A stretch of DNA of 24,000 bases from Nanobdellota archaeon (GCA_021813435.1 JAKAKR010000014.1:98889-122888), one strand, 5' to 3'; numbered from the stretch's first letter, positions 1 through 24,000 are shown. Made by a program: numbers and translations. Notes: generated by a model from the sequence alone, not told the origin.

Positions 1-7
1 GACAACT

Positions 8-17
8 TTTATAAATA
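8..17 (+). promoter_or_regulatory. Archaeal TATA box (TTTATAAATA) for the ORF starting at 38
   Basis: TTTATAAATA lies about 25 nt upstream of the ATG at 38. The same motif and spacing recur before several other genes in the window, consistent with leaderless or short-leader transcripts. Confidence 0.5.
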
Positions 18-37
18 CCGTTTCCCCTATATCGCGC

Positions 38-520
38 ATGAGACAAAAAAGAGGCCAGTTTGCCTTAGAGTTCATTATGACCTATGGTTGGGCATTTCTC
101 GTCGTACTTATCGTGGTCTCGACCCTTGCGTATATGGGCGTATTCAACCCCTCGCAAGTCGCAAGCAGCAGATGCTTTTCCAAGACAGGGATCGCATGCA
201 TCGGCATGCCCCTTATCGAAAAAGACAAGGTCGCATTCACACTCAAGAATGGTCTTGGCATGAGTATACTCATCGATACCTCGCCGGGAAAAATTGATAT
301 GCCTGCGGCATGCAATGCAGTATATCTCTGTAATCAGGGCGATTTGACCTGCACCAACACCAGCCGCGCGATCAGTGAGGATGATGTATTCACAGTTGTC
401 AGTTATTGCAATCTTTCCACAGTGAACGATATCCATGAGGATTACACGCTCAAGTATACCAAGCCCCAGGGCGCGTTCGACTATCCTATGCTCGTCACGA
501 TTTCTGGAAGAGTATCCTAA
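38..520 (+). CDS. Class III (type IV pilin-like) signal peptide protein, secreted or surface protein
   Basis: The N-terminus MRQKRGQFALEFIMTYGWAFLVVLIVV matches the archaeal prepilin motif (basic residues, G-Q, ALEF.MTYGWA, hydrophobic helix). The mature part is Cys-rich and has N-x-S/T sequons (NTS, NLS). Confidence 0.8.
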   Translation: MRQKRGQFALEFIMTYGWAFLVVLIVVSTLAYMGVFNPSQVASSRCFSKTGIACIGMPLIEKDKVAFTLKNGLGMSILIDTSPGKIDMPAACNAVYLCNQGDLTCTNTSRAISEDDVFTVVSYCNLSTVNDIHEDYTLKYTKPQGAFDYPMLVTISGRVS

Positions 521-560
521 AGAAACACTCCGTAGAGCGTATTCTTCATTTAAAGAAACA

Positions 561-570
561 TTTATAAACC
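561..570 (+). promoter_or_regulatory. TATA box (TTTATAAACC) upstream of rps17e-alba
   Basis: The TATA-like motif is about 50 nt upstream of the ATG at 615. A GAGGT Shine-Dalgarno-like motif sits at 602-606. Confidence 0.4.
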
Positions 571-614
571 GCCGGTTATTTCTTGCACTATACAGCTACG
601 AGAGGTACTACGAT

Positions 615-803
615 ATGGGACGGATTAAGACAATGCTGATCAAGCGAACTACTGAAGAGACAATGGCAAAATACGCTGACGAGTTCACCGGGGACTTTGA
701 ACAGAATAAGAAGGTCCTCGACTCCAAGGTACGAATATCCTCAAAAAAGATGCGTAATGTCATTGCAGGATACGCAACCAGACTCAAGAAACAAGGCAGG
801 TGA
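615..803 (+). CDS. rps17e: 30S ribosomal protein S17e
   Basis: MGRIKTMLIKRTTEE...RNVIAGYATRLKKQ is a typical 62-aa archaeal S17e. The ORF-track start at 435 is an upstream extension with no conserved content and overlaps the preceding gene. Confidence 0.85.
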   Translation: MGRIKTMLIKRTTEETMAKYADEFTGDFEQNKKVLDSKVRISSKKMRNVIAGYATRLKKQGR

Positions 804-808
804 TTGCC

Positions 809-1102
809 ATGGACGATGTCGTAGATAAAGACAACACAGTCTTTGTGGGAACAAAACCTTTCATGAATTATGTGACGGGTCTTGTCATGCAGTTCACGAC
901 CAAGAATGCCGACGAAGTATTTCTCAAGGCACGCGGAAAGTTCATCAGCAAGGCAGTCGATATCTGCGAGGTCACGACCAAACGATTCTTAAAAGACCAG
1001 GTCAAGGTCTTTGATATCCGGCTCAATTCTGAAGAGTTCACGAATAAAGAAGGGCGCCTTGTGCGCGTCTCAACCATCGAGATCGTCATGCGAAAAGCAT
1101 AA
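809..1102 (+). CDS. albA: DNA/RNA-binding protein Alba
   Basis: VFVGTKPFMNYVTGLVMQF...EVFLKARGKFISKAVDICEV...RVSTIEIVM matches the Alba family. ATG 809 is preceded by GGTGAT (Shine-Dalgarno). The alternative GTG at 800 overlaps the S17e stop. Confidence 0.85.
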   Translation: MDDVVDKDNTVFVGTKPFMNYVTGLVMQFTTKNADEVFLKARGKFISKAVDICEVTTKRFLKDQVKVFDIRLNSEEFTNKEGRLVRVSTIEIVMRKA

Positions 1103-1179
1103 ATTATTTTTCTTTATTATTAATCATAGATTTCTAAGCAATAGCATCAATAAGAGAGCATCCTAAAATAGTACTGCGA

Positions 1180-1214
1180 AAAAAATTCATAGGATTGCAA
1201 GTGATGAATTTTTT
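1180..1214. repeat. AT-rich inverted repeat (11 bp arms, 13-nt spacer)
   Basis: AAAAAATTCAT (1180-1190) is the reverse complement of ATGAATTTTTT (1204-1214). It lies in the alba/tRNA-Arg intergenic region. Confidence 0.6.
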
Positions 1215-1324
1215 CATAAGAGAATGCTGCGAATGCGAGCGACGTGAACAAACACTGCAATGCGGGCAACTCGCGTTAACAAATTAAAAACTTTTTTAAA
1301 CAATCGATTATTTCATGCAGAAAC

Positions 1325-1399
1325 GGGCGCGTGGCTCAGCTTGGATAGAGCGACTGGCTTCGGACCAGTAGGTCGGGGGTTCGAATCCTCCCGCGCTCA
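1325..1399 (+). tRNA. tRNA-Arg (anticodon TCG)
   Basis: Manual cloverleaf: acceptor GGGCGCG/CGCGCTC, D stem GCTC/GAGC, anticodon stem ACTGG/CCAGT with loop CTTCGGA, T arm GGGGG-TTCGAAT-CCTCC, discriminator A. No CCA is encoded. A TATA-like TTTTTAAA lies about 28 nt upstream. Confidence 0.9.
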
Positions 1400-1400
1400 G

Positions 1401-1406
1401 TTTTTT
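1401..1406 (+). terminator. Oligo-T termination signal after tRNA-Arg
   Basis: A T6 run follows directly after the tRNA 3' end. Archaeal RNA polymerase terminates at oligo-T tracts. Confidence 0.4.
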
Positions 1407-1435
1407 ATTCTTTACATGTGGTGGCTTTTGGCATT

Positions 1436-1446
1436 AAAAATATAAA
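1436..1446 (+). promoter_or_regulatory. TATA box (AAAATATAAAG) for the ORF at 1468
   Basis: The motif is centred about 27 nt upstream of ATG 1468, giving a leaderless geometry. Confidence 0.4.
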
Positions 1447-1467
1447 GGGTTAAAGCAATAGGCCTGC

Positions 1468-2166
1468 ATGGTTCGCAAAGGACGCATTAATATACGGGAG
1501 TGGATAAAGCCGCTTGCAAATCTTGGAGTACTCAACAAACAGCAATTTCTTGAGATTGCCTCTGCTAACGACGACAAAGAGCAATTTCTGAGGAAGTATC
1601 ATCTGCCGCAATACCGCTATTTCGGTACAGTCAAGAGCGTTCCTGCATTGTTTCGTATTATTGAGCCGCAAGCGCGGAATGGGAGATTCTGGCTACGATG
1701 TATACCTGCAAAAACTAAAGTGAAAGTGATGACCTGCATTGACATGGGTTTTCATAACCTTCAAGAACAGATCACACTGATGAATAATAGTGGTGAAGTG
1801 TACCTGTTCCAGATTATTGAGTACATCAAGGGTACTCATGCAGGAACGATTATTGCAGATCACGGGAAGATTATCGGAGAATTATGGTGCGGCGATCATA
1901 TCGATCAGGATCGTATCTTCCGGGATGAATCATTTCGCCAGACTATCAATATTCCTATAGGAGAAACAGCATTCATGTATAGTAAAAATGCAACAGCCAG
2001 AGAACGTAGCATCATGATTGATGCATTGAAATTTTTCGCAAAAACACTCCATCCCAAAGACCTCGAACAACTCAAGTTATACGCAGATTATGTATATAAC
2101 CCTGACTGGGGATATATTTTTATTGATGGTTCAGAAAAAGATTTGTGGACAAACACCGGATTATAA
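1468..2166 (+). CDS. Hypothetical protein (232 aa)
   Basis: Long ORF with backbone-like composition and a TATA box at the correct distance. No family recognised. Confidence 0.6.
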   Translation: MVRKGRINIREWIKPLANLGVLNKQQFLEIASANDDKEQFLRKYHLPQYRYFGTVKSVPALFRIIEPQARNGRFWLRCIPAKTKVKVMTCIDMGFHNLQEQITLMNNSGEVYLFQIIEYIKGTHAGTIIADHGKIIGELWCGDHIDQDRIFRDESFRQTINIPIGETAFMYSKNATARERSIMIDALKFFAKTLHPKDLEQLKLYADYVYNPDWGYIFIDGSEKDLWTNTGL

Positions 2167-2191
2167 AATCGTAACGCGTACACGAATAGTA

Positions 2192-3154
2192 TCACTCATG
2201 CGCGCTTATCCTGTTCGAGTATTTCCCGCATTTGTCCCCGAAGTATGCAATCACTTTATGGTCCTGGTGGAATTCTACGACCTCGCAATGATTCGGACAG
2301 TCCTTGCAGGTGAAGCTTGTGGTCTTGAAGTTGTGGTGTGAGACGTCAAATCCCTTGAATTTACTCTTTGCCGTATGTGATTCGCGTGCAAGAAGCGCTG
2401 CGCCGATTGCGCCCATGACATTGAAGTGTACGGGAACAAGTACGTCATGCCCAAGGTGTTTACTGAACGCTCTTCTGATTCCGACGTTTGCTGCAACTCC
2501 GCCTTGAAAGACTACGGGTTTTTTTACGTCCTTGCCTTTTGCGACTGTTGCAAAATAATTGCGCACGAGCGCTTCGCAAAGTCCGTTGATGATATCATTG
2601 GTGGTGTATCCAAGCTGCTGCTTGTGGATCATGTCTGATTCTGCAAAGACTGTGCAACGCCCTGCGATGCGTACATCAGCGTTTGACTGGAGCGCGCGGT
2701 TGCCGAATTCCTCGATGGGAATACCGAGTCGTGATGCCTGCTGATCCAGAAAACTTCCTGTTCCTGCAGCACAGACATTGTTCATTGCAAAATCCGTGAC
2801 CACCCCATGCTCGAGGATGATGATCTTGGAGTCCTGCCCGCCGATCTCAATGATGGTGCGCGCATCTGGATGGAAATGCGTTGTTGCGACCGCGTGCGCA
2901 GTGATTTCGTTCTTGATGACATCAGCGCCGACCATTGCCGCGATAAGATAGCGCGCGCTGCCTGTCACTCCGACGCCATTGATGGTTGCGTTTGACGGGA
3001 GATGATGCTCGATCTCTTTGAGTCCTGCTTTTACTGAAGTGAGCGGGTCTCCGCGGGTGCGGATATAAGTTGTTGCAAGCACTGCATTCTTCTCATCAAT
3101 GAGCACCACATTGGTGCTTACTGAACCGACGTCGATTCCAAGATAGTATTCCAT
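2192..3154 (-). CDS. BcrAD/BadFG-family ATPase (2-hydroxyacyl-CoA dehydratase activase-like) with Cys-rich C-terminal tail
   Basis: YLGIDVGSVSTN (actin-fold phosphate-1). NNVCAAGTGSF and RCTVFAESD carry the two Cys that bridge the [4Fe-4S] cluster in HgdC-type activases. The C-terminal tail is CKDCPNHC...GDKCGKY. The ORF-track start at 3208 is GTG; ATG 3154 (MEYYLGIDVGS) or 3169 is more likely. Confidence 0.8.
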   Translation of the reverse strand: MEYYLGIDVGSVSTNVVLIDEKNAVLATTYIRTRGDPLTSVKAGLKEIEHHLPSNATINGVGVTGSARYLIAAMVGADVIKNEITAHAVATTHFHPDARTIIEIGGQDSKIIILEHGVVTDFAMNNVCAAGTGSFLDQQASRLGIPIEEFGNRALQSNADVRIAGRCTVFAESDMIHKQQLGYTTNDIINGLCEALVRNYFATVAKGKDVKKPVVFQGGVAANVGIRRAFSKHLGHDVLVPVHFNVMGAIGAALLARESHTAKSKFKGFDVSHHNFKTTSFTCKDCPNHCEVVEFHQDHKVIAYFGDKCGKYSNRISAHE

Positions 3155-3248
3155 TGTTTTCCCTTCCATATACGCGTAGTATGTGATATGAGCGTCGCAG
3201 TCGCTCACATTGTTATATGTTTTCGAAAGAAAAAGTTGTCATTTGTCG

Positions 3249-3295
3249 TGAAAATTAAAAAATTTTCAAGACATCTAGAAAATCTTTGATTTTCT
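3249..3295. repeat. Two adjacent perfect 8-bp palindromes with a related GAAAAT core
   Basis: TGAAAATT-aaaa-AATTTTCA (3249-3268) and AGAAAATC-ttt-GATTTTCT (3277-3295). Both lie in the 138-nt gap between the activase-related gene and the activase gene. Confidence 0.7.
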
Positions 3296-3346
3296 CGATG
3301 CAATTCCACAACTTTTTCATGATCGTGCATTTTTGGATGTTCGCCA

Positions 3347-4441
3347 TTAGACGGCGACGCTTTCATTTACAAGAGTCTTTTTTCCCTTCCGTAGTTTTAT
3401 TAAATCAACAAATGCCTCGATGCGTGTGGTGAATCCTGCATCTCCCGTCTGTTCATCGATGGGGAGGTATAGGATAGGGACGTGATAATCCTGTCCTACT
3501 TTAGGCAGGATGTTGCGGACAGTGATTTCCGGCATGCAATTGAATGGGTAGATCTGGATGATCCCATCATATCCTTCTTCAGCAAACCGGATGGCGTCCT
3601 TGATGGTGTCTTTTGCAAACGCTGCAACATTATGCCGCAGATATTTTTCTGCCTTGCCTTCAAGGACTATCTCGCTGGGTGAGAGCGATAATTTTCCGCC
3701 GAGGAGCGCGGAGATCTTTGTCCCCTGTCCGACGATGACGCCCATACTGAGCAATCGTTCATAAATATTGTTGTTGACTGTGCGCTCATTCAGGCAGTAG
3801 ATGTCTCCGATGACGCCGATCTTTACGAATCCTGTAGTATTGATTTTGGGGTAGCTGTCTGCGTCTTTTTTGAGCGAGCTGCCCATGCGCAGAAGCTTGG
3901 TGATCTTATCCGTATGCTTGATCTTATGCTCCCATTTGGCGTGAAAACGCTCGGCTTTTTTCTTTCCTGCAGCAATGTAGATTGCGCGGTAATAATCCAC
4001 GAGCGCATCATAGAGGAGCATTTTTTGTCGTCCGACAAGGAGTGCATTCGTGGTTTGGGTAAGAGTGAGTTTAGGATTGTAGCGGACAAATTGTGCGTGC
4101 ACCTTCTGCGGCTGGATGCTGGTCAATTCCACGAGTTCAAACTGTTTTCCGGTCTTTCGGGTGATATATTCTTGTGCTGCGCCGAAATCTGAGAGTTGGC
4201 AGGATACCTGTCCCCTGCCTGCAGGAGAGATATATACCTCTACACCCTGTTCAAGTCCCTGCATGAGCAGCCCCAGTGTGACCTTGAACGGAAAGCACGC
4301 AAATTCTGGGGCGTATAATACGCCACGACTGATGGTCGCATTGTTCGGGGCATGGGTTTGTATAGGCTCAAGTCCGATGAGTCGCATGAATGCGTCAGTT
4401 GCAATAGTCGAGTCGCCGATGCGCAGAAACATTGCTTTCAT
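3347..4441 (-). CDS. Acyl-CoA dehydratase activase-related protein (DUF2229/COG3581-like)
   Basis: 364-aa ORF whose start overlaps the upstream gene's stop by 4 nt (ATGA at 4438-4441). The tail PFNCMPE...DEQTGDAGFTTRIEAFVDLI parallels the upstream paralog's PFSCSSD...DEHSGDAGLVTRLEAFLDMI. Confidence 0.7.
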   Translation of the reverse strand: MKAMFLRIGDSTIATDAFMRLIGLEPIQTHAPNNATISRGVLYAPEFACFPFKVTLGLLMQGLEQGVEVYISPAGRGQVSCQLSDFGAAQEYITRKTGKQFELVELTSIQPQKVHAQFVRYNPKLTLTQTTNALLVGRQKMLLYDALVDYYRAIYIAAGKKKAERFHAKWEHKIKHTDKITKLLRMGSSLKKDADSYPKINTTGFVKIGVIGDIYCLNERTVNNNIYERLLSMGVIVGQGTKISALLGGKLSLSPSEIVLEGKAEKYLRHNVAAFAKDTIKDAIRFAEEGYDGIIQIYPFNCMPEITVRNILPKVGQDYHVPILYLPIDEQTGDAGFTTRIEAFVDLIKLRKGKKTLVNESVAV

Positions 4442-5385
4442 GAAGAGCCCCTCCGATCGATCATATCCAGAAATGCCTCAAGCCGGGTGACGAGTCCCGC
4501 GTCGCCCGAATGTTCATCAACAGTAATTGTCATGAACGGTTTTTGCGGGATGTGCGCTTCGATAAATTCCTTGACGAGTGAATCGCTTGAGCAGCTAAAT
4601 GGCGTCACATAAATGATTCCGTCAATATCTTTTGATCGCGCATAATAGAGTGCTGCAGCAAACACCCGATTGCCCAGGTTCCAATGGGTTTTCTTGCCGA
4701 GTTTTCCGAGGATGTTTTTGATCTGGTTCAGGGTGAGTACGTCTGAAGTGACGACCTTGATATTCTTTTTCTGCAATTTACTGATAAGTCCTGAACTGAT
4801 ATATTCATCATTGAAGACATAGGTATGTCCGATGACTGCGATGGTTCTTGTGCGCGGGTACTGCTGCTGTTTTCCTGCAAGCGCGTCTTCAAAGAGCCAT
4901 CCCTTCTTGATGCGACCATCAAAGGTGTGGTATTCCTTCAATGCCTTGCGGTACGCCGCGTATAATTCCACAGGATTCGGCTTTATCTGCATTGCAAGAT
5001 CGCGCAGCGCCTTGAACATGGTCGAGTATTTTGCATGCATATCAACATCAATAGTGAGGAGTTTGATTGGGATATTTGCCTTGACAAGGTCGGGCGAGCC
5101 GATGAGTTTTGGACAGATGTAGGATCCTTCCTGTGTCGAGATGATATACGGCAAAAAGATGTAGTCCACGCGGTCTTTGAGATCGATCACATGACCATAG
5201 AGGAGTTTGATAGGTAGGCAGAGTTCATTGTTGCTCGCAGAGAGTCCTGCATCAAGGATCTTCTTGTCTGTCTTTCTGCTGACAATAACTTCACAGCCGA
5301 TTTCCTCAAAGAATGTCTTGTAGAGCGGATAATAATCATAGAAGAATAATGCGCGCGGAATTCCGATGCGGATCTTTTTTGTCAT
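4438..5385 (-). CDS. Acyl-CoA dehydratase activase-related protein (DUF2229/COG3580-like)
   Basis: IGIPRALFFYDYYPLYKTFFEEIGCEVIVS...ELCLPIKLLYGHV is the characteristic N-terminus of this family. A TATA-like AATATTTATGAAT (minus-strand sense) lies about 30 nt upstream. Confidence 0.75.
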   Translation of the reverse strand: MTKKIRIGIPRALFFYDYYPLYKTFFEEIGCEVIVSRKTDKKILDAGLSASNNELCLPIKLLYGHVIDLKDRVDYIFLPYIISTQEGSYICPKLIGSPDLVKANIPIKLLTIDVDMHAKYSTMFKALRDLAMQIKPNPVELYAAYRKALKEYHTFDGRIKKGWLFEDALAGKQQQYPRTRTIAVIGHTYVFNDEYISSGLISKLQKKNIKVVTSDVLTLNQIKNILGKLGKKTHWNLGNRVFAAALYYARSKDIDGIIYVTPFSCSSDSLVKEFIEAHIPQKPFMTITVDEHSGDAGLVTRLEAFLDMIDRRGSS

Positions 5386-5493
5386 GACATCAATGCTAAT
5401 TGTGCGTATTCATAAATATTATGGTTTGTCGCTTCTTGATAGCAGGTATGGTTCATGAATAAGGGTATTACTTTTGATAGCATCAGTTGCGCA

Positions 5494-6156
5494 TCACTCA
5501 TTGTCGAATGTGATGTTTCCATCCAAATATACTCCTTTCTCGAGCTTTACTGGTCTCCAGGAGTCAAGGATGAGTTCTGCCCCAAGCCAGTCTGCAAGCG
5601 CTTGGGGATTGCCGATGGTCGCCGAAAGTCCGATGACCTGGATATTCTTGATGAGCATCTTGAGAAGCGTGATGATGATCTCAAGGGTCGGGCCGCGGCT
5701 GCTATCGTTTAAAAGATGGATCTCATCGATGATGACTACGCGGATTTTTTTGAGCCAGGGCGCTTGGTGCCTGATGAGTGAATCGAATTTTTCAGAGGTC
5801 GTGATGATAAGATCATACTTGTCAAGGTATGAATCATCGCTGTCAATATCCCCGGAGGTTATTGCAGTCCTGAATGCATGCATCTTTGAGAAGAACTTGT
5901 ATTTTTCTGTTGCAAGCGCGCGCAGGGGAACAATGTAGACGCATTTGCCCTTGTCATGAAAGATCGCATTCATGATTGCAAGTTCAGCGACAAGGGTCTT
6001 ACCGGATGCAGTGGGCGTGCAGATGAGCAGGCTCTTGTCCTCAAATACTCCCTTGTCGATTGCCTTGTATTGCGCAGGGCGCAGTGTCTGTATCCGCGGC
6101 TCTAGTTTTGCATAGATGGTTTTCGGGATCTTTGATCGGTATTTAGAGAGTTCCAT
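5494..6156 (-). CDS. Hel308/Ski2-like SF2 helicase, RecA1 domain only (truncated or split gene)
   Basis: Present: Q motif LRPAQYKAI, motif I TPTASGKT, Ia VPLRALATEK, Ib TTSEKFD, II DEIH, III SAT. The ORF stops about 40 aa after motif III. Motifs IV-VI and the C-terminal domains are absent, and the next gene is unrelated. Confidence 0.75.
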   Translation of the reverse strand: MELSKYRSKIPKTIYAKLEPRIQTLRPAQYKAIDKGVFEDKSLLICTPTASGKTLVAELAIMNAIFHDKGKCVYIVPLRALATEKYKFFSKMHAFRTAITSGDIDSDDSYLDKYDLIITTSEKFDSLIRHQAPWLKKIRVVIIDEIHLLNDSSRGPTLEIIITLLKMLIKNIQVIGLSATIGNPQALADWLGAELILDSWRPVKLEKGVYLDGNITFDNE

Positions 6157-6192
6157 GACATAACCTTACCTTTTGATCGTGTCTTGCGCGCA

Positions 6193-7947
6193 TTACATCT
6201 CCTCGATTGCTTCAAATCCGAGAAGATCCATGCCTGATTGCAGGACAAATCTGATGCAATAGATTAAGAGGAGTCTTGCCTTCATGACGTGTTCTTCAGC
6301 CGTAAGAATAGGATTTGCATGGTAGAATTCGTTGAACTGCTGGGTCAATCCGAGAAGATAATGGGCAATGGTTGATGGCTTGAATTCTTTGGCCGCATTC
6401 TCGACTACTTGCGGGTATTTTGCAAGAGTCTTGACAAGCTCAATCTCATTGGATTGTTGCAGGAGCGTTGCATCAGCATGCAGGACAAACTCTTCGATAG
6501 CCACGATCTCTTTTTCTTTAGCAAGTTTTCTGAAAATCGAATTGATCCGCGCGTAACTATACTCGATATAGGGTCCGGTCTCTCCGTCGAAACTGAGCCA
6601 TTCATCAAAATCAAATACGATGATTCTATTGGTGTCATATTTGAGCATTCCAAACTTTAATGCAGAATACATGATGATGCTTGCATTTCCGCGGATTTTC
6701 TCCGGGGACCAATCCGGATGACGTTTTTTGGTTTCTGATTCTAGTTTTGCAAGGACCTTTTCCTTTAAATCCTCGTAGAGTATGACATTTCCCTGGCGTG
6801 AGGCCATGGGACCGTTTTTGGTTGTTACAAAATCGTAGGCGATGTGGTGCATATCTTTCTTGAATCCCATGAGATCCAGTGTCTTGAATAACTGCTGGAA
6901 ATAGAACGACTGCCGGGTATCGACAACATAATAACTCTTGTCAATGTTAAACTGCTCGAATTTTTTTTGTGCAAGCGCAAGGTCCTTTGTAGCATACAGT
7001 GAGGTACCGTCGCTTTTCAGGACCAAAAAGACGTCAAGTTTGTAGGGTTTAAGATCGACGAGCAGTGCGCCCTCGCTTTCTGTGACAATGTGTTTTTCCT
7101 GGAGTTCCTTGACAATGCTTTTTCCTTCCTCTTCTTCTTCGCTTTCAAAGAAGTAGATGTCAAAATGCACTCCTAATTCATCATAGATGGATTTGAACTG
7201 TTGCAGTGACCATTCACGCGTCTCTTTCCAGAGTGCGATTGTTGCAGGATCCTTCTGTTCAAGTTTTTGCAAGATCTGTGAAACCTCCTCTTTTGCTCCG
7301 ACATCTTCATCGATAAGGCGTGAGGATTCTGCATAAATTCTGCCTAAATATTTCCCTCGATTGGCAGGAATCTCATCGTTTGCGTGATTGCGCAGGTAGC
7401 ACCACAATGTTTTTGCGACATGGCTACCCATGTCTCCGATGTAATTTGCGGCAATGACTGTGTATCCTAATTTGCAGTAGATGCGTACCAGGCTGTCCCC
7501 GATACTGATATTGCGCAAGTGTCCAACGTGAAATTCCTTATGGGTATTGGGCTGGCTGAATTCAATCATTACCCGTTCTTTTTGCTTTTCCCTTGCGCCA
7601 TACTGGTCTTTTTCCTTCATGATCTGTGCAAGGATAGTTTTGGTATAGATGCCTTTGTTGATAAAGAAGTTGAGGTAGGGACCATTACTGGTGATGAGCG
7701 TGAAATGCTGATGATCTTCGGCAATATTTTTCTTGGTGAGTTTTTCTGCGAGTTCCTGCGCAATTATCTGCGGTGATTTTTTCAATTGCTTTGCAAAGAT
7801 AAAACAGGGCACGGCATAGTCACCCAGTTTCGGGTCCGGAGGGCTCTCGATGATTCCAAGGATTGCCTTTTTTTCGACGTCCAGTTCCTTGTGCAGAAGT
7901 TCTGCGATTTTTTCAGTAAAATCCATGAGAGTCATGAAAAGTTGCAT
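6193..7947 (-). CDS. argS: Arginine--tRNA ligase
   Basis: Class I HIGH-type motif (NTHKEFHVGHLRN), N-terminal Arg-tRNA-binding-like region and C-terminal anticodon-binding region. Length of about 580 aa is typical. The true start may be ATG 7926 (MDFTEK), because a TATA box (7949-7958, minus-strand sense) abuts ATG 7947. Confidence 0.9.
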   Translation of the reverse strand: MQLFMTLMDFTEKIAELLHKELDVEKKAILGIIESPPDPKLGDYAVPCFIFAKQLKKSPQIIAQELAEKLTKKNIAEDHQHFTLITSNGPYLNFFINKGIYTKTILAQIMKEKDQYGAREKQKERVMIEFSQPNTHKEFHVGHLRNISIGDSLVRIYCKLGYTVIAANYIGDMGSHVAKTLWCYLRNHANDEIPANRGKYLGRIYAESSRLIDEDVGAKEEVSQILQKLEQKDPATIALWKETREWSLQQFKSIYDELGVHFDIYFFESEEEEEGKSIVKELQEKHIVTESEGALLVDLKPYKLDVFLVLKSDGTSLYATKDLALAQKKFEQFNIDKSYYVVDTRQSFYFQQLFKTLDLMGFKKDMHHIAYDFVTTKNGPMASRQGNVILYEDLKEKVLAKLESETKKRHPDWSPEKIRGNASIIMYSALKFGMLKYDTNRIIVFDFDEWLSFDGETGPYIEYSYARINSIFRKLAKEKEIVAIEEFVLHADATLLQQSNEIELVKTLAKYPQVVENAAKEFKPSTIAHYLLGLTQQFNEFYHANPILTAEEHVMKARLLLIYCIRFVLQSGMDLLGFEAIEEM

Positions 7948-8034
7948 GGTTATAAAGTTTGTTTTTATGCAATGATACTCCCTGCATTACGCAACACCGC
8001 ATATGACTACTTCTTGGTACTCAAGATAATAAGA

Positions 8035-8044
8035 TTTATAAAAC
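8035..8044 (+). promoter_or_regulatory. TATA box (TTTATAAAAC) for the ORF at 8064
   Basis: About 25 nt upstream of ATG 8064, leaderless geometry. Confidence 0.45.
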
Positions 8045-8063
8045 AGGATTTATTCCGAATATC

Positions 8064-8960
8064 ATGGAAGACAATACCACAGGGGCGTCCACTGATGCGC
8101 GCAGTGCAGAAGCAAGCCGTCATCTTGATGCTGCTGAATTCAGGAAGCGCCTGGAGTTCAAACGGGATTATTATTACTCACGAATATCCCGCAACATGCC
8201 GCGCAAAGGAAGACCAACACTGATATTCCGGACGCATTCCAAAGATCGGGGGATTGTGCTGTCATACCAATTGCCGGGTGAAACCTGTGATGTTCTGGCG
8301 CATCTCGGCAGGGAAATCAAGACCATTATTCCAGGATTATACCTCACTCCACAAAGCGTGATGAATCTTGAGATATTCAAAGTCAAGGGAAAGGAAATCA
8401 CTGCCGCAACAGGTTATCGCCCGACCATTGCAGATCTCACTCAGCTCATTGAAGAGAATAGTGCTGAACTGGAACAGACTATCACGGGACTGCATGCAGT
8501 ACGCTACTCATTTGAGCGGTTCATGTTCGATACCTACTCGATTGTTGCTGCAGGGATTGCGCGTAGCGGCTATTATGAACAGGTACGACGGCTGTATCGC
8601 GCGCTTGACGATAAAGATGTGTTCAGAAAACACATTGCAGGCCAGAACAGCGGCGCAGGCATTGCCACTACTGACGAAGATGTCATCGCAGCGTATCTCA
8701 AGAATTTTCCTGGAGAAAATGCGCAGCAATGGACCAAGATTGCGCGATTCACTGACACGCACCCCATAACGCCAAAACAGCACCAGAAGATCCGCACGGT
8801 ATATAATGATTATCTCTCTTTCAAGGATGAAAATGGCGTCAATAAGTTGCGGGGGATACTGCTGGAACAAGTGCAGTTCAGCGTGTTTGAATTCACCCGT
8901 GAAGAATACCGCATAACACCAATCAAAACATTCAAACTCATCAATACCACGCAGGATTAG
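8064..8960 (+). CDS. Hypothetical protein (298 aa)
   Basis: Long ORF with a correctly spaced TATA box. No family recognised. Confidence 0.6.
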   Translation: MEDNTTGASTDARSAEASRHLDAAEFRKRLEFKRDYYYSRISRNMPRKGRPTLIFRTHSKDRGIVLSYQLPGETCDVLAHLGREIKTIIPGLYLTPQSVMNLEIFKVKGKEITAATGYRPTIADLTQLIEENSAELEQTITGLHAVRYSFERFMFDTYSIVAAGIARSGYYEQVRRLYRALDDKDVFRKHIAGQNSGAGIATTDEDVIAAYLKNFPGENAQQWTKIARFTDTHPITPKQHQKIRTVYNDYLSFKDENGVNKLRGILLEQVQFSVFEFTREEYRITPIKTFKLINTTQD

Positions 8961-8994
8961 TTGAGCGTCAATAAGAAATCAAAGGATAAAAAAT

Positions 8995-9595
8995 GAACCT
9001 CTCAGGCCTAAAGGCCTGAGTATCCTGTAAGAAATGTTTGTTCTCTTGCTCCACGGTTTGATTGTGCAATATAATTTTTTATAGATTCTGCAGTCACGTT
9101 TCCGACTGAGCGGAAAAATTTTCCTGGACTCCATAAGTGCCCAGTTCTAAAATAGTTTCTCAGCCATGGTTGTTTCTGAAAAAGTTTATAAGAAGTAAAG
9201 CCCTTAAGAAGGTTAAGCGCTTTGGAAACAGCAATGGTCGGTGGAATTTCCACAAATATATGGATGTGATCTTCCATGACTTCGAGTTCAAAGATTTGAA
9301 TTTTATAACGAAGCGCTGCTTCATTAAGGATTGCTTCGCAATCCTTTTTTATCCAAGGAAATTTGAAAATATCCCATGCATATTTTGGTTTCCAAACCAA
9401 ATGATAACTATTTTGCCTGACGCTGTGCGAAAAATTTGTTAATTCCATTTTGTTCGTCTCCGACGAACATAGCTCACGCTAACTTAGAGAGGTTAGTGCG
9501 TGACGCAAAAAATTCGTTCGTCACGCATTTTTTAATTTCAAAATAGAAAAAGTTATCCGTTACAGACTACAACTTGCCGTAAACGGCAAGGTATT
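8995..9595 (-). mobile_element. IS200/IS605-family insertion sequence (TnpA only), boundaries approximate
   Basis: A Y1 HUH transposase gene is flanked by GC-rich subterminal hairpins with identical TAAA loops: CTCAGGCC-TAAA-GGCCTGAG (9001-9020) and CTTGCCG-TAAA-CGGCAAG (9573-9590). Further hairpins lie at 9451-9469 and 9497-9527. No terminal inverted repeats were found, as expected for this family. Confidence 0.7.
9008..9448 (-). CDS. tnpA: IS200/IS605-family transposase TnpA (Y1 HUH)
   Basis: YHLVWKPKY..., HUH motif HIHIFVEIPP, and a C-terminal catalytic-Tyr region SVGNVTAESIKNYI. The 146-aa size is typical. Confidence 0.85.
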   Translation of the reverse strand: MELTNFSHSVRQNSYHLVWKPKYAWDIFKFPWIKKDCEAILNEAALRYKIQIFELEVMEDHIHIFVEIPPTIAVSKALNLLKGFTSYKLFQKQPWLRNYFRTGHLWSPGKFFRSVGNVTAESIKNYIAQSNRGAREQTFLTGYSGL

Positions 9596-9630
9596 CTGAA
9601 CGATTTAAAAAATAAGAATAGTACTTGGTT

Positions 9631-10020
9631 TTATTCCTTTTTCTCTTCAGCAGGCGCTGCAGTGATGAGCGGCGTTGGACCATACTTGACGACCTTGAGA
9701 TTGATCTGTGTAGTCCTATTATAGATGGTGTTTCCTGCAATAGTTCTGCGGAGTCGCATTCCTGTACGAGTGTAACGGTTTCCAGTCGCAGTGGTTGTCA
9801 AGATCTGTTTGCGCATGATCCCATTCACATCCTTGCGCATAGGAAATCCGCAATAATCAGAACCGCCTGCAATCTCAAACTCGTAACCCGGCATATCAAT
9901 TGACTCTCCATTGATCTTGTCGCCGATCTTTTTACCGTACAAGAATCCTGCGGCATCTTCCTTCAATTCCTTCTTGATGCACTTTCCTGACTTGTCTGCA
10001 ATATTCAGTTTTAAATCCAT
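9631..10020 (-). CDS. rps6e: 30S ribosomal protein S6e
   Basis: MDLKLNIADKSGK...GYEFEIAGGSDYCGFPMRKDV...RLRRTIAGN matches S6e. ATG 10020 is preceded by GGGAGG. The ORF-track start at 10044 adds 8 non-conserved residues. Confidence 0.85.
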   Translation of the reverse strand: MDLKLNIADKSGKCIKKELKEDAAGFLYGKKIGDKINGESIDMPGYEFEIAGGSDYCGFPMRKDVNGIMRKQILTTTATGNRYTRTGMRLRRTIAGNTIYNRTTQINLKVVKYGPTPLITAAPAEEKKE

Positions 10021-10219
10021 TTTTTTCCTCCCAGAGAAACACATGCAAATCAGAGAAATCCATAAGAATAAAGAGGACTGGTGGTCCGCACTATCCTATA
10101 AACTTCCAGAGGCATGCATCCTCAGTTGTTTATGCGTATGAGTGCAAGAAACAGTGGGATGTTTATAAATATTATGCTTTAGTTGAACGACGCGGGATGT
10201 CGCAGGATATTAAACAAAG

Positions 10220-10229
10220 TTTATAAAAT
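10220..10229 (+). promoter_or_regulatory. TATA box (TTTATAAAAT) for the GTPase gene
   Basis: About 25 nt upstream of ATG 10249. This argues against the TTG start at 10183. Confidence 0.45.
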
Positions 10230-10248
10230 ACCCGTCGTTTCCTGCATC

Positions 10249-11211
10249 ATGAATTTTCAGGGATTGCAAAAAATTGAACGCGCAGAATTCTATATCGAAC
10301 TCGCATTCCGCGCTGCACGCAAGCAGGGCGACAAGATCTACATGCGCACTTCCGGAGAGCAGTTCCTGCGCATCAAAAAGACCGAGATCGAACGGGTCAA
10401 GGAATTTGCAAAGACTATCCGGGAGAAGATGGACGCTATCACCAAGAATTTTCCCTCGATCGATGGCATGCCGGAATTCTATCAGGAACTCGTCCGGACA
10501 ACAATCGATTATGACCAATTGAAAAAATCCCTCGGCGCAGTCAAGTGGGCAAGCGAGCATGTAAGGATTTTTGCAAGAAAATATGAGCAGAAGATGCGCG
10601 GCGCGCGCGAACAGGGAACACTCAAGCGGCAATCGACTGAATTCTATGGCCGCGCAAGTTCACTGCTCAAGCAGATCAAGTCAAACCTTGCCTATCTTGA
10701 GGAATCGCGCGGGATCATGAAGACGTATCCGACGATCAAGACTGAACTCTTCACGGTTGCAATCACAGGCTTTCCCAATATCGGCAAGAGCACGCTCCTC
10801 TCCAAATTGACCCCGGCAAAGCCTGAGATAAAAAATTATGCGTTCACAACAAAAAATCTGAATCAGGGATACGCGCAGTATGGCATCCACAAGATCCAAT
10901 TCGTCGATACGCCGGGTGTATTGAACCGCCACCAGATGAATGCCATTGAGCAGCAGGCATATCTTATCATGAAGTATCTTGCAAACCTTATTGTCTATGT
11001 GATTGATCTCACTGAACCCTACAGCATCAAGGAGCAGGAAAAACTTCTCAAGACACTTGCAGAGTATGACAAGCCCATTGTCATCTATCTTTCAAAGACT
11101 GATATCATCGATGCTGCAACGACCGCAAAGGCAAAGAAGAAATACCGCGCCATCACCAGCGTCGGGGATTTACGTGCACGCATAGAGAAGGTCATGCAAC
11201 AGGGCAGATAA
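10249..11211 (+). CDS. NOG1-family GTP-binding protein
   Basis: NOG1-type N-terminal helical region, G1 GFPNIGKST, G2 AFTT, G3 DTPG. The size (about 320 aa) is typical of the archaeal NOG1-like GTPase. Confidence 0.8.
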   Translation: MNFQGLQKIERAEFYIELAFRAARKQGDKIYMRTSGEQFLRIKKTEIERVKEFAKTIREKMDAITKNFPSIDGMPEFYQELVRTTIDYDQLKKSLGAVKWASEHVRIFARKYEQKMRGAREQGTLKRQSTEFYGRASSLLKQIKSNLAYLEESRGIMKTYPTIKTELFTVAITGFPNIGKSTLLSKLTPAKPEIKNYAFTTKNLNQGYAQYGIHKIQFVDTPGVLNRHQMNAIEQQAYLIMKYLANLIVYVIDLTEPYSIKEQEKLLKTLAEYDKPIVIYLSKTDIIDAATTAKAKKKYRAITSVGDLRARIEKVMQQGR

Positions 11212-11277
11212 GTATACAAAAGTATACTATACTCAAACTATTTTAATAACTTCTGGTTTCTTTTGCTTGATACTACA

Positions 11278-11724
11278 ATGAAAAAAGCGCTAGAATACCT
11301 GCTCACCAATCACCTTGTCAGCGAGCATGAACTTAAAGAAGGCGGACTACTCCCCGCAGCAGAAGACCTTGCGGTAACACTGCGCAGAGCAACAACTGAA
11401 CTTATCAAGCGGCTTGCGCGCAACGCACGCTATAACGGGACCATGACTGATCATGGGATGGTGTGGCATGAGAACCCGCATTATGTTGACATCGGGATAA
11501 ATCCTGAACCATTCACCAAGATCACGCCAGAACAGATAACAATATTTGAGAATGATCACGCATACCATGCCTACGCGCTCCAGAATCCCTCACCCTATAA
11601 CTTCAATAATACCACAACCCAAGAGAAAGAGAAAATAGATCCCGTCACCCGGGAAAAACTGATGGTCACAACCATCATCCCGATAAAGTATTATCTCTAC
11701 CTTTTCAGTTTTCCTAAAGATTGA
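11278..11724 (+). CDS. Hypothetical protein (148 aa)
   Basis: ORF starting at ATG 11278 (the track start at 11263 is TTG). No family recognised. Confidence 0.5.
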   Translation: MKKALEYLLTNHLVSEHELKEGGLLPAAEDLAVTLRRATTELIKRLARNARYNGTMTDHGMVWHENPHYVDIGINPEPFTKITPEQITIFENDHAYHAYALQNPSPYNFNNTTTQEKEKIDPVTREKLMVTTIIPIKYYLYLFSFPKD

Positions 11725-11766
11725 TAGCGGGGTTGTTCTCAGAGAAAATAGTATAAGAAAAAAAAA

Positions 11767-12303
11767 TTATTTATTCTTGACTTCAAAGATCTGGCAACGG
11801 CAAGGTAATTTATTCTTGCAACGGGTCAAACCCTCTTTTGCATATTTCAATCCTGTCTTGTCGACAGAGACCACAAACACTGCCTCGCCTGCCTTGACCT
11901 GTGCTGCAAGACCCACAGTCTTTCCAAAGGATGCAGCCATTCCTGTACTCATACGGTCTGCACCCGCGCCTGACGCTAACGCATTCTCGCGCAGGAGGTG
12001 ATGCGGGAATTTACGGAGTTGCATGCGAAAACCGGATTTTCCAAGATACTTTTCAAGAACCCTGTTCCCGGACTGTCTTGCTGACTCCAATGCATTATGC
12101 CTGATCTGCAGATCCTTCTTGGTCACAAGCGTGAGCGTATACTCAAATTCTCCCGGCTGCTTCTGTAGATTACCCATCTCATAACGGATGACCTTGCTAT
12201 GCGGCGAGCCGCGGACAAAATCTTTCTTTCTATACTTTGATTTACGTGTATAGGGACGCTTGAATTCCTTGTTATATGCTGATCCTTTGCGTAATTTTGC
12301 CAT
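11767..12303 (-). CDS. rpl10e: 50S ribosomal protein L10e (uL16)
   Basis: MAKLRKGSAYNKEFKRPYTRKSKYRKKDFVRGSP...IRYEMGN matches L10e, 178 aa from ATG 12303. The ORF-track extension to 12507 runs across tRNA-Gln and is spurious. Confidence 0.9.
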   Translation of the reverse strand: MAKLRKGSAYNKEFKRPYTRKSKYRKKDFVRGSPHSKVIRYEMGNLQKQPGEFEYTLTLVTKKDLQIRHNALESARQSGNRVLEKYLGKSGFRMQLRKFPHHLLRENALASGAGADRMSTGMAASFGKTVGLAAQVKAGEAVFVVSVDKTGLKYAKEGLTRCKNKLPCRCQIFEVKNK

Positions 12304-12346
12304 AAAAAACACCTGTAAAACTTCTAGTGGGAGAAAAAACGATTCA

Positions 12347-12358
12347 TTTATAAATATT
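12347..12358. promoter_or_regulatory. Near-palindromic TATA element (TTTATAAATATT), possibly shared by divergent rpl10e and tRNA-Gln
   Basis: About 30 nt upstream of the tRNA-Gln 5' end (12382) and about 45 nt upstream of rpl10e ATG (12303) on the other strand. Confidence 0.4.
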
Positions 12359-12381
12359 GCCTTTTTCCCTAGGAGCAATAC

Positions 12382-12454
12382 AGCCCCGTAGTGTAGCGGC
12401 CAATCATAGGGGACTCTGGATCCTCTGACCCCAGTTCGAATCTGGGCGGGGCTA
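12382..12454 (+). tRNA. tRNA-Gln (anticodon CTG)
   Basis: Manual cloverleaf: acceptor AGCCCCG/CGGGGCT, D arm GTGT-AGCGGCCAA-TCAT (as in archaeal tRNA-Gln), anticodon stem GGGGA/TCCTC with loop CTCTGGA, T arm CCCAG-TTCGAAT-CTGGG, discriminator A. No CCA is encoded. Confidence 0.9.
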
Positions 12455-12570
12455 TCATTCTTTAATGTTCGGAAAGTGGGGCTAACAGCCTTTTGCTTTC
12501 TGTCCATTAGGATTTTTAGCTTTGGTGTACATATCCACTTAAATATTAGCTAATTCTTGGAGGATTTAAG

Positions 12571-13728
12571 ATGGTACGACATGCATTTGCGTCGAACGGG
12601 AAGAGAGATATCCATAACCTCGAAGCTGAGTACGATAAGGCTTTTGAGAAGTTGGAGTCTTCTGAGAAATGGGTTTTTGAGAGCAATAGGGCTCTTATTA
12701 TAGAGTATCTGAGGGCTTGTAAAAAGGGACAGGCCAAGAGCGGTGGCAGGAATGTCAGGGTCGGAAAAAGCTCTTTATACCGTGTTTTAGGTGTATTGAG
12801 GTTATTGAGTGAGAAATGGCTTAAGAAAGATTTTGATGCAGCTACAGCCCAAGACTGGCAATTATTCTATGATAAGATGGAGGAAGATGAGTTCTTGAAT
12901 GAGAATGGGAAAAAGTTCAAGCAAGCGACAAAAGCCAAGAACTATAAGACCATAAGGAAATTCTTGAAATGGAGATTTGGCAATAACAGATCTTATCCAG
13001 ACATATGCGCTGACTGGGTCACGACAGAAGAGAAAAGCACAAAAGAGTATCTTACACGTCAAGAAGTTGAGAGGATGGTGCAAGCAGCTAACTCTACAAA
13101 GACTAAATGCATGATAATGATGCTATTTGATGGAGGATTCAGGATTGAAGAATTGGCTAACTTGAAATGGCCTGACGTAATTAAAGAGGAGGGCAGAAAT
13201 TATTATCGTGCAGATGTCCGTGCAGAGACTAGCAAAACTAAGAAATCAAGAAAAGTTTCTCTCTGGTTAGCGACTGATATGATTGAATCATATAAGAATT
13301 CATTGATAGCAGCGAAGAAATTTAATCCTTCAGGATTCTTATTTGATGCTAATTATGATGTATTGCGTCTTACTGTCAGAAGACTCGGAAGCAGGGTGTT
13401 GAATAAGAACATCTCTCCTCACACATTAAGGCATAGTTCAGCCACGTATTATGCATCAATAATTAAGACATATCAACAGTTCTGTTCTAGATATGGCTGG
13501 ACGCTGAGAAGCAATGCACCACAAGTCTATTTCCACTCCGTGGCTGACGATGAGATAGCAGAGCAGACAAGAGAACACGAAATCGCTAGATTCAAGACAG
13601 AATTCGAGAGACAGAAACTTCAGAACAGGCAGCTGCAAGACACTCTTGAAAAGATGAAGAAGGATCAAGAAAGCATGAGGGAAGAGATTCTGAAGAGTGT
13701 ACTCAAAGAATTAGGCACGACAAAATAA
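12571..13728 (+). CDS. int: Tyrosine recombinase / integrase
   Basis: Catalytic-domain motifs: LFDGGFRIEELANLKW (Arg I), HTLRHSSATYYAS (H-x-x-R), and a later Tyr region. Strong Shine-Dalgarno GGAGGA at 12559-12564. Position next to a tRNA. Confidence 0.85.
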   Translation: MVRHAFASNGKRDIHNLEAEYDKAFEKLESSEKWVFESNRALIIEYLRACKKGQAKSGGRNVRVGKSSLYRVLGVLRLLSEKWLKKDFDAATAQDWQLFYDKMEEDEFLNENGKKFKQATKAKNYKTIRKFLKWRFGNNRSYPDICADWVTTEEKSTKEYLTRQEVERMVQAANSTKTKCMIMMLFDGGFRIEELANLKWPDVIKEEGRNYYRADVRAETSKTKKSRKVSLWLATDMIESYKNSLIAAKKFNPSGFLFDANYDVLRLTVRRLGSRVLNKNISPHTLRHSSATYYASIIKTYQQFCSRYGWTLRSNAPQVYFHSVADDEIAEQTREHEIARFKTEFERQKLQNRQLQDTLEKMKKDQESMREEILKSVLKELGTTK

Positions 13729-13738
13729 TATTTTTTTA

Positions 13739-13882
13739 TTATTTTATTACTATGCCAATCAATTCTAGAAGCCTTAACTGTTTATCTGTCAATCTAGATG
13801 CGTTCTTCCTTATGAAATCTTCAATATTCTTGTATCCTTGAGATTTCAATTTCATTTCCATAGATTCGAGTTCTTGATCCAT
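13739..13882 (-). CDS. Small hypothetical protein (47 aa), possible HTH
   Basis: MDQELESMEMKLKSQGYKNIEDFIRKNASRLTDKQLRLLELIGIVIK. The LTDKQLRLLELIG segment resembles LuxR/sigma-region-4-type HTH helices. It is convergent with int and not in the ORF track (<60 aa). The same frame continues upstream to ATG 13966 across one TGA. Confidence 0.3.
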   Translation of the reverse strand: MDQELESMEMKLKSQGYKNIEDFIRKNASRLTDKQLRLLELIGIVIK

Positions 13883-14012
13883 AATATCAATGTATTTTTG
13901 CTTCCTTAAATCACGAACTCATACAAACGATATCTCTGAGATTACTTGTCCCTTTTTTGTACCCATTTCTTTATCCTAACAATATTTATTGAACCTTGAA
14001 CTGTTTTCTTAT

Positions 14013-14195
14013 ATGGTAAAAAATAAGATTATACTCATCAGGGTCACTGAAGAGCAGAATGTTGAACTAATAGCTCGAACACGTAAGTCGGGATTCAGCA
14101 AGAAAGCAGACTATATCAGGAGCAAATTATTTAGTGATAATTCAAGCGAAGAAAAAATAAATAAGATATACGAAAAGGTGTGCGGAAATGGATGA
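14013..14195 (+). CDS. Ribbon-helix-helix (CopG/MobC-like) DNA-binding protein
   Basis: KIILIRVTEEQNVELIARTRKSGFSKKADYIRSKL follows the RHH pattern (beta strand, helix, G, helix). ATG 14013 is preferred; the track start at 13989 is TTG. Confidence 0.55.
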   Translation: MVKNKIILIRVTEEQNVELIARTRKSGFSKKADYIRSKLFSDNSSEEKINKIYEKVCGNG

Positions 14196-14388
14196 ATCTT
14201 TCGAAGAATACAGATCTGAAAGAAAGAGCTTCTTCTGTCCGAACAAGCTCTGGGAAGAAGTCAGATCTAAGACTAAAGACAAGACATCCATATCTCACTA
14301 CATCAAGCGAGCAATCATAGAAAAAATGAAGAAAGATGACCCTCAAAGAAGTGAATATTATGAAGGTTTACTTATAATTATAGATTAA
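14188..14388 (+). CDS. Ribbon-helix-helix (CopG-like) DNA-binding protein
   Basis: KSFFCPNKLWEEVRSKTKDKTSISHYIKRAIIEKM follows the RHH pattern. It overlaps the upstream RHH gene by 8 nt. Confidence 0.5.
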   Translation: MDESFEEYRSERKSFFCPNKLWEEVRSKTKDKTSISHYIKRAIIEKMKKDDPQRSEYYEGLLIIID

Positions 14389-14403
14389 TAATCCAAATGA
14401 AAT

Positions 14404-16071
14404 TCATACACTTTTTATCCATGGAAATAATTGCGATTGCGGATTTTCTTCTTTATCTTTTACTGCCTGCTGCAATATTTTTTCATTTATTTTGTGAATT
14501 TCTTCTCTGGACTTAATCAAATTCTCTTTCGATAAAGTATTAGATTCACGCAATGCTCTAATGGTTTGCGGATAACCTTTTTCATCCTTTTTCAATATAT
14601 CAGTTTCTGCTAATTCATAACCCTCAACTTTCTTATGTAACCATAATGCATACGATCCAAGATCCAAACAATATGCTTCAAAAACATCTTTGGAAGTGTG
14701 TGTGAGATGTAGGTTTGAATGGATTAGATGGACTATCTTGAAATCTATTAAATCATTTAATTTGTCAAGCGTTTCTTTTTCTTCTTGTTTAGTCCCTTTA
14801 TTTACTAAAAATGCTGTCCTTTTGTTATATTTCGTGCAGAAATCGAATACCTCATTAAAATATACATCTAATTCTTTCTTCTTTGCGTATTTTGTCTCCA
14901 AATTCTTCTGCTTATCTAGGAATAGATTATGTGCAGCTTTGTTGATTACATGAAAATCAATTTTTGGAGTTTCCTTTGAGAAATCCATTTGAGAAACACA
15001 ATATACAAATAATTGAAGGAAATCTCTAGGCACTCCTCCGGAAGCCCACACCAATCTTTTGAATCCATTATCCGTAGCAACAAACAAATCTTGAGCATCC
15101 TTGATTTTGAACATGGAGCATATGTCACTTAAAATCTTCTGTAAAAAACTCTCTGTTTCATCAAATCTTTGTAGCAGAAAATCCAAATCAATTTTTTGTA
15201 AATCAGCACTTTCTTCAAGACCATGTGGAGCTCCATCAGATTCTCTTTCATATAATTTCGTACGATGAGATATGCTCGCTATTTTTAGATATGCTTTTTG
15301 ACCTTTGCATAATCTGAATAAATAGTCAATAACATGAGGTTGGTCTTCGACTTGAACATGATAAAAATCATCTAGCAATAAAAATAATGCACTCTGATTT
15401 AGATAAATTATTGTACTGCTTAAAGTTGACCTGTATGTATCGATATTTTTATAAAGAAAATCAATTTTTTTCATATTCAATTTTATTCTACTTTTAATTT
15501 CTTTAGTTGACGATTTTCCAGAAGATAAACTTGCACTCATCGAAGATCCAATTATATTTGCCTGTTCAGAAAATTGGGCATTGCTATTTTTAGATTCGGA
15601 TAATCCTTGCTCTAGATCTTGATCGTATTCTATCGGCAAATCCTTTAACGAATTCAGGTCAGCAATGTCTTTATTTAATGCGTTCACGATTTTATTCTTT
15701 TTACGTTTTCCGGATAAATTTAGAACAAAATGTTTTTTTGTTTGAACTTTATTCCTTAAGTCTTCAAATATTTTAATTAGATTGGCTATTAATAAATCTG
15801 GATATCTATGATCAGTGTATAGATTGTAATCTATAAATGTAGTAGCCACTTTTTTCCTCTCGGCATTTATTTTTAATGCAACCAAGAGAGTTGTTTTACC
15901 CGATCCTCTCCTCCCATAAATTACAGTATTACATTTTGTTTGAACATTATTCAAATTGTTATTGTAATCAATATATACTACTTCTCCAGACTTTTCTTCA
16001 GTATATCTAAATATCTCCTTGATTCTTACGGCTACAAGGTTAAGTCTTGTCTTCAAATCTTCGTTGTTCAT
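14404..16071 (-). CDS. P-loop NTPase (555 aa) with a long Walker A-Walker B spacer
   Basis: Walker A VIYGRRGSGKTTLL (aa 50-63) and Walker B FLLLDDFYH (aa 230-238), separated by about 170 aa that include a Ser-rich low-complexity stretch. SGGVPRDFL is sensor-like. It has its own TATA-like element about 30 nt upstream of ATG 16071. Confidence 0.7.
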   Translation of the reverse strand: MNNEDLKTRLNLVAVRIKEIFRYTEEKSGEVVYIDYNNNLNNVQTKCNTVIYGRRGSGKTTLLVALKINAERKKVATTFIDYNLYTDHRYPDLLIANLIKIFEDLRNKVQTKKHFVLNLSGKRKKNKIVNALNKDIADLNSLKDLPIEYDQDLEQGLSESKNSNAQFSEQANIIGSSMSASLSSGKSSTKEIKSRIKLNMKKIDFLYKNIDTYRSTLSSTIIYLNQSALFLLLDDFYHVQVEDQPHVIDYLFRLCKGQKAYLKIASISHRTKLYERESDGAPHGLEESADLQKIDLDFLLQRFDETESFLQKILSDICSMFKIKDAQDLFVATDNGFKRLVWASGGVPRDFLQLFVYCVSQMDFSKETPKIDFHVINKAAHNLFLDKQKNLETKYAKKKELDVYFNEVFDFCTKYNKRTAFLVNKGTKQEEKETLDKLNDLIDFKIVHLIHSNLHLTHTSKDVFEAYCLDLGSYALWLHKKVEGYELAETDILKKDEKGYPQTIRALRESNTLSKENLIKSREEIHKINEKILQQAVKDKEENPQSQLFPWIKSV

Positions 16072-16131
16072 ACAATAAGTGTAGGCACATCATATAATAA
16101 ATTTTGTTATTTTGAAGGCACTTCTGTTGGT

Positions 16132-16893
16132 CTAGGATACTATTCTTTCTATTTCTTTTGTTCTTTTTCTTATTGTTACTTCAATGATCCCGACTGTATT
16201 CGCTATTTGTCTTTGCGTGACTTTTGGTTTTCCAGCTAAATACAACGCCGCAGCTGCGATAGTCTCTGGTCTTTTGCCTTGCAAGGATTCTTGAACCTGT
16301 TCTGTCAAATCCAATGCCTTCTGTATTGCAGGTTGATCTAACTTCAGCTTATTTCCGAATCTTTCAACCAAATCCGAGGGTTTAAGATTTTCAGCCTGTA
16401 TATTCAAGTGTCTCTTCAAATGTTTATATGTCCTCAATAGAGTTGTTTTTGTCATACCTGAATGTAATGCTAGCTCCTTAGATATTTTCGGGGTTTTTGT
16501 GATTGTGCATGCTGCATAGATACAGGCATAGACGACACTATTGGTATCTCTTCCAATGCTGAAATTTGTCTTGATAGCTTCTTGTAGTAAGCTTCTGGTC
16601 TCTTTCACGACAGTATCTGTTAAATTGTGCCGAGATGCCGCCATCTCGAGCAGTTCATCGCTTTGTTTGATGTTCTTTTCTCTTGTCGTAAACAACCATT
16701 CGTATTTCACAATCTTTCCGTCTTGTCTTCTTGATCCTGCTGTCGCTACATCAGGTTGTTGTGCATAATGTTTCTTTGTAGTCTCGATGTATGGAGTATC
16801 GATTGTATCATCTAATACGAGGCCGCATGATACACACACTTCTTCATTGGCTATTATCCTTGTCTCATCGTTTCCGCATTCAGGACATCTCAT
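16132..16893 (-). CDS. tfb: Transcription initiation factor B (TFB/TFIIB) paralog, element-encoded
   Basis: N-terminal Zn ribbon CPECG...CVSCG. Two cyclin-like repeats (GRDTNSVVYACIYAAC...; GKRPETIAAAALYLAG...TQRQIANTVGIIEVTIRKRTKEI). ATG 16893 is preceded by GGGGGTGA; the track start at 16911 is TTG. Confidence 0.85.
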   Translation of the reverse strand: MRCPECGNDETRIIANEEVCVSCGLVLDDTIDTPYIETTKKHYAQQPDVATAGSRRQDGKIVKYEWLFTTREKNIKQSDELLEMAASRHNLTDTVVKETRSLLQEAIKTNFSIGRDTNSVVYACIYAACTITKTPKISKELALHSGMTKTTLLRTYKHLKRHLNIQAENLKPSDLVERFGNKLKLDQPAIQKALDLTEQVQESLQGKRPETIAAAALYLAGKPKVTQRQIANTVGIIEVTIRKRTKEIERIVS

Positions 16894-17149
16894 CAGCTTC
16901 ACCCCCTTCAACGAAGTATAGCAGCACAGGCATCACTTTCTTCTCAGTCAATTCCTTGATCCTGCTATCCAACTTCTCTTTACTCATGCATAACTCCATG
17001 ACATAATCTACTTCGGTCTCTGCGTTCTCGAATAGGTCTCTTATCGGTTTTTTCAAGTCTATCCTCTTTCTCCTGTCATCATGGAATATCTTGCCCTTTA
17101 CAGTGATGGCCTTATCCACTGTCATGACAGGCTTTTGGTAAGCTATCAT
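16880..17149 (-). CDS. Hypothetical protein (89 aa), first gene of the minus-strand unit with tfb
   Basis: ATG 17149 is preceded by GGAGGA. Its stop overlaps the tfb start by 14 nt. No family recognised. Confidence 0.5.
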   Translation of the reverse strand: MIAYQKPVMTVDKAITVKGKIFHDDRRKRIDLKKPIRDLFENAETEVDYVMELCMSKEKLDSRIKELTEKKVMPVLLYFVEGGEADEMS

Positions 17150-17551
17150 GGCGTTCCTCCTCTACTGTTCTACAGGACATGAGTATTAAGAAAAAAATGG
17201 TCAAATTGCTTGTGGAAGCAAATACATGCGCTTCCACCTTAGAGCCTTATGACTAAACATATCATAGAAGTTATTTACGTATTGTTTAATCATTTTAGTA
17301 CCCCTATACAGTAGATAAGGATTAGGTAGTATATAAATGTATATGCTCGATTACCGGAATATTTACGGATTTATCGAACTATATATGAAGATAAGACTTT
17401 ATTTATAAAGGAAAAATTTAAAAAGTGGTCGGGGCTAGTGATAAATTGGGGGTTCAATAAAGCACACGATTTCATCTTATTTACTAAATATCAATATTTA
17501 TGCCCTTTCCAAAGGATATGTTTCATTTGATTTACAGGAGATGCATTAGTT

Positions 17552-18064
17552 ATGAAAAACCAATCATTTGAAAATCTCATTAGAGATGGACGAGAATCAA
17601 TAAAGAATCATCAGATAATCGAGCCTACAAGAAATTACGACACATTCAATAATGCATTATTTTTCAATAAAAAACAGTTTTTGAATTGGTTACTTGATAA
17701 TTATCATGTTTTTGGAATAAGTAAGATATTGAAAGTCAGTGATTTTAGTCCGGAATTGATAGTTGAGACATATGATAAAACAATATTGAAGGTCGCTGTC
17801 GAGTTTTCTTCATTGAATTACAGATTAGTCAATGACTATGATATATATGACCCTAAAAGGGCGGATATAATAATAAGTTTCCTGCAACCGCATCAGGGCG
17901 TTAATGACTCTTTCATACCTATAATATCGTTATTTAAGGTTAAAGGACTATGCAGAGGCACAGATAGATTTGAAGCCGATTCCTTAGAGCTGACTGAATA
18001 TTTCAAGGAGTACATGCATACCGGCGTTAAACATCTTTATAGTGAAATTAACAGATTTAAATAA
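17552..18064 (+). CDS. Hypothetical protein (170 aa), first gene of the candidate defence operon
   Basis: ATG is preceded by AGGAG. The stop lies 1 nt before the next start. No family recognised; a PD-(D/E)xK-like pattern (SDF...ELIVE...KVAVEF) is too weak to call. Confidence 0.6.
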   Translation: MKNQSFENLIRDGRESIKNHQIIEPTRNYDTFNNALFFNKKQFLNWLLDNYHVFGISKILKVSDFSPELIVETYDKTILKVAVEFSSLNYRLVNDYDIYDPKRADIIISFLQPHQGVNDSFIPIISLFKVKGLCRGTDRFEADSLELTEYFKEYMHTGVKHLYSEINRFK

Positions 18065-18065
18065 A

Positions 18066-18890
18066 ATGACGATGGACATAAAAGAAGGAGTAAAGAACTG
18101 CACGCTATGCAATAAAAGTAGCAAATATCTTTTTAATTTAGGCAATCAACGGGTCTGTGATGATTGTTTTGTAAAATTTTATAAATCTCCGAATAAAATA
18201 GTCGCTACAGAGAAACCCATTAATGCACCAAGTAAATCACAGATTGCGACTCCGAATTACGTAAACTATTATGAGTTATTATTACAACAGTTGGATAAGA
18301 CCACGACTAACAGGGAATTACTCTCTTATCTGCCTAAATTTTATTTGATACTTTCTAAAATAATTACTGATCATAAAGCGGATTGGTATTCTAAAATGCT
18401 TGCTAATTGTGCTTTGTCTTATCTTGTAATAGAAAGCGATATAATCCCTGATAATAGCGCTACGGATTTGGGCTACATGGATGATTTATTCATATGCGCT
18501 TATGTTCTGAGGAACATCAGGGACAATGTTTCTCGAGATATAATATTATCCAATGTAGAAGACAAAAAAGAAAAAGAGAGTATATTTGACGATATCTATA
18601 ACGTCTTATCTCAATGTGATGAATATGTGGGTGATAAAAAGGACAGAATTCTGTCCTTTGTGGGTTTGAAAGAGTTCGATTCACTAGACTTCACATACTC
18701 CGAGGAGAAATCCCTCTCTATTAATTTGAGGAAGAAAAAACAACGATTGATATACGCAATGTTAGCTGTAAAACTCTCTCCGCTATTAAATAATCATTAT
18801 ACAGATAGAAAACATGTAAATTTCAAAGAGTATATCCTTGAACATAGGGATTTATTGGAATTAAAAAGATATATGGAGTTTGATAAATAA
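18066..18890 (+). CDS. Zn-ribbon + DUF1232-like domain protein (274 aa)
   Basis: CTLC...x15...CDDC (nt 18099-18167). ALSYLVIESDIIPDNSATDLGYMDDLFICAYVL resembles the DUF1232 (YkvA) signature Y.i.P.D.IPD....lGy.DD. ATG 18066 is preferred; the track start at 18042 is GTG and lies inside the upstream gene. Confidence 0.65.
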   Translation: MTMDIKEGVKNCTLCNKSSKYLFNLGNQRVCDDCFVKFYKSPNKIVATEKPINAPSKSQIATPNYVNYYELLLQQLDKTTTNRELLSYLPKFYLILSKIITDHKADWYSKMLANCALSYLVIESDIIPDNSATDLGYMDDLFICAYVLRNIRDNVSRDIILSNVEDKKEKESIFDDIYNVLSQCDEYVGDKKDRILSFVGLKEFDSLDFTYSEEKSLSINLRKKKQRLIYAMLAVKLSPLLNNHYTDRKHVNFKEYILEHRDLLELKRYMEFDK

Positions 18891-18893
18891 AAA

Positions 18894-19610
18894 ATGGCAT
18901 CATATTTGGAAATATTGGAAAATGCATCTCAGACGTATACTGGATTACGGAATGAATTAATCACCATAACTCCTAAATTCTTCAAATTGATACAAGATTT
19001 ATACGGAGAAGATATAGATTGGAAATCGAAATTCAAAATCAATTGCTGCTTGGCGCATTTTTCAATTATAAGTAACCAACAAAAATCTGAATCGATAAAT
19101 TATATTGAGGGTCTGTATTTATGCGCATATGTATTAAATCAGATATACCCCAAATATTCGGATTTAATCGAAAAGAATTGGGATAATGGGGGAACAGCCA
19201 AGGATGCAATTGCAAATACTCTGAAATTGATTGAAGACACGATAGTGTTGAAAAAACAAGACTTATTAGTATACTCCGGACTCAATAAATTTGATGAGAT
19301 GTCGAAGGACAAAGATGCATTCAAGATTCCGTCAGGTATAGATGATAAATTAGATCGCATATATAACCAAAACTTGGATTTAATGGTATTATTACATTCA
19401 GTTTTTTACATAGAAGGAACTAAACCTTCCGGAAGGAGATTACGGGATTATAAAGAACTATTCAGCAAGCATGAATGGGAAAGAGTGATAAGGATTATCC
19501 AGAATATTGAAATGCACGAATCAAGATTCGATAATAGTCATGAGATTGAATTAGAAAAGATAAAAAGAAGAGTTATACTTGAAATGGATGATGATTTAAT
19601 AATGGAGTAA
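18894..19610 (+). CDS. Diverged paralog of the preceding protein (238 aa), no Zn ribbon, degenerate DUF1232-like motif
   Basis: Collinear matches to the 18066 protein: PKFF/PKFY, DWKSK/DWYSK, NCCLAHF/NCALSYL, LCAYVLNQI/ICAYVLRNI, SGLNKFD/VGLKEFD. The D-IPD...G-DD residues are replaced by IISNQQKSESINYIEGL. Confidence 0.65.
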   Translation: MASYLEILENASQTYTGLRNELITITPKFFKLIQDLYGEDIDWKSKFKINCCLAHFSIISNQQKSESINYIEGLYLCAYVLNQIYPKYSDLIEKNWDNGGTAKDAIANTLKLIEDTIVLKKQDLLVYSGLNKFDEMSKDKDAFKIPSGIDDKLDRIYNQNLDLMVLLHSVFYIEGTKPSGRRLRDYKELFSKHEWERVIRIIQNIEMHESRFDNSHEIELEKIKRRVILEMDDDLIME

Positions 19611-19612
19611 AC

Positions 19613-21739
19613 ATGGAATCATTGAAAGATTATCAATGGGATACAAGATATAGCAGCGCTACACATAATCTAATAAAGGATTTTTTCATTCCGGCATTAT
19701 CTAGGTCAAGATATTATTACAGGATTGCAGGATACTTCTCATCCATGGCGATAGCAGCAGCTTTTCGAGGTATAAGTTCGTTTGTAGAAAATGGCGAGAA
19801 GATGTTCTTGATAGTTGGCAGCGAATTAACTGCGGACGATGTAAACGCAATAAATAAAGGAATACTGAAAGTCGATGAAATATTGACGAGAAAATGGGAA
19901 GATTGTTTCAAGGATTTTAATAACGATATAATAAAAAAAAGATTTGAATTATTATCTTGGTTAATTGCTAACGATAAACTGGAGATTCGTATAGGGATAA
20001 ATAAGGATGAATCAGGTAGGTATTTAACCGCTAACGAAGCCATATTCCACGAGAAAATTCTGATATTTGAAGATTATGACAAAAGTCAGATACAGGTAGA
20101 TGGATCTATTAATGAAACTTGGAGAGCTTGGAGAAAAAACAGGGAGTCATTTTGTGTTCATAAAAGTTGGGTTGAAGGCAATGATATATTCATCAAAACA
20201 GCTAAGGCAGAATTTGATAAAGTATGGTTAAGCAAAGATCCCACCTGTGAAGCTGTTGAACTTCCTGATGCAGTCAAAAATCGATTGTTGTCTATTACGC
20301 CAGCGCATAAACCAGAAATAGAGGATGAAGTTGATTTCTCGTTTGAAGAATTCGAAGAAGAGGAATCAAAAACAGTGACCCTAAGAAGATATCAATTAGA
20401 AGCAATAACAGCGTGGAATGATAATAATCATATAGGAGTTCTAGAGATGGCTACGGGCACAGGTAAGACGGTAACAGCGTTATGTGCAATTAAGAATCTT
20501 CCACTTAAAGGCAGGATGCTGATTATTGGTGTACCTCAAAAGGAATTAGCAGCCCAATGGGAAACACAATGTGAATCTGTATTTATAGATACACCTAAAC
20601 AAATTATACCTTGTCATAGCGACACGGATTGGAAATCGAATCTATCAAGGGAGATAAGGCAGTGTATCAGAAATGAATCTTTGGGGATTATTATCGCTGT
20701 ATTTAACACTATGCGTTCAGCGAAATTTCAAGATATTATTAAGAACATAATCGGCGATGCATATCTGATATTAGATGAGGTTCATGAACTCGGCAGTTTT
20801 GAGAATAGAAAAATGTTCCACATGTTTGATAATGTTAAATATAGGCTCGGATTGAGTGCAACACCGAGTAGAGTCTGGGATTCCGAGGGTGATGAGGCCA
20901 TACAAAAATTCTTTGGTGGCAAGCCGATTTTCGTGTGGGATATGGACAAAGCAATAAACCCCCCAGAAGGATATGAAAGATGTCTTTGCCCTTACAAATA
21001 TCATTTACATGAGTGTAGTCTTATTGATGATGAATCTGCGAAATATGAAGAATTGTCAAACAGGATAAACAGGAAAATAGCAACATTGATGTCACAAGGC
21101 AAGAAAATCAGCAGTATAGACGATGAACCTGCACTCAAGATGTTGTTATTTGAAAGAGCCAACTTAATCAAGGAATGTTTGGGAAAAGACGAAATACTTT
21201 CAGACATATTAGAGAAAAAGGATAATGAATTATTGAAGTGCCTTGTATATTGTAATGATGAGAAACATATGGATAAGGCATCAAGTATCATATCTGGGAA
21301 AGGTTTGAGTTGTCGAAAATTCTTCGGCCAGATGGATGAGGATGAAAGAGAGAGAGTCTTTGATTCGTTCACAAATAGCGATGTGCAATTTCTGGTAGCC
21401 ATAAAAATATTGGATCAAGGTATAGACTTGCCTATCTGTAATTCAGCAATCATACTTTCCAGTTCACAAAATCCTCGAGAATATGTTCAGAGGCGAGGTC
21501 GAATCCTCAGACTGCACAAGTCTAAGGAATATGCGATTGTGCATGACATAATCGTTTTTCCAAAAAAATATGCTGATTTGAAAACCGGCAAAGTAAAACT
21601 TGAAGTTTATGAGGCAAACCTTCTGAAAACTCAAATCAAGAGAATGGACATATTTATGGAAAATTCCCTCAATAAAGCCGAAAACTTTTTAAAAAAGCTT
21701 GAGTATGGAGATATTATAACAAATAGCCTTAAGGAATGA
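19613..21739 (+). CDS. HKD (PLD-family) nuclease domain fused to an SF2 (DEVH, res-subunit type) helicase
   Basis: N-terminal YRIAGYFSS and a single HKD motif FHEKILIFED...VDGSINET (His146 at nt 20048). Helicase motifs: MATGTGKT (nt 20447-20470), LILDEVH (20774-20785), LGLSATP, ILDQGIDLP, QRRGRILR. Confidence 0.85.
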   Translation: MESLKDYQWDTRYSSATHNLIKDFFIPALSRSRYYYRIAGYFSSMAIAAAFRGISSFVENGEKMFLIVGSELTADDVNAINKGILKVDEILTRKWEDCFKDFNNDIIKKRFELLSWLIANDKLEIRIGINKDESGRYLTANEAIFHEKILIFEDYDKSQIQVDGSINETWRAWRKNRESFCVHKSWVEGNDIFIKTAKAEFDKVWLSKDPTCEAVELPDAVKNRLLSITPAHKPEIEDEVDFSFEEFEEEESKTVTLRRYQLEAITAWNDNNHIGVLEMATGTGKTVTALCAIKNLPLKGRMLIIGVPQKELAAQWETQCESVFIDTPKQIIPCHSDTDWKSNLSREIRQCIRNESLGIIIAVFNTMRSAKFQDIIKNIIGDAYLILDEVHELGSFENRKMFHMFDNVKYRLGLSATPSRVWDSEGDEAIQKFFGGKPIFVWDMDKAINPPEGYERCLCPYKYHLHECSLIDDESAKYEELSNRINRKIATLMSQGKKISSIDDEPALKMLLFERANLIKECLGKDEILSDILEKKDNELLKCLVYCNDEKHMDKASSIISGKGLSCRKFFGQMDEDERERVFDSFTNSDVQFLVAIKILDQGIDLPICNSAIILSSSQNPREYVQRRGRILRLHKSKEYAIVHDIIVFPKKYADLKTGKVKLEVYEANLLKTQIKRMDIFMENSLNKAENFLKKLEYGDIITNSLKE

Positions 21740-21745
21740 ACTACC

Positions 21746-21907
21746 ATGGATGAAGATATTAATAGGATAATAAAAAAGGTTTTTTCTGAAGGAGATTCTA
21801 AGATAATAGAGGACATGTTAGATGTCGTGAACAAAGATATGTCAGACACTAAGATGGTCAAAAGGATGAATGACATAGATTTGATACTAAACGGTTACTT
21901 GGAATGA
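21746..21907 (+). CDS. Small hypothetical protein (53 aa)
   Basis: MDEDINRIIKKVFSEGDSKIIEDMLDVVNKDMSDTKMVKRMNDIDLILNGYLE. It starts 7 nt after the helicase stop, and its TGA overlaps the next ATG (ATGA at 21904-21907). Not in the ORF track (<60 aa). Confidence 0.45.
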   Translation: MDEDINRIIKKVFSEGDSKIIEDMLDVVNKDMSDTKMVKRMNDIDLILNGYLE

Positions 21908-23877
21908 TTGAATTCAAACTAATCAAAATAAGGATATATAATTTTGCATGTTATTATGGTAATAATGAGATAGATTTTCAAGTCAAATCAGATAAAAACA
22001 TCTTCTTGTTCAAACTTCCAAATGGATATGGAAAAACTAGTTTATTTCAGGCAATAAAATGGGGATTCTATGGAGAGAACATAGAATATTATAAAGATTC
22101 CAAGCAGGTGCATATAGATGAATTCCTGAATGACAGACTTAATCCGGACAAGGATTCTTGTTTTGTTGAAATCTTCTTTCAGTATGGACATCATAATTAT
22201 GAACTCAAAAGAACCTACACTCCGAGTGTTCGTAAATCCTCATTGTTAACATTATCCAAAGACAATAGAGAAATAGTAAAATTAGAGGATATCGAAGATG
22301 AAATTAATCAGATAATCCCGAAGAATTTTTCAGATTTCTTTATGTTCGACGGTGAGCAATTAAGCAAATTTACAACTGCTCAGAAAGATTTTCTATTCAT
22401 GGACAGCATACATCAACTGCTGGGGTTGAAACAATTACGGGTTCTGAGGGATGATTTGAGAAAATTAGAGGAAAGATATGAGAACAGGTTGGTGCAGCAG
22501 ACAGAGACCAACAAGGAAGTCGAGAAACGACAGAACATCATTAAAGGTTTGTTGGTTGACATAAAAAACTTTGAAACTAAAATCCAAAATAATCTCGCAA
22601 AGATTACTGAAAACGACAAAATCAAGGGAGGACTTGAGGATCAAAGGAAAGTATATGAAAATCTCCCAAAGGTTATGCAAGAGCTTGAAAAGATAAATGA
22701 AAAAATAAGAAGCAACGATAAAGAGATTAATCTAATAAGTAACAGGCTACAATCGAATTCAAAGAACCTTTTCGTATCTTTTATAAAATCCGATTTGATG
22801 AATTTAGTAACCACAAACATCGAGAAGATAGATGAACTAAAAGACGTCTGCGGACTAACTGATATGCAAGCTGAGACACAGATAAATAAAGAGAAAATAT
22901 TAAAGAAAAGTATCCCTGTATGCGATGTTTGCGGCCATAAACTAGATTCTGAAGAAAAGAAAAATCTAGAAGTAGAACAGGAGAGAATTCATCAGTCCTT
23001 GAAGCTATTTCATCAAAATAAGAATCAACGTGATGATATACAAAATGAGAATCAATTATATACTTCGTTCTCGAATTTAGTCAAAGATTATGATTTTCAG
23101 AAAGACTTAGATGATTTGAAGGGATTAAACCTAAAACAAGGTATTTTATTAAAGGAAAAGAAGGATTTGGACAAAGAAAGCCAACGAGAAGAATACGGAA
23201 GCTTATCGACAATAAACAGGCAAATAGGTTTATTGGATGAGGAAAATTCTACATTGCGAGCTGATAATAAGACGCTAGAATTAAGAATTCGTAAAACCAA
23301 AGAGGAAAAGGACGAGGTCACGAAGGAGATAAAGAGATTTGGCCATGATGATAAGATATTCAGCAAAACAACGACTTTGGCGAGTACGGCAGGTAAATAT
23401 GTTAAGTTGCTTGATGAGGCGCTAGAATTAGGCACACAAACTAAGAGGATGTCTATATTGAAAAAGTCCAATGAACTATTTAATGCCATTACCAACAAAC
23501 CGGAAGAATACCTCGGGTTGGATTTTGAAAACGATTCAAGTTTTTCCTTTGTCATAAAAACCAAGGACAATAGGAAAGTAACTAATCCATCTAAGGGCGA
23601 AAAACAAGTGATGGCTATGAGTTTCTTGTTAGGCTTAAATCAATACACAGGGATTAATAACGTAATACTTATGGATACTCCTGTGGCAAGCTTGGATGAT
23701 GTTCACAGTGCCGGCATCGGTACTGCATTGTCTCATCTGAAGAATCAAGTCATTTTCTTAGCCCAACCTGTTGAATTAAGCGGAGACATTCTCAAAAATA
23801 TGAAACCTGGAATCGCTAAGGAATTCGTCGTAGAAAGACATGATTATAAATCAACCATAATTGAGGAAACAAAATGA
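21904..23877 (+). CDS. DndD/Rad50-like ABC (SMC-type) ATPase with a central zinc hook
   Basis: N-terminal IRIYNFACY...LPNGYGKTSLFQAI (Walker A, nt 22021-22041). FFMFDGEQL (DndD-like). About 400 aa of K/E/L-rich predicted coiled coil with CDVC at its midpoint (aa 340-343, nt 22921-22932). Signature-like GEKQVMAMSFLLGL and Walker B VILMDTPVASLDD. Confidence 0.8.
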   Translation: MIEFKLIKIRIYNFACYYGNNEIDFQVKSDKNIFLFKLPNGYGKTSLFQAIKWGFYGENIEYYKDSKQVHIDEFLNDRLNPDKDSCFVEIFFQYGHHNYELKRTYTPSVRKSSLLTLSKDNREIVKLEDIEDEINQIIPKNFSDFFMFDGEQLSKFTTAQKDFLFMDSIHQLLGLKQLRVLRDDLRKLEERYENRLVQQTETNKEVEKRQNIIKGLLVDIKNFETKIQNNLAKITENDKIKGGLEDQRKVYENLPKVMQELEKINEKIRSNDKEINLISNRLQSNSKNLFVSFIKSDLMNLVTTNIEKIDELKDVCGLTDMQAETQINKEKILKKSIPVCDVCGHKLDSEEKKNLEVEQERIHQSLKLFHQNKNQRDDIQNENQLYTSFSNLVKDYDFQKDLDDLKGLNLKQGILLKEKKDLDKESQREEYGSLSTINRQIGLLDEENSTLRADNKTLELRIRKTKEEKDEVTKEIKRFGHDDKIFSKTTTLASTAGKYVKLLDEALELGTQTKRMSILKKSNELFNAITNKPEEYLGLDFENDSSFSFVIKTKDNRKVTNPSKGEKQVMAMSFLLGLNQYTGINNVILMDTPVASLDDVHSAGIGTALSHLKNQVIFLAQPVELSGDILKNMKPGIAKEFVVERHDYKSTIIEETK

Positions 23878-24000
23878 AGATAGAAGAATTTATAGACGCT
23901 GGAAATATAAAATTTAGGAGCGCCTATAGAGATTCTATGTATTTCGTAATCAAGGAAAAAGATGATACGGGTTTGCTTGTCGGAATGAGTGAAATGTTTT
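23874..24000 (+). CDS. Hypothetical protein, 5' fragment (continues beyond the window)
   Basis: The ATG overlaps the ATPase stop (ATGA at 23874-23877). The open frame MKIEEFIDAGNIKFRSAYRDSMYFVIKEKDDTGLLVGMSEMF runs to the window end. Confidence 0.5.
   Translation, partial: MKIEEFIDAGNIKFRSAYRDSMYFVIKEKDDTGLLVGMSEMF

Follow-up and report, generated by a model that had tools for sequence, protein, structure and literature searches.

The operon and its carrier element

Seven tightly coupled open reading frames on the + strand occupy the end of the window (the whole stretch of 24,000 nucleotides analysed here). They are separated by gaps of 1, 3, 2 and 6 nt and joined by two ATGA overlaps at 21904 and 23874, so that both the positions and the coupling given in the first-pass annotation are borne out. 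On contig DAICMW010000003.1 (GCA_027374575.1), equal to the window, the seventh frame reaches its full length of 132 aa and closes the operon, which therefore consists of exactly seven genes; its description as a single coupled operon of defence-type genes is supported. A divergent intergenic region of 402 nt (17150..17551) lies between an 89-aa/TFB/Orc-like operon on the − strand and these genes, with TATA-like octamers at 17330, 17402 and 17417 and a GGAG 10 nt upstream of the first ATG, and is predicted to function as a promoter. It had been described as AT-rich, but with a GC content of 32.3% it is no more so than the operon itself (34.1%).

The first gene (17552..18064, +, 1-nt gap to gene 2) encodes a protein of 170 aa with no match in Pfam, NCBIfam, PADLOC or the PDB and no relatives among the plasmids, phages, metagenome contigs and other Pbe loci searched. 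It formed a singleton on clustering, and its AF2 model was unusable (pLDDT 36.7). Gene 1 is thus an ORFan specific to the element bearing the operon, to which it would be a particular add-on.

That element is of conjugative type, measures about 21 kb and resides in an archaeal host. Its candidate attL is a tRNA-Gln(CTG) gene predicted by ARAGORN (12382..12454, +), at which the GC content drops from 45% to 34.6% and whose last 14 nt (TCTGGGCGGGGCTA) are repeated a single time, 21.4 kb downstream (L002 21941-21954), as compared to a chance expectation of 1.6e-4 matches. A tyrosine integrase (PF00589 Phage_integrase; 12571..13728, +) agrees with the earlier notion of an integrated element beside an integrase, and a VirB4/TraC-like ATPase and a TrbC-like pilin are also encoded. 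The operon could accordingly be thought to serve the element rather than the host, as an addiction or stabilisation module resembling restriction-modification or as its weapon in competition with other elements, a view favoured by its position among these genes, by a DUF1232-helicase operon in a similar T4SS context (L091) and by a homolog adjoining an integrase (L005). In Methanococcoides burtonii, however, the same eight-gene block has housekeeping genes (mtrD/E, moeA) as its neighbours, the 10 kb around it contain no transfer genes, and we consider this explanation very unlikely; moreover, it concerns the beneficiary, and the same molecular mechanism would be compatible with it.

The PbeABCD core

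Genes 4 to 7 correspond, in canonical order, to PbeA, PbeB, PbeC and PbeD. PbeA (19613..21739, +; 708 aa) combines an HKD (PLD-family) nuclease domain with an SF2 helicase, as anticipated in the first reading and confirmed by the Pfam domains PLDc_2, ResIII and Helicase_C. It matches the PADLOC PbeA model over residues 3-691 (E 5.5e-199) and NCBIfam TIGR04095 dnd_restrict_1 (E 1e-102). The HKD motif takes the form HxK(x)4D(x)9GSxN, and H146, K148, D154, G164, S165 and N167, together with the helicase motifs GTGKT and DEVH, are invariant across 38 homologs.

Six nucleotides after PbeA, a protein of 53 aa (21746..21907, +), overlapping PbeC by ATGA, fits PbeB by its position and its conservation in the clade, where a two-sequence HMM recovered it at L008, L088-L090, L101, L104 and L106 (E 1e-8 to 1e-21). 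It matches no PADLOC model, as expected for a protein that evolves fast; the small protein of CxC systems is rapidly evolving (PMC10853773).

PbeC (21904..23877, +; 657 aa) is an AAA_23/SMC_N ABC ATPase (Pfam AAA_23, E 4e-9) matching the PADLOC PbeC model over its full length (E 3.1e-232, vs. 1.7e-47 for DndD). Its Walker A motif (LPNGYGKT, K44) and a CDVC at the midpoint of the coiled coil agree with the DndD/Rad50-type ATPase with a zinc hook recognised before. DndD proper (TIGR03185) was rejected, as the score of 139.5 bits lies below the cutoff of 245.85 and the CxxC hook is present. In CxC systems a Cys-based zinc hook lies at the apex of a coiled coil of about 400 residues (PMC10853773); the hook spacing of the present protein is a variant of it, since CxxC is found in its clade and CxC in at least 30 distant PbeC proteins adjoining PbeA, and the second, DndD-like ATPases of distant loci carry neither. 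PbeC is also strongly divergent from most of its counterparts (phmmer E 1e-37 or weaker against distant loci). A coiled-coil ABC ATPase linking DNA sensing to a nuclease effector is a likeness with DndFGH and with Lamassu/Rad50-type SMC systems; no DndF, DndG or DndH was found in the locus, and Lamassu was discarded because the LmuB match (E 8e-25) is far below that to PbeC and no protein of the locus matches LmuA in PADLOC.

Only the first 42 codons of the seventh gene lie in the window (23874..24000, +). The full-length gene (L001/L002 11971-12369, ending at window-equivalent position 24272) overlaps PbeC by ATGA, and its 132-aa product matches the PADLOC PbeD model at E 0.0025. Sequence searches matched it neither to DndE structures nor to any Pfam family, and profile-profile comparison by hhalign with the proteins directly following CxC-type PbeC in 29 distant loci gave a probability of 94.5% (E 7e-8, 102 columns). 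The support for a PbeD-like protein is thus moderate, not strong.

The first-pass annotation had assigned the operon to no named system, which does not hold for its core: the PADLOC survey names a system, Pbe, for four of the seven genes, and for genes 1-3 it gave no model match. The absence of a match for genes 1-3 and the ORFan nature of gene 1 might still suggest that all seven genes make up a defence system of an entirely new category, with no relation to the named ones. Such a view is extremely improbable, as the matches to Pbe models reach E 1e-232 in canonical gene order and an ortholog already figures in the 2019 Pbe catalogue (PMC6459918).

The pbeABCD genes were named by Xiong et al. 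(2019; PMC6459918) and re-described by Krishnan et al. (2024; PMC10853773) as a CxC ABC ATPase-DndE system. In Haloterrigena jeotgali they confer about 10^4-fold protection against the virus SNJ1; all four genes are required and replication of the viral DNA is blocked, while its cleavage is not visible (PMC6459918), which leaves the nuclease step contested. The present core and the H. jeotgali A29 system have four proteins in common, arranged identically in one transcription unit, and both hosts are archaeal; the common parts are an HKD plus SF2 helicase protein, a protein of about 50-66 aa, a DndD-like ATPase and a protein of about 130-150 aa. The present core differs in lacking adjacent dndCDEA, in place of which a long C5 methylase (with Vsr) is found, and in having three extra coupled genes upstream.

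A DUF1232 pair upstream of PbeA

BLASTP shows genes 2 and 3 to be paralogous (E 1e-12), in line with the two DUF1232-like proteins, one with a Zn ribbon, proposed from the first reading. Gene 2 (18066..18890, +; 274 aa) joins an N-terminal Zn ribbon (CxxC-x15-CxxC, residues C12/C15/C31/C34) to a DUF1232-type core scoring above the Pfam cutoff (PF06803, E 1.6e-5, 25 bits vs. 23). The core is all-helical in the AF2 model (pLDDT 70-92) and has no fold match in the PDB; no transmembrane segment was found. Gene 3 (18894..19610, +; 238 aa) has no N-terminal extension and no Pfam hit of its own. The gene that immediately precedes PbeA in L005, L007, L088, L089 and L090 shares 31-37% identity with it, and its orthologs in L005, L007 and L089 carry DUF1232 hits. 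Five of five orthologs retain the motif IPD...G.DD, which is missing from gene 3 itself; as this conserved acidic motif is lost, the pair may be partly decayed in the present copy.

In every close-clade locus having upstream sequence the pair lies directly upstream of PbeA, in the order gene 2 ortholog, gene 3 ortholog, PbeA; none of the 79 loci with a PbeA of at most 35% identity has it. Fusions of gene 2 to gene 3 in the same order occur in L106 and P0141. DUF1232 relatives adjoin Pbe genes in three distinct arrangements, and are found downstream of PbeD (L110, L112, L114, L115) and divergent from PbeA (L113, L117). Their N-termini vary, including HEAT/LRV repeats and Zn ribbons, and the domains fused to them comprise Zn ribbons, C2H2, MarR and SLFN-AlbA_2, with the DpnI C-terminal methyl-DNA-binding domain in L113. 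Family members also accompany non-Pbe partners (UvrD-PD-(D/E)xK, an SF2 helicase with radical SAM, MgsA), and the module is therefore not specific to Pbe.

Typical DUF1232 proteins (YkvA-type) are small and membrane-associated. The present proteins and their relatives share with the Pfam family the signature helix-loop-helix (IPD...G.DD), present in gene 2 and in 72 of the 78 relatives sampled, but they are soluble (maximum of the 19-residue Kyte-Doolittle window 1.06), measure 220-350 aa and have an extra helical C-terminal region, nucleic-acid-binding N-termini and linkage to helicase-nuclease genes. No mention of the pair occurs in the text and one supplementary file of PMC10853773. Of the novelty first claimed, what survives is this pair, the core being known as PbeABCD: conserved with Pbe and not found described as part of it, the pair is possibly a new component. 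Its two proteins would form a heterodimeric accessory unit, whose N-terminal nucleic-acid-binding domain varies (in the present copy it is a Zn ribbon) and would target or gate PbeA on DNA.

Methylase linkage and proposed working

The statement that no methyltransferase is present was correct within the window, only because the window ends before a Vsr and a C5 DNA methylase of 578 aa, which follow directly beyond. The methylase (L001 12861-14597; Pfam E 4e-39) has intact FxGxG, PC, ENV and QxRxR motifs and a C-terminal extension of about 210 aa. An orthologous long methylase adjoins PbeD in all seven close-clade loci with downstream sequence (the window element, L008, L088, L089, L090, L101 and L104; phmmer E 1e-109 to 1e-213), and Vsr was found in six loci. 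No dnd genes occur within ±10 kb of the operon or on the element. The M. burtonii ortholog, one of the 553 PbeAC pairs of Xiong et al., is tabled in the 2019 supplement as "solitary" PbeAC with a neighbouring methyltransferase, DndC/DndD being 'non-existing' and the MTase 'existing' (PMC6459918). As 320 of these 553 pairs are missing dnd neighbours (PMC6459918), the absence of adjacent dndCDEA is not disqualifying, and it was left open by the same authors whether solitary PbeABCD may be inactive (PMC6459918).

Since the methylase flanks PbeD in seven of seven loci and dnd genes are absent, the locus reads as an m5C-based, restriction-modification-like variant of Pbe, even if methylase and Vsr might form an orphan pair of their own that merely travels with the operon. 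They would indeed be unrelated to it if the system were a canonical phosphorothioate (PT)-dependent Pbe, sensing the modification made by dnd/ssp genes elsewhere in the genome. The sole Pbe system tested depends on DndCDEA (PMC6459918), our dnd survey spans only ±10 kb around the operon, and one metagenome contig carries a fused DUF1232 protein followed by PbeABCD and DndB-DndC-DndD, so that the extended form of Pbe can be PT-linked. The adjacency of the methylase despite changes of strand and position, the lack of any dnd gene on the approximately 21-kb element and the M. burtonii locus, recorded without DndCD nearby, argue against PT dependence here, as does the consideration that an element moving between hosts cannot depend on host dnd genes; we regard it as unlikely.

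With a probability of about 0.68, the operon represents a defence module of the Pbe type (PbeABCD), dependent on DNA modification and carried as cargo by the tRNA-Gln-integrated element. In such a module the C5 methylase would mark the DNA of host and element with m5C, and Vsr would mend the T:G mismatches arising from its deamination. By analogy with published models, PbeC would dimerise via its zinc hook in a Rad50-like manner and, together with the small DNA-binding PbeD, load onto DNA and then scan it. PbeA would be both motor and effector, its SF2 helicase translocating and its single HKD domain, active as a dimer, nicking or cutting unmarked incoming DNA or blocking its replication. PbeB would act as a small regulator. 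The analysis shows directly which genes are present and in what order, that their eight-gene neighbourhood is conserved, that genes 2 and 3 can be fused and that the catalytic motifs are intact; from there we infer m5C as the self-mark, the cutting of DNA or arrest of its replication, and an adaptor function for the two DUF1232 proteins.

PbeA could alternatively be restrained by PbeB, perhaps with the DUF1232 pair, and be released upon infection to cut the DNA of its own cell, an abortive or suicidal response put forward as an alternative by Krishnan et al. (PMC10853773). The intact HKD residues and the fast evolution of the small protein are consistent with this, and the DUF1232 proteins have variable N-termini resembling sensors, such as HEAT/LRV repeats and Zn ribbons, that would suit trigger recognition. 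The strict linkage of the methylase is nonetheless more simply explained by self/non-self marking, and the escape of PT-modified virus (PMC6459918) points to discrimination between DNAs rather than suicide. We therefore assign a low probability to this response.

The self-marking module favoured here resembles the methylase-linked CxC systems, in which a C5 methylase likewise replaces the PT genes. CxC ABC ATPase-DndE systems with cytosine methylases were reportedly presented by Krishnan et al. in 2020, and PMC10853773 describes CxC systems linked to a cytosine methylase. Common parts are the HKD-SF2 helicase, the small fast-evolving protein, the Zn-hook ATPase and a small cognate DNA-binding protein, the present hook being CxxC and not CxC. 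The described accessory of the methylase-linked systems is the MTaX1 domain, whose counterpart may be the methylase C-terminal extension or genes 1-3.

Type I/III-like restriction-modification follows a comparable logic, and in Escherichia coli the methylase Dcm is paired with repair by Vsr. The likeness lies in a self-marking methylase, a helicase-nuclease directed against unmarked DNA and a Vsr offsetting m5C deamination. In contrast to ATP-dependent restriction-modification, the present locus shows no sign of a specificity subunit or of a complex between methylase and nuclease, the restriction side would require a Rad50-like ATPase and a DndE-like partner, and the nuclease is of the HKD rather than the PD-(D/E)xK type.

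A methylase-linked Pbe core

The seven plus-strand ORFs recognised by the first-pass annotation (17552-18064, 18066-18890, 18894-19610, 19613-21739, 21746-21907, 21904-23877 and 23874 to past the window end) are present, spaced by 1, 3, 2 and 6 nt and then joined by two ATGA overlaps, and its reading of their domains was accurate. Its proposal that they map to no named system was nonetheless wrong, because genes 4-7 correspond to PbeABCD, in the canonical order A-B-C-D of a system named by Xiong et al. (2019). The core of the operon is not new, being a PbeABCD of the methylase-linked kind that had previously been catalogued, and what is left as novel is a form extended in this clade by a conserved pair of DUF1232 genes, plus one ORFan. 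The closest relatives of the operon are those of Methanococcoides burtonii and of an uncultured Methanosarcinales archaeon, and it is by these relatives, together with a TFB gene on the element, that the host is identified as archaeal. Pbe loci were recovered by an alignment-based genome scan, a first scan with PbeA alone having returned none.

Gene 4 is PbeA (PADLOC E 5.5e-199) and also matches the NCBIfam model TIGR04095, "DNA phosphorothioation system restriction enzyme" (E 1e-102), a match that falls short of the cutoff of that model. In an alignment of 38 homologs its single HKD motif (H146, K148, D154, G164, S165, N167), GTGKT and DEVH are invariant. The 53-aa product of gene 5 occupies the PbeB slot and is kept in relatives, e.g., MDEDINRIIKKVF...MLDVVN vs. 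DDDIKRIINKVF...MLDVVN in the related locus L007. Gene 6 is PbeC (PADLOC E 3.1e-232), with DndD (1.7e-47) and LmuB (8e-25) as runner-up families. In the close clade, i.e., the loci with a PbeA 51-65% identical to that of the window, PbeC carries a CxxC at the coiled-coil midpoint, and the Walker A of gene 6 reads LPNGYGKT; in distant loci (PbeA ≤35% identical) the PbeC adjoining PbeA has a CxC, and second, DndD-like ATPases are found without the Cys pair. Gene 7 is assigned to PbeD by PADLOC (E 0.0025) and by hhalign (probability 94.5%, E 7e-8), which compared a profile of eight clade orthologs with one of the proteins directly 3′ of PbeC in 29 distant loci. Since the latter proteins gave zero matches in Pfam and PADLOC, the case for PbeD membership is made by synteny, by hhalign and by a single weak match in PADLOC. 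Against PDB, the match was limited to the extension of one fused ortholog (L089, 14248-15165), where PbeD is followed by a C-terminal Schlafen/AlbA_2 domain (Pfam E 3.5e-19; PDB SLFN11 E 5e-5).

Pbe is one of a small set of defence systems whose first demonstration came from archaea, and it is a matter of dispute whether the system cleaves DNA or acts solely by blocking replication. It gave ~10^4-fold protection against virus SNJ1, with all four genes required, and viral DNA replication was blocked with no visible cleavage (Xiong et al., 2019; PMC6459918). Krishnan et al. (2024; PMC10853773) equated Pbe with their "CxC ABC ATPase-DndE" system, in which PbeA is the HKD and SF2 component, PbeB a fast-evolving small protein, PbeC the Zn-hook ABC ATPase and PbeD the DndE cognate, and described versions with cytosine methylases in place of the phosphorothioate (PT) genes.

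A proposed self-mark and a candidate integrated element

The sequence past the window end was read on contig DAICMW010000003.1 of assembly GCA_027374575.1 (locus L002), to part of which the window is identical. The seventh ORF is complete there with 132 aa, and is followed by Vsr on the opposite strand and then by a 578-aa C5 DNA methylase. The first-pass annotation had counted at least seven genes and left the composition open past the window: the seven stand, and because Vsr, the next gene, lies on the opposite strand, the operon comprises exactly these. The AT-rich control region that it had placed upstream, 402 nt at 32.3% GC, has a composition usual for the island as a whole (34.6%) and does not stand out as AT-rich.

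In the methylase, motifs I (FCGAGG), IV (PC), VI (ENV) and VIII (QNRLR) are intact. An ortholog adjoins PbeD in all seven close-clade loci with downstream sequence (phmmer E 1e-109 to 1e-213), namely the window element, L008, M. burtonii (L088), L089, L090, L101/L102 and L104, on either strand depending on the locus, and Vsr was found in six loci. The methylase of the element (L001/L002, 12861-14597) also has a ~210-aa C-terminal extension (residues ~363-578) without family match, which could be a target-recognition or reader domain; ortholog length is conserved at 535-578 aa. The element carries no dnd gene, and more than half of Pbe loci likewise lack them. The simplest reading is that of an RM-like system, in which 5-methylcytosine (m5C) would take the place of PT as self-mark and Vsr would offset its deamination. 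The supplementary table of Xiong et al. (2019; PMC6459918) lists for M. burtonii PbeA at 1609589-1611736 and an MTase at 1614324-1616033, with DndC and DndD "non-existing"; this lineage had therefore already been catalogued as solitary, methylase-linked PbeAC. With its fixed methylase partner the close clade is a clean and compact case, suited to testing m5C as a Pbe self-mark, and an ortholog is available in the cultured and genetically characterised M. burtonii.

Fourteen nt from the 3′ end of tRNA-Gln (window 12441-12454) are directly repeated at 21941-21954 of L002 (window-equivalent 33844-33857), a single recurrence 21.4 kb downstream against 1.6e-4 expected by chance. The two copies may be the attL and attR of a small integrated element of conjugative type, ~21.4 kb in length. 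Its cargo includes an integrase, a NikA/MobC-like gene, an Orc/Cdc6-like ATPase and a TFB, the Pbe operon with Vsr and the methylase, and a VirB4/TraC-like ATPase, a TrbC-like pilin and two Holliday-junction-resolvase-like (Endonuc_Holl) genes. In M. burtonii the Pbe block lies among housekeeping genes and transfer genes are absent nearby; the module therefore does not belong to the transfer machinery. The TFB of the element (16132-16911, minus strand), with a TFIIB repeat (E 4.8e-24) and a Zn ribbon, is a paralogous transcription initiation factor; it is transcribed divergently from the Pbe operon and is overlapped by an 89-aa ORF (16880-17149, minus strand). The 555-aa ORC-CDC6-like P-loop ATPase (14404-16071, minus strand; Pfam E 2.6e-12), for which PADLOC gave a weak match to the MADS protein mad8 (E 2e-6), could be the replication initiator of the element or another defence-type NTPase. 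In the host part of the window, a 146-aa protein (9008-9448, minus strand) looks like an IS200/IS605-type TnpA, members of its cluster being named "putative transposase" by JGI.

The DUF1232 pair and gene 1

Gene 2 (18066-18890) encodes a four-Cys Zn ribbon and scores above the Pfam DUF1232 threshold, and gene 3 (18894-19610) is its paralog (E 1e-12). A word-indexed search returned just two further homologs for gene 2, and for gene 3 no homolog at all. In every close-clade locus with upstream sequence the pair lies directly 5′ of PbeA, coupled or overlapping (L005/L103, L007, L088, L089/L105, L090, L099, L101/L102 and L104); L100 has room for a gene 3-type copy only, and L008 for the end of one. 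Among the 79 loci with a distant PbeA (≤35% identity), none has a gene 2 or gene 3 homolog within 10 kb. In locus L106 a single 534-aa protein, encoded just 5′ of PbeA, combines the two in unchanged order, and on a metagenome contig a 456-aa fusion (P0141) precedes a PbeABCD that DndB-DndC-DndD follow. The pair is therefore probably one functional unit, and it occurs also in PT-linked Pbe.

AF2 models the gene 2 protein as helical throughout; confidence is moderate in its core (pLDDT 70-92, residues ~80-200), and the model matched no PDB fold. A role of the DUF1232 proteins as membrane anchors was rejected, as they show no hydrophobic or transmembrane segment. We infer that the gene 2-gene 3 pair would be a soluble dimeric adaptor that recruits to the helicase-nuclease a domain for binding DNA or reading its modification. 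In gene 3 of the window, around residues 56-76, the signature IPDDLIPD...G(Y/F)(L/I)DD of all five orthologs is lost and reads I----ISNQQKSESINYIEG; the gene 3 product of this element is possibly a degenerate partner of gene 2.

The association of DUF1232 with Pbe is well supported by comparative evidence and may bear on DNA recognition by Pbe; the pair is a putative accessory to a known system. We found no mention of DUF1232 in Xiong et al. (2019), Krishnan et al. (2024) or the defence literature searched. The pair could still have been described earlier under another name, and MTaX1, the accessory domain of methylase-linked CxC systems (Krishnan et al., 2020), could conceivably correspond to genes 1-3 or to the C-terminal extension of the methylase. 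The pair is a candidate missing component of Pbe, and for the close-clade lineage Pbe models built on two or four genes count too few components. In the group whose PbeA is ~42% identical to that of the window, the coupled gene 5′ of PbeA encodes a 996-1107-aa protein (L097, 4001-7324; L098, 5014-8004). Several CxxC pairs lie in the N-terminal part of the 1107-aa protein of L097, and a search of seven sequences gave it a weak match to a DUF1232-type core (E 1.6e-6); this hints that an upstream Zn-ribbon/helical partner predates the pair.

Gene 1 (17552-18064) is coupled to gene 2 by a 1-nt gap, and is confined to the element of the window (L001, L002, L004). Searches of Pfam, NCBIfam, PADLOC, PHROGs, PDB, plasmids, phages and metagenome contigs were empty or insignificant, and the AF2 single-sequence model (pLDDT 36.7) was unusable. 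The possibility that it is a split-off N-terminal domain of longer gene 2-type proteins was discarded, similarity to 151 family members being absent. Its position in other loci is taken by Vsr, an integrase or unrelated genes, and gene 1 is treated here as a lineage-specific add-on and not as a defining part of the system.

DUF1232 proteins beyond the close clade

An exhaustive profile search gave 456 representative DUF1232 relatives at E ≤ 1e-3, many members of the family being ~140 aa long, and 72 of 78 sampled members had a DUF1232 match in Pfam. Two alignments of the family were too diverse for pattern scanning. A second scan yielded 20 metagenome loci with family members, 14 of them with adjacent Pbe genes. 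Besides the upstream pair, a single DUF1232 protein lies 3′ of PbeD in four loci (L110, L112, L114, L115), and in two others (L113, L117) it is divergent from PbeA. That the linkage is kept through rearrangement argues for a functional tie between DUF1232 and Pbe.

The domains fused to DUF1232 are mostly nucleic-acid binders: Zn ribbons, a C2H2 finger (L112), MarR, SLFN/AlbA_2 and HEAT/LRV repeats. In L113 a 647-aa protein (7893-9833, plus strand), divergent from a PbeA-PbeC pair, contains both a DUF1232 core and the methyl-DNA-binding winged helix of the DpnI C-terminus (Pfam E 1.4e-28). Such fusions to DNA-binding and methyl-DNA-binding domains suggest that DUF1232 proteins may be the seat of modification or target recognition. 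Partners other than Pbe were also observed, with a 944-aa UvrD helicase carrying a PD-(D/E)xK nuclease domain and followed by an overlapping 141-aa core-only DUF1232 protein in L107 (1778-5027), an SF2 helicase together with a radical SAM protein in L091, where the element carries a T4SS, and MgsA in L111.

On the most far-reaching reading, a soluble DUF1232 subfamily would be a recurrent module, so far undescribed, that serves as an accessory to helicase-nuclease defence motors (Pbe in three arrangements, UvrD-PD-(D/E)xK, and SF2 helicase with radical SAM). Its hetero- or pseudo-dimer, through a variable N-terminal domain (Zn ribbon, C2H2, MarR or DpnI-type methyl-DNA reader), would read DNA or its modification state and gate the motor, and in the archaeal clade it would be part of a Pbe lineage switched from a PT to an m5C self-mark. 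We hold this reading tentatively, at a probability of about 0.4.

The operon of L091 (9001-14911), found also in L092 (4604-10514), comprises six genes headed by a 224-aa DUF1232 protein, followed by a 343-aa and a 136-aa protein, the SF2 helicase (482 aa), a 331-aa protein and the radical SAM protein (451 aa). Its neighbours are Cas4-like/DUF2779 and T4SS genes, and it may represent a further uncharacterised operon for defence.
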